The notes under the pieces: generated by a model
Database searches by the model: none
Told to the model about the DNA's origin: nothing
Seen by the model: the letters and a program-made list of their open reading frames with translations, nothing else
Program-made: the position numbers and the translations under genes
In this document: positions 1 through 64,000 of the stretch, in pieces
How the letters are laid out: every line of letters begins with the position of its first letter
Position numbering within the stretch: the stretch's first letter is position 1
From: a virus
Taxonomy: Duplodnaviria; Heunggongvirae; Uroviricota; Caudoviricetes
DNA: 64,000 nt
Reading direction: 5' to 3' (one strand)
Virus record (IMG/VR): IMGVR_UViG_2778261161_000002

Positions 1-451
1 TTTGCTGCCATGTTTCTTCTTGGTATTTAGGCCGACGCCCACCTATACGACCTTCTGCGCGAGCTGCATCAAGTCCAGCGCGTGTACGTTCAACGATAAG
101 CTCACGTTCCATTTCTGCCAGCGCCCCCATTACGTGAAAGAAAAAGCGCCCCATTGGTGTACTGGTGTCGATGGAGTCAGTGAGACTCCGGAAGTTAATG
201 CCTCTGTCACGCAGCTCTTCCACCAGCACAACTAAGTGACGCATGCTGCGCCCAAGACGATCTAACTTCCATACGACTAGGGTGTCACCTCTGGAAAGCA
301 TACGGAGAACCTTTTTTAACCCTGGGCGTTCAGCCTTTTTGCCGCTCGCCTTATCCTCAAAAATTAGCTCACATCCTGCGCTTTCAAGGGCGTTTCGTTG
401 TAAAGCGGTGTTTTGGTCATTAGTTGATACGCGAATGTATCCAATAAGCAT
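1..451 (-). CDS. Serine DNA invertase (Cin/Gin/Pin/Hin family), 3' end beyond window
   Basis: Reverse-strand translation from ATG at 451..449 gives MLIGYIRVSTNDQNTALQRNALESAGCELIFEDKASGKKAERPGLKKVLRMLSRGDTLVVWKLDRLGRSMRHLVVLVEELRDRGINFRSLTDSIDTSTPMGRFFFHVMGALAEMERELIVERTRAG, near-identical in pattern to Pin/Gin. Confidence 0.9.
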   Translation of the reverse strand, partial: MLIGYIRVSTNDQNTALQRNALESAGCELIFEDKASGKKAERPGLKKVLRMLSRGDTLVVWKLDRLGRSMRHLVVLVEELRDRGINFRSLTDSIDTSTPMGRFFFHVMGALAEMERELIVERTRAGLDAARAEGRIGGRRPKYQEETWQQ

Positions 452-556
452 ATGTCCCCCCTTGTATGTTAAGGGGGGAGATTTTAGAAGATGTCCTGTA
501 AGGAAATAACAAACTGACTAAGTTAGTGGCGCATTAGATGTTATTTCTGGAGGGGT

Positions 557-883
557 ATGTTTGCAGATTATGAAAATCTGGCTGTAGTAGTCATAACATC
601 CCTACTAAGTGGAACCGGCGTATTCCTTCTCGGAGTTAGAGACGGGCGCATTTCTGCGTCCCTGCTCAATCTTGCGAGTGAATTGTTTACTGCGGTAACA
701 GCCGGGCTTGCGGGGTATGGGGTGGCGGTTAGCCAAGAATGGCCTGAAGGTATCATTTTCTGCGTTGTTCTGATTGCCAGTAACAACGGTAGTGAAATTT
801 TACAGGGCTTGAAGTCCAGAGCTAGTAACGTCTTGAATCTCTTAAGCGTAATAGCGAATGGGGGAAAAGGTGGAGAGAAATAA
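557..883 (+). CDS. Putative holin (LydA-like by size and position), 108 aa, three hydrophobic segments
   Basis: ORF track; hydrophobic segments VVVITSLLSGTGVFLLGV, LFTAVTAGLAGYGVAV, IIFCVVLIASN; first gene of operon divergent from invertase. Confidence 0.4.
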   Translation: MFADYENLAVVVITSLLSGTGVFLLGVRDGRISASLLNLASELFTAVTAGLAGYGVAVSQEWPEGIIFCVVLIASNNGSEILQGLKSRASNVLNLLSVIANGGKGGEK

Positions 884-1329
884 TGGGTAACTTTGGAAAT
901 TATTTCATTTTTATCATGGCATTTGTTGCCATCATTGACCGTTTCATTTTTCGTCGCAAGAGTGTTGAGATTTTGAGTATTGGTGACGCTGTAGTGAAAG
1001 AATCCGCTATAGCATTTCCTGTTTCGCTACGTGTTAAGCGAAGCTGGGTCAGCAATGCTCAAATCGAATATTGGTTGCAAGACCTGAAAAATCCATCTGT
1101 GGTTATTTCAGGGAAAACGCGACCAGTTGACGCCTCAAAACGCGGTGAGAGAGAAGAGTATTTGCTCATCGATACGAAATATCTTGAGCCAACGAAGTGG
1201 GATCTGAAAGTCACATTGACTAACGGTAACTGCCGACTGAATCCGCTTTATCGCATTTTCCCTATCAATGACTGCATAGAGCGCCAGTTTACGATCGAAA
1301 AGCGTGAAGGAGACTGGGATGTCAAATAA
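883..1329 (+). CDS. Hypothetical protein (LydB-like position), 148 aa
   Basis: ORF track; start overlaps stop of upstream ORF (ATGA coupling). Confidence 0.35.
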   Translation: MGNFGNYFIFIMAFVAIIDRFIFRRKSVEILSIGDAVVKESAIAFPVSLRVKRSWVSNAQIEYWLQDLKNPSVVISGKTRPVDASKRGEREEYLLIDTKYLEPTKWDLKVTLTNGNCRLNPLYRIFPINDCIERQFTIEKREGDWDVK

Positions 1330-1939
1330 GAATAATTATGTTCTTCTTAATTATGCTGAATTAAACGAAAAGGGGCTGGCAAAACTCGTCAAAGAAATCA
1401 GCAAAGGTGGTTACAAGATAGCGAGGGTGATCCCTGCAAGTAATGGCAGGAAGAAAGATGGGATCATGACGCGCACGTTTACCCTTATTGGTATTGATGA
1501 ACAGACAATGGAAGTTCAGGTTAACGATACCGGCGATATATCTGGGATCAAACTGAATGGTAAAACAGTACCGTTCAAGCCAGTAAAAACAATGTCGGCT
1601 TTGGGGCAATCTCTTGCGGCTTTATTTAATCGCGGAGCAACTTCTTTCCAGAAGTCATTAGCTCGAAAACTTGCTCGTGCAGCAAAAAATATTGATGACG
1701 GAAATAAGAAGCGGCAGGGAGTTAAATCTAACGCTCAGAAATTAGCTGAAGCGAAAGAATCACGTGATGCACTCCGTGAAGATATCGCTAATGCTAACGA
1801 CAAACTGTCTAAACTCCAGAGCAAGTCAGACAAAGTAATGCAAGATACGGGTAACGTTAAAGCTGCCTTGTCTCAGGAAGTAGCTAAGACACGTGCTCTT
1901 AAAGAAGAAATCGCGCGTCTGGAGGATGAGCATGATTAA
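1319..1939 (+). CDS. Hypothetical coiled-coil protein of dar-like operon
   Basis: ORF track; start moved to ATG at 1319 preceded by AAGGAG; K/A/E-rich coiled-coil C-terminus. Confidence 0.5.
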   Translation: MSNKNNYVLLNYAELNEKGLAKLVKEISKGGYKIARVIPASNGRKKDGIMTRTFTLIGIDEQTMEVQVNDTGDISGIKLNGKTVPFKPVKTMSALGQSLAALFNRGATSFQKSLARKLARAAKNIDDGNKKRQGVKSNAQKLAEAKESRDALREDIANANDKLSKLQSKSDKVMQDTGNVKAALSQEVAKTRALKEEIARLEDEHD

Positions 1940-3875
1940 CAATCCTTTACGAATTAATATTCAGTCTACTTTTGCTGATACGATCCCCGGCTATATGCCA
2001 AGTCGCTGGTCTTCAGAAGAATTAAGCGAAGATGACCTGATTTTTGAGGCGGCGACCTTAGAAGATATTGAGCTTGCCTATATGGGCAATGAAATTCTGG
2101 TTGTGTCTGACGAAGCTATGTTTGAGTCCATAACTACAACCAGAATTCGGTTAGCTCAAACAATGCGAGCTTTCGTCCGTGCGCTGAATCGTGGCCTGAA
2201 TGGTACGAATATTATGGCAGGGACTGATGAAGCTGGGACCGATGAAAATGGACGTAATTGTATTGGTGGTGCGATTATCGGTCGTGTACGTCGGGTAGCT
2301 AATATCCCTGTTTTGACCGCGCAGATACCGCTTACTGACGGGCAGAGTACAAGCATAATTTTCCACTCTCCAACAGCTGACGGGGCAAAAATAAAGAGTA
2401 ACGACGAGCTTGTTGCATTTCAGTTTTTACTTAATAAGCGTAACGTAACTCACGTTGTCGCCCCGATTGGTGGGAGAGATGTTTCTTTAAGCCAGGTATG
2501 CCAGGCGCTATCTAATTTGATTGAGCGTAACAGCGAAAAATTTAAGAAAGCAAAAGAGCGCCAGGACAAAATGAAGGCAGATATTGAGAGTTATCTCAAT
2601 GAAGCAGATAAACTGGCAGAAGAACGGTCAATAATGATTGATCAGGTGGACGTTGCGCAACGTGGGCTGACTGAAAAGCGTGCTGCTCTTACGGAGATGC
2701 AAAAAAAACTTGATGCCCAGAAAGCTATCAATGAGGAATTACAAGCAAAACGCGATAAATTGTTGTCTGCTAAAGGTGAAAAAACGAAAGAACGAGCGTT
2801 TAGTGACCAGCTGCGACATGTAAAACATAATCTTGCCATTGACGGAAAAACAGTGCTTGATAATGGCGCTGAAGTTAATTATGTCACGTCCGGCAGTGAC
2901 AATTTCGTTACGATAGTAGCACCTGAAGGTAAATTCAGTATTGATGCCAGTGCTGTCAAAGGAGGCAGTTTGGCAGATGCTGCAACCAAATTACTTAAAG
3001 CCTACCGAGAGCATAACGCAGATAAATATAAAGTTGATGTGTTACCAGGCCAGTTGGAAGACTCCGAACCACCACAGACAGACCCCGAAACGAACCCAGT
3101 ATTACAACCAGAGAGCCAAGATGTAGGTGAATACCACTATGCACTTCAATCTCGCCCGGCTGGTGTTGGTGCTGTTCCGGATGGAAATAAAGCCGTGCTT
3201 GATCGTCCTGACCAGGCTGATCAGTATTACGAATATGCTCGTCACGGTATCATTACGTATGACCGTAAACTGACAGATGAAGAAGTCAGCCAGTACGAGT
3301 TGCTTTATCTTCCTGATGAAGATGAGCTGAAAGATTTTGCAGGCCAATTGGTTGCGTCCAGCATGTCGAAACATATTGATGGCTATGTGGACCTGTTTGG
3401 CAGTGACCTGAAAACATTCAAGGCGCAAGTGAAAATTCTTTTCCGCAAAGCGTTTCCAAACGTGGCGTATCCACTTAGTGATGGGGAGAACCTTTTCATT
3501 ATGGACGTGTATAACGCCCTTCAAAATCATTCAAGCGAAGTAAAAACAGAGCATGTGGTTGAGCCAGAATCACAACCACAACCACAACCACAACCACAAC
3601 CAGCACCAGAACAGGAGTCGGAGCCAGAAGAAGCGGGTGAATCAGCAAGTGAAGCTGATCAGGAAGCAGATAAAGCGCTGGAGTACCTGAAATCCGTGCC
3701 GGAGCAGTTTACATCCCGCGATCTGACGGTCATCAGTGCTGAACTTGATCATGTGCAGGAAGCAGCAAACGCTCTAATCAGTGCAGGTCGATACGACGAG
3801 AACGAAGCCACTGTGGGTGCAGCAGTTGACTACCTGATCAATATTCTGGCTGAAATTCAGCAGGGAGGTGTTTAA
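1932..3875 (+). CDS. Large acidic protein with (QP)n linker, DarA-like by size and synteny
   Basis: ORF track; GGAGG upstream of ATG 1932; internal ESQPQPQPQPQPAPEQESEPEE linker; about 650 aa. Confidence 0.4.
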   Translation: MINNPLRINIQSTFADTIPGYMPSRWSSEELSEDDLIFEAATLEDIELAYMGNEILVVSDEAMFESITTTRIRLAQTMRAFVRALNRGLNGTNIMAGTDEAGTDENGRNCIGGAIIGRVRRVANIPVLTAQIPLTDGQSTSIIFHSPTADGAKIKSNDELVAFQFLLNKRNVTHVVAPIGGRDVSLSQVCQALSNLIERNSEKFKKAKERQDKMKADIESYLNEADKLAEERSIMIDQVDVAQRGLTEKRAALTEMQKKLDAQKAINEELQAKRDKLLSAKGEKTKERAFSDQLRHVKHNLAIDGKTVLDNGAEVNYVTSGSDNFVTIVAPEGKFSIDASAVKGGSLADAATKLLKAYREHNADKYKVDVLPGQLEDSEPPQTDPETNPVLQPESQDVGEYHYALQSRPAGVGAVPDGNKAVLDRPDQADQYYEYARHGIITYDRKLTDEEVSQYELLYLPDEDELKDFAGQLVASSMSKHIDGYVDLFGSDLKTFKAQVKILFRKAFPNVAYPLSDGENLFIMDVYNALQNHSSEVKTEHVVEPESQPQPQPQPQPAPEQESEPEEAGESASEADQEADKALEYLKSVPEQFTSRDLTVISAELDHVQEAANALISAGRYDENEATVGAAVDYLINILAEIQQGGV

Positions 3876-4243
3876 TGACCATCTCTGTTTTAGACCGCCT
3901 GAAATTAGGTAAAGAGCTATCAGATCTAATGCAGGCGCAGAAAACTGCGCCAGTATTGCAACGCGTCACCATTGGTAAGCAGATTGTTGATGTGATGCTG
4001 AAATTGGGCCTGGGGACTGCCGCGCAACCGGCAGCGGAACCGCAACAACAGGCTGATCCTGTTGTAGATGAAGTCCCTAAGATAGTGACTGACTTCCTGG
4101 GCGGTGTGTTCACAAAGTCCACACAAATGGAATTTATTGATGCGCTGCGTGGGATCTCAAACTATGTTGGCGAGTTCCTTACGTTGGAGCAGGCTAAAGA
4201 GCAGACCATAAGCTGGGTGAAAGCTAACGGTTATGCCGGGTAA
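3875..4243 (+). CDS. Hypothetical protein, 122 aa (DdrA-like position)
   Basis: ORF track; ATGA overlap with upstream gene. Confidence 0.4.
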   Translation: MTISVLDRLKLGKELSDLMQAQKTAPVLQRVTIGKQIVDVMLKLGLGTAAQPAAEPQQQADPVVDEVPKIVTDFLGGVFTKSTQMEFIDALRGISNYVGEFLTLEQAKEQTISWVKANGYAG

Positions 4244-4249
4244 TCAAAA

Positions 4250-4268
4250 GGGGCTGAAATGCCCCTTT
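4250..4268 (+). terminator. Hairpin AGGGGC-tgaaat-GCCCCT after operon segment
   Basis: Inverted repeat read directly; weak T-run. Confidence 0.4.
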
Positions 4269-4325
4269 CACTTATCTGTTCTCACATAAATCACACACTT
4301 TTTACACTCACAGCTTTCTCTATAG

Positions 4326-5723
4326 TTGGAGTGTATTTTGAACAAATCAGTTACTTCTGCGCTTTCCGAGGCCGCAGATATTAACAGCGTCATTGCTCTG
4401 GTTTCTTCATTAGAGAGGAAAGAAACACACCTGGGGCGAAGTAGCTACGTAGTCACCAGCAAAGGTGCAGAGGTAAAGACGGCTTTTAAGGTCGTTGATG
4501 CCAGCAGTCTGATCATTTCGAACAACCTTGACGGTACGATTAACCCGGCCTTCCCGGAAGAACTCCAACCACGAGATCGTACCCGGCTATCCAGCAAACT
4601 CCAGGTTAACCGTATTGCCTCCAATTTACGCCCGGCACAATTAACGGATTCCGGTATGAGCAGCCACGGAGCGCCTATAGTTGGTCCGGACAACGTTGTT
4701 GAATCCGGCAACGGAAGGAGTATGGGTATCTGGCGTGCCTATGAGCAAGGACAGGCGGATGAGTATCGCCAGTACCTGATCGACCATGCGAAAGAGTTTG
4801 GTCTGAATCCTGACGAAATTTCGCAAATGTCTATGCCCGTACTGGTGCGAGAAAGACTCACAGATGTAGACCGCGCTCAATTTGCCCGCGATTCAAACAT
4901 TAGCGATCTGCAAGAGATGGCAGCAAGTGAAAAAGCGTATGCGGATGCGCAATTTCTCACTGAGAGCGTCATGGCGCTATTTAATCCTTCAGATGATGGA
5001 AATCTGCTGGCGCGGTCCAATGATGCGTTTATTCGTGCGTTTTTGCGCGAAATTGGCGATACAGCGACGGCAGGCTTGCTTACTGCCGATGGGCGTCCCA
5101 CGAAACAGCTTATCGATCGCATCCAGAATGCAATTTTTGCCAAAGCGTACAAGGATGAAAGGCTTGTTCGGCTGGTGTCGGAAGAGCCAGATCCGGAAAT
5201 GCGTAATATCCTGACCGCATTAAATACGGCAGCCAGCGATTTTGCGCAAATGCAGTCGCTGTCTGGCGACGCTCACCATGACGCAGTAACAGGCTTAGTG
5301 GACGGTATAGAGCAGGTTAATGGCCTGGATACACAGGCGATAGCAGCACTCCAGGAAGCAATTAATCTTGTACGTGAAGCCAAAGACAACGGTCAGGCCG
5401 TTGAAGAAGTGATCGCCCAAAGGGGGTTATTCGGCGACAGTACACCGGAAGCTGAGGCATTGGCGCTATTCATCGTAGCAAATAATCGCAGTGCGAAGCG
5501 TATGGGGGCAGCATTCAAAAAAATGGCGCAAAAAATCAACGACGAGCTGACTCATAAACAACAGGCATTGGGCGATATGTTCGGCGGTGGCGATGTTGAT
5601 CTGCGTCGTATTTTGTCTGCTGTATCTGATGAAATTGAGGGTGAATTTGGCGAAGGGAAAGGTCTGAACTTTGCTATGTTTGAAAATTCTACGGATCTAA
5701 ATAATTGCCGTACGGAAAACTAA
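4326..5723 (+). CDS. ParB/sulfiredoxin-like nuclease-domain protein, 465 aa
   Basis: N-terminal region ELQPRDRTRLSSKLQVNRIASNLRPAQL ... VVESGNGRSMGIWRAY resembles ParB N-terminal domain; non-ATG (TTG) start implied by ORF track. Confidence 0.45.
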   Translation: MECILNKSVTSALSEAADINSVIALVSSLERKETHLGRSSYVVTSKGAEVKTAFKVVDASSLIISNNLDGTINPAFPEELQPRDRTRLSSKLQVNRIASNLRPAQLTDSGMSSHGAPIVGPDNVVESGNGRSMGIWRAYEQGQADEYRQYLIDHAKEFGLNPDEISQMSMPVLVRERLTDVDRAQFARDSNISDLQEMAASEKAYADAQFLTESVMALFNPSDDGNLLARSNDAFIRAFLREIGDTATAGLLTADGRPTKQLIDRIQNAIFAKAYKDERLVRLVSEEPDPEMRNILTALNTAASDFAQMQSLSGDAHHDAVTGLVDGIEQVNGLDTQAIAALQEAINLVREAKDNGQAVEEVIAQRGLFGDSTPEAEALALFIVANNRSAKRMGAAFKKMAQKINDELTHKQQALGDMFGGGDVDLRRILSAVSDEIEGEFGEGKGLNFAMFENSTDLNNCRTEN

Positions 5724-5787
5724 ACCAACCGCTGAAATCACATACTGATTATGCTGCCGCAAAACTGGAAACGATTTGCGGTGATTC

Positions 5788-7470
5788 ATGGCAACGAAAG
5801 ACAAAAACAAAGGCTTTCTGTCAGCATTGAAGAAAGCCTTCAACGGTGGTGATGTTACGCCCGCCGATCCGGTCGTTTTTACGAGCGGACATAGTGTCGT
5901 TGCTCGTTCCGGCCTGTCTGCTTTACGTCCAGGCATCCTGGGGAGCAATAGCGATGGCATGACGAGTGAGGCAGATTCAATTTCTTTATCCGCTGAACTG
6001 CCCGGCGAGCGCCTGCAAAAGTACAACATCCTGGAAACGATGGCTAAAAGCCCGACTATCTCGACGGCTTTAAACATTCACATTGCACATGCGCTTGCGC
6101 CTTCAAAAAAAACCGGACAGGCATTCATCCTTTCGCCAAAGGATGGTTCCGATGCCGAGGCAGTAAGTAGATGTGAAGAGTTAACCGCTGATTTGGGGGC
6201 GATGATTAATGACGGACTTCCTTCATGGGCCATGATCATGGCGATCTTTGGGGTGTCTTATGTCCGACCTTATGCTGAACAGGGCAGGGGGATAACAGGC
6301 ATTGAGTCCAGTTATTACACTCTGCCACATTTCGTCCAGGAATTTTATCGCGGTAGCCAGCTGGTTGGATTCAGTGGTGATTACATCCTGGATACGCATA
6401 GTTTGCGCAGAGTAATAACCGAACCGTGGAATCTGGTTTCCATGAAAAATCCCTATTGGACGCCACAGCATAAAGTTATTCCGGTTAGCTACGGCACAAA
6501 AGGGTACTCACTGTTAAGTGAGCAGGCTGATAAGCCGTTAATGGAGACGCAGAATTACGGAACTTCATTCCTGGAATACAGCTATGAACCTTACCTTAAT
6601 TTATGTGCTTCGCTCGCCGCGCTGAAATCAACGCGAAATAATGCAGCCAAAATTGACCGCCTGATTGCTCTTACGACGAACACACTGGACCCGGTTAATG
6701 CGGCGAACTATACGCGTGGCGTCAGCCAGGCATTGAAGCGTCATAGTGACCTGGTGGCGCAAAGGTCGATTAATGCCAACGCTATTCCGACTGTGCTTAA
6801 CCATCTGATACCTGTTATGGGAGACGGGAAGAACGGCATCACCATTGATACGCAATCCATACCCGCAGATATCAGTGGTATCGAAGACGTTATGTTTCAC
6901 CTCCGGCAGCTTGCTGCAAGCCTCGGCATTGACGCAACAATGCTTGGCTGGGCTGATCAGATGAGCGGAGGGCTTGGAGAAGGCGGCTGGCAGCAAACTG
7001 CTATCCAGGCTGCATTGCGTGCGAACTGGATCAGACAGGCCGCCCAGCGAACTATTTATCGGCTTCTGGACATTCACCTCGCTTATAAATACGGCAAGGT
7101 TTACACCGAAACAAACCGCCCTTATGACGTGCAATTCAACTCAATGAACACTGCTATCCAGGAAGAGGAAAACCGGGAACTGGATGCACGCGCCAACTTT
7201 GTTGCTGTCATCTCCCAAATTATGGACCAGATCCAGAACAACCCGAAACTGGCTGGTAGTGACGCGTTTATGCGTTATCTGTTCACTGAGCAGTTGCACA
7301 TCGACGATGACACTCTCAACACCATGATCAAAGAGTTTAAGGCGAATGAATCAGAGCAAAACAACGAGCATGGTATGTACGAATCCGCGCCGTTGTCGTC
7401 CGGTGACGATCCGGAAAACTGGACGCCAGAACAGTTAATAAACTTTGCAAAATTTGTGATGAGCAATTAA
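5788..7470 (+). CDS. Hypothetical large protein, 560 aa (possible virion/morphogenesis-associated)
   Basis: ORF track; no motif I can name with certainty. Confidence 0.45.
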   Translation: MATKDKNKGFLSALKKAFNGGDVTPADPVVFTSGHSVVARSGLSALRPGILGSNSDGMTSEADSISLSAELPGERLQKYNILETMAKSPTISTALNIHIAHALAPSKKTGQAFILSPKDGSDAEAVSRCEELTADLGAMINDGLPSWAMIMAIFGVSYVRPYAEQGRGITGIESSYYTLPHFVQEFYRGSQLVGFSGDYILDTHSLRRVITEPWNLVSMKNPYWTPQHKVIPVSYGTKGYSLLSEQADKPLMETQNYGTSFLEYSYEPYLNLCASLAALKSTRNNAAKIDRLIALTTNTLDPVNAANYTRGVSQALKRHSDLVAQRSINANAIPTVLNHLIPVMGDGKNGITIDTQSIPADISGIEDVMFHLRQLAASLGIDATMLGWADQMSGGLGEGGWQQTAIQAALRANWIRQAAQRTIYRLLDIHLAYKYGKVYTETNRPYDVQFNSMNTAIQEEENRELDARANFVAVISQIMDQIQNNPKLAGSDAFMRYLFTEQLHIDDDTLNTMIKEFKANESEQNNEHGMYESAPLSSGDDPENWTPEQLINFAKFVMSN

Positions 7471-7483
7471 CCGGAGGGAAATA

Positions 7484-8482
7484 ATGCAATCACTGAATAC
7501 TGTTACGGATCGCTTCTCCCTGGTAGAGAAAATCCGCAAACACACACCGCAGAACAACCGAAATTATGTCATTCAGTCGGTACGAGACACATTCAACTCG
7601 CCAGAAACAAAAGAGCGTATCGCGCTGGGTGAGATGTATGGTTATTACGGTCATGGTCGCCGGGCGATGCACTATAACAAAACGAAAAGCCTGAACTTGC
7701 CGGAAGTCTCTGTTGTGATGGTAGATGGGAAGCCTGTTGTATTGGAGAACGTGCCGTCAAACAGGACTATCGACATTTCGATTGACGACAACGGCATTGT
7801 TACGCATACGCAGGAAATACTGGATACAGACACCGGGCGTATTGTTCAGGGCATGATTAATTCTGGTGCTGGTGGTTGGTCGTGGGCTACATCTGGTCCA
7901 GATTCATCGGTATCCCTGGTAAAGTCTTTCCACGGCTTTGATTACGTAACTGTGCCTAACTATATCAGCCTCGACAAGAAAAGCCTGATGCTTGAATCAG
8001 CAGAAGAGCGCGATGCGGCTATTCATGCAGCACTTATCGAACAAGGTTTTACCGATAACGCTGCTACGGATCTGGTTCACCACTTTTCAGCAATGAAAAA
8101 TCAGCAAGCCATGCTCGAATCTGCACATCGTGAAGCCCTGGAATCAGAATTGATGCTCCTTGAAGTGGAAAACATACAGCTTCGAGATAAGCTGCGCGCT
8201 CAAACAGCGATGATGGAAAGCCAGGGGGAAAATGCAAAGCAATGCCGCCGGATTTTGCGTGACGCTATCCAGGAAATGCCTGTTTTTATCAGCGCAGAAC
8301 AGCGCCGGGCGCTCTGCCGTATGCAGTCTGAAGATGATGCCCGCATAGTGGCTGCGATGCTTGAATCTCTTGGGGCAAATGCTACTTATGGCTTACCGGT
8401 ATCAGGCAAGAAAGAACCAGAGTTATCACCGAAGGAGAACAAAAACACCACCCCGTTACTCTTCGTTTCTAGAAGGGGGTAA
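7484..8482 (+). CDS. Hypothetical protein, 332 aa
   Basis: ORF track; RBS GGAGGG upstream; coiled-coil C-terminal half. Confidence 0.45.
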   Translation: MQSLNTVTDRFSLVEKIRKHTPQNNRNYVIQSVRDTFNSPETKERIALGEMYGYYGHGRRAMHYNKTKSLNLPEVSVVMVDGKPVVLENVPSNRTIDISIDDNGIVTHTQEILDTDTGRIVQGMINSGAGGWSWATSGPDSSVSLVKSFHGFDYVTVPNYISLDKKSLMLESAEERDAAIHAALIEQGFTDNAATDLVHHFSAMKNQQAMLESAHREALESELMLLEVENIQLRDKLRAQTAMMESQGENAKQCRRILRDAIQEMPVFISAEQRRALCRMQSEDDARIVAAMLESLGANATYGLPVSGKKEPELSPKENKNTTPLLFVSRRG

Positions 8483-8500
8483 TCGCCTTGTTAAGTTAAA

Positions 8501-8509
8501 TTTCTAACA
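8501..8509 (+). promoter_or_regulatory. Operator-like motif TTTCTAACA (copy 1)
   Basis: aaaTTTCTAACAtagtg upstream of ORF 8683. Confidence 0.5.
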
Positions 8510-8599
8510 TAGTGTATTTATATACACTGTTGATCCTGGTGGATGGGATCGAGTAGGATCGCGGTCACTGCTCCGGTAGCGACTGCCAAAAAAGCAAAA

Positions 8600-8620
8600 G
8601 CCGCTGAGAAGCGGCTTTTT
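8600..8620 (+). terminator. Rho-independent terminator GCCGC-tgagaa-GCGGC + T5
   Basis: Hairpin plus T-run read directly. Confidence 0.7.
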
Positions 8621-8682
8621 GGGTGTATAAATCCACTGCCATAGATTTATACGGTAGATAGATTTTTTCACGGAACTATCTG

Positions 8683-9645
8683 GTGAGTATTTTAAATTCA
8701 GTTTCAGTAACTTTCAACACTTCTGAGTATAAAAACAACACTGAATACCACAAAAAAATCAAAGGTCATCAGTTGAGTTTTTTTGCTCGTCATAGCGGTC
8801 TTCTTTCCCCTTCACATAGCGCCATTATTGCCGAGTTCGCCAACCTGGCAGGGTCTACCGATGAATACATGATCCGTCGCTCATATGCTGATATGTCCGA
8901 GATTACAGGACGCAGCATTTCTACTGTGCGCCGGGCATTTGCTGAAGCGACGAAGTGCGGAATGCTTGTTAAGCAACATCAGGTAGCGAATAACAATGCC
9001 CAGGTGTGTAACGTATATCGGTTTACGACACAATTTCTCCACTTCATTCATGTAGCAATGGAGATAGGGGGTAAGCAGGGCATCAAATTTGCCAACGCCA
9101 CAAAGCTGGTTAAGCAATTGATTTCAAAGGTACGTTATTTTTTTGAAACTGGGAACCCCCTGTTCAAATTGAACAAGTCCCCCCATGTTCAAAATGAACA
9201 GCCAATAGAAAATAAGAGTCACTCTATAGCCAAAAGAAGAGAAAGATCATGCGCGGTTCAGCCAAAGGCTTCACCAGCAGATAGTACTCAAGCGGATAAT
9301 GGGGGACTGGATAAAAAAACAGTAATCAGGGAAGAACATACCAACCACTGCCTGGCGGCGGCAAAAGCGAGAGCTGCAAAGCGTCGTTCAGACGAGGGGC
9401 ACGCAAAACGGCAGGCTCTGTATCGTACCGCTGAAAAGCTGGCAAAAAAATTTGCATGGATACGTAGTGCCGCTACCGCAGTGAATAAGCCTAAACAATC
9501 CAGTGCCCTGGATTTCTCAATGGATTATTCTGGCTCCCAGGGGTGTGTAACCATTGGTGAAGCCTTTGACCTGATGAAACAACGTGGCTATCGGTCTGAA
9601 TTTGACCGGGAGGATTGGTCAATCCCTGCGGGATTTAGGGGATGA
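8683..9645 (+). CDS. HTH DNA-binding protein, possible replication initiator (RepL-like position)
   Basis: HTH-like segment MSEITGRSISTVRRAFAEATKCGMLVKQ; operator-like motif upstream; palindromic repeats inside ORF. Confidence 0.35.
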   Translation: MSILNSVSVTFNTSEYKNNTEYHKKIKGHQLSFFARHSGLLSPSHSAIIAEFANLAGSTDEYMIRRSYADMSEITGRSISTVRRAFAEATKCGMLVKQHQVANNNAQVCNVYRFTTQFLHFIHVAMEIGGKQGIKFANATKLVKQLISKVRYFFETGNPLFKLNKSPHVQNEQPIENKSHSIAKRRERSCAVQPKASPADSTQADNGGLDKKTVIREEHTNHCLAAAKARAAKRRSDEGHAKRQALYRTAEKLAKKFAWIRSAATAVNKPKQSSALDFSMDYSGSQGCVTIGEAFDLMKQRGYRSEFDREDWSIPAGFRG

Positions 9646-9699
9646 CCTGTGTGTCTACAAAGCATCCCAATGATCGGAAAATGCTCGCTCGATGATTTG

Positions 9700-9708
9700 T
9701 GTTAGAAA
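9700..9708 (-). promoter_or_regulatory. Operator-like motif (copy 2, reverse orientation)
   Basis: ttgTGTTAGAAAAtt upstream of first immI-like module. Confidence 0.5.
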
Positions 9709-9929
9709 ATTAATTTGCTGTTTCTAAATCGGAATGTATGATCTGCATCATCGACTGAAGTCATCCATTGCTGAAATTTTTAGTTGATCTTCCATGTTTT
9801 CAGGCTTATATTCATGCCGTCGTAGCAAATTCTGCGACCAGGTTTGACAGCCTGAATGTTAGTGCGGACAACCGCAGATTTCCGATATTGCGGTATTTTT
9901 GTGTCCGTAAACCGCGTTACGCCCGAATT

Positions 9930-10030
9930 ATGGTGGGGCGTGATGGGGAGGCTTCGGCCTGCTGGTCTCACTAACGCCAGTCTGTCAACCCTGTCACGTC
10001 CTGCCACCTGTTTGACAGCGGGTAGCAGGT
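9930..10030 (+). ncRNA. Candidate c4-like antisense RNA region of immI module 1
   Basis: Direct repeats GTTTGACAGC at 9842 and 10010 flank a complementary CTGTCAAC at 9982, upstream of icd-like ORF; architecture as in P1 c4. Confidence 0.3.
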
Positions 10031-10058
10031 TGTTAAACCTGTTAGTGAGGCCGTAACT

Positions 10059-10283
10059 ATGGTTAATGCCAATCCTTGCTCACGTCCAGAATTCATCTGG
10101 CGTTTCCACTCCCTGCAAAAACACTGCGATCACTTCGCAATTGCCGCAACCGAAAAAGAAGCCCGTTCTCTGATCCCTGATCAGCATGGTGTTCTTACTG
10201 GTCGTTTCTCTACTTCCCCACAACCAAACACTAATCCCTGGTATCGCAATATTACCAATCCCGGCATTGCGGAGGCACACTGA
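10059..10283 (+). CDS. icd: Icd-like cell-division inhibitor, 74 aa
   Basis: Small ORF with EFIWRFHSLQKHCDHFAIAATEKEARS immediately upstream of and overlapping ant-like gene; paralog at 50053. Confidence 0.55.
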   Translation: MVNANPCSRPEFIWRFHSLQKHCDHFAIAATEKEARSLIPDQHGVLTGRFSTSPQPNTNPWYRNITNPGIAEAH

Positions 10284-10990
10284 TGGATATCTGCATTCTT
10301 GAAAAGCCATCAATGACCAGCATTGAGATCGCGGAGCTGGTGGGAAAACGTCATGACAATGTGAAGCGTACCATTGAAACATTAGCCGAATCCGGCGTTA
10401 TTGTTCGTCCTCAAATTGAGGATGAACCAAAAATAGATGTAATGGGGCGTTCTCGATTAATTCAGGTGTTCCGATTTAGCGACGAGCAAGGCAAACGAGA
10501 CAGTATCATTGTAGTCGCACAGCTTTGTCCTGAGTTTACTGCCCGGCTGGTGGACCGCTGGCGCGAACTGGAAGAACAAGTACGCCAGCCGTTGACCGAA
10601 ATAGAGATGATCGCCGCAATGGCTGCAAATGCAGTTCAGCAGCAAAAGCGGCTTCATGCTGTTGAGTCAAAGGTTAGCCAGGTCGCTGAAACCGTCGAGC
10701 AAATCAAGAAGGGCAATATGCCAGATGGTTACATTGGCTACCGCCAGCTGGCGGCGAAATGCGGCCTGACTGAAGCCAAATGTCGCAACCTTGTCAACGC
10801 TTACCGGATTCCCACCGATACACATGAGTTTTTAACTCCAGAGGGGGTATTGTCGCGTCGTTCCATCGTGGCCTTATCTCCCTTCATGAATGCTTTTAAC
10901 CGGATGATGTCGGAGGCTGAACACCGAGGAAAACGCTGGTATCACCCCAAAATGGGGCAATTCCAGGTGATCGGTTGGGGAGGTGAGTGA
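10283..10990 (+). CDS. ant: Antirepressor-like protein (Ant-like), 235 aa
   Basis: ATGA-coupled to icd-like ORF; shares conserved blocks GKRDSIIVVAQL.PEFTARLVDRWRELE and MP.GYIGYRQLAAKCGLTEAKCRNLVNAYRIPTDTHEFLTP with ORF 50268. Confidence 0.55.
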   Translation: MDICILEKPSMTSIEIAELVGKRHDNVKRTIETLAESGVIVRPQIEDEPKIDVMGRSRLIQVFRFSDEQGKRDSIIVVAQLCPEFTARLVDRWRELEEQVRQPLTEIEMIAAMAANAVQQQKRLHAVESKVSQVAETVEQIKKGNMPDGYIGYRQLAAKCGLTEAKCRNLVNAYRIPTDTHEFLTPEGVLSRRSIVALSPFMNAFNRMMSEAEHRGKRWYHPKMGQFQVIGWGGE

Positions 10991-11187
10991 TGGACATCAT
11001 GCAGGCGGTAAAAAAAATCAGGGAAGGACAGGCTGAAGTGTGCCGCCGTAAAGCATGGAGTGTTGGTGTATGGGCCTGGCCTGATAATTACTCTACTACC
11101 GGATGGTTTTGTATTAATGGACTCCAGATCCGGGAAGTTGATTTATCGACGGCTGATATAGTCGGTAATGATTGGATCGTGACTTGA
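10987..11187 (+). CDS. Small hypothetical protein, 66 aa
   Basis: ORF track; ATGA overlap with ant-like. Confidence 0.3.
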   Translation: MMDIMQAVKKIREGQAEVCRRKAWSVGVWAWPDNYSTTGWFCINGLQIREVDLSTADIVGNDWIVT

Positions 11188-11196
11188 AGCGTGATG

Positions 11197-11220
11197 CCCC
11201 GGCCTGGCCGGGGCTTTTTT
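11197..11220. terminator. Bidirectional terminator CCCCGGCC-tg-GCCGGGG + T6
   Basis: Hairpin and T-run between convergent genes. Confidence 0.75.
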
Positions 11221-11705
11221 CATGCCTCATTAGTTGAGGTTGCTGCGTCTCCGACTGGTAACAGAGCGGTATTGTGTGGTTCGCCAGCAGGCCAGCGATA
11301 GCCAGACACTCTTGATGTTGGGAATGCGCGAATATTAACCGCATCCCCCTGGTTCCCACCCAAGACAAGCAGATCGCCATTGGCGCGGCGTCCGACAACG
11401 AAGCCTACGTGCCCACCGCCTACGCGGGTAAATACAACGATACATCCGTATGCCGGTGTATCTAATTTCTCGCCCCAATCCAGATAGGATTTTGCCGACT
11501 CAAATCTTGTTGAGCGGATGCCTACACGTTCCAGCATTGCACCGACAAATGCTGCGCACCACGGCGTTTCATCGTCTTTAATTCCGCCGCGCTTGATGTC
11601 GCGCCAGAACTGAACGATTTCAGGGTTGTGTTTAGCGCCTTTTATTTCAGTCAGGCCAATGTGCTTACGGGCTTCAATTAGCCAGCGAGGTTCAATGTTT
11701 GCCAT
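11220..11705 (-). CDS. CHAP/NlpC-P60-like peptidase (TIGR02594-type phage protein), 161 aa
   Basis: Motif PWCAAFVGAML and downstream HVGFVVG typical of Cys-His amidase. Confidence 0.55.
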   Translation of the reverse strand: MANIEPRWLIEARKHIGLTEIKGAKHNPEIVQFWRDIKRGGIKDDETPWCAAFVGAMLERVGIRSTRFESAKSYLDWGEKLDTPAYGCIVVFTRVGGGHVGFVVGRRANGDLLVLGGNQGDAVNIRAFPTSRVSGYRWPAGEPHNTALLPVGDAATSTNEA

Positions 11706-11856
11706 ATTTTTCTCCCGGTCATGGGTTAATAAGTAGGCAAACTATGGGGAGTATGTGATTTTGACGGTAGTATCGTCCCCCTGAAAATAACATTCTCCAT
11801 ACCCTCTCAACCGTACCGCATAGCGGAATTTTTTACGGTTTAGAGGGGGAAATCCT

Positions 11857-14800
11857 TTGGACAAACTACTTCATTCAATCAGTGAAGCCTCCAGCTTAGG
11901 CGAACTGATTGAAATTGTTAGTCGGTTGCATAAATTACGTGCTGTTGCGACCTTTGGCGTCAGGAAAGCCGATGGCGTCAGTATTCAGAAAACACGCCGG
12001 GCAGCAAACAATGCCGCAGTAAATCTTCTTAATTCCCTTCCGCCCGGCTTCGATGGGGCGAAATTAACTGACGAACAACGTCAGATTCTTGCTGGGTATA
12101 CCGGTGAAGGCGGCCTGACAGATGGTGAGGGCAGCCAATACGAATACTACACGCCACAGTTTATGGCTGAAGGTATATGGGATCTGTTTGCTGACTACGG
12201 TATTGATGGCGGGCACGTACTGGAACCATCAGCGGGCACAGGTATTTTCCAGGAGACAAAACGGCAGGGCATGATAATGACCAGCGCCGAACTGTCTCCG
12301 ATTTCTGGTCGAATAAACCAGCTTTTGCACCCGGAAGACGATGTGAATATCGGGGCGTTTGAGGCGCTGGCGGCGAAAGATGCAATGTATGACCACGCTG
12401 TTGGTAACGTACCGTTTGGTGAAGGGCGTTCCGGCGTTGCCGGGCTTGATCCGGCATATGCAAACGAGAAGAACGTTGGCAATTACTTTGTGCTGCGCAC
12501 GATCGACAAGGTTAAGCCTGGTGGGCTTATCGTATTGGTGGTGCCAAATGGCATGACCGATGGTACGAAATATAAAAAATTGCGCGATAAAGTCAGCCGT
12601 AAAGCGGAATTTTTGGGCGCGCATCGTATGCCTTCCGGTACGTTCAGTGAATCAGGTACAGATACCGTGGTGGACGTATGGGTATTGCGTAAACACCCGG
12701 AAGCCTTCCTGGAGATGATCCCCGATACGGATGATTCGACGCTCAAATCGGCAAACGTCCTTTGGGATACCTTCCTCAAAGGAAAATGGTTTACAACCGA
12801 AGGGAAGCGATTTGTTTACGGCGACATGGAACGTACCAGCTTCCGCAATACCCTGGTGGTGAAAAAAGACGGTCGTGTATCCAATGAGTCGATGAAAACC
12901 GCGCTATCTCGTCGCTTTGATAGTCGCATCAATTGGGATTTGCTCGGCGTAACTACTCAGGCATGGCAGGGCGCGAAAGTGGGCGATAAACGCCTTGTAG
13001 GCGGTATCTGGCATGAGTTTGATGGTCTGAAATGGGTTAAGGACACGACAACCAAATCCTCCGCGCTTGATGTAAGTCGATATGGTGTTTCGACGTTTGG
13101 CGATCTGCAGATCGCGTTCCAGTCAACAAACGGGATTCTGGCTTTGTCATGGGACCAGATATCGGCGATCGCGTCCGACTATCCATCGGTTGTCAGTGAT
13201 GAAGTGGCAGCAATGATTCGCTTTGCTGGCAAGCAGCGAGAAAAAGACAGGGAGCGCGTTATGCGCGGTGCACTGATAGGTCAGTTGATCAACAAGGCAC
13301 TTGATTTGCGTAACCTGGGGGTGAACGTTGATGACAAACTGGCAGATGCATCCCGCCTGGCGGCAGCAGAAGTTGCGAAGTATGGACCACCGCACGCGAT
13401 TAAGCTGAATGGGCTTGCTGAAGCTGGCGCTAAAAACTGGATGACGTTCACTGGCAATGTGAAACAGGATGGTTCCACTTCTGACCTTCTGGCAGGGCGA
13501 CTTGATGTAACGGATGGTGCTGCCGGTATTGACTTTACGCGTCCTGAACAAGTGATAGCACATCTTTTTAGTGATGTAGCCCTTAATCCTATAACGCTGG
13601 GCGACTTTCGTGAGGCGTTTGCTGGTGAACTGCCAGAGGACGACGACGCGGCCCTTGAATACCTGGCGAAATTTGATGATATCGCTATTGATGGGTATGG
13701 CTGTCTGCTGCCGATGGACCGCGCCACCAGCGGCGATGTTGCAACCAAAACAGCACTGCTGGTGGGTTGGCGTGATGCGTCAACAGGTGAGCAGAAAGCG
13801 AACTTTGAGCGTCAGTTGGCGAAAATCGAAGAGAAACGCATTTTCACGCCACTAAATAAAGTCACCGTTAATCTGAACGCCCGCTGGCTGGATCGCCGCT
13901 TGATAAAAGAGTTCCTGGCAGAGCAGGGCTATGACGAGTTTAAGTACACTGAACCTGATCTGAAGGTCGTCGATGGCATTCTGGTATCTCCGGACGATTA
14001 CGAAGGTAAGGACGGGGTATTTACCGGCTATCAGCTACGAACCGTAAACGGCAAAAACGGGAATGAGTTCAAGAAGGCCAACAATAAAGACGGCTTCCTG
14101 AACCAGTTAGAAAACTACCTGAACGGTGTTAAACCGCGTGGGCAGAACGCTAACGAGTACCTGGATAAAATTGCTCAACTGGAAGTTAGCTTTAACGACT
14201 GGTTACGCACTCACCCGCAGGCTGATCAGATAGCCCGCGAGTATAACGACGCATTCAATGGTTTCATTCCGTTCACGCATTCTGACGCACCGCTTGGCCT
14301 GGAAGGGATTAGTGGAAAGCGCATTCCTCTGACTTATCAGAATGAAGAAGTTCGGCGCTTGTCAGAAGATGGGCGCGGCATCATGGGATTTGGTACCGGG
14401 CTGGGTAAAACCACGACCGCGCTTGCGCTTGAGGCGTATAACTTCGAAACAGGTCGCACTAAACGCACGTGTATTGTTGTTCCGAAGGCGGTTTATCAGA
14501 ACTGGTATCACGAGGCACAGAGTTTCTACAGTGCTGATGCCTTCGCCAATATGATGTTTATCGGTTTGGATGAAGTTCGTGATGACAGCGGAAATATTCT
14601 GACCGCGCCGGTGCTTGATGAAAATGGCGAACCACGCCTCGACAGTAACGGGCAGCCTCTTACCAGAAATGTTGTGAAAGAGTCCGCCAGCGCCGTTATC
14701 GTTCAGCGCATGAACATGATCCCGTCGTCAAATTGGCGAACGGTCATCATGACAAAAGAACAATTCGCGTCTATCCCGCTACGAGAAAAAACCATCGAGG

Positions 14801-17800
14801 AGAACTCACAGCAAGCTGTCTTTAATGCTGTGGAAATGGGGCGTCTTGACCTGGCGTCTGGCAAACACCGTGATGCACAGAAGAAGAACAAGATTAAGGA
14901 TCAGGCCGCGAATACCGGTACAACGAAGAAGCAGAATATCCCGTACTTTGAGGATATGAACTTCGATAGCGTGATTGCCGACGAGGGGCATAACTACCGC
15001 AACTCCTTTAATGCCGGGCGTGAAGCGGGACAACTGGCATATTTGCCTAACCCGGCAGTATCCAAGATGGCCCGCGACATGGCTGTAAAAGCTGCGTACA
15101 TGATGAAACGCAACAACGGACGTGGTGTAGTCATGCTGACGGCAACTCCGCTGGTGAACAGTCCGATTGATGCCTTCAACATGCTGTCTACTGTCATTCC
15201 GCAGGAAGAGTGGATGCGCATGGGCATCATTACGCCTGATGATTTCGTTCGTGTGTTTGGCAAAACAGCCACAGTTCAGGTCCAGAAAATTTCCGGGGAA
15301 GTGGAAGAGAAGCAGGGGCTGGTGGGCTTCCAGAACCTTGATGGCCTGCGTGGTATTTTCCATCGTTGGACCACTCTGAAGACTGCCGCAGATGTCGGAG
15401 CGACGGTTAAAATTCCCGACATCATCGAGAACACCTTGCAGATCCCGATGACAGGGGAGCAGGAGTCTGCTTATGAAGAACTTCGTAAGCGTGCTCAGGA
15501 GTTAAGTCGCAATGATGAGCTGACAGTCGATGAAAACGGGCATATCACTAACGACAAACCGGATGATTTCATCTTCTCCATCATCCGTGACATGGACAAG
15601 GTTGCTATAGACCCGGATCTGTATGCCAGTGCGATTACATTCCAGTTCCCCGTTGAGCTTGCAGACCAGGTAAAAGCTATTGCTGATGCCTTGCCAAAAG
15701 TAGCTGGTGGTAAAGTGGCAGATGATGTTGATGAGGCCGAGGAAGACGGCGCTGGCGGGCTGGTCAGTACGCGTACCAGCAAGGTAGTGAAGACCGCTTT
15801 TAGTGAACATCCGACGCATGTTGAAATACGTGCCAGCATTGAACTGGAAGCTGAAATACTGAAGGCCATTGCGGCTGCCGGTATTGATATGCAGCAGGTA
15901 TCGCACCCCATCCCGCCGAAGTATGCCGCGCTGATCGAAAATCTTCGTGAAGGTCTGAAGAACGGTAAGCAGATCGTCTTTATTGATGAAAAAGCCCAGC
16001 ACCAGAAGCTGCGCCGTATTATCGCCAGTGCACTGCAAATGCCGGAGCAGGAGATTGGCATTATCAATGCGACGACAGTTAGCCAGGCTGGCGGCATCAA
16101 GCTGAAGAAGGTGAATAAGCCGACCGAACCTACTCCAAACAAAAACGGTGAATACAAAGAAGGGGCATGGGAAACCTACTACAGCAAACTTGCCCAATAT
16201 GAGGATTATCTCTCAGCTAAAAATGATGCTGGCCTTGAGGGCATGGAAGGTATTGCCGCCGACTATAACGAAGGTCGCACGCGCATCATAATCTGTAACA
16301 AGAAGGCTGAAGTAGGTATTAACCTGCACATCGGGACAACCGATATCCACCACCTGACACTACCCTGGACACCAGCCAGTATCGACCAACGAAATGGGCG
16401 CGGTGCGCGCATAGGTTCACCGCAAGAGAAGGTCAATGTTCACTACTATTGTGGCAAAGGCACATTCGACGACTTCCGTCTGGATACGCTGAAACGTAAG
16501 AAAGACTGGATCAAGATGGTGATGACCTCCGACATGTCAGAGATCGCCAATGGTGATGTGGATGATGCTGATGAACGCGCCATTATGCTGGCGGCAAACC
16601 CGGAAGAACGCCGCGCAATCATGGCTCGCCAGGCGCAAGAGCGTGAAGAACGTCTGAAACTGAAAGCACAGCGCGAGGCCAACAATGCTCTCGATATCTA
16701 CCTGAAAGCGGCAAACGCCGCCGGAAAAGATATCGGCATGATGGAGACAGAACTGAAAAGCGCGATGGAACAGATAGAGTATTACCAGCGCAATCTTGAC
16801 GACCTGATAAAAGCGGGTACGAACAGGAATGGGCAAAAATACGCGCTTGAGCAGTTGAGTAGCTACAGAAAACGTGCGCGGGTGCTGCGGTTTGCGATCA
16901 CCAGGGCAAAAGACGCGGATACCATAATGAAACGCTCTCGTGGTGATGTGGAGCGCGCTATTAAGTCTGGTGTGCTGGATATCAGTATCGATGTTATTCA
17001 GAACCCACAGGAATATATGCGCACTGACAAGAATATCCTGTTGCATAAAGGTAGTTATTACCGTGCAGTCATTGATGATCGCGAAACAACAGCGATTGTC
17101 CGGGTGGAAAAAATTGACGGTGAAAAAGCACAATACATCTGTCGTATCGCCTGGCTGGATAGAGCAAGTCGTTACGCTCGATCACCGGGGTCAATCGTTA
17201 CATTGCCGTTTGACTCTGTGATTGAAGCGGTAACTTTTGAAGAGGGGGTTGCTGAATCGCGCGCAACGGCTGCGCGTGGTGTTCAGTGCCACCAGCTATC
17301 AACAATACTTACTCGCGATCAGTTCTATGATGCTATTCGCAATGGGGTAATGAATGTTATTGCTGGTAAACCTGGTAATGCATGGGGCGGTGGATCAGCT
17401 ATTAAATACTGGGCATATCGCACAGAAGATGGTCAGATCGCGCTGTCATCGGCCTATGATGGCGTGATAGGCCAAAAAATCGGGCGAGCATCGGATATAG
17501 CACCTGAACGATGGATATATCCTGATGGCAACGACGAGGCGCTGAAGCGTGAAGTGGCAAAAATACAAGCCAGTGATAACCCGCTGAATATCGTGGACGG
17601 AGAGGGATTCCTCCAGGCATTGTATGGGTATGATTACATCCAGGGAATGCAGGCATGGGGCGCACAGGCAACGATGGATGATGTTGCCAAGGAGTTCGAA
17701 AACTGGATGGCTGGGCGTGGTCTGTCAGGTCGTTCGCTTAATAAAGTCACTTCTGAAGATATTCTTAGCTTGTTCCGTAAACCGTCCGGAGAAGGTCTGG

Positions 17801-18693
17801 AATCATTCTGGAGGACCGTGCTGGCATACCGTTTATTCCAGGGCAGGATGAAAGCCTTTAGCAATATCGATGATATTGAACGGATGTTTAATCAGGTCAA
17901 GATCGCGAAAATTAAGGCGAAGATCGAAAAAACACGTTCTGCGCTGGTGGCCTGGCGCGATGCATTGTTTGAGCAATATAAATCACTCAGTGATGCAGAT
18001 GGATGGGCGGCGCTGGAACAGTTGGCGAATAATGGGGTAGATGGGGCGAAACTCGCCATTGTCCAGGCTGATAACCCCCTGGAATCACCGGCAGCACAGT
18101 GGATTAAGGTGGGGGCTGTCATCAATGCATTTGATGAAAAACACATTAGTAAGGACGATTTTGCTGATGCTGTTTCTGTTAATCGCCTGGTAGAAATGGC
18201 TACCCGCCGCGCCCGTGAGTTGAAAGATGGCGACTATGTGAATGAGTTGCCGGATACGCTCAAATCGGCAACGTGGCAGGACTATGTATCGCTGAAAAAC
18301 GGCGGGGCCACTGAATCAGAGATCGCGGAAAGGCTTGAGCAGGCTGAAAGCAAAAGAGAAGAGCAGGCGGCAGTGGCTGAAGCCAGAGCTGATGAAGCGG
18401 CAAATGATGACTATATCATTGTGGTTAATGATAAGCCTATTCGCGCTAAGGCGCGTGTTCGCGGGCGCTGGTGGAGCGTCAGCGAGGACGTTGGCGCGGT
18501 TTATCTCATTGCCGACCAACCAGGTTCCTCGACAATACGGAACGCCAAAGACGCGATTAAGAAGATTGGCGGGCGTTTCTGGAATTTTGAAGTGAATCCG
18601 GTCGCGGATGTGGACTTTGACCGTCCGGCGTGGATGGTATCTACGCGTTACTCGGTAGATGAACTGCGTAAAATAATCGCCGATGCGGCTTAA
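11857..18693 (+). CDS. darB: Giant 2278-aa DarB-like protein: N-terminal N6-adenine MTase domain + SNF2/DExH helicase domain
   Basis: LEPSAGTGIF (motif I) and GNVPFGEG (motif IV-like); GFGTGLGKTTT Walker A; VIADEGHNYRN box II; DQRNGRGARIG motif VI; size matches P1 DarB. Confidence 0.7.
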   Translation: MDKLLHSISEASSLGELIEIVSRLHKLRAVATFGVRKADGVSIQKTRRAANNAAVNLLNSLPPGFDGAKLTDEQRQILAGYTGEGGLTDGEGSQYEYYTPQFMAEGIWDLFADYGIDGGHVLEPSAGTGIFQETKRQGMIMTSAELSPISGRINQLLHPEDDVNIGAFEALAAKDAMYDHAVGNVPFGEGRSGVAGLDPAYANEKNVGNYFVLRTIDKVKPGGLIVLVVPNGMTDGTKYKKLRDKVSRKAEFLGAHRMPSGTFSESGTDTVVDVWVLRKHPEAFLEMIPDTDDSTLKSANVLWDTFLKGKWFTTEGKRFVYGDMERTSFRNTLVVKKDGRVSNESMKTALSRRFDSRINWDLLGVTTQAWQGAKVGDKRLVGGIWHEFDGLKWVKDTTTKSSALDVSRYGVSTFGDLQIAFQSTNGILALSWDQISAIASDYPSVVSDEVAAMIRFAGKQREKDRERVMRGALIGQLINKALDLRNLGVNVDDKLADASRLAAAEVAKYGPPHAIKLNGLAEAGAKNWMTFTGNVKQDGSTSDLLAGRLDVTDGAAGIDFTRPEQVIAHLFSDVALNPITLGDFREAFAGELPEDDDAALEYLAKFDDIAIDGYGCLLPMDRATSGDVATKTALLVGWRDASTGEQKANFERQLAKIEEKRIFTPLNKVTVNLNARWLDRRLIKEFLAEQGYDEFKYTEPDLKVVDGILVSPDDYEGKDGVFTGYQLRTVNGKNGNEFKKANNKDGFLNQLENYLNGVKPRGQNANEYLDKIAQLEVSFNDWLRTHPQADQIAREYNDAFNGFIPFTHSDAPLGLEGISGKRIPLTYQNEEVRRLSEDGRGIMGFGTGLGKTTTALALEAYNFETGRTKRTCIVVPKAVYQNWYHEAQSFYSADAFANMMFIGLDEVRDDSGNILTAPVLDENGEPRLDSNGQPLTRNVVKESASAVIVQRMNMIPSSNWRTVIMTKEQFASIPLREKTIEENSQQAVFNAVEMGRLDLASGKHRDAQKKNKIKDQAANTGTTKKQNIPYFEDMNFDSVIADEGHNYRNSFNAGREAGQLAYLPNPAVSKMARDMAVKAAYMMKRNNGRGVVMLTATPLVNSPIDAFNMLSTVIPQEEWMRMGIITPDDFVRVFGKTATVQVQKISGEVEEKQGLVGFQNLDGLRGIFHRWTTLKTAADVGATVKIPDIIENTLQIPMTGEQESAYEELRKRAQELSRNDELTVDENGHITNDKPDDFIFSIIRDMDKVAIDPDLYASAITFQFPVELADQVKAIADALPKVAGGKVADDVDEAEEDGAGGLVSTRTSKVVKTAFSEHPTHVEIRASIELEAEILKAIAAAGIDMQQVSHPIPPKYAALIENLREGLKNGKQIVFIDEKAQHQKLRRIIASALQMPEQEIGIINATTVSQAGGIKLKKVNKPTEPTPNKNGEYKEGAWETYYSKLAQYEDYLSAKNDAGLEGMEGIAADYNEGRTRIIICNKKAEVGINLHIGTTDIHHLTLPWTPASIDQRNGRGARIGSPQEKVNVHYYCGKGTFDDFRLDTLKRKKDWIKMVMTSDMSEIANGDVDDADERAIMLAANPEERRAIMARQAQEREERLKLKAQREANNALDIYLKAANAAGKDIGMMETELKSAMEQIEYYQRNLDDLIKAGTNRNGQKYALEQLSSYRKRARVLRFAITRAKDADTIMKRSRGDVERAIKSGVLDISIDVIQNPQEYMRTDKNILLHKGSYYRAVIDDRETTAIVRVEKIDGEKAQYICRIAWLDRASRYARSPGSIVTLPFDSVIEAVTFEEGVAESRATAARGVQCHQLSTILTRDQFYDAIRNGVMNVIAGKPGNAWGGGSAIKYWAYRTEDGQIALSSAYDGVIGQKIGRASDIAPERWIYPDGNDEALKREVAKIQASDNPLNIVDGEGFLQALYGYDYIQGMQAWGAQATMDDVAKEFENWMAGRGLSGRSLNKVTSEDILSLFRKPSGEGLESFWRTVLAYRLFQGRMKAFSNIDDIERMFNQVKIAKIKAKIEKTRSALVAWRDALFEQYKSLSDADGWAALEQLANNGVDGAKLAIVQADNPLESPAAQWIKVGAVINAFDEKHISKDDFADAVSVNRLVEMATRRARELKDGDYVNELPDTLKSATWQDYVSLKNGGATESEIAERLEQAESKREEQAAVAEARADEAANDDYIIVVNDKPIRAKARVRGRWWSVSEDVGAVYLIADQPGSSTIRNAKDAIKKIGGRFWNFEVNPVADVDFDRPAWMVSTRYSVDELRKIIADAA

Positions 18694-18729
18694 CAGATAA
18701 GGAGCGGCCCCAACCGGGGCCGAATTTGA

Positions 18730-19164
18730 ATGACGACACTAATTGACACTGTAAAACCGACGGAATCCTACCTTGAGGACATTTTGCCGCAGGCGCTCAA
18801 TGGCAGGAGTGAAGAGGCGTTTCTGGATGCATATCTGAATGGCATGGTGGAAAGGCTGAAACGAGATCCACAGCTTTATCACCTTTATGGGCCGTGGTGG
18901 CCTGCGCTTAAAACGTTATTGCTGGAGCGCGGCGACATATCATTTGGACAAGTTGTAGATAGTGATGTGGCAGAGATCTACAAAATGAGTCGCCCGGCGC
19001 TTACGGTTTTGGCTGGGCATCTGTATTCGAGCGATCGCCTGGAAAATGACGCGGTATACAATCCTGTTCATGCTCTGGAAGTCGCACCTTATGCCGATGA
19101 TACAGAGCCATACGTGTACACAAGTTACGACGAGTCTATAGAGAAATATCGAATCATGGGGTAG
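18730..19164 (+). CDS. Hypothetical protein, 144 aa
   Basis: ORF track. Confidence 0.45.
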   Translation: MTTLIDTVKPTESYLEDILPQALNGRSEEAFLDAYLNGMVERLKRDPQLYHLYGPWWPALKTLLLERGDISFGQVVDSDVAEIYKMSRPALTVLAGHLYSSDRLENDAVYNPVHALEVAPYADDTEPYVYTSYDESIEKYRIMG

Positions 19165-19166
19165 CC

Positions 19167-19427
19167 ATGCGAAAGAATCGTAGGTTTACGGTCGAAGACC
19201 TAAAGGAATATTCCATATCGAAGGGGTATGTCCTTGAGTTCCACCGATACAAGAAGGTTTTTACGCTGCGAAAAGCAGAAAACCCCGCGAACTGGAGCTG
19301 GGTATACTTTCCTCACACCGATGATAAGTTGGTAGAACTTGTTGATGATTTAACCTATGAAGGTTGGTTGATCGCAATCGACAAGACAATCAAAGAATTA
19401 TCCGAACAGGATAAAATAACCCTTTAA
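19167..19427 (+). CDS. Hypothetical protein, 86 aa
   Basis: ORF track. Confidence 0.4.
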   Translation: MRKNRRFTVEDLKEYSISKGYVLEFHRYKKVFTLRKAENPANWSWVYFPHTDDKLVELVDDLTYEGWLIAIDKTIKELSEQDKITL

Positions 19428-19563
19428 AAATAACAGGTTGGGTAAATGCCATGCGATTTACCCTCCTTGTTGATTAAGGTCACTCTTTACTCTAAAAGCA
19501 AATCCGACCTGTTGCATATAGACCATCCTTGAGTAGTATCTCTCTTGTTTTATAAATCTAACG

Positions 19564-20058
19564 TTGTTGTTATTATTTCGCATATTTACTATCAATAGGT
19601 GTGTTAGAAAAATAGCGCGAAAGAGAAGGCGTCGCAGTGAATATTCTGAAACATCCCCACATGCCGCAGCTCTTAGAGAACTGGAGAAAAACCCAGATCT
19701 AATCAAAAGGAACCATGAGCATTACGAGCAGGTTCGCGTCCTGGACTGGTTGTATCGCAATATGCGTTATGTGTATGAGCATACTCACGCCACTCCAAAC
19801 GGTGGCCTGCGAGGCATAAGGACGGCAATAAAAATGGTGGCAGAGGGCCAAAAGAAGGGATATCCCGATCTTTCTATAGACCTTGCTTGTGGGGGATACC
19901 ACGGAATGCGCATTGAGATGAAACATGGGAGAAATCGCCTGACTCCCGAACAACTCGTCTGGATGACCCGCCTCACTGAAGCCGGTTACTACTGCTTTGA
20001 GGCGCGCAGTGCCGCTGAAGCCATAAAAGCTATCACGGAGTATGTTTGTCTTGATTAA
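19564..20058 (+). CDS. VRR-NUC domain nuclease-like protein (5' end uncertain)
   Basis: HATPNGG ... KGYPDLSIDL ... RIEMKHGRNRLTPEQ pattern of VRR-NUC. Confidence 0.55.
   Translation: MLLLFRIFTINRCVRKIARKRRRRSEYSETSPHAAALRELEKNPDLIKRNHEHYEQVRVLDWLYRNMRYVYEHTHATPNGGLRGIRTAIKMVAEGQKKGYPDLSIDLACGGYHGMRIEMKHGRNRLTPEQLVWMTRLTEAGYYCFEARSAAEAIKAITEYVCLD
19602..19610 (-). promoter_or_regulatory. Operator-like motif (copy 3)
   Basis: ggtgTGTTAGAAAAatag; lies inside 5' part of annotated ORF 19564, suggesting the true start is downstream. Confidence 0.5.
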
Positions 20059-20072
20059 ACGGAGAAATCGTT

Positions 20073-20273
20073 TTGCGTTTACTTAACGTGGCAGAACTTA
20101 TCCCTGCAGGAACTAATGCTATCGCTCGTCGTCGCTCATGGCAGCAGGCTCTATGTATTGAGATCTCGAAACGTATCAATGGAAGTTTTGAAGCTCGCAA
20201 TATTGTTACTGGCGATAAGGTTCACATAACCCCGGAAAGTGCAAGCGCTGATGATTGGGAGTTTGTGCATTGA
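20073..20273 (+). CDS. Small hypothetical protein
   Basis: ORF track. Confidence 0.35.
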   Translation: MRLLNVAELIPAGTNAIARRRSWQQALCIEISKRINGSFEARNIVTGDKVHITPESASADDWEFVH

Positions 20274-20569
20274 GCAAAAAATATCATGTGAGTCTGGCGT
20301 TCGCTGACGATGCGGGGAGGACGCGGAGTATCACGTTGAGCACGCCGGTTAAGGCTGTGACAGCGCCGTTAATCCGTGAAGCTCTCAGAGAGCTGGAATT
20401 GGGGGAAAACTCGGCACTGTTGTCGGTTAGTTGGTTAGGGAAAATGTCAGAGAAACAATACGTGGATGGAGTTACCCCAATAACAGTAATGAGGCTACTT
20501 TCATTGCTGCAATGGGCCATCGTACCTGTATTTATCGCGTATCTTATTTATCAGGCTGCAACACAGTAA
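20255..20569 (+). CDS. Small hypothetical protein with C-terminal TM helix
   Basis: ORF track; LLSLLQWAIVPVFIAYLIYQ. Confidence 0.4.
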   Translation: MGVCALSKKYHVSLAFADDAGRTRSITLSTPVKAVTAPLIREALRELELGENSALLSVSWLGKMSEKQYVDGVTPITVMRLLSLLQWAIVPVFIAYLIYQAATQ

Positions 20570-20575
20570 TTGCAT

Positions 20576-20603
20576 AAAAACCCGCCAATTAGCGGGTTTT
20601 TTG
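20576..20603 (+). terminator. Rho-independent terminator CCCGC-caatta-GCGGG + T6
   Basis: Read directly. Confidence 0.75.
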
Positions 20604-20644
20604 TTTATTGCATCTTCCGATACCGTCATCAAACTAATAAAATA

Positions 20645-20653
20645 TGTTAGAAA
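20645..20653 (-). promoter_or_regulatory. Operator-like motif (copy 4)
   Basis: atatGTTAGAAAAct upstream of ORF 20668. Confidence 0.5.
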
Positions 20654-20667
20654 ACTAATTTAACAAA

Positions 20668-21795
20668 GTGACGGGAACAGCAATGAGTCAACACACTGAT
20701 ACTTCTAATCTGGAAATTATCTCGACAGCAATTGAAACGCTGCGCACACAAATCGCTCTTATACAGAAACGGAATCCGGGTGATGACCTGTCAAAGCGAC
20801 TGCACGAGAGTGTCATTGCCACTACAGATAACCTGGTGGCGGAAATCAACAAGCTGCTTGATGATGGGGCAGTTGATTACAATAAGCTGGTGGATCAGTT
20901 TGAGGAATACCAACAAGCTGTTAATGATGGCTTGATCCGTTTTTCACAAGTCACAGGCGTATCAGCGACAGTTGAAAGCCTGGGTGATGCAGTTAATCAA
21001 TTTGCCGCGAATATGCGTAATGAGATCGGCAATCTGGAAGCGCGTCTTGAACAGGCAAATACACTGCGTAAATCTGCCGAAGCCGATTTGAACCGTTACA
21101 AAAAAGACTATCCGCCCAGCCTGACAAAGCGGCTGGATGTTGCGGAGAAGGATAACCGCGCGCTGAAAAGAGAGCGCCGGGAACTAAAAGAGCGTTTAAC
21201 CAAGCTCAATCAGCAATGCATTGATTATCAAGGCGAAGGCGTCACACTGCGTAAAAAGTTAGCTACAGCGCAGAGCATTATCGAAACATTAAAGCGAGAG
21301 TGCTCACAGCTTGGTCACGATCTGAACCGTGCTTGTGGCATGGGACAAAGACCAGAGACATTTCCACTCATGTATGATGGGCGGGATGCCATTGCCTACA
21401 TCCATGAGTATCCGCACGGCCTGGTTGCGGAAACTGGGCAGCGTGGCGAAGCACTGCTGACGGCTAATTACCATCAACAAATCAGAACCAATCGCCTGTT
21501 AACGATGGATGTGATCCCATCGGTATGGGGAACGCCGCTTTACTATCGCCTGCCGGGCTTCGAAAAGGACTGGAATACCGACATAGACGAATGTCTCGCA
21601 GATAAAATTATGGCGTACCTGGAGACGGATTTTCCGCGCTTATATCGCCGGATTATGGACTCTAAGGATGCGCCAATCGATGAATTAAAAATGCGTCCGG
21701 AGACGCTGGAGGCAATCAAGCAGACGGAGTTTGATACTGTATTCAGTGTGGCCTGCATTCCAAGCTGTTTCCATGAAAGCATCCCGTTCATGTAA
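20668..21795 (+). CDS. Hypothetical coiled-coil protein, 375 aa
   Basis: ORF track. Confidence 0.5.
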   Translation: MTGTAMSQHTDTSNLEIISTAIETLRTQIALIQKRNPGDDLSKRLHESVIATTDNLVAEINKLLDDGAVDYNKLVDQFEEYQQAVNDGLIRFSQVTGVSATVESLGDAVNQFAANMRNEIGNLEARLEQANTLRKSAEADLNRYKKDYPPSLTKRLDVAEKDNRALKRERRELKERLTKLNQQCIDYQGEGVTLRKKLATAQSIIETLKRECSQLGHDLNRACGMGQRPETFPLMYDGRDAIAYIHEYPHGLVAETGQRGEALLTANYHQQIRTNRLLTMDVIPSVWGTPLYYRLPGFEKDWNTDIDECLADKIMAYLETDFPRLYRRIMDSKDAPIDELKMRPETLEAIKQTEFDTVFSVACIPSCFHESIPFM

Positions 21796-21893
21796 GGAGA
21801 TCGTCGTCAGGAAATCATTGACGCTTGCCGGGTATGGGCGAACGAATGGGATAAGAAGAATGGGGGGGTAGAAGATCTTTATGGGAAATAATG

Positions 21894-21902
21894 TGTTAGA
21901 AA
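21894..21902 (-). promoter_or_regulatory. Operator-like motif (copy 5)
   Basis: aatgTGTTAGAAAtcta. Confidence 0.45.
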
Positions 21903-22049
21903 TCTAAAATCACAATTCGAATGTATTGATTGTGAAGATAACTTAACATAGAATTTTCCTTGCTGGTGGGCGGTACCCACGTTTCGCTTGCTGGGCTTGA
22001 TAGTCACTTATTGGTTATTGTTCTCCCACCAGCATTTAACAAATTAAAG

Positions 22050-22058
22050 TGTTAGAAA
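22050..22058 (-). promoter_or_regulatory. Operator-like motif (copy 6)
   Basis: aagTGTTAGAAAAata. Confidence 0.45.
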
Positions 22059-23125
22059 AATATGGTAATACAAGAGCACGCTTTGGCACCGTGCAGGCCA
22101 AAGTTCAGCAGGTTTAGTGCGGAAAGTGGTTTCAGAGAGAGCACTTTGCGGAGTAAACGACAATACATGTTGAGCCACGGAAGGTCTTTTTAAGGTGTTC
22201 ATTGATGATGGTCCGGCAGAGAGTAACGGTACATGCTGTATCTAATCATCAATGCACATCTTCAACATTAAGGAGGCATAGGGATTTTTGTGGCGGTTAC
22301 CTTTTGCCCTGAGTCTCCTTAATGTTGCGGTAATGCACCTATGCGGATGTGGCCTTGCATTGTGTCTTGAAAGAATGGGGTAAGGCCGGGGATATCCCCA
22401 GGGGGAGGCACCCCCGCTGCAACGAACAGCCACAGACGGCAGTCGAGTGATGGAAACGTGTAAAGACTTTAAACCTCGTTACGGCTGGCGTGGCAAACGC
22501 GACAACCGAGACAGAGCGGTGACGGGCGGAGAGAGTGCCGCATCAAGAAAGAAGCCGACTTGTGATCCCTTTCTGCGGGCATTTGAAAGTGAATCCAGCT
22601 CAGGCAGTCGGCTTCTTTCTTGTGTGAGATGTAGCGTATTTGCCCATCTTCGGGTGGGCTTTTTTAGGGTTTTCGTCATGGTTAGCGACTTTGCGGCGGT
22701 TTAGAAACCGACCATTAAAGTAAATGCAAACGATGATCTGATGATGGTAGCGGCCTAAGAAGCCTGACGCCACGGGGTATGAGTCGTCCCCCGTCAAAAA
22801 ATCGACCGCAGAGTGTCCCCGTCTGTGTATTAGGGAACGGGGAGGCATAACAGGCAAGGGCGCTGGTGTGATTAACCAGATGAATGAGAAGGGTCAGGTC
22901 TTTCTGGTCAGCGCCCTTACCTGTTACGTCCCTCCAGCGTAACAGCCATTGCTTGATGGCACCCTGGGAGAATTTCTTGTAACGGGTAAATCCCGTCATG
23001 CTGAAGGCGCTAATCACGCTGGAAGCCAGGGTTATGCATCCCCTGTTACCGAATTGCAGCCAGGGCGCGATGCGCCGAAAAGCATACGGAGGTGGAAGCC
23101 CTCGCCGGAGACGTACCCGGCAAGT

Positions 23126-23202
23126 GATGGTGTAGCTCAGTAGGATAGAGCAGCAGCCTTCTAAGCTGTCGGTCGGTGGTTCGAATCCATCCACCATCGC
23201 CA
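23126..23202 (+). tRNA. tRNA-Arg (anticodon TCT, reads AGA)
   Basis: Manual fold: acceptor GATGGTG/CACCATC, D-arm GCTC..GAGC, anticodon loop CTTCTAA, T-arm GGTGG-TTCGAAT-CCATC, CCA encoded. Confidence 0.8.
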
Positions 23203-23204
23203 AT

Positions 23205-23279
23205 GCCGGTTTAGCTCAGTTGGTAGAGCGCCTGCCTTGTAAGCAGGATGTCAGCGGTTCGAGTCCGTTAACCGGCACC
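23205..23279 (+). tRNA. tRNA-Thr (anticodon TGT)
   Basis: Acceptor GCCGGTT/AACCGGC, anticodon loop CTTGTAA, T-loop TTCGAGT. Confidence 0.8.
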
Positions 23280-23734
23280 GACACAACAGGTAAGGGTATT
23301 TTGCGACGTCGGAGATCGCCGTGCTTGGCAGAGGGTTCGAATCCCTACGAAGTACCCTTACCGTTGTGATGAAGTGCAGCTCTTTGAAGCAACCAGAAGA
23401 TAAGCATCTGGCTTCACAACATAAACCGCATGAACGACCAATAAACGGTAGTCCGTATGGAGAACACCCCGTTGAGGAAGAGGCCTGGCCGGAACCGTAA
23501 CCGGCACTACAACGTTGAGAACACTGGCGTAACGGGGTCATATCCCAATCTATGAATAAATGTTGCGTTGCAGCGTGACAACCAGTGTTCTCAACATTGT
23601 GGTGAATGCGCAGGCTGATGCGCGAAAGACATTGCAGCTATTGCGGAAAAGAGCTGTTCGGCGGGGCAATTAAACGCCCGTGAGAGTCTGAAATAACCGC
23701 AAGCCGGAGATCAGCACCGGTCGCCACAATCAGC

Positions 23735-23821
23735 GGAGAGTAGGGGGCATGGTGCTCAAGCGGTCTTGAAAACCGTCCCATTGCGCAAGCGATGATGGTT
23801 CGATTCCATTACTCTCCGCCA
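23735..23821 (+). tRNA. Probable class II tRNA, anticodon TGA (Ser-like), long variable arm
   Basis: Acceptor GGAGAGT/ACTCTCC, anticodon arm GCGGT-CTTGAAA-ACCGT identical in loop to E. coli tRNA-Ser(UGA), T-arm GATGG-TTCGATT-CCATT, CCA; D-arm atypical. Confidence 0.55.
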
Positions 23822-24442
23822 TCGCAACGTTAAGAGTATTTGGCTAATTAAGCGAATGCCGGAAGCAGAACCGGATCATCAAATGCGTACAGGCGTCATC
23901 GCCGCCCAGCCAGCCAAGTGCTCTTACCATTGCGGTGAATGCGGCTAAGCGCACGCGGAACAGTTAAAACAATCCTCCTTAGTGGTTAAGTCAAACATCC
24001 CGGCGTTAATTGTTAACTGGTTAACGTCACCTGGAGGCACCAGGCACCGCAATCTAATAAAGTTTCAAGCAATGGGGTTTTTGTTGTCAGACTTCAGATA
24101 TAGATGGTTGTGGAAGGAGAGCCTGTACATAGTGCAGTTATTTCTTCCGCTATTTGTCTGCTTTGTCATGCTTCCTGAGCTGAAATACGCAATTTCAGAC
24201 ACTTTAAGCACTATCGTTACTTTTGTGTTTTATCTTTACTTTGATTACTTATTGAGCACTAAAATCAATGAATTATCCGAGGAAATGCAAGGTGGCTGTA
24301 AGTGATGGATTTTTGGGCGTTTGCCGATAAGAACCCTGGTTGGACATTTTTATTTTTGCTGGTGGTTGCATATGGGGTCGAGCAAGCGGCTAAAGCCTTA
24401 CGCGGTTCTGGCAAAAAGCGTAAGCGGAATTAACAGTAATCT

Positions 24443-24518
24443 GGCCCTTTAGCTCAGTGGTTAGAGCAGGCGACTCATAATCGCACGGTCACCGGTTCAA
24501 ATCCGGTAGGGGCCACCA
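24443..24518 (+). tRNA. tRNA-Ile2-like (anticodon CAT, AUA decoder) or tRNA-Met
   Basis: GGCCCTTTAGCTCAGTGGTTAGAGCAGGCGACTCATAATCGC... near-identical to E. coli ileX from memory; T-arm ACCGG-TTCAAAT-CCGGT; CCA. Confidence 0.8.
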
Positions 24519-24972
24519 TATTTGGTTGTAACACGGCGTATGGCACATGCGTCGTTAGCGGTCTGGTGTAGCTGTTAGGTACCTTACTAACACTGCATGG
24601 GCACATCAGGTAGCCGGAATGTGCAAGTCACCGCTGGAGGGATAGCGGACTCAGGGACTCACCATCCTGGCGATTCGGTGTGACAGCCGGAATAGCACGG
24701 CGCACAACAGGAAAAGGCGTTTAATTAACGCGAGCGCCGTTTCCGTTGTGGTAATTGCGGCTATGCGCTCGTGACGAAGCCATTTTCATTCACTACGTTC
24801 TGATAAGTGACGTCGCCGGGAGTGGCTAACCTGGCAGGTGGAGGCACCACCGCCACAACTCCTCTCAATTCATCATATAGCCGCTCAGGCTGTACCTCTT
24901 AATTAATACGAAGTTACGACATCACTACCGGTACTTCCGGGGGATAGTCGCGCGTGTAAAAAAGGAGACGTT

Positions 24973-25548
24973 ATGTTAATGGCGAACGATAACGCATATG
25001 CAGAAGAAGATCTCATTTTGAGTGACTTCATAGGGAAGCGGGAACGCTGGACCCAAAAGCGAGAGGAACTTTACGCCTCATTAGTTCGCAAAGGCGTCAA
25101 TATCGAAACCGCACAGAGCGGCGATATGACAGTGGTAAGCGTTGGATTGCACGGTGTAAGCGTGTCAGCAATCAATCATGAGCCATACGTTGCGTTATCC
25201 GAGTCAATGGTAAGGTTAGTTAAGTTCCTGAAGTACACAGAAGCGAATAATGTAATCATTGGCAAAAAGAATATCCCTTTTTCCTCGGCTTTTTACTGGA
25301 TGATGAAAGGGCTTGATGCCCGGCGGACATCATGGCCTAAAGGGAGCTATATATCGATGTTCCGTGGCAGCATTGGCAGCAAAGAAAAGCTCTTCGAATT
25401 CTTGCCGGAAGAGGCATTCGATATTGTGGAAGGGTGCGATGTGATGGTGATGCCTCGCCTGGTAATGATGAATGGGGATTTACAGGCGCAGACAGACTGG
25501 TTTGCAACTGGTGTGGATATTATCGCGACTGACTGGGAGGCTTTCTGA
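24973..25548 (+). CDS. DUF2829 (Tad2-like) domain protein with N-terminal extension, 191 aa
   Basis: C-terminal half FYWMMKGLDARRTSWPKGSYIS ... WFATGVDIIATDWEAF matches DUF2829 pattern. Confidence 0.5.
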   Translation: MLMANDNAYAEEDLILSDFIGKRERWTQKREELYASLVRKGVNIETAQSGDMTVVSVGLHGVSVSAINHEPYVALSESMVRLVKFLKYTEANNVIIGKKNIPFSSAFYWMMKGLDARRTSWPKGSYISMFRGSIGSKEKLFEFLPEEAFDIVEGCDVMVMPRLVMMNGDLQAQTDWFATGVDIIATDWEAF

Positions 25549-25940
25549 TGTACGGGACTACCAAATTAAGCACTCAACAGGCCACCAATATGGAGTGGTC
25601 TATCGCTAACTGTAAGATCGTGTCATGCAATGTCACGCGTACTGATGTGGGCCATAAAAGCACTATAACAGGCTATCTAGTAATGACCACCAGGGGGATG
25701 AGGGTTAGATTTCGCTGGAAAGCAGAGCAAGTAACGCCATTCAGAGAGCCATCAATGCCGCTGCAGGTTGAGCAGGATTATCTATGTTTACCAGAAATAG
25801 ATGGAGGAATGCTGGTGGAGTCTGATGGTAGTAAGGCTGATTTTGAAGCCAATTTGAAGCTGGCACAGGCCGTAATCAATAGTTATCGCGGAAAGTGGAT
25901 CGCAAAAGTGAAACATGTTGTTCGTTTGTCTCGCTGGTAG
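25548..25940 (+). CDS. Hypothetical protein, 130 aa
   Basis: ORF track; ATGA coupling. Confidence 0.45.
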   Translation: MYGTTKLSTQQATNMEWSIANCKIVSCNVTRTDVGHKSTITGYLVMTTRGMRVRFRWKAEQVTPFREPSMPLQVEQDYLCLPEIDGGMLVESDGSKADFEANLKLAQAVINSYRGKWIAKVKHVVRLSRW

Positions 25941-25961
25941 CGTTAGATATTTAATATTAAT

Positions 25962-25970
25962 TTTCTAATA
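25962..25970 (+). promoter_or_regulatory. Operator-like motif variant TTTCTAATA (copy 7)
   Basis: aatTTTCTAATAtaatc with partial inverted partner cGTTAGATA at 25941. Confidence 0.4.
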
Positions 25971-26048
25971 TAATCATCTTTTTACCAGTCTATACAGTTT
26001 TAACATTCTCATTATCATCCCCTCGGTCATTTCCTGCCCGGGGGATTA

Positions 26049-26441
26049 ATGGAACAAATCAGCAGCGCAGAAATTGCGGATATCATGATCAGGGCTGACT
26101 GCTATCTGACAGTCACTGAAATTACCACTCTCGCCAAAGAAAAATACCCTCATCTCCATGTTTCACGAGTAAGTGTAACTAACATCATTCGTCATTTTGT
26201 TCGTTCAAGCAGGGCAATCTGTGAGCTGGATGATCGTGTGTATCCACGAAAATACTGGCTACATGGTCTGAACGGATATCAGTTCAAGGTGCGCGGGCGC
26301 ACGCCTGAATACGGTAGCTTACTGGTTAAAAACTGTAGCAGGAAATCAGTCGAACAGGCGCGAAAAGAGCAACGAGAGCTGGTGGACATGGCGAATAAGC
26401 TGTGGAATGCCGCCGTTAAAAAGCGTGGTGTTGCTTTATGA
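26049..26441 (+). CDS. Hypothetical protein upstream of pacA (Lpa-like position), 130 aa
   Basis: ORF track; position immediately upstream of terminase genes. Confidence 0.4.
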   Translation: MEQISSAEIADIMIRADCYLTVTEITTLAKEKYPHLHVSRVSVTNIIRHFVRSSRAICELDDRVYPRKYWLHGLNGYQFKVRGRTPEYGSLLVKNCSRKSVEQARKEQRELVDMANKLWNAAVKKRGVAL

Positions 26442-27802
26442 GTCTGGTTAATTGGGAGGAGCACCGCGCCCGCTTTATAGCGTTGCGTGAAGAAAAAGGG
26501 ATCACTGTAAAGGAATACTGTGAGGAGCATGGCCTTAGCTTCAATACAGCCAGAAAGCATCTCAATATGAAAAAAAATGAGGTGCGGTCGCAGGTAAAGA
26601 CAACAAAAAAAAGCACCAAATCACCTGAAAAAAAACGGGCGGGAAGAGCAACAAAAAAGCTGGAAGAGGGCGCAGAAAAAACAAAATTTACAGAAATTGA
26701 CAATTCGCAGGGTGCAGGTTCTTTCCGAAGTATGCCAAGAAAGAAAACTCCGGATCATGAAAGTAATACCAATAATAACAATGAGATAAAAGAATCTGTC
26801 AGGAGATCATTGCGCGAAAAAATGGCGAAAATGATCCCCGAAGAAGATAAAAGCGCCCCAAAAATTGAGGGATCTTCAGCAATGATCCCTGGCGGTGCTG
26901 TGCAACGTGCCACATTGCCCACTACGAATGTGGCTCGCGACATGATGAAGAACGGCGCAGAAGAACACCTGCGGTTAGCAATTCAAATGGCGCAAGAGCG
27001 CGCACTTCAGTATCAAAGCATTGTTGATCAGGAGGCCGAACGTCTACAGGCGGAAATAGACGCCTTGGGCGATAAAGAGCCAGAAGGAATGCACCCTGGG
27101 CAGCGCCTTCTCGGTCTAATCAGTGACGCGGCCTACTACATGAATGATTTTATCAGTAGGTTGGCAGCTATATATCAGTCCGAACAAAAGCTGCGACAGG
27201 GGGATGAAAAGCTTCGTCAGAGCGCTCGCCAGCAAGCATTCAAAGAGGCTGAGGCCAGAGAAAAACTCGAATTAGCACGCCTACAGGCCGAACAGCGTGG
27301 CAAAGAGATTGAATATCGCATTGGCGCTGACGCACGCGCAGCCAGAGTTATCGCCGCCGCTATACGTATGCGTGAGCGCGAGGAACTGGATGATATCGGT
27401 GTTGCTGAATACATCGAGCGCCAGGGGGTCAGCGTCCCGGCTATCCTCGCGGCGCGCGCGGCGAAAGCTATCACTCTTCTCGAACCACCTGTTTCTGACG
27501 TCAATGATGTTGATGATGAACAGCTGGACAAAGAGGCAAGGGAGTTTGCGACGCTTCAGGCTAACCATCCGCAATGGCTGGCAGAGCGCCGGGCGGATGT
27601 GGCAACCATTGTTGAAGAATTGGGGTGCGGAGATTACGACCGCAATGGCGAGCGTAAAGCTGGAGAATTCGAGGCCAACGACGAAGAGCTGGATATTGAC
27701 CCTTCGGCAACGGCTGAAATTTACGGTGATTATGATGCATCTGATGCAGGGTATGACGCCGGAGATGATGATATCGCGATAGAACCGCCGGAGGATGATT
27801 AA
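26438..27802 (+). CDS. pacA: Terminase small subunit PacA-like, 454 aa, acidic C-terminus
   Basis: Position upstream of and coupled to PacB-like ATPase; basic N-terminus, acidic tail DASDAGYDAGDDDIAIEPPEDD; contains GATC cluster. Confidence 0.55.
   Translation: MSLVNWEEHRARFIALREEKGITVKEYCEEHGLSFNTARKHLNMKKNEVRSQVKTTKKSTKSPEKKRAGRATKKLEEGAEKTKFTEIDNSQGAGSFRSMPRKKTPDHESNTNNNNEIKESVRRSLREKMAKMIPEEDKSAPKIEGSSAMIPGGAVQRATLPTTNVARDMMKNGAEEHLRLAIQMAQERALQYQSIVDQEAERLQAEIDALGDKEPEGMHPGQRLLGLISDAAYYMNDFISRLAAIYQSEQKLRQGDEKLRQSARQQAFKEAEAREKLELARLQAEQRGKEIEYRIGADARAARVIAAAIRMREREELDDIGVAEYIERQGVSVPAILAARAAKAITLLEPPVSDVNDVDDEQLDKEAREFATLQANHPQWLAERRADVATIVEELGCGDYDRNGERKAGEFEANDEELDIDPSATAEIYGDYDASDAGYDAGDDDIAIEPPEDD
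26750..26890. other. Candidate pac (packaging cleavage) site: 5 GATC sites in about 135 bp
   Basis: GATC at 26753, 26805, 26833, 26871, 26884 in contexts GGATCA, AGATCA, TGATCC, GGATCT, TGATCC. Confidence 0.45.
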
Positions 27803-29310
27803 TGGCTGGAGGGCGCAAGATTAAATGCGTCACCAGCGATCCACGCTGGCGCGATATGGTAATCAAATACCGCTACAACTTTACCCAGGCTGTTGTCGAT
27901 ATTTTTGGGATGTTCCCCTCCCACCAGCAGCAGCAGATCATTCAGTCCGTGCAGGAAACGGGGAGTAGGACGACCGTCACGTCCGGACACGGAACGGGGA
28001 AGTCGTCCCTTACCGCGATGTTGCTGTTGATTTTCATGATCCTGTTCCCCGATGCCCGTGTCATCATTGTTGCTAACAAGATAGGCCAGGTAAAAACAGG
28101 CGTATTCAAATACGTTAAACAGTATTGGGCGAATGCAGTTAAGCGTCATGGGTGGTTGCAGACCTATTTTGTCCTCTCTGACACCATGTTTTATGAGCGC
28201 TCCCGTAAGGGGATTTGGGAAGTTCTCTGCAAAGGTTATCGACTCGGCAACGAAGAAGCGCTGGCGGGGGAACACGCGGCACATTTGCTTCTAATTCTGG
28301 ATGAAGCATCTGGTATATCTGATAAGGCGATCGGCGTAATGACCGGTGCTCTTACTGAAGAAGATAACCGGATGTTGATGCTATCCCAGCCAACAAGGCC
28401 AAGTGGTTATTTTTACGATTCGCACCATTCTCAAGCAAAAACCCCAGACAACCCGAAAGGGATCTGGACAGCAATTGTTCTTAACTCGGAAGAATCACCG
28501 TTCGTCACACCACAATTCATCAAGCAGAAGCTTCTGGAATATGGGGGGCGCGATTCTATTGAGTACATGGTCAAGGTGCTTGGTCAGTTCCCACGAGAAA
28601 TTAACGGCTATTTGCTTGGTCGTGATGAATGCGATCGCGCTGCTCGCCGCAAGGTGCTGTTGGAGAAAAACTGGGGATGGGTGGCAACGGCTGACGTTGG
28701 TAATGGGCGAGATAAGTCGGTCCTCAACATCTGCAAGGTATCTGGTCACAGGGATAAGCGGCGCGTTGTTAACTTTAAGGTAATGGAGATGCCTGGCACT
28801 ATGGACCCATTGGCCTTTGCTGACTTCATATATAACGAATGTACGCCGGAAAAATACCCGAATATAACAATCGCGGTTGATGCTGATGGTTTTGGTTCTG
28901 ATACGTGTGCGCAGTTGGTGCGTCGTGGTGCGAACCCGGTACGTATTCGGTGGGGAAAACCCATGTTTGCGAACAAAGACAGGGAGCGATTTGTTAATCA
29001 GCGTGCCTACGCAAATATTATGGCGCGAGATGCCATAAAGTCAGGGCGTATGCGGATAGACAGTGACCCTAAAACGGCAGAGCAAGCGTCAAAAATCCCC
29101 TTTTTACTGAATGAAGAAGGGAAAATGGCGATGATGCGCAAAGAGCACATGCGGCAAAAGCTAAACATCAAATCGCCTGACCGATGGGATACCTACTGCT
29201 TCACTATGCTGGTGGACTATGTGCCTGCTAATGAAGATATTGGTGCCGAAATGGCAACTTTCCGAGATCAGGTTCTGGCGGATATCGAAATGCCGGATCT
29301 GGATATATAA
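27802..29310 (+). CDS. pacB: Terminase large subunit PacB-like, 502 aa
   Basis: Walker A TSGHGTGKSS, Walker B LLLILDEASGI, C-terminal acidic nuclease-like region. Confidence 0.75.
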   Translation: MAGGRKIKCVTSDPRWRDMVIKYRYNFTQAVVDIFGMFPSHQQQQIIQSVQETGSRTTVTSGHGTGKSSLTAMLLLIFMILFPDARVIIVANKIGQVKTGVFKYVKQYWANAVKRHGWLQTYFVLSDTMFYERSRKGIWEVLCKGYRLGNEEALAGEHAAHLLLILDEASGISDKAIGVMTGALTEEDNRMLMLSQPTRPSGYFYDSHHSQAKTPDNPKGIWTAIVLNSEESPFVTPQFIKQKLLEYGGRDSIEYMVKVLGQFPREINGYLLGRDECDRAARRKVLLEKNWGWVATADVGNGRDKSVLNICKVSGHRDKRRVVNFKVMEMPGTMDPLAFADFIYNECTPEKYPNITIAVDADGFGSDTCAQLVRRGANPVRIRWGKPMFANKDRERFVNQRAYANIMARDAIKSGRMRIDSDPKTAEQASKIPFLLNEEGKMAMMRKEHMRQKLNIKSPDRWDTYCFTMLVDYVPANEDIGAEMATFRDQVLADIEMPDLDI

Positions 29311-29311
29311 A

Positions 29312-29328
29312 GCCCCGCGATGCGGGGC
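29312..29328. terminator. Hairpin GCCCCGC-ga-TGCGGGGC between convergent pacB and repressor-like gene
   Basis: Read directly; weak U-run. Confidence 0.45.
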
Positions 29329-29337
29329 CGGTTGTGA

Positions 29338-30375
29338 TTACCAGAGCTTCGCGGCGTACTGCGTTTGGGGGAATGTGTATCCGTAACGTTCTTCGATTGC
29401 TTTGCCGTATTTTTTACGAGCTTCATTCAGTTTAATGCCGGTCAGGTCGTCTCCAGAGGCCATCATTACGTCTAACAATTCCAGATCCATTTTATCCAGC
29501 CTTGCCATTGCTTCACGTGATGTACGTATCTTACGTTCAATGATATGGCGAATAGCCGGATCGGCATCCTCCAGCATCTTAGCGGATTTCTGCTTAAGGC
29601 TTTCATTGCGAATATCGATGTTCCTTAAGATGTACGACTTCGCAACGTAGCTTGGCTGGTGTTTTTCCAGGTCACGAACACGATATAAGTTAAAATCGCC
29701 GAGAAGGCTGCAAGGTACCGATTCGACGCCAGAATAAATTGTAATGCTCCGGCGTTCACCAACATTATTGACAACGGGGATCGTTGTCTTCGGTAGTCTT
29801 GCGAAAACCAATGCGCCATGTGCGCCAACTCTAAAGCGAGAAAGGGCATTGCTGCCTTCGATGTTTGTTGTCAGCACAACATCTGTATATGCCTCTTTAC
29901 GCGCCCGGTAGATCTCGCCTTCAGGCTCAGCTTCAAAGAAGCGCTGTTCTTCTTCAAGAGCACCTACGATTTGAGAAAAAACCCTATTTTTCAGGCTTTT
30001 CTTTATGATTTTGTCGTATTTTTTTAGCAATTGTTCACGTGTAAATGTACGTGTTGTTGTAGCGCTTTGCACAACGACATGCGTGCTTTGATTGGTGTCC
30101 TCAATGATGAATGGGATCGGAGAATATACAGACTCAACAATGTTCGACGCTTTGCCGTCGGCATCGCGGCACATGTCAACGAAGGCTTTCCATTCAGCAA
30201 GACATTTTTCAGCTTCTTCTAATATGTTTTGGTCATGCGTTAATGCAACATGGCGGAATTCCTCGCCAGCATAACTGGTATCATGGAAAACAGAGTTTGC
30301 GACCACCAGCTCTTTCCACCGTTCAGCGGTTTGCAGGAACCGTTTGTACTCTTTCTCGATCGACTTCTTACTCAT
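29338..30375 (-). CDS. Putative C1-like immunity repressor, 345 aa
   Basis: Position between pacB and lox/cre as in P1; operator-like motif 20 bp upstream of its start; no family motif verified. Confidence 0.4.
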   Translation of the reverse strand: MSKKSIEKEYKRFLQTAERWKELVVANSVFHDTSYAGEEFRHVALTHDQNILEEAEKCLAEWKAFVDMCRDADGKASNIVESVYSPIPFIIEDTNQSTHVVVQSATTTRTFTREQLLKKYDKIIKKSLKNRVFSQIVGALEEEQRFFEAEPEGEIYRARKEAYTDVVLTTNIEGSNALSRFRVGAHGALVFARLPKTTIPVVNNVGERRSITIYSGVESVPCSLLGDFNLYRVRDLEKHQPSYVAKSYILRNIDIRNESLKQKSAKMLEDADPAIRHIIERKIRTSREAMARLDKMDLELLDVMMASGDDLTGIKLNEARKKYGKAIEERYGYTFPQTQYAAKLW

Positions 30376-30394
30376 TATTCCTACTCGATTTAGT

Positions 30395-30403
30395 TTTCTA
30401 ACA
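30395..30403 (+). promoter_or_regulatory. Operator-like motif (copy 8) at promoter of repressor-like gene
   Basis: agtTTTCTAACAtaaaatt; partial second copy TTTTAGAAAA at 30477..30488. Confidence 0.5.
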
Positions 30404-30584
30404 TAAAATTACTATGACAAATTTATGTCGAATAACAGAGTGAGTAAAGGATCGAACTGTGATTTTTTGTCATCAATTTTAGAAAACCAACCGTAGAAAC
30501 CACACTTCGCAAATTAAAGACCATGAAGGCAACGTGTTACTGGTCATCATCAATCTATGATGGATTTAAAAAAATCGGCATTTT

Positions 30585-30618
30585 ATAACTTTAAATAATT
30601 GGCATTATTTAAAGTTAG
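30585..30618 (+). other. lox-like recombination site: ATAACTTTAAATA-ATTGGCAT-TATTTAAAGTTAG
   Basis: 13-bp inverted arms (12 of 13 complementary) around an 8-bp asymmetric spacer; outer arm ATAACTT identical to loxP; about 150 bp upstream of Cre homolog. Confidence 0.7.
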
Positions 30619-30626
30619 GCTATAAT
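30599..30626 (+). promoter_or_regulatory. Sigma70-like promoter TTGGCA-N16-TATAAT overlapping the lox-like site
   Basis: -35 TTGGCA 30599..30604 lies in the lox spacer; -10 TATAAT 30621..30626; reads toward cre homolog. Confidence 0.45.
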
Positions 30627-30769
30627 CATGTGTAGATGAACAGTGTTGACATCACTGAAAATACGTGCCTCGAATCAAAGGCTTGTATTTTGAAAATTAA
30701 CTTATAGCTACCCTGTCATTTTTATATTTTTCGCGTAGCGTCATCTGTATATAGAGGTGTAATAGTTTC

Positions 30770-31798
30770 ATGAGTGAATTAATTATCTCTGGCAGTTCCG
30801 GTGGTTTTCTGCGCAACATTGGCAAAGAGTACCAGGAAGCCGCAGAAAACTTTATGCGGTTCATGAATGACCAGGGGGCTTATGCGCCGAATACTCTGCG
30901 CGACCTCCGGTTGGTGTTTCATTCCTGGGCGCGCTGGTGTCACGCTCGCCAGCTTGCCTGGTTTCCGATCTCACCAGAAATGGCCCGCGAGTATTTTCTT
31001 CAGCTGCATGATGCCGATCTGGCTTCGACCACCATTGATAAGCACTACGCCATGCTGAACATGCTGCTTTCGCATTGTGGCCTTCCGCCACTTTCGGATG
31101 ATAAAAGTGTTTCTCTGGCTATGCGGCGCATCCGGCGCGAAGCGGCAACTGAAAAAGGCGAACGAACAGGCCAGGCTATACCGCTTCGGTGGGACGATCT
31201 GAAACTGCTCGACGTCCTGTTGTCCAGGTCAGAACGGCTGGTGGACCTGCGCAACCTGGCTTTTCTCTTTGTTGCATACAATACGCTGATGCGTATGTCG
31301 GAAATATCGCGTATTCGTGTAGGTGATCTGGACCAAACAGGTGACACTGTCACGCTACATATTTCACACACGAAGACAATAACGACCGCCGCCGGGCTTG
31401 ATAAGGTGCTTTCCCGTCGCACTACCGCTGTGCTGAATGACTGGCTGGATGTTTCCGGGCTTCGCGAGCATCCTGACGCTGTGCTGTTCCCGCCGATACA
31501 CCGTAGCAATAAGGCCAGGATCACGATAACGCCCCTTACTGCACCTGCAATGGAGAAAATATTCAGCGACGCCTGGGTGTTGCTGAATAAAAGAGATGCT
31601 ACGCCAAACAAAGGAAGATACCGGACGTGGACCGGGCATAGTGCACGCGTCGGGGCCGCTATTGATATGGCTGAAAAGCAGGTGTCTATGGTGGAGATCA
31701 TGCAGGAAGGAACCTGGAAGAAACCGGAAACACTTATGCGGTATCTTCGCCGTGGCGGCGTGTCTGTGGGGGCTAATAGCCGCCTGATGGATTTGTAA
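30770..31798 (+). CDS. cre: Cre-like tyrosine recombinase, 342 aa
   Basis: Blocks WFPISPEMAREYFLQL, NMLLSHCGLPPLSDDKSVSLAMRRIRRE, IRNLAFLFVAYNTLMRMSEISRIRVGDL, WTGHSARVGAAIDMA, LMRYLRR align with P1 Cre including catalytic R, H, R, W, Y. Confidence 0.85.
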   Translation: MSELIISGSSGGFLRNIGKEYQEAAENFMRFMNDQGAYAPNTLRDLRLVFHSWARWCHARQLAWFPISPEMAREYFLQLHDADLASTTIDKHYAMLNMLLSHCGLPPLSDDKSVSLAMRRIRREAATEKGERTGQAIPLRWDDLKLLDVLLSRSERLVDLRNLAFLFVAYNTLMRMSEISRIRVGDLDQTGDTVTLHISHTKTITTAAGLDKVLSRRTTAVLNDWLDVSGLREHPDAVLFPPIHRSNKARITITPLTAPAMEKIFSDAWVLLNKRDATPNKGRYRTWTGHSARVGAAIDMAEKQVSMVEIMQEGTWKKPETLMRYLRRGGVSVGANSRLMDL

Positions 31799-31804
31799 AT
31801 TAAA

Positions 31805-31813
31805 TTTCTAACA
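31805..31813 (+). promoter_or_regulatory. Operator-like motif (copy 9)
   Basis: aaaTTTCTAACAcatct just after cre stop. Confidence 0.45.
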
Positions 31814-31871
31814 CATCTTTTTAGATTAACATCTTTGCTGTAAAGTACCCTCGCCTATTTAGGAGGGTGCT

Positions 31872-32216
31872 TTGCAGAGTCAAATCACGGAATCAAGACG
31901 CTTCAAGGTGGATGGTTACACCGTAACCTTCGCCGCTGGTGTTAAGAACAGTCATGCTGTCGTTGTGTTCGGCATCATGACCGGGCTTGAGGCCGTCCCT
32001 GTGTTTACCCTCGAAAAAAACTGGCGAAATCTGGAGGAAGCAGAAAGCTACGTCCGGAAAGTAACCATCATTGCCGCCGAAAAACTCCTGGCCCACTATC
32101 AGGAAAATTATCGCACTATGGTCGAGAAGATTAATCTCGCTTTCACTCGCCCCACTACCGGCTTTATTGCACCGGATACTAATGCAGGTCGATATCCTGC
32201 AAGGGGGCGTCGGTGA
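31872..32216 (+). CDS. Hypothetical protein, 114 aa (cra-like position)
   Basis: ORF track; RBS GGAGGG. Confidence 0.45.
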   Translation: MQSQITESRRFKVDGYTVTFAAGVKNSHAVVVFGIMTGLEAVPVFTLEKNWRNLEEAESYVRKVTIIAAEKLLAHYQENYRTMVEKINLAFTRPTTGFIAPDTNAGRYPARGRR

Positions 32217-32689
32217 AAACTTATTACCCATCTCTGAATTGTTACCCGTCTTCCTATCCAGAATTATCCGGGAAGCTGTTAGCTCTATTAGCTAAAGCAC
32301 CTACGGAATGGTTTAAGCCAGTCGTTATCAATCCACACTTCCTGGATTACGGAACTGTTCGCACTCGTAACGAACTCAAAAACCTACTGGCGCATGGATT
32401 CATTCGACACCGTGCCGGGAAAGGCTATCAGTTAGCGATTGCGCCAGAAGAGGCCGTGCGGCTATTCGCATATCGTGACAGCCAGACAAAAGCTCGGGTA
32501 ATAGCTCAAATACTTCATAACGGCAGCACCTATGCCCGCCAGTTTGGCGGCGACACGTCGCAGTTCTTGCGGGCGGTGCGATCGCTGGAGGAGCAAGGAG
32601 TTATTGAAAGTTCCTGTCTTCCTGTTCCTACCGTTCCACATATCAAACGTCGGGTTTACACCTTCACGCAGAGAGCTAAAAAACAATGA
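32213..32689 (+). CDS. Hypothetical protein, 158 aa
   Basis: ORF track. Confidence 0.45.
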   Translation: MKTYYPSLNCYPSSYPELSGKLLALLAKAPTEWFKPVVINPHFLDYGTVRTRNELKNLLAHGFIRHRAGKGYQLAIAPEEAVRLFAYRDSQTKARVIAQILHNGSTYARQFGGDTSQFLRAVRSLEEQGVIESSCLPVPTVPHIKRRVYTFTQRAKKQ

Positions 32690-33180
32690 TTTACGTAAAA
32701 GTGAAACGCCTACATCCGGCAGCAAAACTTCCAGCTTATGCCACCTCCGGATCGGCGGCGATGGATTTTGAGGCTGTTGAAATAAAACCATGCGTCGATA
32801 GCAATGGTGCAATTTCCTCAAGCTGGTGGGTGTACACCGGACTGGCTATGGAGATCCCGCCCGGCTGGTGTCTGAAACTCTATCCGCGCTCCGGATTGGG
32901 CTGCAAAAAACATACTCGCCTGGCTAACTGCGTAGGAATTATCGACTCCGATTATCGCGGTGAAATCATGGCAAAACTGATTACTGATCCCGGCGGGGAA
33001 GGCGTTTGTCTCAAGCCTGGAATGGCTGTCATGCAAGGCATTTTTGAGCGTGTTGAACAAGTCTCACTAGTCGAGGTTGAGGAACTCAACGAAACGGAAC
33101 GTGGTGCTGGTGGCTTTGGTAGCACATCGGAAGACCACTTTGAAATCAAGCGCACACCGCTTCAGTACGCAAAGTTTTAA
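32686..33180 (+). CDS. dut: dUTP diphosphatase (dUTPase)
   Basis: Motifs SGSAAMDF, PRSGLG, GIIDSDYRGEI, ERGAGGFGSTSE. Confidence 0.85.
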   Translation: MIYVKVKRLHPAAKLPAYATSGSAAMDFEAVEIKPCVDSNGAISSSWWVYTGLAMEIPPGWCLKLYPRSGLGCKKHTRLANCVGIIDSDYRGEIMAKLITDPGGEGVCLKPGMAVMQGIFERVEQVSLVEVEELNETERGAGGFGSTSEDHFEIKRTPLQYAKF

Positions 33181-33194
33181 GCAGAGGAAAGGCT

Positions 33195-33896
33195 ATGAAT
33201 TACATGACAACGAAAGAGCTTTTTAAGTTCCTTCCCAAATACAAAGCTCACAAAAACGTTAGTGCATCGAAAATCAAAAATGTTGTTATTTTCGGAGTAA
33301 CTGCTTCCCCACTTTGGGGCTGCATCGAACTCGTTGAACCAAAAGGGGCAACAGTTTGTGTTGACGCAATTTTTTTACAAAAACACCGACCAAAAACTGG
33401 CGGGTATCTGATCGTTTATGAAAACGGTTATCTGTTCTATGCCCCGGAGAAACCATTTGAGCAATGCTATGGCCTGGTTAACGACGCCTCCGAAAATGGG
33501 GTATCGCTCAGCATTGAAGGTCACAATGGGGTGACATTCATTACAGCCAGGGACGTAACTATTTCTGCTGGCGGTATCGCTACTCTACAAGAAGAAATCG
33601 ACCTTGAAGCAGCCGACTTTTCTGACGCGCTGATGTGGCTGAAGGATGGCAAGAAAGTTGCTCGACGCGGGTGGAACGGCGAAAACCAATTCTGCTGGCT
33701 GGTTCCTGACAAACAGGGTGCTTCAAGACTAACCCCTATAAAACATGCCGCAAACGGAGAGCTTGAAATCAATTTCGACTCTCCTCTTGCTCCTTATGGT
33801 GCGCATTTCGTTTTGAAAAATGCACAAGGTGTAGTTGTTCCATGGATGCCTTCTGTAGGTGACCTGCTGGCATGTGACTGGTTTGTAGTGGAGTGA
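33195..33896 (+). CDS. DUF2829 (Tad2-like) domain protein with N-terminal extension, 233 aa
   Basis: C-terminal LMWLKDGKKVARRGWNGENQFCWL ... VVVPWMPSVGDLLACDWFVVE matches DUF2829. Confidence 0.6.
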   Translation: MNYMTTKELFKFLPKYKAHKNVSASKIKNVVIFGVTASPLWGCIELVEPKGATVCVDAIFLQKHRPKTGGYLIVYENGYLFYAPEKPFEQCYGLVNDASENGVSLSIEGHNGVTFITARDVTISAGGIATLQEEIDLEAADFSDALMWLKDGKKVARRGWNGENQFCWLVPDKQGASRLTPIKHAANGELEINFDSPLAPYGAHFVLKNAQGVVVPWMPSVGDLLACDWFVVE

Positions 33897-33902
33897 TTTA
33901 AC

Positions 33903-34709
33903 GTGGAAAATACTAAAGCAATTCAATACCGCTTGCGTAATGGCCTGCTGGTGGCTGTTAACGCCGACATGTCACTGCCGTTTGACACGATTGAACGCAC
34001 CATAATGACGTATCTCGGCTTTAATGAAGAACTGAATGAAGAGCATGGCGTAGCTATATGGAGTGATGCAGACAGCGGCGTTCGTCGTTACATCACCGCC
34101 AGGGGCAAAGACTACTCTCTGGAAGAACTGTTTGCCCTTGCGCAGTCTTTCGAATGTGTAGCATTAGACCTGTTTAATGATCCTGCTATAGCGCAACGAC
34201 TTATACGCGAGCTTGGGCTATCCGTTACACCAATTATCTTTAAAAATGGCAGCCTGACTGGCACATGGCGCGTAGAACGCATATCAAACTACCTTCCATA
34301 TAACCGACAGTTAAATGGAGTAATCTCCGGCGTTAATCAGCCCGTAGCATGTGAAAATGTAAACCTGGTTGTCGCTGTTTTGGCAACCGCATGTCGTGTT
34401 ATCGGTTTGGCTAAACAGGCATTTATTCATTTCCCAAATGGTGCAGAAGGTAGCGCAGAGATTATCGCGTGTGATTTCGAATTTACCTGGATGCTACGCG
34501 AATATCTGGACCAAACAGTATTCCGTGCCGAAGAACTGGATATGTATATCACGTCAACGATTCCAGACGATGTGCGAGCTGAAGCAATCGCTACAGCCAG
34601 GGCGAAATGCCGTGCGGCGATTGCAGAACAGGCCAAAGAAGAACAGTCCGATGAAGTCGCGGCAGATGTGGAGGCAGAGGTAGCGGAGGATGCTGATGCT
34701 GACGCCTAA
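33903..34709 (+). CDS. Hypothetical protein with acidic C-terminal tail (PacA-like position in paralogous module)
   Basis: Ends EEQSDEVAADVEAEVAEDADADA; overlaps downstream ATPase-like ORF. Confidence 0.45.
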   Translation: MENTKAIQYRLRNGLLVAVNADMSLPFDTIERTIMTYLGFNEELNEEHGVAIWSDADSGVRRYITARGKDYSLEELFALAQSFECVALDLFNDPAIAQRLIRELGLSVTPIIFKNGSLTGTWRVERISNYLPYNRQLNGVISGVNQPVACENVNLVVAVLATACRVIGLAKQAFIHFPNGAEGSAEIIACDFEFTWMLREYLDQTVFRAEELDMYITSTIPDDVRAEAIATARAKCRAAIAEQAKEEQSDEVAADVEAEVAEDADADA

Positions 34710-35796
34710 AAACATCACCGAATTACCAGAGTGGAGAGAGCTGGTAAGCAAATATAGCCATGACTGGGCATTAGCAGCAGAAGAGTTGATGGGTGTTAAG
34801 TTAACCCACCAGCAAAAGCTAATTGTTGAGGCGATTCAACAAAAAGGTTCAGCAGTCAGCGTCACCACTCCTGAAGGGATAGGCCAAAAGACGGTTATCG
34901 CTATAATTAGTATTCTTTATACAATCCTGATGCCTGAGTCTAAAACGGTTATTGTTTCCCCAAAGTTCTATAATTGTCGCAGGCAAGTTATCCAATACAT
35001 AAGTACGTATTGGGATAGAGTCAGTAACAGAATCCCATTGCTGGGAGAATATTTTAAAGTCGATGGAAACGGCATCAATCATCGTTACCGGGAATATTGG
35101 GGCTGCGAAATTAAGCCATATCACCGAAATTATGAGGAAGGTTTCGGTGGATATTATGCTGAACATCTTTTAATCATTGTTACGGAGGCGGCTCTTGCTG
35201 GCGATCGGCTATTCAGCATGTTAAGAGCATCGTTAGTAAGTGACGATTCACGTATACTTTTAATGTCCGCTCCTTCAGAGGAGGAGCATGGACACTTTTA
35301 CGATTCCCATCATGGTCGTGCTAAATCAGAAGAAAATCCATGTGGTATTTATACAGCCATCAAGCTGAACGCAGAAGATACCCCCATTATTTCTCAAGGT
35401 TATCTTGATAACATTGCAGAAATATATGGTGGTAAAAACAGCGATTACTACCGTCGTATGATTCTTGGTGAGTTTCCTGGTATTAGGGAGGCTGTTCTTG
35501 AATCAGATATGCCGAAGACAATGCGCTTTTCGATGCCTGATGGTAGTGAATGGATAATGCCATTACGAGTGATAGCCCGGCATCATGCACAGCACCACGC
35601 CAAAAAACATGGCGTTACAACATTGGAGTGGTTGAAATCGCACACCATTCCACTCTTCACTGCAGATCACAATGCTATCGTTGAGTGGGCAAAAACAATT
35701 CCGTGGGAGAATGTTGCTGAATACGCCCACATGCTAAAACCGCCGAAAGACAGGCAAGAAATTAGCTGGCTGACAGCAGAAAAAATCATTGAGTGA
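34690..35796 (+). CDS. Terminase-ATPase-like paralog of PacB N-terminal domain, 368 aa, degenerate Walker A
   Basis: HQQKLIVEAIQQKGSAVSVTTPEGIGQKT vs PacB HQQQQIIQSVQETGSRTTVTSGHGTGKSS; GHFYDSHHGRAKS vs GYFYDSHHSQAKT; no C-terminal nuclease region. Confidence 0.55.
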   Translation: MLMLTPKNITELPEWRELVSKYSHDWALAAEELMGVKLTHQQKLIVEAIQQKGSAVSVTTPEGIGQKTVIAIISILYTILMPESKTVIVSPKFYNCRRQVIQYISTYWDRVSNRIPLLGEYFKVDGNGINHRYREYWGCEIKPYHRNYEEGFGGYYAEHLLIIVTEAALAGDRLFSMLRASLVSDDSRILLMSAPSEEEHGHFYDSHHGRAKSEENPCGIYTAIKLNAEDTPIISQGYLDNIAEIYGGKNSDYYRRMILGEFPGIREAVLESDMPKTMRFSMPDGSEWIMPLRVIARHHAQHHAKKHGVTTLEWLKSHTIPLFTADHNAIVEWAKTIPWENVAEYAHMLKPPKDRQEISWLTAEKIIE

Positions 35797-35803
35797 TAGT
35801 AGG

Positions 35804-35829
35804 AAGCCCGCCTGGTTGAGCGGGCTTCT
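35804..35829. terminator. Bidirectional terminator GAAGCCCGC-ctggttga-GCGGGCTTC
   Basis: Hairpin with T-run; between convergent genes. Confidence 0.7.
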
Positions 35830-35831
35830 TT

Positions 35832-36212
35832 TCAAATATTGGAACCATATAGTTCACGTAGTTTTTCCGCTACTGAAGATACGGGGATTTCACCAGTTGC
35901 AGCCCCCACCGCAAGTTCCACCAGCACGGGAGAATCATATACCTGTATACCGTTACGGCGTAGAAATAGCAGCGCACTGTTTAGCGCGGTACGCTTATTG
36001 GCATCATTGAATATATGCCCTCTCGCAGTAGCCACCAGGTAGGTTGCGGAGACTTCGAAAAGGTCGGTGATCTCTTCGTAGGCAACTCTGGCCTGAACTC
36101 TCCCGATAATGGCCTCTGCCCTACCCGGATCTGACATTCCCGGCAGGCCGCCGTAGCGGCTTATATTCGCATCATGAAGCGCAATAAGTTCTTCCGGTGA
36201 TATATGCCTCAT
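35832..36212 (-). CDS. doc: Doc toxin (death on curing, Fic/Doc family)
   Basis: [88 protein letters not shown], near-identical to P1 Doc from memory. Confidence 0.9.
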
Positions 36213-36433
36213 TATCGGTTAACCAGTTCCTTGTTGGTGGAGTCCAGGGTGTCAAACAGGGATGCAAATTCAGCATCCAGCGCCGCCTTTTTGTAGGCTT
36301 CGAAAGTAGCCTTGCTGACAATTACTGCTGGTTCACGGCCTCTGCGGGTGATTTCAACCTCTTCCCCGGCTTCAACATTGTTGAGCAATTCAGAAAGGTT
36401 GCCGCGCGCGGTACGGAAGTTAATGGACTGCAT
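36212..36433 (-). CDS. phd: Phd antitoxin (prevents host death)
   Basis: [73 protein letters not shown]; start taken at second Met; overlaps doc start. Confidence 0.9.
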
Positions 36434-36505
36434 AAACACCTCGTGTACTCGTTATGTGTACACAATCATAAACTTCACAGGCATAAAGCACCAGCACTTT
36501 GCAGC

Positions 36506-36895
36506 TTAAATGACCGGACAATCATCAAACTCCCCACTTCGGGCATCATTGATGACATGAGTGATCACACCAAAAACAGCATTACTACCCGTGTAACCAT
36601 CGTCATCTACTGGTAACGCCTCTTTCTTCCCGGTGCTTAAATCCTCCAGGTGCTGGCGCGGATACTTTCGGTATCTCTTTATGCGATATTCACCCTCCAT
36701 AGCGCACACAAGCAGCGAACCATCAACTGGAGTAAGCGAAGAATCAACCACCAGCAAAGCACCCTGCAATATTCCCTCACGGTGATGGCTGTCTGCCGCC
36801 CGCATGAAGTATGTCGCTGATGGATGCCTGATTAGTTGCTGATCAAGAGAAATTCTGCTTTCAACATAGTCCGCCGCAGGAGAAGGGAAGCCCAT
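36506..36895 (-). CDS. humD: UmuD'-like S24 peptidase (HumD)
   Basis: [29 protein letters not shown] aligns with UmuD [30 protein letters not shown]; lacks UmuD N-terminal arm. Confidence 0.85.
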   Translation of the reverse strand: [129 protein letters not shown]

Positions 36896-37250
36896 AGCGT
36901 TTTCACCTCAATAATACTGTTCATTTATACAGTATACATTAAAGAGACACCTTTGGTGCAAACGCGTTATCGCCGGTCATCATTAACTCCTACATTCAGG
37001 GCAAGAGTTCCCTTCCGCAAAATAGGGGAAACTGCTATCAAGCTCATCACACCATCTGCGATGGTCGTAGCACCAAAACGCCTCCCACGGTGCACGGAAA
37101 TACTTCATCCACCAGGACACTCGATCAGGTATATCTGCTGGTGGCAGCTCTTCTGGCAATAATTTGCCTGATAATTCCCTTTCCGCCCGCGCCAGCATTC
37201 CTTTTAGACTCGCATTCTCTTTTTCAAGAATCTCTATGCGCGCCTGTAAC

Positions 37251-38000
37251 TCAGCTTTCGTTGGCATGGTCCGCCTCATGTTTATCAGCCACCAGCGGCA
37301 ATAAAGCCTTCGCCATTTCATGAACCAACATGGCATCAATGACGCCTAGCGTATGGCCCGGCTTAATCTTTAATGCGGCCTCAAGATAGCCTCTTTCCAG
37401 AGTGGTTTTTACGCTTTTCCTGGGCGCTTGTTGGGAACTATCCGGAAAATCCGGATGGTTCCCAGCCTCATAAGCTACCCGCAACCAGTGCATGAATGTT
37501 TCCGCAGACACACAACCGCAGTCCACATCGATTTTCCCGCGTTGCTGTTCCAGCCATTGCTCAAAATCTAACTTGTAAGCCTTACTTTCAGACTTAACTT
37601 TCTGAGACGCTATGCGAGCTGCTTCATACTGTTCACGAGTGACAACCGATGTAAACGCACTGCGATCAAGGTCACTGATATCGCAAATAATGCCATCAAT
37701 GGAATAATTCTTTGATGATTGGTAATTTTTATGGCGCGTACCAAAAAGAACCGTAGCGCGACTACTACCTGGCATCGTAATGGATAGATGGCAAAAATCT
37801 TTTCCATCAGGCCATCCACGCCCCTTAGATAATTCCTTCACTAACAAGTCAATCAGTGTCATAGCTTTACCATCCTTGCAAGGCGCTAAAGCTATTTTGG
37901 CAAGCTCCAATACTTCATCTGCTGTGTATCCAGCACCGTGACCATACATTTCGATACGGGAAATAATATCTGAAATACGCTCTTTAGTGATTCTTGTCAT
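37251..38000 (-). CDS. Hypothetical protein; N-terminus paralogous to ORF 39067..39987
   Basis: MTRITKERISDIISRIEMYGHGAGYTADEVLELAKIALA vs MTTITKERLLTIKQWRETYGPGSNVVLPAEEAEELARIALA. Confidence 0.5.
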   Translation of the reverse strand: MTRITKERISDIISRIEMYGHGAGYTADEVLELAKIALAPCKDGKAMTLIDLLVKELSKGRGWPDGKDFCHLSITMPGSSRATVLFGTRHKNYQSSKNYSIDGIICDISDLDRSAFTSVVTREQYEAARIASQKVKSESKAYKLDFEQWLEQQRGKIDVDCGCVSAETFMHWLRVAYEAGNHPDFPDSSQQAPRKSVKTTLERGYLEAALKIKPGHTLGVIDAMLVHEMAKALLPLVADKHEADHANES

Positions 38001-38206
38001 AGTTTTATTTCCTTGCATGGTTCGCCTTTACGGCAAACAGCTACACGGTCATTTCTTACATTAACCACAGTCACCGTTCCGTCATCGCATTGAATAACGA
38101 TGAAAGGGTGTTCATTCTCTTTTGTGCAATGTTGCTGTTCCCCTGCTGTAACAGTGAGGGGAATTAATAAAATAATAATTACTGCGAATTTACTAAATGT
38201 TGCCAT
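37997..38206 (-). CDS. Small secreted protein with signal peptide, 69 aa
   Basis: MATFSKFAVIIILLIPLTVTAGEQ; four Cys in mature part. Confidence 0.45.
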   Translation of the reverse strand: MATFSKFAVIIILLIPLTVTAGEQQHCTKENEHPFIVIQCDDGTVTVVNVRNDRVAVCRKGEPCKEIKL

Positions 38207-38230
38207 AGCAATCTTTCTTTCTGTTTTTCA

Positions 38231-38524
38231 TTATGGTTGAATCCAGTTATCTTCAATAGCAATGCTCAATCTTTGTAACCATTCTGCTAATTTCAGCATT
38301 GCTTCTCTTTCGCTTAAACCACGAGGAAAATCATCAAGCGATATTGTTGGCTTGAAGTTTCCCAAATTATCCATTTCAACGGTCAGATTTTGCTCCAGCA
38401 CGGTATTCCTTACGCGGCTATTGTGCCGAAGCAAATATACTGAACGTGATTTATTGGTTTTGTGGTCGAACGTATATTCGGTAAGTATCATCTGGCTTCC
38501 GCCATGATTATTACCGCGCCACAT
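38231..38524 (-). CDS. Hypothetical protein, 97 aa
   Basis: ORF track. Confidence 0.4.
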   Translation of the reverse strand: MWRGNNHGGSQMILTEYTFDHKTNKSRSVYLLRHNSRVRNTVLEQNLTVEMDNLGNFKPTISLDDFPRGLSEREAMLKLAEWLQRLSIAIEDNWIQP

Positions 38525-38831
38525 AATTACTCCGTGTTAATTTTACCTTTATCGCGAACACCTTTACCGGTTTATCGCCGAAGTGCGGGTGTGTGATTAT
38601 CTTGATTTCATAGCCGTCATACGGAACATCAATTCTGCGGCTGGAATCGTCGCGCTTCGGATATCCCTTTGTGATAATCAGGCGGTCATACTTACGGTTA
38701 ACGAGGCGCTTATTCCAGTAGTCATTACACAGGCGATACTCTTCCGTTTTCTCCCCGCGAATCATGGCATCGAAGTATTCACCTTTAACGGCAAGTTGCA
38801 GGTTAGCCATTACCTCACCTCCAGTCTCCAT
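38511..38831 (-). CDS. ASCH/PUA-like domain protein
   Basis: ANLQLAVKGEYFDAMIRGEKTEEYR pattern. Confidence 0.4.
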   Translation of the reverse strand: METGGEVMANLQLAVKGEYFDAMIRGEKTEEYRLCNDYWNKRLVNRKYDRLIITKGYPKRDDSSRRIDVPYDGYEIKIITHPHFGDKPVKVFAIKVKLTRSNYVAR

Positions 38832-39070
38832 ACCGCCTGACCAATCCGGCTGGCATGGGTATCTTTGGATACTGTTCCGTCTTTAGCCAGCTCCATAAGA
38901 ATTTTGCGCAAATCTGCCGAACGCCATTCTTCATCAGGAAATTCCTTCTCCATTGCCAACCGCAGATTCCAGGTTGCCATCCTGAATGGATATTCCCCGC
39001 CGAGAGCTTTATCTTGCAGGGCAGCCCGGGAACGCATCACCTGCAAAACCTTCTCTTTTACATCCATCAT
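38810..39070 (-). CDS. Hypothetical protein, 86 aa
   Basis: ORF track. Confidence 0.4.
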   Translation of the reverse strand: MMDVKEKVLQVMRSRAALQDKALGGEYPFRMATWNLRLAMEKEFPDEEWRSADLRKILMELAKDGTVSKDTHASRIGQAVWRLEVR

Positions 39071-39987
39071 TCCGCCTCCTGCGGCGGTTCTGGTAGCGGC
39101 ATCCAGTGAGTTACTTTCGATGCCGGTTCTTCCCCATCGTCAGTAACTGCCCACCATTTGTTTCTCGACCAATCGTAATACCCTTCGAAGGTATTGCACT
39201 CAGTCCAGCCGTAAGACTTACCCCAACACCAAACATACTGTTTATCGTTCGGCATTCGCTCACTACAGCTTATCCAACTATCCGGAGTTCCCGGAGAGTT
39301 GCCATTTACATCGAAGTTTGGCTCTGCGTCCTGAACCAGGAGGATGTAACCATTCTTGGCCGTATCAAGTTCTAACGCCTCGGTGACGGTGCCGAAATAG
39401 CGATTACCTAAATCAGCATCACAAGTGCTTACATCAATGGAAACTTCCATGCCTTCGATTAATTCTGGCAAGTTGTAAGTTTGGCTTACAGGTTGGCTAC
39501 CCTGAAGCATGGCAGCGTGGCAGGCTTCATCAACCATAGCTTCTACGTTTTCGAGAAGTACGTAACTGTACTGCTGCCCACTAACCCATTCTTTTCTGCG
39601 AGGTAATGCGCGTGGGTCCGCTACAATGGTTCGCAAACGTTCCAGAACAGCAGGCACTACCGGCTCTACTGCCAACTGACTGGCATATTTGTTAATGGTA
39701 ACGATAAGCTCTTGCTCGGCCTCATCCAGACAATCACCGATACCTCGCCTGTCACCGTCAAAATCATCGAAATCGGCACGAATCCTGGCAACCTCCCGGA
39801 TTGCGGACAACACTTCACCAGGAATAAGCGGAGAGTTGCCCGATAGTACATTCTGCTCCAGTGATGCCAGAGCAATTCGTGCCAGTTCTTCCGCTTCTTC
39901 TGCTGGCAGTACAACGTTGCTACCAGGTCCGTATGTTTCGCGCCACTGCTTGATTGTCAGCAGTCGCTCTTTGGTAATAGTGGTCAT
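39067..39987 (-). CDS. Hypothetical protein, 306 aa
   Basis: ORF track; N-terminal paralogy with 37251..38000. Confidence 0.5.
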   Translation of the reverse strand: MTTITKERLLTIKQWRETYGPGSNVVLPAEEAEELARIALASLEQNVLSGNSPLIPGEVLSAIREVARIRADFDDFDGDRRGIGDCLDEAEQELIVTINKYASQLAVEPVVPAVLERLRTIVADPRALPRRKEWVSGQQYSYVLLENVEAMVDEACHAAMLQGSQPVSQTYNLPELIEGMEVSIDVSTCDADLGNRYFGTVTEALELDTAKNGYILLVQDAEPNFDVNGNSPGTPDSWISCSERMPNDKQYVWCWGKSYGWTECNTFEGYYDWSRNKWWAVTDDGEEPASKVTHWMPLPEPPQEAE

Positions 39988-40428
39988 AGTTAGTTACTCT
40001 CCATAGTCTAATTTAACAAGTCGGCATTTGAGATATCCAAAATTCTCTGGCTTGGCATCTCTTAAATAAAATTCTTCAGGGAGTTTCCCCCTTATTTTTA
40101 ATCTGCATAATTCTGTAAAAAACAACCCCCTATGATTTACAGGCTCACAACGCGGCATTATCACAAACAACCCAATCCTGCTACCTGATATCACAGGACA
40201 TAACGCGGCATCGTTAATTGTCGACATTTGGCGCTCCTGCAAGTTAGCCAGCAAACCATGTAAAAATAGTTTCCATGATTTAAATGTTGGAATTTTTATC
40301 ACGTAATGTCGCAAAACTATTACTACACGCGTTGCACCACGCCGGTTAATATAAGCTCGCCTGAAGTTTGTCACGGTCTAATCTCCACCCTCTGAATCTG
40401 ACAGAGTTCGCGGTGTGTTAACGCCATA

Positions 40429-40926
40429 TCACTCTCCTTTGATGCGAATGCCAGTGGTACTCATTCTCCTGATTTCCCAGAGCACACGAGGAACACCACC
40501 GTTTCCGACCGGATCGCGTTTACTCCGCAGGGCGACGCTTGATTCCGCCCAGCTTTTTCTTGGAGGAAGCTCTTTCACACGAACAAAACCAGCTGCGCGA
40601 AGAGATGCTCCTGATTCATCTGCCTGGGTGTACGTAATACAACGTTGATAACCCATAGCTTTTGCTGCCCGCCAGATAGCACCATAAAGCGCGCTGTTAG
40701 CGTTGCGTTCTCCTGTGGTACATGTGCGATTTACTTCAAGCGTTAATCCATCGTCCAAATGTCGTGCAACAGGTCTACCGGCTGTCGCCACACCTATCAA
40801 TTCTCCGGCATCATTTCTCAGACCAATGCTGAATTTATGCCCCACCGGGGGTTTATTGTGTCGGTGATGTCTGGATATAAACGCCTTCGCAACACGAAGA
40901 GTAACCGGTGAAATCTGCACTCTCAC
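40429..40926 (-). CDS. Hypothetical protein, 165 aa, ends GIRIKGE
   Basis: ORF track; 3' end shares 25-bp direct repeat with next gene. Confidence 0.45.
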   Translation of the reverse strand: MRVQISPVTLRVAKAFISRHHRHNKPPVGHKFSIGLRNDAGELIGVATAGRPVARHLDDGLTLEVNRTCTTGERNANSALYGAIWRAAKAMGYQRCITYTQADESGASLRAAGFVRVKELPPRKSWAESSVALRSKRDPVGNGGVPRVLWEIRRMSTTGIRIKGE

Positions 40927-41399
40927 TCTCCTTTGATGCGAATGCCAGCGGCGCGTGGCACATTAACTTCCACGATGCGCACTGTTGGTTTGTACATCTC
41001 AATTGCTGTCAGCCAGTCAGTTCCTGTCATGCGCTTTTCTGCATCGCCATTAGTCCACTGAACTGGTACACCAATAGCCTTCATCGCGATTTCTATTTCC
41101 CCGGCAATGGCGCTTTTTCCGCAACCAGTAAAACCAGATACAACGACAAGAACTTCGCCTTTTGCTGGTTTTATTTCCCGCGCCTCCACCTCTGCAATTC
41201 GGCACATAGCATCGATATTTGTGTCTTCCTGGCGTTTAACTTCATCCAATAATGCCAACGCGATATCTGGCGAAAAGTGCTTCATAAAATCGTTAAGCGC
41301 ATTAATTCGCTGATCGAAAGGCATTACAGGCGCTTCACCAGCAATTTTTGTTTTTTCAGCAATTTCACGAAGCTTTTGATAGTCAATTTTGTTTGTCAT
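40923..41399 (-). CDS. Hypothetical P-loop-like protein, 158 aa, ends GIRIKGE
   Basis: GFTGCGKS; ORF track. Confidence 0.45.
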   Translation of the reverse strand: MTNKIDYQKLREIAEKTKIAGEAPVMPFDQRINALNDFMKHFSPDIALALLDEVKRQEDTNIDAMCRIAEVEAREIKPAKGEVLVVVSGFTGCGKSAIAGEIEIAMKAIGVPVQWTNGDAEKRMTGTDWLTAIEMYKPTVRIVEVNVPRAAGIRIKGE

Positions 41400-42274
41400 G
41401 CCACTACCTCTTCGAATTTCAACTCCAATTGGTCACCCCAGATTTCACATGATTCGGAACACGAACCAGTATCAAACCGCTTGGCCTGCACCATCGCCTG
41501 ATACAAATTTCTGTAGTCGCTGTCGGCATACATTCTGGCAATCCCGTCAAGCGTCAGGTGACCACGGTACATAACGTCTTTACCTGTTCTGCGATGACCA
41601 TCCCTGACGTGTTTGCCTGTAACCAGTTCATTAAAAACCCGCATCAGACCTGGTTCGTCTTTACATGCAAGCCCCAGCTTTTGCGTTGACTTTTTGATGC
41701 AAAAAACACAGTTCCCGAGGTGCTCCGGGATTTGCAAATCAAAAGGTTGTTTTCGCCACCACCGGATAACATCCGACTTATCAAAATCTGACAGCTCGGC
41801 AAGATACCGGACGCCCGGTTTCGGTTTCAGCCTACGGGGTTCGTCCGCACGAATACCCAGCCATGTGATGTAATTCCCTCGCCCAAAATGGTCATCGCAA
41901 TATTTCGTGAAAGGGGTGAGTTTTAGCCTGTCAGTACAGAACGCGCCGCCGATGTATGGCGTACCGTACTTTTTAACCATGTCCATAAACGGTTTAAGCA
42001 CCGGCATTCGCGTCTGAATATCCTTTGGTTCCCATTCCGTATAACCATTTGGCTGCCCAAGTTCTGGATTTATATCGACCTGCAACACCGTTAGCGGTAC
42101 ATTCCAGAACTTCACAACCTCACGAATAAAGCGATACGTCAGAGGATGTTCACAGCCGGTATCCATAAAAATGAAATGGACGCTAGCGCCAGCTTTTCGC
42201 TGTGCTTCCATCAGATGAACGAGATAAGCCGATGTTCGTCCACCTGAAAAGCTGACGACTTGATGCATACTCAC
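41396..42274 (-). CDS. PAPS reductase-like (PP-loop ATP pyrophosphatase family) protein
   Basis: PP-loop SFSGGRTS near N-terminus; Cys-rich C-terminus. Confidence 0.6.
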   Translation of the reverse strand: MSMHQVVSFSGGRTSAYLVHLMEAQRKAGASVHFIFMDTGCEHPLTYRFIREVVKFWNVPLTVLQVDINPELGQPNGYTEWEPKDIQTRMPVLKPFMDMVKKYGTPYIGGAFCTDRLKLTPFTKYCDDHFGRGNYITWLGIRADEPRRLKPKPGVRYLAELSDFDKSDVIRWWRKQPFDLQIPEHLGNCVFCIKKSTQKLGLACKDEPGLMRVFNELVTGKHVRDGHRRTGKDVMYRGHLTLDGIARMYADSDYRNLYQAMVQAKRFDTGSCSESCEIWGDQLELKFEEVVA

Positions 42275-42277
42275 GGT

Positions 42278-42970
42278 TTATTCCTGAACGCGCTTAAACT
42301 CGATTACCCATACCCACGGGTTAGATAGCCAGTTATCCTGCCCGTAAATACTGCGCCAGATATCACCAAAACCAACGCGATAAACAGCTTCCGGCGGCGT
42401 AATTTTGTACATCGCCGGAGATGCGCCTTCTGCTTTAGCATCTGCCTCGCTCATATCACGCAGCCGTTCCACACGCACGTCGGTAATTTCCAGCAAAATG
42501 CGCGATGCCCAGCGCGGCATGTGAATTGATGGACGCCACCCGCCATCAAATTTTTCATTCACAGTGTGAGGTTTCCAGTCGGCATCATCGGGTATCGACC
42601 ACAAGCCGTAATCACCCGGCTTTTGCTCACAACTGGCCCGATAAATCCTTGCTGCGTTCTTCTCATCGCCACGACAAAGGTTGTCGTTCCAGTCCACACT
42701 GCAACCATCCTCATTGCCTAATATCGCCCACGCCTCACGGACCCATATGCGATCACCAACGTTACCGAACGGGCATAAACCATGTTCAGGTGCATCCATA
42801 ACGTGGGTATAGACACCATTGCGTTTCTTGGTCGGTTTACGGATAACCAGGCAGTTATCGGCCCTGACATTTTTTACAGGTCGGCGAGTCTGCGTCTTCC
42901 TTCCTTCGAGGATGGCCCTGACCATCTCATCGTTAAAAATCATCCCGCGTTCTTTCATTTTTTGATCCAC
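42278..42970 (-). CDS. ASCH-like domain protein, 230 aa
   Basis: MIFNDEMVRAILEGRKTQTRRP. Confidence 0.4.
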   Translation of the reverse strand: MDQKMKERGMIFNDEMVRAILEGRKTQTRRPVKNVRADNCLVIRKPTKKRNGVYTHVMDAPEHGLCPFGNVGDRIWVREAWAILGNEDGCSVDWNDNLCRGDEKNAARIYRASCEQKPGDYGLWSIPDDADWKPHTVNEKFDGGWRPSIHMPRWASRILLEITDVRVERLRDMSEADAKAEGASPAMYKITPPEAVYRVGFGDIWRSIYGQDNWLSNPWVWVIEFKRVQE

Positions 42971-42974
42971 CTCA

Positions 42975-43970
42975 TCAGTTATTGAACGTGATCACTCCGC
43001 GCTCGATGGCGAAGTCGAAAAGCTGGTTAGCTGCTACGTAAAGGCGTATGCCATGTGCTTTTTCCCATGCCCGGACATCGTTTTCTGCGCTTCTGGCGCA
43101 GTCATCGCAAAGAGGAACAGCCCAGCGGTCGTGTTCGTTTAACGAGCGGGCGCGGTACATGAATGGGTGATTAACCTTGCCGCCGCAGCCTACACACGGG
43201 CGAGACACCACAAACCGGAGATAAGCCGGGCTTTTTCCGAGTAAGGTTTTTGGACGGCGCATATATAGGAGGCCAGAATCTTCATCGACGGACAGATTGA
43301 CGATCTGCTCTGCGGAAATATCCACCAGCTCGCGGGTACTATGCTCCCAGGTAATATCCGACTCTTTCAGAGTGCCGGTAGGGATTTCAGTTTTTGGCTG
43401 ACAAAATGCAATGCGACCAGCTTCATCAGGCAGTTCGTCTTTAAGATTCCGGCGAATGGCCCAAAAGGTGAGTTCAACCATGCTCAGATCGCGATCTGGC
43501 GGAAGTTTTAACTCGCTGGCAGCCCAGTTCATAATCCAGTTGGCGCGATTCAGTGACAGTTGGTCTTCCAGCTTGCCGTATCCCTTCATCATGTATTCCG
43601 CATCATGCTTCCAGCACAGGCGAACGGCAGAACCGTTATAGAAATGGGTGGTTAACTGGTGGCTGCAATCGCGCTTATCATGCGCCTGGCAATCGTGAAT
43701 GTTGGTGCTAACCCAGTGAACGAGAGAATCCTCACCACCTAACGCGTTAAATACGCGCTCACTTTGAAAAAAGGGTGCCAGTGACTGGTTGGTAACCAGT
43801 GAATAATTCAGGTCAACGACACCATCAGGGGTGTTTTCAGCCTGTTCACGCGGCAATGGGGATATAAGAAAACGACGTCCTGCGCCGATGTAATTGCTGG
43901 TGGGCTTATCTACAGGAAAGACAGCCACACCAGTTTCATTTACGACATATGGGGTGATTATTGCACTCAT
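42975..43970 (-). CDS. Hypothetical protein with C-terminal Cys cluster, 331 aa
   Basis: CVGCGGKVNHP ... CDDCARS. Confidence 0.45.
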   Translation of the reverse strand: MSAIITPYVVNETGVAVFPVDKPTSNYIGAGRRFLISPLPREQAENTPDGVVDLNYSLVTNQSLAPFFQSERVFNALGGEDSLVHWVSTNIHDCQAHDKRDCSHQLTTHFYNGSAVRLCWKHDAEYMMKGYGKLEDQLSLNRANWIMNWAASELKLPPDRDLSMVELTFWAIRRNLKDELPDEAGRIAFCQPKTEIPTGTLKESDITWEHSTRELVDISAEQIVNLSVDEDSGLLYMRRPKTLLGKSPAYLRFVVSRPCVGCGGKVNHPFMYRARSLNEHDRWAVPLCDDCARSAENDVRAWEKAHGIRLYVAANQLFDFAIERGVITFNN

Positions 43971-44012
43971 AATGCATACCGACTCTGTTTTGTTCCGAGC
44001 GGTAAAATAATA

Positions 44013-44021
44013 TGTTAGAAA
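44013..44021 (-). promoter_or_regulatory. Operator-like motif (copy 10) with inverted partner TTCTAAC at 44034..44041
   Basis: atatGTTAGAAAActaaaatcaatGTTCTAACg. Confidence 0.5.
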
Positions 44022-44068
44022 ACTAAAATCAATGTTCTAACGCATTTTTGAGTGCGTAAGTGATTTGA

Positions 44069-44761
44069 TCAGACTTTAAGCTGCCCTCCCTTCACCTGCA
44101 TTAGCGTCAGATTTCCGCAAAAAACCGCGCCCGTGTCTATGTAGTGCTGATTCCAGTATGCTTTTGGTCTTCGTACCGGTGTGTGCCCAAAGATAAAGCG
44201 ATCTGCGCCTGTAATTTCTCCACCAATGCCATCTATCGAATCACCGACGCGACTGCGCGACCAGACAACATCAAAAAGCGACACATCCTTACCGAACTGG
44301 TACTCTCCACCTGGATAGTCGGCATGGGCTATAACGATAGTTTCATGCCCGGTGTTCAACTCAATGATATATGGCAGACGCTTTACCAGCTCCACCAGCG
44401 CCCTGGCTAATATTTCCTGATCAGCGTCCAGCATGAAGAACCATTGTCCGCCATTCATTAGCCAGTTATTCACGTTGCCATCAGGACTTAACGCATCGAT
44501 CATTAATCGCTCGTGGTTTCCCATAACCGACCGAAACCAGGGCATCTGCAATAGCTCCAGGCATTCAACATTTTCGGTGCCGCGATCGATAAGGTCGCCA
44601 ACCGATATCAGTAAATCCTGCGCCGGGTCAAAATCCACACGATGGAGTTCGGACATCAGTCTGGTGTAGCAACCATGCAGATCACCAACAACCCATATGT
44701 TTCTGTAGCCAGAACCATCAATACGGCTATATAAATTCACTTCATGCATAGCCTGTGTCAT
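44069..44761 (-). CDS. Ser/Thr protein phosphatase (lambda PPase-like metallophosphatase)
   Basis: GDLHGC, GDLIDRG, GNHE motifs. Confidence 0.8.
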
Positions 44762-45069
44762 GCGGCAACCTTCTCACGCAGCCAGATACAAACCGGACCA
44801 TCTTCAGTGTCATGAATAGAGCCAACAAACCAGCCTTCACCCTCTGGTCGCTCCGGTTCCCAGGCGGCAATATCGGGACCAGCTGCGTCCAGATCAAAAT
44901 CATCTTCATCCATACTGCGAATAGTCCACTGAAGATTATTTCCCTTCATCCAGGCGTCAAATTCCTCAGTGGAAATATATTCACGGCCTGCGCAAAACTT
45001 TTCATACTCCGGATGTGTCCAGCAGCCATATTCATCACGTTCTACCGGCATTTCTTTAATTGTGCTCAC
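44758..45069 (-). CDS. Hypothetical protein, 103 aa
   Basis: ORF track; overlapping stops and starts in operon. Confidence 0.4.
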
Positions 45070-45290
45070 TCTTCATCCTCCAAATCGGCAACGGCCTCCA
45101 TCACATCAGAACCGCGAATAAACTCAAAAGCACGGCAAGCCATTTCAAACACCTGTTGTTCTTGCGGATGCGGTGACTCCCAATACTTAAAACCAGGTCG
45201 ATGCTCGTAACCCATCATGGAATAAAAATCGCCAGCAAGTTCAATCGCGGCATCAACAAGTTCGCGATTTGTCATCGTCTGTTCTGTCAT
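45066..45290 (-). CDS. Hypothetical protein, 74 aa
   Basis: ORF track. Confidence 0.4.
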   Translation of the reverse strand: MTEQTMTNRELVDAAIELAGDFYSMMGYEHRPGFKYWESPHPQEQQVFEMACRAFEFIRGSDVMEAVADLEDEE

Positions 45291-45562
45291 TTTGTTTTCT
45301 CCTGTCTGAACATCACTATCATCAGGTCGCCTTTTGTCGCTATCCTGGCTGTTGTGCCTGGTTCTATGCGGCTAAGTTCAAATGCGTCATAGAACGCTTC
45401 TAATGCCTTCTGGCGTAGTTCCTGTTTGCGCCGTTTTTTCCACTGTTTTAGGAAAATGGAACCCAGCCATCGCCATGTACTGGACATGATGTAAAGCCAA
45501 CCGAGAAGTGCCAGTCCGGTATTTAGGGCCGTATCGATCGTTATCGTGGTGTCGATATTCAC
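45287..45562 (-). CDS. Small membrane protein, 91 aa
   Basis: LALLGWLYIMSSTWRWLGSIF. Confidence 0.4.
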   Translation of the reverse strand: MNIDTTITIDTALNTGLALLGWLYIMSSTWRWLGSIFLKQWKKRRKQELRQKALEAFYDAFELSRIEPGTTARIATKGDLMIVMFRQEKTK

Positions 45563-45807
45563 TGTGGAGGCTCCTGCTTTTCTGCCTTCAATACCATGCG
45601 AGAACCATCATCCAGCTCCCAATTAATTTCACCGCCTTCAGCCATGACTAGATGCCAAACGAGTTGTGCGGCCTCGTTGGTTACATCGCGACCGCGATCA
45701 TTGCCGACACGACGTTTTGTTCCATCCCCTAAGTCACGCATTTTTGCCAACACGATTGTTTTTGATAGCGGTGAAAAACCAAGCTGTAGTCGTGCTGAAT
45801 TGCTCAC
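45559..45807 (-). CDS. Hypothetical protein, 82 aa
   Basis: ORF track. Confidence 0.4.
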   Translation of the reverse strand: MSNSARLQLGFSPLSKTIVLAKMRDLGDGTKRRVGNDRGRDVTNEAAQLVWHLVMAEGGEINWELDDGSRMVLKAEKQEPPQ

Positions 45808-46568
45808 TGTTTGCCTCCTTTTCCAAGCTGGGCGGCGATATCTTCGAGAACGCCATCAGAGAATGAGCGGTCAAAATCACCTTCCGGCGCATTAGCCATA
45901 AACTCAGTAGAGGTAAGAATCATCCGGGCAATATCCGCGGCGTTCTTCGCAGTATCATCAATAAAACCAGCTTCCCAGGCAGCCAGCATTCTGTTCGCCA
46001 CAAAGTAAGCGCCCTCCTTGCGTGCTTCAGTCTTCACTTCAGCCAGAAAAGCATCGGTGGCTGGTGTTTGCGGCATCCCTCCATCTGTTGCGCAGATATA
46101 CGCATCAGATATTTCATCCTGCTCGCCATCAAACACGTAGCAACTCTGTGCGATAAATTTATTCAGCCCTGCATTCTCCGCCGCCAGCGCCGCGCGATTA
46201 CCCTCCAGCTCTGCAATGCGCTGTTTTGCGGCATCAAGTTCAATCGATAATTTTTCCAACTGCTCTTTATGCTTCTTGTATTCCTGATATGCGTGCCAGG
46301 ACTGACCTTTGCGCACACTATCAGTAATATCAGTAATCTGTTCTGGTGTTAGCGTGGTCAGTGGCTGTGCTGGGAAAATCAGCACTTTCCCGGAATCCCA
46401 ATCAAAACCAGCGTGAATTGACTGAACCTCAACTGAGGGTGTTGAACCAATGCTGCCAGGCGAATGAACAACGATCGTTACATCCATATCGCGACGATGG
46501 CTGTGGTTATTGGACAAAATACGATTCACCAACTCAGAAAATTTGGAGAATTTCATGCGGAGCCTCAA
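45804..46568 (-). CDS. Ead/Ea22-like protein, 254 aa
   Basis: C-terminal TDAFLAEVKTEARKEGAYFVANRMLAAWEAGFID paralogous to ORF 46972. Confidence 0.5.
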   Translation of the reverse strand: MRLRMKFSKFSELVNRILSNNHSHRRDMDVTIVVHSPGSIGSTPSVEVQSIHAGFDWDSGKVLIFPAQPLTTLTPEQITDITDSVRKGQSWHAYQEYKKHKEQLEKLSIELDAAKQRIAELEGNRAALAAENAGLNKFIAQSCYVFDGEQDEISDAYICATDGGMPQTPATDAFLAEVKTEARKEGAYFVANRMLAAWEAGFIDDTAKNAADIARMILTSTEFMANAPEGDFDRSFSDGVLEDIAAQLGKGGKQ

Positions 46569-46975
46569 TATGCAAAATAGACAGTTGCCACACCGTTATA
46601 GTGATCAAACGATACGGCGTTTACTTCATAGCTGGCAGGAAGCTTCGAGCCGAGAACGTATCCGGGCCACGTTTTCCATGGAATTTCTCTACTCTCACTA
46701 TCCCCATATACCGTACATCCAAGTGAACCTACAGCCTCGTCATAACGTTTGCCGCATGTTATGAAACCTATATTTTTCTTGCCGGTCTTAATGGCGATTG
46801 GGTGAACACTAGCTGATGCATTGGCAGCACGCTGTGACTGTTGGTTTGCGATATTCGCAGAGTTCGCAGCAGCTACAGCAGCCGTGGTCGCGGCGGTAGA
46901 TGCCACAATAACTGCTGAAGCCTGCGCCTGTTGGGTAATGGTCAGCAATGCCGCCACAAAAATCATCCTCTTCAC
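46565..46975 (-). CDS. Secreted protein with signal peptide, 136 aa
   Basis: MKRMIFVAALLTITQQAQA. Confidence 0.45.
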   Translation of the reverse strand: MKRMIFVAALLTITQQAQASAVIVASTAATTAAVAAANSANIANQQSQRAANASASVHPIAIKTGKKNIGFITCGKRYDEAVGSLGCTVYGDSESREIPWKTWPGYVLGSKLPASYEVNAVSFDHYNGVATVYFAY

Positions 46976-47475
46976 TTGTCAGCTCCTTTGCGAATCTGTT
47001 CCGCCCATTCTTCAAGGGATTTCTCCGCATATTCACCGGACAGGCCATCAATCGGGTGCGGTTCATTAGCCAACTCTTCTTTCGCTGACAGAATCATGCG
47101 CGTAACGTCGAAAACTTCACGTAAAGACTTATTGATAAATCCGTGGTTGAAAGCAGCAGCAAGACGGCTTGCGGTATAGTTAATCCCCTCGTTGCGAGCC
47201 TCCGCACGAATTTCAGCCAGGAAAGCATCGGTGACTGGCATATTTCCTGTTGCCTTCATGGCCTCCAAAATAACCAGAACGCCATCTCTCCCTGCCACCT
47301 CGCAGATAACCTCGGTGTTGTCGCCAACAACATCGCAGAATGCCTGAACTGCTTTACGAGCAAGTGCATTCTCCGCCGCCAGCGCAGCACACGCTTTCTC
47401 AAGTCGGGAAATTTCCGTTACATACTCAGCGTTACGCTCTGCCAGTTGTGCGGGCGTTAAACCTTCAGACTTCAT
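46972..47475 (-). CDS. Ead/Ea22-like protein, 167 aa
   Basis: TDAFLAEIRAEARNEGINYTASRLAAAFNHGFIN. Confidence 0.5.
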   Translation of the reverse strand: MKSEGLTPAQLAERNAEYVTEISRLEKACAALAAENALARKAVQAFCDVVGDNTEVICEVAGRDGVLVILEAMKATGNMPVTDAFLAEIRAEARNEGINYTASRLAAAFNHGFINKSLREVFDVTRMILSAKEELANEPHPIDGLSGEYAEKSLEEWAEQIRKGADK

Positions 47476-47782
47476 ACACTCTCCTTTCGAAATAAACGTA
47501 CTGATTAATCATGCCCAGGGGCATTTCGAGTTTTTCCGCGATCTCACGGCGGGGAACACCACACTGATGAAGCTGCCGTGCCAGTTCTATATCGCTCTGC
47601 CGGTATTTGGCTGACGGATGAAAGTCTCCTTTCAGAATCATGCTGATCCCCAACTCCCGCGCTTTAGTCCTGACGGCATCACCGGTACGACCGATCAGCT
47701 TCCCAATACTCTCGACCGTCATAGTTCCGGCGCACTGGCGGAGTATCATGATTTCTGCCCTTCCCCATCCCCGCCAGCTCAC
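47465..47782 (-). CDS. Putative HTH DNA-binding protein, 105 aa
   Basis: ORF track; two helix-rich basic segments. Confidence 0.4.
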   Translation of the reverse strand: MSWRGWGRAEIMILRQCAGTMTVESIGKLIGRTGDAVRTKARELGISMILKGDFHPSAKYRQSDIELARQLHQCGVPRREIAEKLEMPLGMINQYVYFERRVYEV

Positions 47783-48417
47783 GCAGAACTCCTTCTAACC
47801 AAAAGAACGCCATCTTCAGAAACAACGTTGCAGGACTTCAGGTAATTCATTGCCTCTTTCGGTAATGGATTCTTTGGATCGGCGTTTGCCAGGGATTTCG
47901 ATAACCTCATGATAAATTTGATCATTACCTTCTGGCGGAGCTTGTGCTCATGAGATAAAGAAAGGTAATAGGAAATGGTATGGGCTAAACGCTCACGAAG
48001 CTGTTCTGTGCCGTGATATACAGCAGCGATATCACGCAGTGCATTGACCAGTTCCCGGTAAATATGCGGAGCAACCTGGCATTCAATGTTGGTTGGTGAC
48101 TCATAAATTACAGTCAGCCCCAGCTTTTCAGCCAGCGCGTGCTCTGCACGAGCACCAACCGATTCTTCCCATCGATTGAGCAAATAAATCGCATCAGCAG
48201 AACGCACCATTGCCAGGCAAATATCCATGTATTCACTCTGGCAAAGGCCACCAGGTAACACCGCTGGATTCAGAACGATATGCCCTTCAGCCATCAGCTC
48301 GCTCGCTTTCGCATTAAACGCCGCACGGTTGTAATCTGGATAACCAGTCATCGGCCCCGCGATGTAAATTTTCAAAACACGTTTCACCATCAAAATTTCC
48401 CCAAAATCGTGACGCAA
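47779..48417 (-). CDS. DUF4406-like (nucleoside 2-deoxyribosyltransferase-like) domain protein
   Basis: KIYIAGPMTGYPDYN ... HIVLNP. Confidence 0.45.
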   Translation of the reverse strand: MRHDFGEILMVKRVLKIYIAGPMTGYPDYNRAAFNAKASELMAEGHIVLNPAVLPGGLCQSEYMDICLAMVRSADAIYLLNRWEESVGARAEHALAEKLGLTVIYESPTNIECQVAPHIYRELVNALRDIAAVYHGTEQLRERLAHTISYYLSLSHEHKLRQKVMIKFIMRLSKSLANADPKNPLPKEAMNYLKSCNVVSEDGVLLVRRSSA

Positions 48418-48584
48418 AACATAAGCACTGCGAAAAGCTCAATACCAAGTTCAAGTAGCGCCAACGCCCCGAAAAACAACACATAGAACAGGCCAATCTC
48501 ATTCACAGATGGCTGGTGGATCGCACTTAAAGCTATAAGCATCATGTCCTCCAAACAGTTATCAGGAATGATATTAATGTTTTG

Positions 48585-48593
48585 TGTTAGAAA
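48585..48593 (-). promoter_or_regulatory. Operator-like motif (copy 11), promoter region of leftward operon
   Basis: tttgTGTTAGAAAAtcaa. Confidence 0.5.
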
Positions 48594-48662
48594 ATCAATT
48601 TTGAATATCTAACTGTTTTGATCAATCATAGAAAAATAGCTGAAAAGTAAGAGGCAGCCATC

Positions 48663-49241
48663 ATGCAGAAACAGAGCTATTGGGAGAAACAGAGACAAAA
48701 AGCCATGCAAAAATTGGCTGACCCAGCCTGGCGAGAGGAACAAAGGGCAAAGCGCCTTCAACAAGCTCAACGCCAGCAGCAGCGAGCGAGAGAAAAAGCC
48801 GCATCGCCTGAATATCGGCAAAAGAAAATTGAAAAAGCAAAGCAATATGAACAGCGGAGAAAAGATAAAGCTGTATCCGCTCCGCCCAAAAAAACACGCA
48901 CGTCACGCGGCCTGAAGGGCAGATCACTCACAGCCGATGAACGCCGGATACAGACCGCTATCGGTACTCTCCCCTGCATTGCCTGCCATATTCACGGGCA
49001 ACATAGCCCAGTGGTATCCCTGCACCATATCTTCGGGAGAACGGCAGAGAACGCACATAAATATGTCCTCCCTTTGTGTAAATGGCACCACCAGTACGCA
49101 GCGCCAGCCGAGGTCCGAGAACAATATCCCTGGCTGGTCCCTGTTCATGCTGATGGAAAAATAGGCGGAAAAGCAGATTTCATACGGCACAATGCCGATG
49201 AAATGGCGTTGTATCAGATGGCGATTGAATTAATAAATTAG
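48663..49241 (+). CDS. Ref-like HNH endonuclease with basic disordered N-terminus
   Basis: K/R/Q-rich N-terminal 90 aa then CIACHIHG ... HHIFG ... CKWHH metal-binding pattern. Confidence 0.5.
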   Translation: MQKQSYWEKQRQKAMQKLADPAWREEQRAKRLQQAQRQQQRAREKAASPEYRQKKIEKAKQYEQRRKDKAVSAPPKKTRTSRGLKGRSLTADERRIQTAIGTLPCIACHIHGQHSPVVSLHHIFGRTAENAHKYVLPLCKWHHQYAAPAEVREQYPWLVPVHADGKIGGKADFIRHNADEMALYQMAIELIN

Positions 49242-49242
49242 T

Positions 49243-49251
49243 TTTCTAACA
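49243..49251 (+). promoter_or_regulatory. Operator-like motif (copy 12)
   Basis: agtTTTCTAACAtttta. Confidence 0.45.
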
Positions 49252-49879
49252 TTTTAAGTTGAATTGTAAATTTCTCCGATGTACATTCACTACCGATTGG
49301 CACACCGGTCAACTTTTTGAGACAAACTGTTTAGTTTTTCGTATTATTGCCCCCGCCATACCTATGGCGGTGCAATATAGGTGGCTGAAAAGCCCCCGTT
49401 GACTCACGGTGTTCCAGCCTTTATTGCGCCGCCACCAGACCGTGGAACAGTCGATGGCGGCTCCGAAAGCAAGGAGTCACTACACTATGAACAACTACAG
49501 TCTTTTCCCATCACTCGTCGTCCACCACTCACGCGATAATCTGCATTCTTTATTCGCGCTGGGGGAGTCAAAATGACTGTTCGCTACCTCAACTTTCAAA
49601 TCAAGAACATTACTGGCGGTTGCTATGACTGGTTTGTCACTCTCGGAAAAGAAGTGATTACCGGGAAGCTGGATGAAGTGAAAGCTAAAGCAATGGCCTA
49701 CGCCTGCAAGCAAGCCCGGAAGAAATCCGCCAAAGCATAAAATACTGACTGTTGCGCCCTGGCATTATCGTGGGGTATATTTCTACGGCACCTTAGAAAA
49801 ACGGGTGCCGGGATTGGAACCCCGGATAATGCAAAAGGCGACACAGACGCCGAAAGCGTCTTTTCTTGTGTCATGCCAT

Positions 49880-50030
49880 CGCACAGCCATACGTAGCGTT
49901 TAGCTCAGAGATCAATGGTAGTGCTGGCTGGGCTGCCGAAAGGCAGGCCGGTTCCCTTTTGCGCCGGTAGTTCCAACCCAGTCAGTGCTACCGCCATTGA
50001 GATTGGAACCTCACGCGGTAGCTCCTTAAA
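49880..50030 (+). ncRNA. Candidate c4-like antisense RNA region of immI module 2
   Basis: GATTGGAACC at 49812 and 50001 with partially complementary GTTCCAACC at 49970; tRNA-like TAGCTCAG segment. Confidence 0.3.
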
Positions 50031-50052
50031 TTAGCAAAAGGAGGCTGCCAAT

Positions 50053-50268
50053 ATGGCTACTATCCCTACCCCAACTCATTCTGAATTTATCTGGCGTTTC
50101 TATTCCTGCCAAAAACACCTGTATATCTGCGTCATGGCTGCAACCGAAGCAGAAGCTCGTTCATACCTTCCTGAAGAACCCTGCATTTTTGCCGCACGCT
50201 TCACTCTTGATGCGATGGAGATCCTCAATTACTGGAATCTGCCAATGAACTGCGTGGAGGTGCACTGA
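50053..50268 (+). CDS. icd: Icd-like protein, 71 aa (second copy)
   Basis: EFIWRFYSCQKHLYICVMAATEAEARS; paralog of 10059. Confidence 0.55.
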   Translation: MATIPTPTHSEFIWRFYSCQKHLYICVMAATEAEARSYLPEEPCIFAARFTLDAMEILNYWNLPMNCVEVH

Positions 50269-51209
50269 TGAATCTGTCCATCTCTCAAAAAGCGACAATG
50301 ACCAGCATTGAGATCGCGGAACTGGTAGGAAGTCGCCAAGATAGTGTGAAGAGAACTATCGAAACACTGGCTAAAAAGAGTGTGATCCAATTTCCACAAT
50401 CTGTGGAAATTGAAAATAAACAATCAGTTGGCCCTCGTCGATTTTCCAAGGCTTACATCTTTGAAGGCGAACAAGGCAAGCGCGATAGTATCATTGTCGT
50501 CGCACAGCTCTCTCCGGAATTCACCGCCCGGCTGGTGGACCGCTGGCGCGAACTGGAGAATGCCAGGGGACCGTTAAAATCAAAAGCCGAAATCCTGGCT
50601 GAAATGGCGCAAATGCATCTTGAGCATGAACGCCGGATCAACGCCGTAAATGCCCAGGTAGCCGAGGTATCAGCACAAGTATCGATGGTCGCTGAAACAC
50701 TCGAGCAAATAAAGAAAGGCAATATGCCGGAAGGCTACATTGGCTACCGCCAGCTGGCGGCGAAATGCGGCCTGACTGAAGCCAAATGTCGCAACCTGGT
50801 TAACGCTTACCGGATACCCACTGATACGCATGAGTTTTTGACTCCCGACGGTTTGCTTGCGCGACGCTCAATTGTGGCCCTGGCCCCCTTCCGGAAAGCC
50901 TTTAAGCAGGTTATGTCGGAGGCAGAACCACGCAACAAACGCTGGTATCATCCAAAGATGGGGATGTTTCAGGCAATCCACCATCCTGTGCCTGAAAGTC
51001 CAAAGGCAAACCTGTCGTTGCATACCGCCAGAGAGAGGATTAAAACAGGGTATGCAATCGTATGCCGTCGAGCATCTTGGCCTGAAGGTGTATGGGTATG
51101 GCCCGAAGGTGGATCACGAAAGCACTGGCGCACTATCCGGGATGGGAAAATCCATGCGATTGATTTAGCTCCAGAGGATGTTGTTGCTACGGACTGGATT
51201 GTTAGTTAA
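50268..51209 (+). CDS. ant: Antirepressor-like protein (second copy), 313 aa
   Basis: Shares conserved blocks with ORF 10283 including a 56-bp identical DNA stretch. Confidence 0.55.
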   Translation: MNLSISQKATMTSIEIAELVGSRQDSVKRTIETLAKKSVIQFPQSVEIENKQSVGPRRFSKAYIFEGEQGKRDSIIVVAQLSPEFTARLVDRWRELENARGPLKSKAEILAEMAQMHLEHERRINAVNAQVAEVSAQVSMVAETLEQIKKGNMPEGYIGYRQLAAKCGLTEAKCRNLVNAYRIPTDTHEFLTPDGLLARRSIVALAPFRKAFKQVMSEAEPRNKRWYHPKMGMFQAIHHPVPESPKANLSLHTARERIKTGYAIVCRRASWPEGVWVWPEGGSRKHWRTIRDGKIHAIDLAPEDVVATDWIVS

Positions 51210-51217
51210 TTACTGTT

Positions 51218-51236
51218 GCCCCGGCCTGTCCGGGGC
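51218..51236 (+). terminator. Hairpin GCCCCGG-cctgt-CCGGGGC
   Basis: Read directly; short T-run. Confidence 0.5.
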
Positions 51237-51268
51237 TTTAACTACTAAATAACCGGATTCTCCGCACG

Positions 51269-51553
51269 ATGAAGAAAATAGATTTCACTTACTCTGCTGC
51301 CACAATCCAGCGACGTTTCAGTCTCATAAGGGAAGTGGAACTATCAAAAAACTGGTATCAAATTCTACTGGATGAAGAGTTTTCACTGATGGTTATAGCA
51401 GAAAAATTGGCTATGCCGAATGACCGGCACAAGGTCATAGCCAGCCTGGATCTGGTGACAAACAGATACTGGGAATCCGAGGAACTACTTGAAGTTGGCT
51501 TGATACGCGAGATGATAGAACAGGCTGTTCCCCTCCACTTACAGCAACCATAA
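51269..51553 (+). CDS. Hypothetical protein, 94 aa
   Basis: ORF track. Confidence 0.4.
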   Translation: MKKIDFTYSAATIQRRFSLIREVELSKNWYQILLDEEFSLMVIAEKLAMPNDRHKVIASLDLVTNRYWESEELLEVGLIREMIEQAVPLHLQQP

Positions 51554-51689
51554 TTGAAAGGTCTTAACGATAGTCTGCCACGAATAGTTACTTTCACTGC
51601 CTAAAGTTATTTAATTGCATTACAAAGTGTAAATTAGTAACATTAGAATCTCACACAGCACTATAACTATATGTTTTTTATGTAAAAGG

Positions 51690-52049
51690 ATGATAATCGT
51701 GGCTACTAAAATTAAACTTGAAAACCCTCAAACTGGCGAATCAATCACCGGTTTTTATGGTTTTTCCTGGACTACATTCTTGTTTGGTGCTTTTCCAGCT
51801 TTGTTCAGGAAAGACTTTATAACTTTTATTGGGGTATTCGTAGTGATGCTGATACTGGCATTCCTCACAGCCGGAATTGGCCCGTGGATTGCCTCATTTA
51901 TCTGGGCGTTCATGTATAATAAATATTTCACCGTAAATAAGATAAAACAAGGCTTCATTTTTGCTGGTTCTCACACAGAAAATGAGTTGGCTGCTAGCAA
52001 GCTAGGATTGTCATTAAATCAAAACAACTGCAAAACTATTACCGAGTAA
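51690..52049 (+). CDS. Small membrane protein, 119 aa
   Basis: Two TM segments WTTFLFGAFPALF and FIGVFVVMLILAFLTAGIGPWIASFIWAF; AT-rich. Confidence 0.5.
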   Translation: MIIVATKIKLENPQTGESITGFYGFSWTTFLFGAFPALFRKDFITFIGVFVVMLILAFLTAGIGPWIASFIWAFMYNKYFTVNKIKQGFIFAGSHTENELAASKLGLSLNQNNCKTITE

Positions 52050-52089
52050 TAGCCAAAAAGCAGGCTTAATAGTAAGCCTGCTATGTCAA

Positions 52090-52974
52090 TCACGAATCTC
52101 TCTGACAATTCAGAAACATAAACGCCCGCTTGTCTGTTAAATCCGTAACATAATACTCTCTCATGCCTGTAGGTTTTATTCTACGAGCATATACAAACTT
52201 ATGAACTGGTTGTTTTTCCCCATAACTTACATCAGTCCTAAATTCATCAACCACGCTACCATCTTTTTCGACTTCCTTCCTCACCAGCTTATTTTCTAAT
52301 GCTGGCTTTAATTCGTCCATGCCACTAAAAGCATCCTGGCCTGTACTATTGCCTCGATTTCCGCGCGGCAAATCCCAGGAGAAATAAGTGCCATAGTCAG
52401 TAATCACACGATCCCAGACTCCGGTATCCCCCATATAGTTAGAGCGCTTTCCATTGTAGGTTACAGCCACTTTACAGGAGTACGTTTCTTCATTCCCTCC
52501 AGCCTTACTCGCTGTGGTTGCAGGGATATTTTGGATAGATGCGCTTACGTCATCTTGCGTTAATTCCTCAACTGGAGCAAATTCATATATGGGTGTGCCG
52601 AGGCTATTTAAATATAACTTATATCTAACCCTAAGCGCACTTCCATCTGAGAATTCATACGTTCCCAGGCATTGGAGCTTATTTTTTTCTCTTATCTCAT
52701 TGATCTGATTATAAGCATCAATTACAGAGATTGCTTCCTGATCGTCCTTCAGCAGTTCATTATAATCATCAATTAACATCTGTCTGGTTTTAGGGGCATT
52801 GCAGTCAATTTTGCTAAAATCATAAGCAAAGGCAAATGTGGGAACAGAGAGAGCAACAACAGTAGCAAGTATTGTTGAGGAACATCTTTTTCCATTTTTT
52901 ATAAAAAACATTTCATTAACTCCATACTTTACCATCTTAGCCGCGAGCGCGGTCCCTAAAACCATTAACTTCAC
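52090..52974 (-). CDS. Secreted protein of unknown function
   Basis: Signal peptide ILATVVALSVPTFAFA after internal Met; AT-rich. Confidence 0.5.
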   Translation of the reverse strand: MKLMVLGTALAAKMVKYGVNEMFFIKNGKRCSSTILATVVALSVPTFAFAYDFSKIDCNAPKTRQMLIDDYNELLKDDQEAISVIDAYNQINEIREKNKLQCLGTYEFSDGSALRVRYKLYLNSLGTPIYEFAPVEELTQDDVSASIQNIPATTASKAGGNEETYSCKVAVTYNGKRSNYMGDTGVWDRVITDYGTYFSWDLPRGNRGNSTGQDAFSGMDELKPALENKLVRKEVEKDGSVVDEFRTDVSYGEKQPVHKFVYARRIKPTGMREYYVTDLTDKRAFMFLNCQRDS

Positions 52975-53206
52975 TGCACCGTTCCTTCATGCAATCAAAA
53001 TGACTTTTATGTTATAAAAATAATCAGCCAAATCAACATGATTTAGGCCAAATTTCTGTCAAAAAATAAAATCCACAAAAAGTGGTTGACACTATTTTGG
53101 AAATCACAAACTGCACATAATCCATCGCGCTAACGGCTCCCGTTGAAGGTTCTTTTGACGATTAACTTTCAGCCGAAGCGCGGTAGGGAGTCATAACGCC
53201 AAAGCA

Positions 53207-53230
53207 GGCCGCCATGTGCGGCCTTTTTTT
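53207..53230 (+). terminator. Rho-independent terminator GGCCGC-catgt-GCGGCC + T7
   Basis: Read directly; no obvious + strand gene upstream. Confidence 0.6.
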
Positions 53231-53257
53231 GTATCCGTCATCCGTGGAGGAAGGACA

Positions 53258-53911
53258 ATGGAAAAGATCGCAATATTCAGCCTGACCACCAGCAAGCCTC
53301 AAATGCTCACTGCAATACTGAAAGACGGTGCTCTCATTATTAACGAAGTAAAACCCCTTCCCGCGTCAGCATTGGAGCAAAAGCAAAAAATTCCTCCAGC
53401 TATAGCAGCCCTGCGGAAAAGCAAATTTAAGGTACTGGTAGACGAAATTACGCCAACGATCTCCGCTGGCACCGGAGCAAGCCAGGTGACTCTCAAGACC
53501 CGTCATGCCGATGGCAGAGCAGCAATCATCGTCGGGATGGAGAGATACAGAGAGTTAAAACTCCAGAAGCTATTATCCCTGCCGCAAAATAACAAAGGTG
53601 CTTTCGAAATCCCCGACTCCATCGTTGACACCGAATACAACGGTAACGGAGAAGAAGTCTACCGGGTGAACTGGCAGGATATCAGGCCGGAACATATTCT
53701 GATGATCCTGTGTTGCTACGCGACCGTATACCACAACGTTGCCAGTGCAGATTACGTAGAGCAGATGACCGGTACAGTCGAGAAAGAGCAAAAAACAGGC
53801 ATACTCGCTTCGTTCCTTTCCATTATTGGGCATGAAAAAGTTAAAGCAGGCACCTCCCAGCCAAAGTCACTGGCCGGGAAAGAAGTTGATGAAGATACCG
53901 TGATACTTTGA
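53258..53911 (+). CDS. Hypothetical protein, 217 aa
   Basis: Start at MEKIAIF preceded by GGAGGAAGG. Confidence 0.5.
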   Translation: MEKIAIFSLTTSKPQMLTAILKDGALIINEVKPLPASALEQKQKIPPAIAALRKSKFKVLVDEITPTISAGTGASQVTLKTRHADGRAAIIVGMERYRELKLQKLLSLPQNNKGAFEIPDSIVDTEYNGNGEEVYRVNWQDIRPEHILMILCCYATVYHNVASADYVEQMTGTVEKEQKTGILASFLSIIGHEKVKAGTSQPKSLAGKEVDEDTVIL

Positions 53912-54224
53912 TCACATTAGTAGCTTTGTTAACTCCCTCAATACCAGGTAGAAGAGTAACAAAAATATTGACGCAAGTATTTGCGTGGTCAATGAGGCGT
54001 TCATAAACAGATCAATAAGCTTTAACAATTCTAGAATAACATCCATGTCATTCACTCCGTTTAATTTTTAATCTAATGCCAGCAAATGAAGCTGGCCCCC
54101 GCATAAAGATTAATGAAAGTCACTTGTCACCAGTGAGGGGATCCCTGAACTGGTGGCCTGTCTGTTTCTCGCATTTCACACCCTGCATACAGTTTCCCCC
54201 AGGTTATGACTGAGAGGCTTTGTT

Positions 54225-54554
54225 ATGGGCTATAGCAGACTCGACGATAGGTACATTGAAGACGATATTTTTCGTGCGCTGTTTCACCAGGAAATGATTA
54301 AGCGGGTATCGGAGTATCACTCTGATAATTTCCAGTACACGATAAAGATTGATGAAGTATATCGTTCAGACCTTGCAGCCTACAGGGCGTATGGCAATGC
54401 AGATTTGCGCTGGGTATTCCGGGTGCTGGTGGGCCATGAGTCAGAAATGGAAGAAATGCCCGCAGGGACCACGTTAACTCTTCCTGATGTGGCATGGCTG
54501 AGGAACAAGATCCGTGATTACGCAAGCGCGGAACCGGAGATAGAAAATGCCTGA
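54225..54554 (+). CDS. Tail protein X-like (LysM-like) protein
   Basis: YTIKIDEVYRSDLAAYRAYGN ... MPAGTTLTLPDV resembles P2 gpX. Confidence 0.4.
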   Translation: MGYSRLDDRYIEDDIFRALFHQEMIKRVSEYHSDNFQYTIKIDEVYRSDLAAYRAYGNADLRWVFRVLVGHESEMEEMPAGTTLTLPDVAWLRNKIRDYASAEPEIENA

Positions 54555-55740
54555 TTTCCTGAAAAACCAGGACGGGCGCTATATCACTGACGGCCTGTCC
54601 TCTAAGGACTTCACGCGTTTATTCGACCTTATCAGGAAAGAACAAACCCGTAAGCGCCGACAAGCTCACCGGACGCTGACGCCAGGTAGACTGAGGAACA
54701 AATCCGCCGAAGATATTCTCAAGTTAGGGAAGAAAAAAGGCGGCACGTTCTTCACGCGAGACGACCTGAAAGGTTTCGAAAAGCTACGGAGTAAAACGCG
54801 CGAAAAATATGACAGCAAGACGGCTGGCATCACATACGCCCAGCTGGTGGCATCCAGCCAGGCAATCGATATTAAGCGTGCAAATAACGCCGTGGATGAC
54901 GGATCTGGTATCAAAAGAGCTACACCCGTATCTCTTCGCCACAATGTGATTAATATCCGCGTAGAAGCATCGGATATATCCGTCCACCAGCACCATATCG
55001 TCCGGATACGCTTTGAAGAATGGGAGCAGATGGTTGATGACATCGCAGAAGACGATAAATCAGCTCTCAAAATCACTAAATCACTGTGCGCCGGGCGAGT
55101 GTCTTTCGATTGTGACTGTGGTCGTCATCAATACTGGTATCGTTACATCGCCACTGCGGGTAACTTTGCCCTGGCACCGCCAAAAGAATACGCCTATCCA
55201 AAAGTTCGCAACCCGAAGCTGCAAGGCGTCGCCTGTAAACACGTGATCCACTCAATGACGCGGTTACAGTCCGCCAGTTGGCAAATGAGTATTGCTCGTG
55301 CGCTACAAAAGGCTGCAACGCAAATTGCATTTGGTGACGATCGCCGCCGTACAACCAAACACTTCTCAAAAGAAGACGAGAAGGAGTTTAATCGCAATCG
55401 TAGCAGTAAAACGAACGTTGAAGCCGCCAAACGCGAATGGAGGCTCTATCAGAAGCGCCAGGCAGCTTTAAGTACAAAACTGGCAAAGGACAACGGCAAG
55501 ATCGACAAACTACGTGACCAATTGACCAAGGCCAGAAAGTTGTCAGATGCACAGAAAAAACGGGCGGCAGCAAAAGAAGCGGCCTTGCAACGTGAGAAAC
55601 AGAAAAACAAGGAGCTTCAGCAACGCCTTGCCGATCAGTTCGCACTGAAGAAGCAGGCGTTCATTGATGCGCTTGTCATGGCTGGAACACCACCAGCACA
55701 AGCTGAAAAAATGTTCATGGAGTATGTAAAAAAAGCATAA
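54547..55740 (+). CDS. Hypothetical protein with SWIM-type zinc-finger-like motif and K-rich coiled-coil tail
   Basis: FDCDCGRHQYWYRYIATAGNFALAPPKEYAYPKVRNPKLQGVACKHVIH. Confidence 0.45.
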   Translation: MPDFLKNQDGRYITDGLSSKDFTRLFDLIRKEQTRKRRQAHRTLTPGRLRNKSAEDILKLGKKKGGTFFTRDDLKGFEKLRSKTREKYDSKTAGITYAQLVASSQAIDIKRANNAVDDGSGIKRATPVSLRHNVINIRVEASDISVHQHHIVRIRFEEWEQMVDDIAEDDKSALKITKSLCAGRVSFDCDCGRHQYWYRYIATAGNFALAPPKEYAYPKVRNPKLQGVACKHVIHSMTRLQSASWQMSIARALQKAATQIAFGDDRRRTTKHFSKEDEKEFNRNRSSKTNVEAAKREWRLYQKRQAALSTKLAKDNGKIDKLRDQLTKARKLSDAQKKRAAAKEAALQREKQKNKELQQRLADQFALKKQAFIDALVMAGTPPAQAEKMFMEYVKKA

Positions 55741-55773
55741 ACCACACATAGCCTAGCTGCCTAGGCTAGGCTT

Positions 55774-56502
55774 TCATCTTTTTGAAAAATCAATTTCCGT
55801 TTTATCAAATAAATTTGAAATATCAGCAACCAATTTATTAAAATCATGATCGCCATTATAAAGCGAAGTCTTCTTTATTGCCATTACAAAATCATATAAC
55901 TTTTCTGGGGAGTCAATACCAACCCCTCTACTTTTAAAAAGCTCAATGATAACTCCAACATCATCATATAATAACTTTATTGCCGCCATAATCTCTTTTT
56001 GCTGCCTAAGCAATCTCTCAAGTTCATTTTTATTTTCATCCATAATTCTTTTGTTGAATTGTGTATCATTAATACTTTTTATTATTTCAGTCTCTTTTAT
56101 TTGCAACGCCTTTCTTTTATTTTGATCCATGTCGGCATCCAAATACCTTATCTCTGTATATATTTTACTTGTTAGCTTTGATACGCAAAGAGTGACAATC
56201 GGAGCTGCAATTGATGCAATAATTCCAAAAATAAATGGCAAGCAAAAATGATAAAGCCAAGGAGACAAAACGCCTTCATAAACTAGAGGAATCTTACCTC
56301 CAACAAATGTTACAGATAAAGTATATAGGATATCATCCTTTGACTTCATCAATATTAGTATATCTTTCCAATTAATAATTAGAAAAGAAATTAATATATA
56401 TGCAAACACTTTATTAAAAAGCTTGTCTTTTATGGCATCTCCAAAAGATACTTTTATTAGATCATTTTCAGTCAATTTTTCTGTTGATGAATCTGTATTC
56501 AT
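55774..56502 (-). CDS. AT-rich membrane protein (candidate abortive-infection/exclusion effector), 242 aa
   Basis: TM segments then coiled-coil; low GC relative to flanks. Confidence 0.5.
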   Translation of the reverse strand: MNTDSSTEKLTENDLIKVSFGDAIKDKLFNKVFAYILISFLIINWKDILILMKSKDDILYTLSVTFVGGKIPLVYEGVLSPWLYHFCLPFIFGIIASIAAPIVTLCVSKLTSKIYTEIRYLDADMDQNKRKALQIKETEIIKSINDTQFNKRIMDENKNELERLLRQQKEIMAAIKLLYDDVGVIIELFKSRGVGIDSPEKLYDFVMAIKKTSLYNGDHDFNKLVADISNLFDKTEIDFSKR

Positions 56503-56564
56503 ATAAACTACCGTGATTTCTAATATCTATTTTATGAAAATAGCGGTCATCCAGACCGCCAAAC

Positions 56565-56924
56565 TCAAATACCAACCAAGCTTTCAAGAGGAATGCCAAA
56601 CTGGGAATGTAAACGGCGAATCATAGGTAACGTCAAATTTCGTGTCCCATTTAGCACTTCGTAAACACGATTTGACTTACCAATCGCCGGTTCCAGATCC
56701 TTCACGGTCAGCCCTTGCTGTTCCATACGGAATTTAATGGCCTCAATAGGTGATGGTGGCTCAATTGGGTAATGTTTTTTCTCGTACTCCTCAATGAGAA
56801 GACTCATAACCTCAAAGAAATCACCTTCCGGAGTATTCATTTCCGGTTCGTTATCGAACATCGGTTCGACCGCACGCAGTGCGGCCTCATAATCTTGTTC
56901 TGTACGGATAGGTTTAATGTTCAT
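56565..56924 (-). CDS. HigA-like HTH antitoxin/regulator (E. coli YgjM type)
   Basis: C-terminal GLTVKDLEPAIGKSNRVYEVLNGTRNLTLPMIRRLHSQFGIP resembles HigA HTH. Confidence 0.6.
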   Translation of the reverse strand: MNIKPIRTEQDYEAALRAVEPMFDNEPEMNTPEGDFFEVMSLLIEEYEKKHYPIEPPSPIEAIKFRMEQQGLTVKDLEPAIGKSNRVYEVLNGTRNLTLPMIRRLHSQFGIPLESLVGI

Positions 56925-56936
56925 TAATTACAAAGG

Positions 56937-56962
56937 AAAGCCCACTTGCTAAGTGGGCTTTT
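56937..56962. terminator. Hairpin AAGCCCAC-ttgctaa-GTGGGCTT + T-run
   Basis: Between higA and HigA-like gene. Confidence 0.55.
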
Positions 56963-56980
56963 TGTATGTGTTTTACTATA

Positions 56981-57319
56981 TCAGGCTGCTTTTTTATTCA
57001 GGTTCCGCTGAGAAATAAATTTTTCAGCAGTATTGATACGACTTAACTCTTCCTGAACGCGCATATCATTTTCGACTTCCCACAGATCTACTGCGGTCTG
57101 AAGATTAATCCAAAAATCTACAGAAGTATCGAATGCTTTTGCCAGGCGATATGCCATATCCATCGTTAGCTTACGATTATTATTAACAAGAGCACTTACG
57201 GTGTTACGATGAACATGAAGTATTTCTGCTAACTCGTTGATCTTCAGCTCTAACGGCTCCAGGTATTCGTACAGCAGGATATCACCTACGGTCGTCGGTT
57301 TTCTGGTTGCCTGTTTCAT
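56981..57319 (-). CDS. higA: HigA antitoxin (XRE-type HTH)
   Basis: TVGDILLYEYLEPLELKINELAEILHVHRNTVSALVNNNRKLTMDMAYRLAKAFDTSVDFWINLQ. Confidence 0.8.
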   Translation of the reverse strand: MKQATRKPTTVGDILLYEYLEPLELKINELAEILHVHRNTVSALVNNNRKLTMDMAYRLAKAFDTSVDFWINLQTAVDLWEVENDMRVQEELSRINTAEKFISQRNLNKKAA

Positions 57320-57389
57320 TTTTTGCCCTTACTAGCGTGCGTATTAAGTGGACTCTGGTCAGAACCCGGTCCGTAACCGGGTATCTGTT

Positions 57390-57692
57390 TTAGTATTTGT
57401 GAGGGTCGAGATACAAGTCCTCGGCCTTTCCGTTAACCCACTTAAAAATTAACCTATATTGCTTATTCACCCTTACTGATGAATAGCCATTTAGCTTCCC
57501 TGACAGTTCCTCATACCGATTACCTGGTGGTGATCTTAAATCCTTACAGGTAGTTGCGGCATTGATAATGTCCAACTTCCGTGACAATGTCATATGAATA
57601 TCAGGAGGTATCTTTCTATGTGGTGTTGAAAATTCAAAAAAATCATCAAGCCACGCATCCCTGAAATCCTTTATGTTAATTTTTTTGGTCAT
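57390..57692 (-). CDS. higB: HigB toxin (RelE/ParE superfamily)
   Basis: YRLIFKWVNGKAEDLYLDPHKY C-terminus; upstream of higA. Confidence 0.75.
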   Translation of the reverse strand: MTKKINIKDFRDAWLDDFFEFSTPHRKIPPDIHMTLSRKLDIINAATTCKDLRSPPGNRYEELSGKLNGYSSVRVNKQYRLIFKWVNGKAEDLYLDPHKY

Positions 57693-57842
57693 TAGTCATT
57701 TGATCCTCCGTGATGATTACCGAATGCCATAACTATAGCGCACCGTTGCACTGTGCGCAAGTGCATTTTATGAATTCCCCCTCCTTCATCCAAAATCACA
57801 ATCTCCCGAAAATCTTCCTTTCGATACCTGACAGATCGACCT

Positions 57843-58646
57843 TTGAGGATGCTTATGGGCCGTTTTGACGAATGGTTTGCTGACGATGTAAACCTGGCAA
57901 GTAAGGAGTCAGAACATGACTGCACGCAGAGAGAAACGCCAGCGCCGATTGAAGCGAATGCAGGAGGCGCGCCGGAACATGGCAATACCAGTTCGGATTC
58001 ATTCAGCATTCTGGAAGAGCAACCCGCCGCCAAAGCTGATAGCCATGATAATTTTGCTGATAGCAACGGTGGCCTTACTCCGGACGCTGGCGAATCAAAT
58101 ATAGCCACACTTCCACCTTCCCTGGCTGGCAGAGAACCGACTCCACAGCTAAAAGCACGCTATAACGGGCATAAAGCCTTTAACGACCAAATCCGCGCAG
58201 ACTGGATGCTGATTATTGAATCCAGCCCAGACGCGTTTCAGGCTCTCTTATATCGACCAGATGTTGGCACATATGGGGTAGTCAGCGACGAAACAGGAGA
58301 AGAGTCATTCACTGAACTGGATAACAACCAGCGCGAACTGACTTACCAGGAACCTGAAATCGTTTATGTGCTGGATAACCCGGACGGGCGTGACTCTCTC
58401 CATGCGATTGACGCAGACGGTGAGCAGGATGGCTTAACCGATGATGTTCTGATTCTGCGTATTGCAGCAAATAACGTCCCCGTCGGATCAATTCTTGAAT
58501 GGAATGAAGAGATGGTAAACGGCGTAGCCCGCCGCTGGTGGTACGTGCACCGTATTTTTAGCTACGGCACACAGCATGTTGGTTCGCTTTACTACTGCAT
58601 ACCGGCCAGGAATTTTGATACGACTCAAAACGGAGTGATCGAATGA
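57843..58646 (+). CDS. Hypothetical acidic protein (start uncertain)
   Basis: ORF track; N-terminal low-complexity region. Confidence 0.35.
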   Translation: MRMLMGRFDEWFADDVNLASKESEHDCTQRETPAPIEANAGGAPEHGNTSSDSFSILEEQPAAKADSHDNFADSNGGLTPDAGESNIATLPPSLAGREPTPQLKARYNGHKAFNDQIRADWMLIIESSPDAFQALLYRPDVGTYGVVSDETGEESFTELDNNQRELTYQEPEIVYVLDNPDGRDSLHAIDADGEQDGLTDDVLILRIAANNVPVGSILEWNEEMVNGVARRWWYVHRIFSYGTQHVGSLYYCIPARNFDTTQNGVIE

Positions 58647-59410
58647 CTTCAAATAAAACCCTCCTGGCGCGAACAGGTGAATGGCAAACCTCACGCACAG
58701 GAAAATTCCAGACCACGGGCTTTGAAAGCGTGGATAACGCGTTTGCTACGCTAATCAGCAATATCTTTTCTGATATCTTACTGGTGGCCCCCGCGCCGGA
58801 AGAAAAACGCTTTGCGTCATTCCTGAATCGTCCACCAGCAGAGCGTGTCTATGTGGCCCGTTTCGACAATGCGATCGAGTTTCTTAAAGCAGTTCGTCGC
58901 GCAAATGCCGGGCAAGGGAGAAAACCTGAAAACCAGAACATTAACCGGGATGCTCTCCCCCTGGTCAATATCTCACGCACTATGGATATCAATTATATCA
59001 ACGATGATCAGCAGATTGACCGCAAAAAAGTAGCCAGTTTTTGCGAACCGGATACCGGAATGCCTTTAGCAGAACTGGAATACACCCAGGCCATTCTGAC
59101 GTATGACGTTACGTTAATGGCAACTGATAAAGCGACCATGAGTCTGATGTGTAATTCGCTGGGCGCACGGCTTCGCCTGATGACAGGTACACAATTTGAA
59201 GCAACCACTCACCTTGTTCGTGTCCCGGTCCCGCTGATTTGCTCGATACAGGATGCCAAAGAAGTCGGATTTACGGATGTTTCGGCACCAATTGGAGAAG
59301 AGCGTATTTATGCCACACAAGCGCCGATAAGTGTGATTGCAGACGTGATCACAGCATGGGAGTTGGACGCAAAACGTATTATTACCGAAACCTCGATATC
59401 TATGGGGTGA
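58643..59410 (+). CDS. Hypothetical protein (possible virion structural), 255 aa
   Basis: ORF track; ATGA coupling. Confidence 0.45.
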   Translation: MTSNKTLLARTGEWQTSRTGKFQTTGFESVDNAFATLISNIFSDILLVAPAPEEKRFASFLNRPPAERVYVARFDNAIEFLKAVRRANAGQGRKPENQNINRDALPLVNISRTMDINYINDDQQIDRKKVASFCEPDTGMPLAELEYTQAILTYDVTLMATDKATMSLMCNSLGARLRLMTGTQFEATTHLVRVPVPLICSIQDAKEVGFTDVSAPIGEERIYATQAPISVIADVITAWELDAKRIITETSISMG

Positions 59411-59413
59411 TAA

Positions 59414-60394
59414 GTGGCCCAGGAGTTACAACAATATTTTCTACAGTCAGTGCTCATTAACGATAACAAAGTGCCACGAGACTGGATTTTTACCGCAGTA
59501 TATGTAGAAAAAACCAGCCTCAAAGCCCCTTTGCTAAAACTGGAAATTCATGACGCTACCGGCACCGTAATTGATGACTGGAAAGCCAAATACGGTGCAT
59601 CGCTGGTGGCTGAAATGGGCGATCCAAACGGTAATGTAGGCACTTTTAAAACAGATTTCTTTGTTACGTCTGCAATGCTGGCTGGTGATGTTGTTACCGT
59701 TATTGCTGTCAGTGAAGACGTGCGCAGGTTTAAGATCCCCTCCCCGCGCACAAATTTACATACCAACAAAACACCAGACGCTATATTCAAGGCATATTCC
59801 GGCAAGCTTAAAATTACCAGCAGCGTGCTAAAACGCGCAGTTACATATCATCTGAATGCTGGTGACAAACCGTCAAAAATGCTTTCGGAGATAGCGCGAG
59901 ACAAAGGTGCATTGTGTTGGGTATGTCGGGGGGAATTTAACTTTTACACCCTGGCTGATCTGATGAAGCAAACGCCATCATTTACCTACGAGGGGAATAA
60001 CCCTAAAGCAGAATACACTTTGTCAAAAATGCGCCTACTCCAACAGGAACATGCGTCAACAGCAAAGAATCAATATCGTTTTGTTGGGTATTCCATGACC
60101 GATGGCTACGTCGAATATGGCGATAGCTCACTCCCAGTGCGTTATATATCCGACTCTGATATGGAAACTCTTCGCAATATGCAGCTGTCTCTCGTCCCCA
60201 AAATGGATATAGAAGTCGCAGGCAATCCTGATATAAAACCGGGGATGGTAATAGAGATTATCGTATACCGCTATGACCAGGAAAACCGCATTGATGAATC
60301 AATGCCCCGTAAGCTGATAGTAAAAAATGTTGCGCACTTTGAGGACCGCGTAGGCTACACAACACGAATGATATTGGGAGTGCCGAACAAATGA
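59414..60394 (+). CDS. Hypothetical protein (possible baseplate component), 326 aa
   Basis: ORF track; coupled to spike-like gene. Confidence 0.45.
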   Translation: MAQELQQYFLQSVLINDNKVPRDWIFTAVYVEKTSLKAPLLKLEIHDATGTVIDDWKAKYGASLVAEMGDPNGNVGTFKTDFFVTSAMLAGDVVTVIAVSEDVRRFKIPSPRTNLHTNKTPDAIFKAYSGKLKITSSVLKRAVTYHLNAGDKPSKMLSEIARDKGALCWVCRGEFNFYTLADLMKQTPSFTYEGNNPKAEYTLSKMRLLQQEHASTAKNQYRFVGYSMTDGYVEYGDSSLPVRYISDSDMETLRNMQLSLVPKMDIEVAGNPDIKPGMVIEIIVYRYDQENRIDESMPRKLIVKNVAHFEDRVGYTTRMILGVPNK

Positions 60395-61044
60395 AGCGTA
60401 GAGCGCAAATTGTTGGAACTGTGCACCCGGCAGGGCTTATGCGTGCTCAAGTCCGTGTTTTACCTGACTGGAATGGCGTTCCTGATGACGATCTACCCTG
60501 GGCGGAATACCAGTTACCCATCGGGAACGCTTTTGTACCTACAGTCAAAGGTGACCTGGTCTGGGTAGAGTTTCCTTATTTAGATGTTAACGGTCGAATA
60601 GACACCAGACGCCCAATGATAGTTGGTGCCGCTCAGGATGCACCGGGAGGAATTCCAAACGTTGCACCAGAAGCATCTGGCAAAGGCAACGGCTGGACGC
60701 CGCCGGAAGTAGATGGAGCACCTCCCCGCCCCCAAATCTCAGCAACGAAAGACTTCGTTATTCACCGCAACAATATTCTTGAAGTACGAACTGCTGGTGG
60801 CGGCTATGAAATTGCCAATACGGCAGCTGGCTCAAGGATTGGCATGAATGAGTCCGGGCAGATATATATCATTGGTCCGGCTGATGTAATCGTGAATGCA
60901 GGAGGGAGTGTTAACGTCAAATCAGCCAACAACATCAATGTTAATGGGGAAAATATAGCTGTCACCGCTAACGGGGACATAGCTTTCAAGGCAGGAGGAA
61001 CCTTTCAGGCCACTGCTGGCAACTTCGATTTCAAGAAAGGATAG
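60391..61044 (+). CDS. Baseplate spike/gpV-like protein
   Basis: N-terminal OB-like GDLVWVEFPYLDVNGRIDTRRPMIVG and C-terminal beta-helix-like repeats VNAGGSVNVKSANNINVNGENIAVTANG. Confidence 0.55.
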   Translation: MKRRAQIVGTVHPAGLMRAQVRVLPDWNGVPDDDLPWAEYQLPIGNAFVPTVKGDLVWVEFPYLDVNGRIDTRRPMIVGAAQDAPGGIPNVAPEASGKGNGWTPPEVDGAPPRPQISATKDFVIHRNNILEVRTAGGGYEIANTAAGSRIGMNESGQIYIIGPADVIVNAGGSVNVKSANNINVNGENIAVTANGDIAFKAGGTFQATAGNFDFKKG

Positions 61045-61081
61045 AAAATGCACCCATTTATGTTAGATAATTAACATGCAT

Positions 61082-61090
61082 TTTCTAACA
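61082..61090 (+). promoter_or_regulatory. Operator-like motif (copy 13) with inverted partner TGTTAGATA at 61061..61069
   Basis: tttaTGTTAGATAattaacatgcaTTTTCTAACAtaaat immediately upstream of rdgC. Confidence 0.5.
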
Positions 61091-61103
61091 TAAATGGTGA
61101 GAC

Positions 61104-62009
61104 ATGAGATCAGTCGCTTTCAAAAATATCTTCATCTATCGTCTTTCACGCGAAGTTAACTGGGATACCGCAGAAGTAAATGCTGCCCTTAGCAAGTTTG
61201 TGTTTACCCCATGCGGTTCTCAGGATATTGCTAAAGCTGGTTGGACCCCCGTCCTTGGCGACAACCTCACCCATGAATACAAGGGTTTTCTTCTGATACA
61301 GCATAAACGAGAGGAAAAAATCCTACCTTCTCAAGTGCTCAAAGAAGAGCTACAGAAAAAAATCCTGAAACTTGAAGAAGAACAAGACAGAAAGCTGAAG
61401 AAGACCGAAAAAGATTCGCTGAAGGATGAAGTGCTTCACTCTCTTCTTCCTCGTGCTTTCACGAGAAAATCAGTCGCTAAAATCCTGATAGACCGAAGCA
61501 ATCATCTGGTTTTTGTCGAGGCGAGCAGTGCTAAAAAAGCAGAGGATCAGCTGGCTTTGTTACGGAAATCTCTTGGCAGCTTGCCCGTTGTCCCCTTCTC
61601 TCCGAAAGACCCATTAGAACTGACCATCACTGGCTGGATTAAAAATGGCTTCCCGAACGGTTTCCGTGCCGGTGAGGAAGCGACCTTAAAAGCATTGCTT
61701 GATGATGGCGGCGCGGTCCGCTGCAAAAAAGTGGACCTGCTATCCGACGAGATCATGAGTCATATAGAAGCTGGTAAGGTTGCAACCACAGTTGCGGTTA
61801 ACTGGCAAGACCGTGCATTTTTCAGACTGAATGACGATATGAGTATCAAGGCTTTGTCGTTCAGCGACGAATTGTACGACCAGAACGACGATATTGATCG
61901 AGGGGATGTTGCTCAACGATTTGACGCTGACTTTATCCTGTTTACTGCTGAATTATCAGCGATGTTCACTTCGCTGGTGGAGGCCGTTGGTGGTGAAGCA
62001 GAACGTTAA
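61104..62009 (+). CDS. rdgC: Recombination-associated protein RdgC
   Basis: [69 protein letters not shown] blocks match E. coli RdgC. Confidence 0.9.
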
Positions 62010-62022
62010 CAATAGACCTCTT

Positions 62023-62673
62023 ATGGTGAGTCTTTGTGATTTCACGGGGAAAATGGTCGCCCCCTGGCTGGAGCATGGTATAGATGCTGTTATCGTCGAT
62101 CCACAACACGCAAAGACCACAGATGAGCTGATGCAATCAGGCGCAGTTCTGACACGTATCAGTGCGATTATCGATAGTGATGAAGTTTATGCTTTTCTCC
62201 GAAATAATTTACAACGTATTGTGTTTTTAGCTGGTTTTCCGCCGTGCACGGACCTTGCTGTTTCCGGTGCGCGCTGGTTTGCACATAAGGCTGACAAAGA
62301 TCCGGTTTTCCAGTTCAAAGCGATGCAAGTCGTCTGGCAGTGTTACGACATTGCAAAGATGATTGGTTTCCCGTACATGATTGAAAACCCGGTCAGCCAA
62401 ATATCGACATTCTGGCGTAAACCTGATCACATCTTCCATCCTTACCACTTCACTGCATATTGCAAGGAAGACAATTACACCAAAAAAACATGCCTCTGGA
62501 GCGGGCAGGGCTTTGTCATGCCTGATGCCCTAATGGACGAATCATTAGGCAAGCCAGATAACAGAATCCATACCGCGCCACCTGGGCCTGAAAGGGCTAA
62601 TTTTCGAAGTGCTACTCCGAATGGATTCGCAAAAGCAGTTTTCGAAGCAAATAAGGGGGTGCTCTATGAGTAA
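62023..62673 (+). CDS. Short C5-cytosine-methyltransferase-like protein (atypical, about 216 aa)
   Basis: GFPPCTDLAVSG (PC motif IV-like) and MIENPV (ENV-like) in correct order and spacing; no TRD; stop overlaps dam start. Confidence 0.4.
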   Translation: MVSLCDFTGKMVAPWLEHGIDAVIVDPQHAKTTDELMQSGAVLTRISAIIDSDEVYAFLRNNLQRIVFLAGFPPCTDLAVSGARWFAHKADKDPVFQFKAMQVVWQCYDIAKMIGFPYMIENPVSQISTFWRKPDHIFHPYHFTAYCKEDNYTKKTCLWSGQGFVMPDALMDESLGKPDNRIHTAPPGPERANFRSATPNGFAKAVFEANKGVLYE

Positions 62674-63571
62674 ATCTCTAGTAAGCACAGCCATAGAAAG
62701 ACATGATTCGATGGCGGAAATTAGCTATATGCGCACCATTCGGACTCCGGATGAATACGAGCGTCCGATCTTCAAATGGGTAGGCGGTAAATTTTCAGAG
62801 TTGCCTATAGTGCTTGAGCATCTACCACACGGTAAGCGGTTAATAGAACCATTCGTTGGTGGCGGTTCCGTATTTACGAATGCAGGATTTCGCCACAACC
62901 TGCTTAATGATATTAACGGTGACTTGATTAACTTCTATCAGACATTGCAGCGAGAAAGACATTCTCTAGTCACGCTGTCATATAGTTTTTTCCAAAATTA
63001 CAACAACGCTGACGCTTACCTCGAAGTGCGTGAGGCATTTAACAGAGGAAAGTATGACCAACTACATCATGCTGCTGCCTTTTTGTACCTTAATCGGCAC
63101 TGTTTTAATGGCGTAACACGGTACAACCAAAATGGCGAGTTCAACGTAGGGTATGGTAAATACAAAGCGCCCTACTTCCCACATGCAGAGATGGAGGCAT
63201 TTTTGGCTGATGACGTACTCAAAAACACTTCCTTTGTATCAGGTGACTTTGCTGGCGTCATCGAGGCGGCTGGTGAAGGCGATGTGATTTTTTGCGATCC
63301 GCCGTATGAACCGCTGCCGGATACAGAAGGGTTTACCAGTTATTCAGGAAATAGCTTCCGTTTCGACGAACAGAAACGGCTGGTATCTCTATTGGTGGAA
63401 GCCCACCAGCGCGGCGCTAAGGTAGTGATTACAAATAGTGGTGCGCCAAACATCCGTGAACTATATGAAGGAAACGGGTTTAAAGTACATCATATGGCAG
63501 CCAGACGGTCGGTTTCCTGCAAGGCGTCAACACGTGTAGTTGCTAACGATATAATTGCAATAATGAAGTAA
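62666..63571 (+). CDS. dam: Dam-family N6-adenine DNA methyltransferase (GATC)
   Basis: FKWVGGK, EPFVGGGSVF, FLYLNRHCFNGVTRYN, GEFNV, CDPPY align with E. coli Dam. Confidence 0.85.
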   Translation: MSKSLVSTAIERHDSMAEISYMRTIRTPDEYERPIFKWVGGKFSELPIVLEHLPHGKRLIEPFVGGGSVFTNAGFRHNLLNDINGDLINFYQTLQRERHSLVTLSYSFFQNYNNADAYLEVREAFNRGKYDQLHHAAAFLYLNRHCFNGVTRYNQNGEFNVGYGKYKAPYFPHAEMEAFLADDVLKNTSFVSGDFAGVIEAAGEGDVIFCDPPYEPLPDTEGFTSYSGNSFRFDEQKRLVSLLVEAHQRGAKVVITNSGAPNIRELYEGNGFKVHHMAARRSVSCKASTRVVANDIIAIMK

Positions 63572-63573
63572 AA

Positions 63574-63600
63574 AACGCCGCAGTAGCGGCGTTTACTTTT
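63574..63600. terminator. Bidirectional terminator AACGCCGC-agta-GCGGCGTT; strong T-run on minus strand (glnS terminator)
   Basis: Read directly. Confidence 0.7.
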
Positions 63601-63619
63601 TCATGTGGCGAAATACCTA

Positions 63620-64000
63620 TTAACCTAACTTCGCCCAGGTATCACGCAGCCCAACGGTGCGGTTAAATACCGGTTTTTCCGCCGTAGAATGGCGGCTGTC
63701 GAGGCAGAAATAACCTTCACGCTCAAACTGGAATGCTTTACCCGCTACCGCTTCTTTCAGCGACGGTTCAGCAAAGCCTTGTTTGATCACCAGCGATTCC
63801 GGGTTAATCACCGACAGGAAATCATCCGCAGCACCTGGGTTCGGCACGTTGAACAGACGATCGTACAGGCGGATTTCAACCGGCAGCGCATGTTCCGCGC
63901 TCACCCAGTGAATAACGCCTTTCACTTTACGACCATCTGCCGGATCTTTGCTTAAGGTGTCGGCGTCATAAGTACAGAAGATGGTGGTGATATTGCCTTC
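63620..64000 (-). CDS. glnS: Glutaminyl-tRNA synthetase, 3' end (host gene, 5' part beyond window)
   Basis: [100 protein letters not shown] matches E. coli GlnRS C-terminus. Confidence 0.9.

Follow-up and report, generated by a model that had tools for sequence, protein, structure and literature searches.

Does this prophage carry a second operon of the phage P1 immI type, and is that operon a working unit with a specificity of its own? The window that we analysed is the whole 64,000-nt stretch of a Caudoviricetes genome (IMG/VR record IMGVR_UViG_2778261161_000002). It contains two colinear loci, referred to here as module 1 and module 2, and the preliminary description had called the second of them immI-like. 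That assignment holds: module 2 is a complete unit composed of upstream targets, a C4 RNA, further targets at the ribosome-binding site of icd, icd itself and a coupled ant gene (Table 1). We put the probability that module 2 is a working antirepressor operon of the P1 immI type, controlled by an antisense RNA, equipped with an IsrK-type leader and representing the second such unit of a D6-like prophage, at roughly 80%.

Table 1. Positions (window numbering) of the features of modules 1 and 2, with the basis of each assignment.
Feature	Position	Strand	Basis and details
Putative module 2 promoter	49752..49781	+	-35 TTGCGC 49752-49757; spacer 17-18 nt; -10 GTATAT/TATATT 49775-49781
IsrK-type leader RNA, module 2	49788..49866	+	Rfam isrK RF01394, 59.4 bits (gathering score 50)
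C4-type antisense RNA, module 2	49911..49998	+	Rfam C4 RF01695, 76.7 bits (gathering score 45)
Downstream targets a2 and b2, module 2	50003..50044	+	motif positions, fold, covariation
icd2, 71-aa Icd-like leader protein	50053..50268	+	PHROG 1426, E 3.7e-41
ant2, 313-aa Rha-type putative antirepressor	50268..51209	+	PHROG 63 'anti-repressor Ant', E 2.8e-60
GC-rich hairpin GCCCCGGCCTGTCCGGGGC and short T run, 3′ of ant2	51215..51240	+	homologous to the module 1 terminator
Module 1 promoter	9784-9812	+	TTGATC-17-TATATT, promoter scan
Module 1 c4-a1b1 element with promoter	9784..9864	+	Rfam RF03163, 54.4 bits at 9806-9858
Module 1 C4 RNA	9926-10011 (region 9926..10047)	+	Rfam C4, 66.3 bits
Module 1 genes	10059..11214	+	icd1 10059-10283; ant1 10283-10990 (235 aa); 66-aa ORF 10987-11187; terminator 11196-11214
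Most similar ant stretch	10681..10890	+	pairs with 50687-50896; 85% identity over 210 bp; holds the 62-bp run

Module 2 was 96.6% identical in DNA to Escherichia phage D6 (MF356679) and 100% identical to several ~93-kb E. coli plasmids, e.g. CP057047, and module 1 was 93.7% identical to D6. The window also encodes darB, three tRNAs, c1 and cre. Judged by the D6 and plasmid matches of both regions, the window is thus part of a D6-like plasmid prophage (phage-plasmid) of E. coli, a relative of P1. Both modules were present in phage D6 and about 100 complete plasmids; at a coverage of at least 80%, module 2 was found in 92 plasmids and D6. The D6 record annotates both icd/antirepressor pairs, as orf83/orf82 for module 2 and as orf19, orf18 and orf17, the counterparts of the module 1 genes, and a 2019 paper already noted a second antisense-RNA/icd region in this phage family (PMC6799933). 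The two-module arrangement is therefore not new. It is on record for the D6 family, and the mechanism is of a known kind.

The leader of module 2 begins behind a putative promoter, which on sequence grounds would place the transcript start at ~49788. The -35 element TTGCGC and its place are kept in related leaders. A consensus promoter scan gave no call at this site, which is weak by consensus, and the promoter is thus assigned provisionally. Nucleotides 49788-49866 matched the isrK family together with the terminator that belongs to it: the terminator scan found an intrinsic terminator that closes the leader with a stem at 49845-49861 and a U tract. In the predicted fold, a1 (UUGGAAC, 49814-49820) was located in a hairpin loop of the leader, and b1 (GCAAAAGG, 49831-49838) in a single-stranded stretch. 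The repeats GATTGGAACC that had been described at 49812 and 50001 indeed occurred exactly twice in the 64 kb, where 0.17 copies were expected, and at least two copies arose in 1 of 100 shuffles. They bracket the C4 RNA of module 2. These repeats are named a1 and a2 in P1 nomenclature, where the complementary stretch described along with them is a′. We must also note that the preliminary description overlooked two points, namely that the upstream sites sit within an IsrK-family RNA and that module 2 possesses a second recognition element (b1/b2/b′).

The C4 RNA of module 2 folded with a predicted energy of -46.4 kcal/mol, and 13 of its 27 stem pairs were changed on both sides across relatives. 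An acceptor-like stem and the 3′ end ACCGCC are conserved in it. By homology with the 77-nt C4 of P1, the mature RNA is predicted at ~49917-49995. The b′ element (CCUUUUGC, in DNA CCTTTTGC; 49955-49962) was positioned in the C4 hairpin loop and is complementary to GCAAAAGG, whereas a′ (GUUCCAA, 49970-49976) was found in a single-stranded part of the molecule and is complementary to both GATTGGAACC copies. The partly complementary GTTCCAACC reported earlier at 49970 occurs once in the window, inside the Rfam C4 match. As in Gifsy-1, an ORF whose start is a conserved AUGG at the C4 5′ end is open in module 2 (49915-50034).

On the 3′ side of C4, a2 (UUGGAAC, 50003-50009) occupied a hairpin loop, and b2 (GCAAAAGG, 50034-50041) overlapped the Shine-Dalgarno sequence of icd2 (AAGGAGG, 50038-50044), which is also predicted to be sequestered by a local hairpin. 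The a and b motifs were found at the expected places only. Both a′:a2 and b′:b2 are complementary, b2 lies on the ribosome-binding site of the first ORF, and a second set of targets (a1 from 49814, b1 from 49831) is placed on the 5′ side of C4. The P1 annotation gives the immI order as a1, b1, c4, a2, b2 on the icd ribosome site, and icd overlapping ant.

All ORFs of module 2 were intact. Icd2 was 56% identical to Icd of P1, and the icd2 stop codon overlaps the ant2 start in the sequence TGATG (50266-50270), which is the arrangement for translational coupling expected of the immI type. Ant2 scored 28.1 bits against Pfam Phage_pRha, slightly below the cut-off of 29.9. Its residues 252-312 matched PHROG 7385, and homology links its C-terminal ~65 residues (~51015-51206) to the 66-aa ORF that stands by itself in module 1. 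The terminator scan made no call at the hairpin that follows ant2. BLASTP of Ant2 against P1 Ant1 gave E 0.013 over 67 residues, i.e., no credible homology, and Ant1 of module 1 likewise had no BLASTP similarity to P1 Ant1. No credible similarity was seen either between Ant2 and the Stx-phage protein or the RCS47 protein. The P1 C1 operator consensus had no match in the 64-kb window at up to three mismatches; a D6-type operator may differ. A candidate operator sequence upstream of module 1 was unique in the search, and a P1-type C1 operator was found near neither module. Module 2 thus shows all RNA and layout features of immI, but neither the antirepressor homology nor the P1-type operator.

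To follow covariation, relatives were collected via Icd, and 34 module-2-type leaders, 31 of them distinct, were aligned. In the 31 distinct sequences, a′:a2 and b′:b2 were 100% paired, with four and three pairs, respectively, changed on both sides (7/15 intermolecular pairs). The upstream copies followed the same rule in the 34 related leaders, where a1:a′ was 99.5% and b1:b′ 100% paired; the exception was one relative (L032), whose a1 does not match its own a′/a2. Slid controls were only 28-58% paired. The a element with its C4 counterpart occurred as UUGGAAC/GUUCCAA, UUGAGAC/GUCUCAA, UUGGUCU/AGACCAA and UUGGCCU/AGGCCAA, and the b element as GCAAAAGG/CCUUUUGC, GUCAAAGG/CCUUUGAC and GUCUAAGG/CCUUGGAC. 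Even a distant Stx-phage copy, with 68% identity, had its own matched a/b triplets. The covariation shows selection on the pairings, and the pattern is as expected of a working antisense lock that is selected for new specificities. Moreover, the complementarity of a1 and b1 to C4 is kept no less strictly than that of the true targets a2 and b2, which supports some functional pairing of the leader.

The same data bear on the idea that module 2 is a duplicate in decay or else an artefact of assembly, the latter having been raised as a caveat in the preliminary description. Nothing except the paralogy of the modules itself speaks for it. Besides the intact ORFs, the RNAs of module 2 scored higher than those of module 1, both for C4 (76.7 vs 66.3 bits) and for the leader (59.4 vs 54.4 bits), and the C4 and isrK matches of module 2, like the C4 and c4-a1b1 matches of module 1, were all above the gathering scores. 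The two modules are 50-82% identical, and both are found in D6 and many independent plasmids (92 plasmids and D6 in the case of module 2), which excludes a duplication made during assembly. Compensatory changes keep every pairing. This conservation, together with the gap between cognate and cross-module pairing energies given below, rules out both the artefact and the dead duplicate, and we attach practically no weight to either. Module 2 is real, complete and clearly under selection, and it looks functional.

Whether module 2 has a specificity of its own can be judged by comparison with module 1. There, the leader matches the c4-a1b1 family and not isrK, with a1 UUGACAG at 9844-9850 and b1 GUUAGUG at 9858-9864. 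The C4 RNA of module 1 contains b′ CACUAAC at 9969 and a′ CUGUCAA at 9982; a2 is located at 10012-10018, and b2, at 10041-10047, lies at the icd1 ribosome site. These recognition sequences are those of phage P1, with which the c4-icd region of module 1 shares 93% DNA identity. The ant gene of module 1 is split into the 235-aa gene and the 66-aa ORF that overlaps it, the latter being the counterpart of the Ant2 C-terminal domain. The antisense targets of module 2 therefore differ from those of module 1 (UUGGAAC and GCAAAAGG vs UUGACAG and GUUAGUG), in agreement with what had been proposed. Energies computed on short accessible segments were -9.7 to -20.1 kcal/mol for the cognate duplexes and -1.6 to -7.7 kcal/mol across modules, so that cross-pairing between the modules is predicted to be weak or lacking. 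On this model, each C4 should silence only its own operon and incoming operons of the same code. Folding of the whole C4 against the targets was dropped, as it ignores internal structure and did not discriminate.

From these features, we propose the following mechanism. A single transcript would start from the promoter near 49752-49781, and part of the transcription would stop at 49845-49866 to give a ~79-nt leader RNA carrying a1 and b1 as decoys. The read-through transcript would include C4, which, by homology with P1, is probably cut out as a stable ~79-nt RNA. The C4 of P1 is excised from its precursor by RNase P and represses in trans. In module 2, loop b′ and the single-stranded a′ would pair with a2/b2 just 3′ of C4 and cover the icd2 ribosome-binding site. 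Because ant2 starts on the icd2 stop codon, the block of icd2 translation would also keep ant2 off in lysogeny. The short leader may act as a specificity-matched decoy for C4; a trans-acting role as decoy or activator is suggested by the experiments on IsrK of Gifsy-1. The presumed antirepressor activity of Ant1 and Ant2 rests on their Rha domain and on the name of their PHROG family. With both modules at work, a resident prophage would silence incoming antirepressors of two specificity classes, and an incoming phage would be stopped only by a resident that matches it in both codes. The dual immunity or anti-immunity control suggested in the preliminary description is thus a reasonable inference from P1/P7 biology.

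The terminated leader is also compatible with a different emphasis. Module 2 could be mainly a positive switch of the Gifsy-1 style, in which a short IsrK-like RNA builds up under some stress and, by binding C4 or the read-through transcript, switches icd2 and ant2 on and triggers induction, with immunity specificity as a by-product. This proposal overlaps with the immI-type reading, and we regard it as a serious candidate at somewhat less than even odds. The isrK match including its own terminator agrees with it, as does the complementarity of a1 and b1 to C4, which is as strict as that of a2 and b2. Gifsy-1 provides the experimental precedent: short IsrK, when provided in trans, activates the coupled ORFs downstream at the level of translation, raising that of anrP >100-fold, and is needed for induction (PMC4825925). 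A processed RNA of ~80 nt, STnc1160, which is complementary to IsrK, is located directly downstream, and extra STnc1160 was not found to repress the system, a result that counts against a simple C4-repressor reading (PMC4825925). Both IsrK and STnc1160 are highly expressed in lysogens (PMC7067206).

The diversity of the codes, however, points the other way. D6-like contigs with 95-100% identical Icd2 carried at least four matched a/b combinations at module 2. At module 1, we found at least five code combinations, with the P1 and P7 halves reassorted among them, and within the same contigs each module varies its code independently of the other. Such repeated diversification among near-identical elements fits selection for heteroimmunity, whereas an internal switch needs none. 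Furthermore, the homologous C4 system of P1 is known as a repressor of ant. We retain the antisense-controlled immI-type operon as the main reading of module 2.

That reading also depends on what Ant2 acts on. Ant2, and perhaps Ant1, may not be aimed at the C1 of their own phage, and could target the repressors of lambdoid prophages that reside in the same cell, or serve mainly in anti-defence by way of the Tad2-like C-terminus; module 2 would then be no immunity determinant. We consider this unlikely. It draws on the occurrence of the same isrK-C4 leader ahead of unrelated Rha-like genes in Stx and lambdoid phages, on the dissimilarity of Ant2 to P1 Ant1, and on the C-terminal domain and 66-aa ORF, which match Tad2-like weakly and whose profile reaches true Tad2-like proteins. 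Nevertheless, the identity between Ant1 and Ant2 is 67% overall and rises to 98% over residues 141-185, suggesting a shared partner, and both ant genes stand behind icd as in P1. The Tad2-like scores are below threshold, and the structure model had no match.

As a side observation, when compared with Tad2-like PF11195 (cut-off 25), the 66-aa ORF reached 15.1 bits (E 0.034) and the C-terminus of Ant2 11.6 bits, each covering nearly the whole profile. A profile built from the two sequences reached the proteins P0008 (37.4 bits to PF11195) and P0005 (23.9 bits); this transitive support came from an exhaustive profile search and from Pfam run on its matches only. A word-index homologue search with the candidate returned only three matches, and a sequence search of solved structures found nothing. 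An AlphaFold model (three-sequence alignment, pLDDT 69) gave nothing below E = 1 with Foldseek against the PDB. We treat the possible Tad2-like domain of the 66-aa ORF and the Ant2 C-terminus as a weak lead only.

The similarity of the two ant genes had been described as a direct repeat of about 500 bp with roughly 85% identity and a 56-bp perfect match, capable of supporting recombinational deletion of the intervening 40 kb. The direct orientation stands. The perfect run, however, is 62 bp long (10730-10791 = 50736-50797; the module 2 coordinates had been off by 3), and the longest block with at least 85% identity spans 210 bp. The repeats are 40,006 bp apart. Along the modules, identity was ~50% in the RNA region, 60% in icd, 69% in the ant N-terminus, 82% at 10701-10960 and 52% in the terminal domain. 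Synonymous divergence is lower in the shared ant block, where 23% of the codons for identical residues differ, compared with 38-56% elsewhere, and in other plasmids ant1 occurs as mosaic alleles that include ant2-like segments. The two ant copies thus exchange sequence.

It is very unlikely that these direct repeats serve chiefly as a recombination substrate for deleting or splitting off 40 kb, although a 62-bp perfect run in a directly oriented 85% block and the evident exchange between copies would suit that role. Among the 60 listed of 113 PLSDB records with the ant block, almost all were 88-97 kb long and had two copies; none was a 40- or 53-kb plasmid with a single hybrid copy, and the single-copy records were still about 90 kb. 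Chimeric ant1/ant2 queries, designed for deletion products, recovered mosaic ant1 alleles at the normal module 1 position instead. As annotated in D6, c1, pacAB, lpa, the cre/lox equivalent and phd-doc lie within the 40-kb arc, so that loss of the arc should be lethal or leave the element defective, and be counter-selected. Deletion of the arc as a relevant process is therefore not borne out by the records covered.

In itself, the presence of a second operon adds little, since immunity control of this kind is well understood and the double arrangement is on record. Two aspects seem worth following up, namely the way in which both codes diversify combinatorially and the equation of IsrK with the a1/b1 leader. 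The upstream sites a1 and b1, only "putative" in the P1 annotation, now have strong covariation evidence, and plasmids that are otherwise nearly identical show reshuffled codes in both modules. D6-like phage-plasmids occur commonly in both E. coli and Salmonella, which makes the codes a possible marker for typing; the codes also predict which relatives can superinfect or induce one another. A bolder and still speculative extension, which we find possible without favouring it, is a two-lock immunity barcode in D6-like phage-plasmids. Both C4/leader systems, with two separately exchangeable elements apiece, would diversify independently (at least 5 × 4 codes, with P1/P7 halves reassorted), and the outcome of superinfection would be combinatorial. 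The terminated leader, whether IsrK or c4-a1b1, would be a matched decoy that titrates C4, so that the Gifsy-1 activator and the P1 repressor would be one mechanism; a Tad2-like anti-defence domain might be co-delivered.

Among the closest known systems, the immI operons of P1 and P7 (c4 - icd - ant1/ant2) agree with module 2 in the order of parts and in RNA family. Their logic is the same, in that changes in a/b and a′/b′ define heteroimmune types, and the P1 code is the one carried by module 1. Module 2 differs from P1 immI in its leader, which is an isrK-family RNA with a terminator of its own and does not follow the c4-a1b1 model. The ant genes of the window are of the Rha type, unlike P1 Ant1, and a P1-type C1 operator was not found. 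Furthermore, the D6-like genome has two immI-type units, whereas P1 and P7 have one. Phage D6 and the D6-like plasmid pYU39_89 contain the same two modules at the same genomic positions as the window. The codes of D6, however, differ from those of the window in both modules (b of module 1 is ACUUACG, a of module 2 is UUGAGAC), and the D6 record leaves the RNAs of both modules without annotation.

A further parallel is the CI RNA of satellite phage P4, which, unlike module 2, acts via transcription termination and controls replication genes. Like the C4 RNA of module 2, this processed antisense RNA has complementary sites on either side of it in its own transcript, pairing with sites (seqA/seqC) located upstream and downstream (PMC4825925).

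The isrK - orf45/STnc1160 - anrP locus of Salmonella Gifsy-1 shares with module 2 the isrK leader and a small ORF coupled to a Rha-like antirepressor. In Gifsy-1, it is an ORF overlapping the RNA itself that is coupled to anrP, and there is no icd, whereas in module 2 a separate icd2 stands between. The published Gifsy-1 model stresses activation by the short leader and not repression by a C4-like RNA. STnc1160 is, we infer, a C4 homologue, and the comparisons indicate that IsrK of Gifsy-1 and the a1/b1 leader of C4 systems are one and the same element, even though Rfam keeps isrK outside the C4 clan.

Stx-converting and other lambdoid phages, such as LC710660 and phiP27, have adjacent isrK and C4 elements, whose a/b triplets match, ahead of a Rha-like gene, and the GenBank record LC710660 annotates both RNAs. 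In these phages, icd is missing, each phage has one copy, and the cargo is unrelated to Ant2 beyond the first few codons. Many P1-like contigs carry a module-2-type leader before a P1-type icd and ant1, with the mosaic joint within the first icd codons, and the P1-like phage RCS47 has an extra leader copy with another ant gene between pacB and c1. Because the same leader precedes unrelated genes in P1-like phages, RCS47 and Stx phages, the leader-C4 unit is, to judge from these sequences, a portable regulatory cassette placed on non-homologous cargo.

Module 2 of the window has a 100% identical counterpart in CP057047.1, but identity to this plasmid falls to 97.0% over the ant1 segment (10690-10960). 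For this segment, Salmonella pYU39_89 and others match the window at 100%; compared with the plasmids nearest to it in the databases, the window is therefore a mosaic. The module-1 ant of other D6-like plasmids is itself a mosaic that carries an ant2-like central sequence and encodes 242 aa, compared to 235. Another plasmid has a TnpB-family insertion that separates repL from the module-1 leader.

In the relative L032 (IMGVR_UViG_2778261639_000014; the leader lies upstream of position 2001), the upstream a1 target reads UUGAGAC, whereas its own a'/a2 are of the UUGGAAC type. It is the sole relative in which a1 is mismatched to its own a'/a2, and it probably arose by recent recombination within the leader. 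In P1-like contigs of 95-100 kb (L034, 1700-3262; other loci, L032-L083), the isrK-C4 leader of the module-2 type precedes a P1-type icd and P1 Ant1, with the mosaic joint inside the opening ~9 codons (MATIPTPTH...). These codons also stand ahead of an unrelated Rha-like gene in the Stx phage F039. Two C4-controlled modules also occur in the P1-like phage RCS47 (NC_042128, 103405-105004), where the extra isrK-C4 unit is located between pacB and c1 and carries a 371-aa 'ant' unrelated to Ant2; the RNAs are not annotated.

Features of the two modules and of related plasmids (window coordinates unless an accession is given)
Feature	Position	Remark
ATTGCTGAAATTTTTAG	9767-9783	directly upstream of the module-1 promoter; start resembles the P1 C1 operator
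66-aa ORF, last of module 1	10987-11187	PHROG 7385
39-codon ORF	49915-50034	begins with the conserved AUGG of the C4 5' end
GCUACCGC	49987-49994	outer stem of C4, 3' strand; can also pair with GCGGUAGC
GCGGUAGC	50015-50022	just 3' of C4; alternative partner of GCUACCGC
Hairpin formed by the same segment downstream of C4	50017-50049	masks the Shine-Dalgarno sequence of icd2
Fused C-terminal domain of Ant2	51015-51206	PHROG 7385
Ant mosaic and TnpB-family insertion in other plasmids	L115 (NZ_CP047013.1), 2320-3048; L116 (NZ_CP029365.1), 468-1637

The Rfam families isrK (RF01394, module 2) and c4-a1b1 (RF03163, module 1) matched an equivalent element, namely the upstream a1/b1 leader of the C4 RNA. 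Rfam lists c4-a1b1 together with C4 in clan CL00128, and isrK without a clan. The candidate operator ATTGCTGAAATTTTTAG occurs once in the window, and related plasmids have another sequence at its position; no P1-consensus C1 operator was found across the whole 64 kb.

The last ORF of module 1 and the C-terminal domain of Ant2 are homologous (PHROG 7385). Both matched the Tad2-like (Thoeris anti-defence) domain of Pfam weakly and at full length, and a profile made from the two found proteins that pass or nearly pass the Pfam model. No fold match came from the structure model (pLDDT 69).

The C4-overlapping ORF of module 2 ends 18 nt upstream of the icd2 start and is open in 34/34 relatives; among these, the more divergent have an ORF that stays in frame through to the icd start codon. 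The ORF appears to correspond to orf45 in the Salmonella prophage Gifsy-1, the translation of which has been demonstrated. The GCUACCGC:GCGGUAGC pairing was kept at 96.8% across relatives (compensatory pairs, n = 1). By analogy, this pairing and the Shine-Dalgarno hairpin may be alternative conformations, as are structures A and B of Gifsy-1.

Follow-up and report, generated by a model that had tools for sequence, protein, structure and literature searches.

The locus lies on a D6-like (P1-related) phage-plasmid, whose replicon shares 96% identity with phage D6 and 100% with plasmids of E. coli, pE2863-2 among them. Throughout, the window denotes the whole stretch of 64,000 nt that was analyzed. 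Downstream of a pmgF-like gene, the window carries a convergent gene pair encoding a membrane protein (+) and an exported protein (-), followed by a promoter-like region, a structured segment, an intrinsic terminator and the maturation control gene mat (Table 1). The GC content of 51560-53230 is 39.3% compared with 47.5% for the whole window. Stretches of the same length average 47.5% (sd 2.8%), and only 2% of them reach a value this low, so the deficit relative to the flanks reported in the first-pass annotation proves real upon calculation. The low GC is concentrated in 51554-53085 (38.3%); the final 145 nt, terminator included, have 49% GC.

Table 1. Features of the cargo slot, the leader and mat (positions in the window).
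Feature	Position	Strand	Description and basis
AT-rich variable cargo slot	51554..53085		Between pmgF-like gene and mat promoter region; GC statistics, homology break, differing slot content
Small membrane protein	51699..52049	+	116 aa from GTG 51699; 119 aa from ATG 51690; PHROG 4915
Terminator of SimB-like gene	52052..52082	-	Hairpin 52082-52059, 10 bp stem, then TTTTTGG (terminator scan)
Exported two-domain protein, SimB-like	52090..52911	-	273 aa from ATG, with signal sequence; PHROG 13054
Divergent intergenic region	52912..53085		35.6% GC; part of variable segment; alignment poorly conserved left of 53086
Conserved promoter-like region	53086..53121	+	TTGACA 53086-91, box ATCACAAAC 53103-11, -10-like CATAAT 53116-21
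Conserved structured leader RNA / sRNA candidate	53122..53231	+	~105-110 nt; covariance-model match, covariation, conservation, invariant blocks
Helix P1 of leader (long-range)	53135-41/53186-92	+	Covariation
P2 hairpin of leader	53145-49/53166-70	+	Loop 53150-65, invariant UUUUG 53153-57
GCGCGG box of leader (invariant)	53178-83	+	Invariant-block analysis
A-rich linker of leader	53193-205	+	
Intrinsic terminator of leader	53206..53230	+	7 bp stem 53206-53224 (6 G-C), loop 5, seven T 53224-53230
mat, maturation control protein	53258..53911	+	217 aa; PHROG 1837; 99% identical to D6 Mat; SD GGAGG 53246-50

Open reading frames and hydropathy agree with the earlier assignment of a membrane protein and a secreted protein to opposite strands. 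The membrane protein has a 38-residue hydrophobic block (residues 34-72) with a weaker block before it and would thus span the membrane with two or three TM segments. It matches PHROG 4915 (function unknown; E=3e-47), is 100% identical to D6 orf80 and ~55% identical to 'HrgC' of 121Q-type jumbo phages, and has no Pfam match. The exported protein consists of a signal peptide (~1-29), a SimB-like N-domain (~30-116) and a conserved C-domain (~140-273) with two cysteines. According to hydropathy, its sole hydrophobic region is N-terminal and ends AFA/YD, with no further TM segment. Homology to phage P1 SimB (46% identity over residues 8-116, E=1e-27) covers the N-domain only, and the homologues P0009-P0011 keep the C-domain and have a different N-domain. 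An AF2 model of the protein is weak (pLDDT 58) and yields no PDB fold match at E <= 0.001; a Pfam match to Lactamase_B_2 falls below threshold and was discarded. Judged from their sequences, the two cargo products would be a small inner-membrane protein and a periplasmic protein working at the carrier's cell envelope, with superinfection exclusion as the most plausible role.

The closest known arrangement is the sim locus of phage P1 (simA-simB-simC), which lies next to immI. The N-domain described here is homologous to SimB, a signal peptide is present, and the SimB-like gene likewise adjoins an immI-type operon (C4 RNA, icd, ant). SimB itself is labelled merely 'putative accessory' in the phage P1 annotation. 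Maillou and Dreiseikelmann reportedly described SimC in 1990 as the protein giving superimmunity. Unlike the phage P1 locus, the cargo holds no SimA or SimC homologue (see also PMC6799933): BLASTP against phage P1 SimC gives E=0.76, and tblastn matches in phage P1 cover only SimB. The lack of a SimC homologue weighs against a role in exclusion. Moreover, the SimB domain is fused here to an unrelated C-domain of 140 aa. T4 Imm and Sp form a superinfection exclusion pair, and the cargo resembles them by analogy only, in that it too couples a small multi-TM protein of the inner membrane with a protein facing the periplasm; Pfam, PHROG and fold searches found no sequence or fold relationship between the two pairs.

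Homology to D6-like plasmids with different cargo restarts exactly at 53086. The whole 2.1 kb is present in only 38 of the 100 complete E. coli genomes having a match. The membrane-protein/SimB-like pair occupies roughly half of D6-type loci; other loci have unrelated - strand genes in the slot, likewise with encoded signal peptides. The vicinity of simB is divergent among Salmonella D6-like prophages, and the simB homologue is regarded as an exclusion gene in the literature (PMC6799933). The cargo thus combines deviant base composition with presence or absence among otherwise collinear relatives, as is typical of a moron. Hence, the description of the region as an AT-rich moron holds for its low GC, its own terminator and its presence/absence polymorphism in collinear D6-like plasmids, but not for its end, which had been placed at the + strand terminator (53206-53230). 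Breakpoint 53086 instead lies between the cargo and a backbone element made up of promoter-like region, RNA, terminator and mat, which accompanies every cargo type and is also found in lineages without such cargo, phage P1 included. Because homology across different cargos resumes at 53086, the terminator belongs to the conserved backbone and not to the cargo. The segment 51554-53085 is ordinary exchangeable cargo in a recombination-prone slot of the phage-plasmid. The slot represents a defined hotspot for the exchange of exported-protein genes among D6-like plasmids, which is relevant to phage exclusion and to the typing of these plasmids.

Within the slot, the SimB-like gene is presumably transcribed from a promoter in the divergent intergenic region; a sigma-70 scan called no consensus promoter for the cargo genes. 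A palindrome-like sequence, TGATTTAGGCCAAATT (53039-54), has no second copy elsewhere. The terminator hairpin of the SimB-like gene also lies directly 3' of the membrane-protein gene and has no T-run on the + strand.

The backbone element begins with the promoter-like region. Its spacer measures 24 nt rather than the canonical 17, with 24-26 nt in most lineages, and the region was not called by the sigma-70 scan; both points weigh against a leader driven from here. The arrangement is common to all lineages, often with A-tracts upstream and in some with an upstream terminator. Its position corresponds to that of the annotated Pmat/LPmat of phage P1 (NC_005856 2666-2696), and it shows the same order of TTGACA, internal box, -10 element and then leader; the -22 box AAGTGACTT of phage P1 is replaced here by ATCACAAAC. 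A P1-type late-promoter box is absent upstream of the leader; AAGTNACTT-type boxes are present elsewhere in the window. No P1-type C1 operator occurs in the window.

The terminator that closes the leader has a GC-rich hairpin directly before the U-run and a hairpin energy of -13.1 kcal/mol. It is the strongest + strand site in the 5 kb scanned, in which terminator-like sites are mildly enriched (13 found vs 5.0 +/- 2.1 expected). It is present in all lineages, and in the Enterobacter lineage one stem pair has undergone a compensatory change from G-C to A-U. No + strand ORF of at least 30 aa ends upstream of it, in line with the first-pass observation of a strong + strand terminator lacking an upstream + strand gene.

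The sequence after the -10 element, up to and including the T-run, would encode a conserved structured RNA that is absent from Rfam and from annotation, as seen in its anatomy, conservation, covariation and linkage to mat. A covariance-model match at 53122-53230 (118.8 bits) is the single copy in the window. Conservation reaches 0.94-0.98 in the leader vs about 0.86 in the mat CDS and is highest past the -10 element rather than in the promoter; the unpaired blocks are invariant across all lineages. In 20 distinct sequences, taken from a covariance-model alignment and hence fitted to the model, 94.9% of cells are paired and 10 of the 19 pairs have changed on both sides. The covariation score is 0.326 vs 0.152 in shuffles (0/500 score as high) and no more than 0.122 in slid controls, and six of the seven pairs of helix P1 covary. 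The segment is non-coding and shows compensatory change in independent lineages, as expected for a new RNA family. Thus, conservation above that of the neighboring gene and covarying helices lend support to the earlier suggestion that the terminator marks a small RNA or leader. In Rfam 15 there is no match at the gathering threshold; matches within 51000-54200 stay at chance level (E >= 1.3), with none on the leader. A literature search found no published description of an RNA in front of mat.

These data bear on the explanation that the RNA has no function of its own: the hairpin would insulate mat against + strand read-through from the immunity operon and the cargo, and the conservation would reflect DNA sites such as the mat promoter or operators. 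Read-through from the c4-icd-ant-pmgF operon is plausible because the + strand hairpin after the membrane-protein gene has no T-run. Insulation also seems to matter in those lineages that have a separate terminator directly upstream of the TTGAC box. However, compensatory changes keep helices P1 and P2 across lineages, which argues for selection on a folded single strand and not on duplex DNA sites, and conservation is strongest beyond the -10 element. We therefore regard a pure insulator as very improbable.

Several further elements of the leader were considered. The thermodynamic optimum of the window sequence (-41.1 kcal/mol) uses a 5' helix, P0, whereas the phylogenetically supported fold has -24.7 kcal/mol. 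P0 (53124-31 with 53177-84) crosses helix P1 and was a candidate for a pseudoknot or switch. It is not family-wide, with 68% of cells paired and 94/500 shuffles equal, and is strong in some lineages only (z -3.3 to -3.8, D6 and Enterobacter types). A mini-hairpin C(U/A)GC...GCGG occurs in lineages A-G but is invariant and offers no variation by which to assess its pairing. The only ORF inside the leader, a small one (UUG, 17 codons), was rejected upon hand translation, as a 1-nt indel shifts the frame in the Klebsiella lineage and changes are mostly non-synonymous. On raw sequences, MAFFT/RNAalifold recovered the terminator alone because distant lineages were misaligned; covariance-model alignments were used instead.

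The linkage of the leader to mat is strict. Mat itself is predicted to adopt an RNase H-like fold closest to the nuclease domains of large terminases (AF2 model, pLDDT 81). The T-run ends only 27 nt before the mat ATG, and this gap is occupied by the SD; the distance is about 20-30 nt in all lineages. The core motif of the leader is found in 32 IMG/VR contigs, and it is exactly these contigs that encode Mat (32/32). Leaders precede Mat homologues that are 35-100% identical, in at least 10 lineages, and the fixed spacing holds in a Klebsiella remnant and in phage P1, where other genes lie downstream. Model R2 finds the leader before every Mat homologue searched except the P1-type and Vibrio ones, neither of whose upstream regions it detects. 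Vibrio mat (L074) appears to have no leader. The claim for phage P1 is based on anatomy and folding, not on model R2: Pmat/LPmat is followed by a long-range helix of 9 bp, then a hairpin with a CUUUUCAA loop, a terminator and the MDKKI start, and 14 distinct P1-like sequences show 100% conservation of this leader. The phage P1 annotation shows neither leader nor terminator and places the Mat start inside the leader. The annotated N-terminal extension of phage P1 Mat is thus probably a mis-annotation that conceals the leader.

Taken together, we consider it somewhat more probable than the contrary that the locus holds two separate things, an exchangeable cargo acting at the envelope (51554-53085) and a transcription-attenuating mat leader of the backbone (53086-53231). 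Attenuation is the most likely function of the leader, with a trans-acting sRNA as its main rival. In all lineages the terminator lies between the promoter-like region and the mat ORF, with no other promoter. Since there is no space for another promoter, all mat transcripts should start at the promoter-like region and cross the terminator; the attenuating role is read from this promoter position and the obligatory read-through. The promoter-like region would drive a structured RNA of ~105 nt that is ended by the terminator 27 nt before mat. Most transcripts would stop there and yield a short RNA, and a regulated or fixed fraction would read on into mat and, in D6-type genomes, genes 26/25. Helix P1, the UUUUG loop of P2 and the GCGCGG box might form the site recognized by a factor that sets read-through. 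Production of the RNA, its termination in vivo and regulated read-through are predicted here from sequence features. Hand inspection found no antiterminator pairing in competition with the terminator; GCGGU/GCCGC comes closest, with 5 bp, and the P0 helix leaves the terminator uninvolved. As no such pairing was found, the logic of a classic attenuator or riboswitch is not visible.

The missing antiterminator is compatible with a free-standing, Hfq- or ProQ-dependent sRNA gene, in which the P2 loop UUCUUUUGAC or the GCGCGG box pairs with phage or host mRNAs and mat is expressed by leakage through the terminator. We regard this as possible, if unlikely. The anatomy would fit, with a promoter-like region of its own, a length of ~105 nt, a single-stranded linker rich in A, and a GC hairpin followed by a U-tail. 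The resemblance of A-rich linker plus terminator to the 3' module of Hfq-type sRNAs counts against an attenuator. Likewise, unpaired blocks that are invariant in all lineages are typical of seed regions, and by hand pairing the P2 loop could form 8 bp, UUCUUUUG with CAAAAGGA, at the icd ribosome-binding site (~50037-50044). However, complementarity to the leader in the 64 kb is at chance level: a k-mer complement search gives a longest match of 11 nt, of which ~3 are expected, and an exact 23-mer search returns the leader itself only. A 9-nt match beside the gene 26 RBS (54203-11) is within chance expectation, and an RNAduplex scan for trans targets returned meaningless long-loop duplexes. The strict, fixed-spacing linkage to the mat start in every lineage also speaks against a free-standing gene.

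There is also a likeness between the P2 loop and that of the local C4 RNA, which would suit an sRNA. C4 antisense RNA (RF01695; P1/P7 immI) is, like the mat leader, a phage-plasmid regulatory RNA of similar size. An Rfam scan finds two C4 copies in the window, and the loop UUCCCUUUUGCG of the copy at 49911-49998 is the one resembling P2. C4 is processed from an operon transcript and is not terminator-ended; unlike C4, the mat leader has no match to the C4 model. Because the C4 loops of phage P1 differ from its mat-leader loop, the resemblance is not general, and co-variation of the two loops across phages is ruled out by phage P1.

The same lack of an alternative pairing would be expected of RNAs that bind polymerase. 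Accordingly, the leader could be a cis-acting sensor or processive antiterminator, either a riboswitch-like aptamer or of the put/EAR type, with the terminator passed only upon a specific signal or by polymerases that have made the RNA. A multi-helix fold with invariant unpaired nucleotides 15-20 nt before a terminator that lies ahead of a needed gene is consistent with this, as are two candidate conformers, the P0 and P1 helices, in the D6 lineage. On the other hand, P0 has no family-wide support, the fold comprises only about 19 conserved pairs, there is no match to an Rfam riboswitch or other family even at E up to 5, and the sequence points to no ligand or partner. Such a mechanism seems improbable to us. 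A broader proposal would make the mat leader a new class of cis-regulatory RNA, either a switch that senses a ligand or protein or an antiterminator that modifies polymerase, timing mat, and in D6-type genomes also baseplate/tail genes, across P1-group phage-plasmids. It is doubtful; under this proposal, the leader would have escaped notice in phage P1 for decades, since the Mat ORF was annotated as running through it.

The P1 group comprises classic model phages that are also abundant as phage-plasmids in clinical Enterobacteriaceae. With a conserved, structured, terminator-ended RNA before mat, late development would gain a layer of regulation that is absent from any annotation and from Rfam, and the start of the phage P1 mat gene would be corrected as well. 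Model R2 can be used for annotating the leader.

Among known leaders, HK022 put RNA, cis-acting antiterminator RNAs and riboswitch or attenuator leaders similarly place a conserved folded RNA between promoter and terminator. The mat leader differs from them in having no Rfam match and no competing antiterminator helix, and its architecture, a long-range helix around a hairpin plus a conserved single-stranded box, differs from that of put and riboswitch leaders. As an attenuating leader, it is comparable to lambda pR'-6S RNA-tR', where a promoter and a short terminated RNA are followed by morphogenesis/late genes reachable by read-through only. In contrast to pR'-6S, neither a Q-type antiterminator nor a qut site was identified at the mat leader, and the mat leader covaries, while the lambda 6S leader is under no such constraint to fold as RNA. 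For P1-type late genes, the phage P1 annotation names the activator Lpa.

The first-pass annotation described positions 51560-53230 as an AT-rich moron ending in a + strand terminator with no + strand gene upstream, which might mark a small RNA or leader. GC content is indeed low (39.3% versus 47.5% for the window, ~2.9 sd below same-length windows, just 2% of which are as low), and the terminator is the best + strand site in a 5-kb scan, with no + strand ORF upstream. However, the AT-rich tract ends at 53085, and GC content is 49% in the final 145 nt, where the terminator lies. Position 53086 is the exact point where homology resumes in plasmid and metagenome relatives, whatever DNA lies to the left, and the sequence to its right is kept in all relatives. 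Thus, a moron-like cargo stands, but the 'orphan' terminator does not end it and is part of the conserved backbone. Sequence comparison points to a conserved, structured RNA with covarying helices at this terminator. This leader is a previously unannotated, conserved RNA family 5' of mat in the P1/D6 group, a candidate phage leader or sRNA. We found no matching family in Rfam 15, no RefSeq annotation at the leader and no description in the literature; mat and an RNA at this site both go unmentioned in two phage P1 RNA-seq studies.

Features of the cargo slot, the mat leader and neighboring loci (local order from the D6 annotation and from ORF and family scans)
Feature	Position	Strand	Details
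C4-type immunity locus	9806-10011		c4-a1b1 target and C4 RNA; 1 nt different from the phage P1 c4 region
isrK-like RNA and second C4 antisense RNA	49788-49998		different loops (UUCCCUUUUGCG); first in local order, then icd
Likely target of second C4	~50034-50046		GCAAAAGGAGG, at icd RBS
Rha/Ant-type antirepressor	50268-51209		after icd
pmgF-like gene	51269-51553		after antirepressor
Small membrane-protein gene	GTG 51699 or ATG 51690	+	116 or 119 aa; between pmgF-like and simB-like genes
simB-like gene	ATG at 52911	-	273 aa; between membrane-protein gene and intergenic region
simB-like gene terminator	52082-52052	-	good terminator
Inverted repeat	53068-53085		short, A-rich loop; directly left of TTGACA box
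Intergenic region			346 nt, between simB-like gene and mat
Leader RNA (R2 match)	53122-53230		one copy, 118.8 bits
Helix P0	53124-53131 with 53177-53184
Helix P1	53135-41 with 53186-92		long-range
Hairpin P2	53145-49 with 53166-70		inside helix P1; 16-nt loop
UUUUG	53153-57		P2 loop
GCGCGG	53178-83		right before 3' strand of helix P1
Terminator	stem 53206-53224, seven T to 53230	+	hairpin energy -13.1 kcal/mol
mat	53258-53911		then genes 26 and 25
Second variable slot	53912-54224		between mat and gene 26; 313 nt
Small ORF	54055-53912	-
Leftward phage P1-type late-promoter signature	54108-54126	-	AAGTGACTT-tcat-TAATCT
AT-rich island	~55600-57600		GC 0.30-0.40, lower than cargo region

The 2.1 kb around the leader share 96% identity with Escherichia phage D6, a P1-related plasmid prophage, and 100% with several E. 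coli plasmids of ~90 kb such as pE2863-2; among 100 complete E. coli genomes matching the query, only 38 carry this stretch in full. Conservation (mean pairwise column identity) is 0.94-0.98 at 53128-53227 versus ~0.86 for the mat coding sequence. The 32 IMG/VR contigs with the core 23-mer are the same 32 that encode a close Mat homologue, and a gapped motif search and an alignment-based Mat search locate the element in front of far more divergent Mat proteins, with identities as low as 35%. It is also present in a prophage remnant, ref'-leader-mat-26-25-higBA, on large Klebsiella plasmids, and seems absent from the Vibrio relative examined. Wherever the element is found, the order is identical: a TTGAC box (commonly with A-tracts, and in some lineages a terminator, on its upstream side), 24-27 nt that include a conserved (A/T)CACAAAC-like box, a -10-like hexamer, the RNA of ~100 nt, a GGCCGC/GCGGCC hairpin with U-run, 20-30 nt with a Shine-Dalgarno sequence and the Mat start M-x-Q/E-K-I. 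A protein-coding reading was rejected: in the Klebsiella lineage, a 1-nt indel disrupts the sole small ORF. The remnant (L072 and L073 on large Klebsiella/E. coli plasmids; L139-L142) has a truncated ref, adjoins an ars operon and is widespread on large conjugative Klebsiella plasmids, with Mat matches in 129 Klebsiella records.

Two covariance models were built, R1 from D6-type sequences with a hand-derived structure and R2 from 17 lineage representatives. R2 matches upstream of every Mat homologue searched other than those of P1 and Vibrio. Among 20 distinct sequences, standard pairs occupy 94.9% of cells versus 86.1% in shuffles, and both sides have changed in 10 of 19 pairs. The covariation score, from alignments fitted to the model, is 0.326 versus 0.152 in shuffles (0/500 reach 0.326) and at most 0.122 when partners are slid by 1-3 columns. 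Based on the slid controls and hand tables, we argue that the signal is real. In helix P1, 6 of 7 pairs covary, the strands reading GGCUCCC/GGGAGUC in the window and GUGUUCCC/GGGAACAU, GCGAACC/GGUUCGU or AGAUUCU/AGAAUCU elsewhere. Such covariation speaks against a pure DNA site or insulator, which we disfavor. UUUUG and GCGCGG are unpaired and invariant in 20/20 sequences. In helix P0, which crosses helix P1, the GCGCGG box would be the partner of the 5' end; its pairing is strong for the D6 and Enterobacter lineages, includes one U-A to A-U exchange and lacks family-wide support. The thermodynamic optimum of the window sequence uses P0 (-41.1 kcal/mol versus -24.7 kcal/mol for the conserved P1/P2 fold), and the two conformers may represent lineage-specific bistability.

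In the phage P1 reference record (NC_005856), Omat, Pmat and LPmat occupy 2628-2696, and the Mat start is set at 2716. The next 114 nt (2716-2829) are annotated as 38 N-terminal residues found in no other Mat lineage, and nearly all Mat homologues have 216-220 aa. Within this stretch lie a 9-bp long-range helix (GCCCGGUAC/GUACCGGGC), a hairpin whose 15-nt loop contains CUUUUCAA, a second small hairpin and a canonical terminator (AGCCGCC GCU GGUGGCU UUUUCUUUUUU), after which GGGG-N5-ATG GAT AAG AAA (MDKKI) is the likely Mat start. Across 14 distinct P1-like sequences, leader conservation is 100%. Indels of 1 and 2 nt occur in the T-run and G-run that lie between MDKKI and the annotated ATG (L167-L184) and would break the annotated frame. 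Hence, the anatomy is the same as in the D6 type, and the Mat start of phage P1 is probably mis-annotated 38 codons too early, the extension spanning the folded leader and terminator. Since R2 does not detect the P1 version, position and architecture are what suggest its homology to the D6-type RNA.

Just 27 nt, filled by the Shine-Dalgarno sequence, separate the U-run from the mat ATG. Thus, mat can be transcribed only by polymerases that initiate at the promoter-like sequence upstream and read past the terminator, so the element is a leader that contains its own terminator. The best reading is an attenuator that would divide transcripts between a short RNA and a read-through message for mat, with the conserved P1/P2/GCGCGG domain determining read-through. 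No antiterminator helix competing with the terminator was seen, which counts against a classical attenuator. The main rival is a trans-acting sRNA, of which an A-rich linker, hairpin and U-tail are typical, and 8 bp could form between the P2 loop and the icd ribosome-binding site; however, no target is statistically outstanding and the element is linked to mat without exception. The RNA may also be polymerase-modifying or ligand-sensing. The promoter-like region might fire after induction by analogy with phage P1, whose record shows a C1-controlled and an Lpa-dependent late promoter at the same position. The window has no P1-type C1 operators, and its box upstream of the -10 is unlike the P1 late box.

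Mat, a 'maturation control' protein, has no Pfam domain. Its good AF2 model (pLDDT 81) has an RNase H-like core nearest to large-terminase nuclease domains (P74-26, G20c, SPP1, T4 gp17), with weak but consistent matches (E ~1e-3, TM ~0.45-0.5); the acidic residue usual in strand 1 is not conserved. The predicted fold fits a DNA-maturation role and lends no specific support to autoregulation by Mat through RNA binding.

The cargo island is ordinary. Both proteins proposed on opposite strands are found: the membrane protein (PHROG 4915, function unknown) has a hydrophobic block of 38 residues, with a weaker one N-terminal to it, and relatives of ~55% identity in 121Q-type jumbo phages. The exported protein carries positive charge at its N-terminus, then a hydrophobic core and AFA|YD, with no second hydrophobic segment by hydropathy. 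It consists of two domains: residues 8-116 share 46% identity with P1 SimB (E=1e-27), and residues ~140-273 make up a strongly conserved, two-cysteine domain, which follows a different N-domain in homologues P0009-P0011. It shows no relationship to SimC, and its weak AlphaFold model (pLDDT 58) gave no fold match. Among ~100 tabulated loci, the pair occurs in roughly half of D6-type elements, is truncated or displaced in some and is exchanged for ~1.1 kb of other DNA in further ones; the replacements that were translated likewise carry - strand genes for signal-peptide proteins, which belong to unrelated families. In Salmonella D6-like prophages, the simB-homologue neighborhood is a divergent region, and simA and simC are missing (PMC6799933). 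Taken together, the cargo is moron-like and encodes envelope proteins. The SimB relationship and the membrane-plus-periplasm pairing suggest that the pair might act in superinfection exclusion; SimB itself has no demonstrated function.

The hairpin terminating the simB-like gene lacks a T-run on the + strand, downstream of the membrane-protein gene. The repeat left of the TTGACA box holds the same position in loci L003 and L004 and differs between cargo types by compensatory changes (CCACAAAAAGTGG in the window, CGAGTTAAAAAAACTCG in L003, GAATAAAAAAATTC in L004); read on the - strand, it is a weak hairpin followed by a T-run. The mat-gene 26 slot has a length of 0 nt in the Klebsiella type and in several further lineages, reaches ~1.7 kb in others, and holds RelE/HigA genes in L003. 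The D6 counterpart of the AT-rich island contains orf73 and HigA/HigA/RelE-type toxin-antitoxin genes. The late-promoter signature would transcribe the small - strand ORF, running antisense into mat, and further AAGTNACTT boxes occur in the window, e.g., at 17745 and 22002.

What the first reader, a model, noticed from the sequence alone, without database searches (positions are those of the whole stretch)
54547..55740. SWIM-like zinc-finger protein with lysine-rich coiled-coil tail
A CxCx(n)CxH motif (FDCDCGRHQ ... VACKHVIH) is followed by a long K/A/Q-rich helix, downstream of a gpX-like LysM protein. SWIM fingers are rare in phage proteins; it may be a DNA-binding or virion-assembly factor.
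Basis: inference. Interest (0 to 1): 0.35.

Follow-up and report, generated by a model that had tools for sequence, protein, structure and literature searches.

The report
P1 gp25-type tail protein, SWIM-like finger
This ORF is the phage D6 copy of phage P1 gene 25, an essential "tail stability" gene whose protein has never been placed in the virion, and it carries a fully conserved SWIM-like zinc-finger motif that no record or paper I could search mentions.

Summary
ORF 54547-55740 (+) encodes 397 aa with C189-x-C191 and C230-K-H232, followed by an 88-residue K/A/Q-rich helix.

The window is 98.9% identical to the P1-like phage D6. The ORF is D6 orf74, the ortholog of P1 gene 25 ("tail stability"). 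In P1 this gene is defined by amber mutants, gives a weak signal in virion mass spectrometry, and is absent from all deposited P1 virion structures.

The four ligand residues are invariant in 134 of 134 diverse homologues (22-48% identity). The segment around them is the best conserved part of the family.

The native sequence does not reach the Pfam SWIM threshold. Three results still point to SWIM:
- SWIM is the only recurrent sub-threshold Pfam hit.
- With the family-specific ~27-residue insert removed in silico, the sequence hits only SWIM.
- A high-confidence AlphaFold2 core model matches phage proteins labelled "SWIM-type" but no PDB chain.

The gene sits in a conserved module, mat-26-25-7-24-6-5, that reaches prophages of Desulfovibrionaceae. 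All family members are strongly basic.

Best reading: a zinc-stabilised, probably oligomeric, low-copy tail-assembly factor. A DNA-end-binding role is not excluded. The gene is known; the domain assignment appears to be new. Interest is modest.

The parts
54547..55740 (+). Gene 25 ortholog (D6 orf74), 397 aa plus stop; 'tail stability' protein family (PHROG 1722)
   Evidence: ORF listed. The region is 98.9% identical in DNA to phage D6. The D6 annotation reads 'tail protein, similar to P1 gene 25'. PHROG 1722 matches at E 1.2e-196. P1 gp25 is 57% identical over residues 1-334.
54547..54816 (+). N-terminal basic helical region (residues 1-90; pI 10.4, net +12)
   Evidence: Full-length AlphaFold2 model: helices 19-39, 54-59 and 71-87, with moderate pLDDT. 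Composition. This region is net positive in 130 of 134 family members.
54817..55341 (+). Compact alpha/beta core domain (residues ~91-265) that contains the SWIM-like finger
   Evidence: AlphaFold2 model of residues 88-290 built on a 130-sequence alignment: pLDDT 94.4, pTM 0.91. No PDB neighbour was found. BFVD neighbours include phage 'SWIM-type domain-containing' proteins at E 1e-5 to 6e-5.
55111..55119 (+). C189-D-C191, the first ligand pair, at the end of a beta strand
   Evidence: Invariant in 134 of 134 homologues. In the model, strand 185-189 is followed by a helix starting at residue 192.
55141..55227 (+). Family-specific conserved insert between the ligand pairs (residues 199-227; E214, P218, N222 and G227 invariant; K219 and L225 at least 90%)
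   Evidence: Conservation. The insert is predicted as an ordered loop without regular secondary structure, with block pLDDT 94-97. Removing it in silico makes the segment hit Pfam SWIM.
55234..55242 (+). C230-K231-H232, the second ligand pair, at the N-terminus of a helix
   Evidence: Invariant in 134 of 134 homologues. The helix spans residues 231-239 in the model.
55417..55680 (+). 88-residue K/A/Q-rich amphipathic helix (residues 291-378), a probable coiled coil
   Evidence: AlphaFold2 predicts a single helix. Heptad register has 17 of 26 a/d positions hydrophobic, and periodicity gives p about 0.02 against shuffles. The P1 record notes similarity to myosin II heavy chain. The sequence is poorly conserved, but the region is basic in 131 of 134 members.
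55681..55737 (+). C-terminal helix-turn-helix-shaped hairpin (residues 379-397). Most distant members have a longer, recognisable mini-domain here.
   Evidence: Helix 383-396 in the model. Alignment of family C-termini. Pfam gives no consistent assignment.
54225..54554 (+). Gene 26 ortholog (T4 gp53-like baseplate 'plug'/wedge protein), apparently translationally coupled to gene 25
   Evidence: PHROG 1269 at 2.3e-36. PDB 9ay5 'Gp26' at 1e-16. It lies upstream of the gene 25 homologue in 21 of 23 distant loci, adjacent or overlapping in most.
53258..53911 (+). mat ortholog, the first gene of the conserved module in D6 and in most distant loci
   Evidence: D6 annotation. Synteny.
55750..55772 (+). 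Terminator-like hairpin directly after the gene 25 stop codon. It can also fold on the minus strand (55768-55749).
   Evidence: 9 pairs, 5 of them G-C, followed by a T-rich tail.
57855..61044 (+). The rest of the conserved module: gene 7 (stopper), 24 (tail terminator), 6 (hub) and 5 (spike) orthologs. Here they are separated from gene 25 by an inserted cassette.
   Evidence: D6 annotation. PDB 9ums 'Gp7' at 5e-42. Roles taken from the P1 cryo-EM papers.

Best explanation
The ORF encodes the D6-type ortholog of phage P1 gp25, a late, essential tail-morphogenesis protein known as 'tail stability'.

It has four parts:
- a basic helical N-terminus;
- a compact alpha/beta core, whose most conserved element is a SWIM-like CxC...CxH knuckle carrying a conserved ~27-residue insert;
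- a long basic amphipathic helix;
- a small C-terminal helical hairpin.

I propose that the four invariant ligands hold one structural zinc ion. The zinc would fix the conserved insert loop and its invariant polar residues (R193, R199, E214, K219, N222, K231) as a binding surface. The long helix would make the protein a dimer or trimer.

I also propose that the protein acts in low copy number, together with the other low-copy products of its operon: plug gp26, stopper gp7, terminator gp24, hub gp6 and spike gp5. It would be either a transient assembly factor or a flexible minor component in the axial channel. In both cases it would be needed to obtain stable, extended tails.

Shown here: orthology, module membership, invariance of the ligands, the predicted fold and its phage SWIM-type neighbours, and the conserved positive charge.

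Taken from the P1 literature: essentiality, the tail phenotype, the weak virion signal, and the absence from cryo-EM models.

Inferred: zinc binding, oligomerisation, the partner, and the location.
For: Identity: 98.9% DNA identity to phage D6. D6 orf74 is annotated 'similar to P1 gene 25'. PHROG 1722 'tail protein' matches at 1e-196. P1, P7, SJ46 and RCS47 gp25 are 57% identical.

P1 data:
- Genes 25 and 26 were found as amber mutants and so count as essential (PMC10695390).
- gp25 gave 2 peptides and 8.4% coverage in virions. The 6-copy stopper gp7 gave 2 peptides and 11.1% (PMC9024508).
- gp25 is absent from both P1 tail/baseplate models.
- The PDB copy holds P1 Gp7 and Gp26 but nothing that matches this family.

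Motif:
- C189, C191, C230, K231 and H232 are invariant in 134 of 134 members at 22-48% identity. Residues 185-235 are the best conserved block.
- The family has 632 clusters at 50% identity.
- Pfam SWIM is the only recurrent family, with sub-threshold hits in 21 of 114 members.
- Insert-deleted constructs hit only SWIM. The query scores 13-14 bits; a distant member scores 22.8 bits against a cut-off of 19.6. A ligand-to-Ala control gives no hit.
- The core model has pLDDT 94.4. The CxC lies at the end of a strand and the CxH at the N-terminus of a helix.
- BFVD gives 7 hits with E below 1e-3, two of them labelled SWIM-type.

Context:
- A gp26 homologue lies upstream of the gp25 homologue in 21 of 23 distant loci, adjacent or overlapping in most.
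- mat-26-25-7-24-6-5 is kept even in Desulfovibrionaceae.
- P1 transcribes 26-25-7-24-6-5 from the late promoter LP26.

Coiled coil.

Charge: all 134 members are net positive, with a median of +31.
Against: - No metal or oligomer data exist.
- The native sequence fails the Pfam SWIM threshold.
- The family profile does not significantly detect the canonical SWIM fingers of E. coli YehQ.
- The binding partner is unknown.
- The conserved strong positive charge of all three regions, including the globular core, is more typical of nucleic-acid binders than of tail structural proteins. A purely protein-protein role may therefore be incomplete.
- A CRISPRi knock-down of P1 gene 25 lowered plating only about tenfold. 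The authors attribute this to an ineffective roadblock.
- I could not read the original description of the mutant phenotype (Walker and Walker 1983). The phrase 'tail stability' is taken from annotations only.
Confidence: 0.6

Rival explanations
1. DNA-end-binding 'pilot' protein. gp25 would be a minor virion protein in the neck or tail channel. Its basic SWIM-like core and arms would bind the leading DNA end, and it would be ejected with the DNA. As a coiled-coil dimer it could hold two ends together, working like Mu N or T4 gp2. The tail-stability phenotype would then be a secondary effect of an incomplete channel or neck.
For: - Net charge is +36 and pI is 10.1. A strong positive charge is conserved in 134 of 134 members and in each of the three regions, although the tail sequence itself is poorly conserved.
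- From my own knowledge, SWIM-type fingers are used for DNA binding as well as protein binding.
- The virion MS signal is similar to that of a 6-copy protein, yet gp25 has never been modelled. The tape measure in the tail cavity is unresolved too.
- The gene lies next to those for the channel-lining stopper and terminator.
- Abortively transduced P1 DNA is described as a circle whose ends are joined by a protein (PMC8593670).
Against: - No DNA-binding domain was detected. Scans of the C-terminal mini-domain gave only inconsistent, noise-level Pfam hits.
- There is no significant similarity to T4 gp2.
- The annotated phenotype is a tail defect, not a DNA-stability defect.
- The electronegative tube lumen could equally explain selection for positive charge.
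Confidence: 0.2
2. Non-virion chaperone for the tape measure protein or the hub. The long basic helix would coat the helical tape measure (Sit in P1) or a hub intermediate during assembly and then be released, as lambda gpG/GT and T4 gp26/gp51 do.
For: - gp25 is absent from all virion models.
- Gonzales et al. suggest a chaperone or cofactor role for the unassigned proteins gp7, gp16 and gp25.
- The protein has a long helix.
- It is encoded in the same operon as the hub and spike.
Against: - Peptides were found in purified virions.
- There is no sequence relation to T4 gp26, gp28 or gp51.
- From my own knowledge, known tail assembly chaperones are small and acidic and are often made with a frameshift. 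This protein is 45 kDa and strongly basic.
- PmgB has already been proposed as the P1 tape measure chaperone.
Confidence: 0.15
3. Nucleoid-associated or transcriptional regulator. The homologue in Xanthomonas phage Rb1 is annotated 'transcriptional regulator MvaT', so the protein would control late gene expression.
For: - The GenBank annotation of the Rb1 homologue.
- The basic, K-rich composition.
- The adjacent gene mat is called 'maturation control'.
Against: - None of the 114 scanned members shows a recurrent H-NS/MvaT or other regulator hit. SWIM is the only recurrent family.
- The gene has a fixed position inside a structural tail module across phyla.
- P1 genetics assigns it a morphogenetic phenotype.
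Confidence: 0.03
4. The CxC...CxH residues are not a metal site. They would be conserved for another reason, such as disulfides or packing, and the resemblance to SWIM would be coincidental.
For: - The native sequence is below the Pfam threshold.
- The 38-residue spacer is longer than the range I recall for SWIM.
- The family profile does not detect YehQ.
Against: - Four residues of the classical ligand types are invariant at 22% overall identity.
- They lie at a strand end and at a helix N-terminus, as expected for a zinc knuckle.
- The structural neighbours are SWIM-type proteins.
- The ligand-to-Ala construct loses the SWIM hit.
- Disulfides are unlikely in a cytoplasmically assembled protein.
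Confidence: 0.05

Closest known systems
Phage P1 gp25 ('tail stability' protein; PHROG 1722), also found in P7, SJ46, RCS47 and D6 orf74
   Same: It is a full-length ortholog: 57% identity to P1 gp25 and 99% to D6 orf74. It has the same length class, the same neighbours (26 upstream; 7-24-6-5 downstream) and the same coiled-coil tail.
   Different: The last ~60 residues diverge from P1, and the tblastn alignment stops at residue 334. In D6 and in this window, a terminator and a minus-strand toxin-antitoxin cassette separate gene 25 from gene 7.
SWIM zinc finger (Pfam PF04434; CxCxnCxH)
   Same: The ligand pattern and order are the same. The CKH[VI] helix start is typical of SWIM. SWIM is the only recurrent Pfam hit in the family. 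The insert-deleted sequence aligns across both ligand pairs of the profile.
   Different: The spacer is 36-43 residues because of a conserved ordered insert. The native sequence is below the gathering score. The finger is embedded in a ~170-residue alpha/beta core rather than being a ~40-residue module.
Stand-alone phage 'SWIM-type domain-containing' proteins (Achromobacter phage Motura A0A514CSJ7, Burkholderia phage BcepSauron A0A482MLT0; also an uncharacterised protein of Erwinia phage Y3)
   Same: The predicted fold of the whole core matches, not only the finger. Foldseek gives E 1e-5 to 6e-5, probability 1.0 and 147-192 aligned columns.
   Different: They are only 12-21% identical and 139-223 aa long. 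They lack the basic N-terminus and the coiled-coil tail. Their function and genomic context are unknown and were not examined here.
Mu N (DNA circularisation protein) and T4 gp2 (DNA end protector)
   Same: This is a functional analogy only. Both are encoded in or beside tail or neck gene clusters and bind DNA. From my own knowledge, both are low-copy virion proteins.
   Different: No sequence relation to T4 gp2 was found. Mu N was not tested. DNA binding by gp25 has not been shown.
T4 hub-assembly proteins gp26 and gp51
   Same: They are essential tail-assembly proteins encoded beside hub genes that are not ordered virion components. Their sequences carry split Cys pairs.
   Different: There is no detectable homology. 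The size, charge and ligand pattern all differ.

Membership tests
P1 gp25 'tail stability' protein family (PHROG 1722) | Full-length sequence similarity to P1 gp25 | tested here: met
   PHROG 1722 matches at E 1.2e-196 over residues 2-396. tblastn against P1, P7 and RCS47 gives 57% identity at E 1e-112. D6 orf74 is 99% identical.
P1 gp25 'tail stability' protein family (PHROG 1722) | Position in the 26-25-7-24-6-5 late operon | tested here: met
   Gene 26 lies upstream and overlaps by 8 nt. Genes 7-24-6-5 lie downstream, after an inserted cassette. P1 has the same order, and so do distant loci.
P1 gp25 'tail stability' protein family (PHROG 1722) | Required for the formation of stable tails (amber-mutant phenotype) | not testable with these tools
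   Literature for P1 only: PMC10695390 and PMC9024508.
SWIM zinc finger (Pfam PF04434) | CxCxnCxH ligand signature | tested here: met
   C189-x-C191-x38-C230-x-H232. The ligands are invariant in 134 of 134 members. The spacer of 36-43 residues is longer than the canonical range I recall from memory.
SWIM zinc finger (Pfam PF04434) | Score at or above the Pfam gathering cut-off (19.6 bits) | tested here: not met
   The query and its fragments give no hit even at E 10. Of 114 members, 21 give sub-threshold hits, the best at E 0.0024. Artificial insert-deleted constructs score 13-14 bits for the query and 22.8 bits for member P0216.
SWIM zinc finger (Pfam PF04434) | Fold: ligands on a beta-strand end and a following helix N-terminus; structural similarity to accepted SWIM-type domains | tested here: inconclusive
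   The secondary-structure positions fit. BFVD neighbours include two UniProt 'SWIM-type domain-containing' phage proteins. However, no solved SWIM structure was matched in the PDB.
SWIM zinc finger (Pfam PF04434) | Binds one zinc ion | not testable with these tools
   This needs metal analysis of purified protein.
SWIM zinc finger (Pfam PF04434) | Reciprocal detection of a canonical SWIM protein by the family profile | tested here: not met
MvaT/H-NS nucleoid-associated regulators (annotation of the phage Rb1 homologue) | Match to an H-NS/MvaT family profile | tested here: not met
   No such family appears among the recurrent Pfam hits of 114 members or in the query.
T4 hub-assembly factors gp26/gp28/gp51 and T4 gp2 | Sequence homology | tested here: not met
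   hmmsearch with the family profile at maximum sensitivity against 13 T4 tail, neck and hub proteins gave no score above 0.2 bits.
   PHROG 1269 at 2.3e-36. PDB 9ay5 'Gp26' at 1e-16. Pfam Phage_tail_X and Phage_gp53 hits are only sub-threshold. The equivalence of P1 gp26 and T4 gp53 comes from the literature.

The most novel reading that the evidence does not exclude
gp25 is a zinc-finger DNA-end-binding protein carried in the tail or neck channel and ejected with the DNA. As a coiled-coil dimer it would hold the two DNA ends together. That would make it a candidate for the protein that joins the ends of abortively transduced P1 DNA into protected circles. To my knowledge this protein has never been identified. 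It would be a functional analogue of Mu N, unrelated in sequence.
Probability: 0.12. Interest if true: 0.75.

Novelty: new member of a known kind. Interest (0 to 1): 0.38.

Why it matters
P1 is the classical transducing phage, and its virion has now been modelled almost completely. gp25 is one of the few essential morphogenesis proteins with neither a location nor a biochemical role.

Three findings here turn "function unknown" into specific experiments:
- The family signature is an invariant SWIM-like metal site with a conserved insert loop.
- The whole protein is always strongly basic.
- The gene travels with the genes for the low-copy ring, hub and neck proteins across bacterial phyla.

The resulting experiments are ligand mutants, zinc analysis, partner screens and DNA-end binding tests. 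The result also corrects at least one misleading public annotation ("MvaT regulator"). It links the core to a set of small, uncharacterised phage SWIM-type proteins.

Tried and rejected
1. Pfam and NCBIfam scans of the query and of motif fragments gave no hit.
2. PDB sequence searches with the single sequence and with two family profiles returned only coiled-coil noise.
3. Foldseek against the PDB gave nothing below E 0.3, for both the full-length and the core model.
4. A family profile run against E. coli YehQ, a canonical SWIM protein, was not significant. I ran no further search on building a SWIM alignment for profile-profile comparison.
5. I tested the idea that the C-terminal mini-domain is an HTH, HeH or SAP DNA-binding motif. 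It has the visual pattern AKxxG(I/V)(T/S)xxx(I/L)xx..KExGL. Pfam gave only scattered single weak hits (SAP, HTH_10, RecX_HTH1, IF2_N, SinI, LysM), so the idea is not supported.
6. I tested homology to T4 gp26, gp28, gp51, gp2, gp3, gp4 and others. None was found. The split Cys pairs in T4 gp26 and gp51 are only an analogy.
7. I compared the P1 LP26 late-promoter elements with the region upstream of gene 26 in the window. There was no clear match by eye, and I did not pursue it.
8. The Lobocka et al. 2004 P1 genome paper (PMC523184) is not held, so I could not read the original phenotype description.
9. Model coordinates are not exposed, so I could not measure ligand distances.
10. I did not examine the genomic context of the stand-alone SWIM-type phage proteins from BFVD, because I had neither their sequences nor their accession numbers.
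Full report
**1. What is there**

The ORF 54547..55740 (+) is real: ATG start, 397 aa. A GGAG box lies 7 nt upstream. The start codon overlaps the stop of the upstream ORF 54225..54554 by 8 nt, which suggests translational coupling.

The protein contains C189-D-C191 and C230-K-H232, and only one further Cys. Shuffling the protein produces a CxC...CxH arrangement within 60 residues in 38 of 200,000 trials.

The C-terminal third is K/A/Q-rich. AlphaFold2 models it as one 88-residue helix covering residues 291-378. The helix has a heptad-like hydrophobic periodicity (p about 0.02). The whole protein has pI 10.1 and a net charge of +36.

**2. Identity**

Window 53000-58800 is 98.9% identical to the P1-like phage D6. 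The ORF is D6 orf74, annotated 'tail protein, similar to P1 gene 25'.

It matches PHROG 1722 ('tail protein') at 1e-196. It is 57% identical to gp25 of P1, P7, SJ46 and RCS47 over residues 1-334.

The upstream gene is the ortholog of P1 gene 26. It matches PHROG 1269 at 2e-36 and PDB 9ay5 'Gp26' at 1e-16. This is the T4 gp53-like baseplate 'plug'.

**3. What is known about P1 gp25**

Genes 25 and 26 were defined by amber mutants and are treated as essential. A CRISPRi roadblock reduced plating only about tenfold, which the authors attribute to an ineffective roadblock (PMC10695390).

In virion mass spectrometry gp25 gave 2 peptides and 8.4% coverage. That is comparable to gp7, which gave 2 peptides and 11.1%. 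HHpred suggested no role for gp25 (PMC9024508).

Two cryo-EM studies model nearly every virion protein but never mention gp25. In them gp7 is the hexameric stopper, gp24 the terminator, gp26 the plug, gp6 the hub and gp5 the spike. The tape measure protein Sit in the tail cavity is unresolved.

The PDB copy used here contains P1 Gp7 and Gp26. It contains nothing that matches gp25 or profiles of its family.

The P1 GenBank record already notes the myosin-like coiled-coil region of gp25. It says nothing about a metal motif. Full-text searches found no paper that links gp25 to SWIM or zinc.

**4. Is the motif meaningful?**

A profile search of 1.84 billion representative proteins found 632 clusters at E of 1e-3 or better.

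In 134 full-length members that are 22-48% identical to the query, ten positions are invariant: C189, C191, C230, K231, H232, G94, E214, P218, N222 and G227. Residues 185-235 are by far the best conserved block. The spacer between the ligand pairs is fixed at 36-43 residues, mostly 37 or 38.

**5. Is it SWIM?**

The native sequence and its fragments give no Pfam hit. Three independent lines still point to SWIM:

- Among the 114 members scanned individually, SWIM (PF04434) is the only family that recurs. It appears in 21 members, with a best E of 0.0024.
- Deleting the 27-29-residue insert in silico makes the query segment hit SWIM and nothing else. The score is 13-14 bits, and the alignment covers profile positions 14-31, which span both ligand pairs. 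The same construct from the distant member P0216 scores 22.8 bits, above the 19.6-bit cut-off. A ligand-to-Ala control gives no hit.
- An AlphaFold2 model of residues 88-290, built on a 130-sequence alignment, is very confident (pLDDT 94.4, pTM 0.91). It places CxC at the end of a beta strand and CxH at the N-terminus of a helix. It has no PDB neighbour. It matches seven BFVD phage proteins at E of 1e-6 to 6e-5, two of which UniProt labels 'SWIM-type domain-containing'.

Against membership, the family profile does not significantly detect the canonical SWIM fingers of E. coli YehQ.

My conclusion is that this is a SWIM-like zinc knuckle with a conserved, ordered insert, embedded in a larger alpha/beta core. 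That core is shared with small uncharacterised phage proteins. Formal SWIM membership is plausible but not established.

**6. Context**

I examined 23 distant loci:

| Source | Loci or taxa |
|---|---|
| IMG/VR viral contigs | 13 contigs (L085-L097) |
| Isolated phages | Acinetobacter phage ABMM1, Xanthomonas phage Rb1 |
| GTDB genomes | Desulfovibrionaceae, Bilophila, Desulfosarcina, Desulfobacteraceae, Vreelandella, Psychrobacter, an unclassified Pseudomonadota MAG |

A gp26 homologue lies upstream of the gp25 homologue in 21 of these loci, adjacent or overlapping in most. Most loci with enough flank keep the order mat-26-25-7-24-6-5.

P1 transcribes 26-25-7-24-6-5 from the late promoter LP26. 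Every other product of this module with an assigned role is a low-copy ring, hub or neck protein.

In D6 and in this window the operon is interrupted after gene 25. A terminator-like hairpin lies at 55750-55772. It is followed by a minus-strand cassette holding orf73, two HTH antitoxin-like genes and a HigB toxin gene.

**7. Charge**

All 134 members are net positive, with a median of +31. The N-terminal region, the core and the tail are each positive in at least 130 members, although the tail sequence is barely conserved.

This indicates selection for binding a polyanion. Candidates are DNA and the electronegative tube lumen described for P1.

**8. Interpretation**

The most likely reading is as follows. 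A zinc ion held by the four invariant ligands fixes the conserved insert loop as a binding surface. The long helix oligomerises the protein. The protein then acts in low copy number with the products of its operon, either transiently or as a flexible minor component of the axial channel, and is needed for stable extended tails. I give this a confidence of 0.6.

The rivals are:

| Rival | Confidence |
|---|---|
| DNA-end-binding pilot protein analogous to Mu N or T4 gp2 | 0.2 |
| Released chaperone for the tape measure protein or hub | 0.15 |
| The motif is not a metal site | 0.05 |
| Nucleoid-type regulator, as annotated in phage Rb1 | 0.03 |

The regulator reading is not supported by any profile.

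The most novel reading that the evidence does not exclude concerns abortive transduction. Abortively transduced P1 DNA is a circle whose ends are joined by a protein (PMC8593670). gp25 could be that protein.

**9. Verdict**

The gene itself is already known and annotated. What appears to be new is the recognition of an invariant SWIM-like metal site as the signature of the family. The conserved basic character of the protein and the deep synteny of its module also appear to be new observations.

This is a useful lead for one of the last unplaced essential P1 proteins, but it is not a surprising new system.

Noticed in passing
window 55774-57692 (minus strand): A cassette holding orf73 (242 aa, PHROG 8191, unknown function), two HTH_3 antitoxin-like genes and a HigB-like toxin gene (Pfam 4e-35) sits between genes 25 and 7. 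It is flanked by terminator-like hairpins and splits an operon that is contiguous in P1 and in most distant relatives.
   Followed up: partly
window 53258-53911; loci L085-L091, L101, L102, L105, L106: The 'mat' (maturation control) homologue lies directly upstream of gene 26, often overlapping it, in distant prophages including Desulfovibrionaceae. It therefore looks like an ancestral member of the tail module. In P1 it is not next to gene 26. Its function is unknown (PHROG 1837).
   Followed up: partly
L003 8758-9879 (Xanthomonas phage Rb1, PQ569993): The gp25-family homologue is annotated 'transcriptional regulator MvaT'. A 2026 paper repeats this for the related phage GYRb1. No profile evidence supports it, so it is probably a misannotation caused by the K-rich tail.
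   Followed up: partly
L099 (phage T4) 43803-44429 (-) and 44480-45229 (+): The T4 hub-assembly proteins carry widely split Cys pairs. gp26 has C82-x-C84 and C187-x-x-C190; gp51 has C85-x-x-C88 and C185-C186. These may be zinc sites. There is no homology to gp25, only a parallel.
   Followed up: no
proteins P0195 and P0152 (distant family members): The C-terminal mini-domain (motif ...MLNxVAxxxxMTxxQLxxFxxEHGI) is duplicated in tandem in some members, and the linker length varies from 63 to 255 residues. This suggests a modular tethered binding domain. No Pfam family matches it.
   Followed up: partly
window 63620-64000 (minus strand, cut by the window end): By correspondence with D6 orf62, the window ends inside a phage-encoded glutaminyl-tRNA synthetase homologue. 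This is an unusual cargo gene for a P1-like phage-plasmid.
   Followed up: no
BFVD entries A0A514CSJ7, A0A482MLT0, A0A2H4IBE8 and others: A set of small (139-256 aa) uncharacterised phage proteins shares the whole predicted core fold of gp25, not only the finger. Some come from jumbo phages. Their genomic context was not examined.
   Followed up: no
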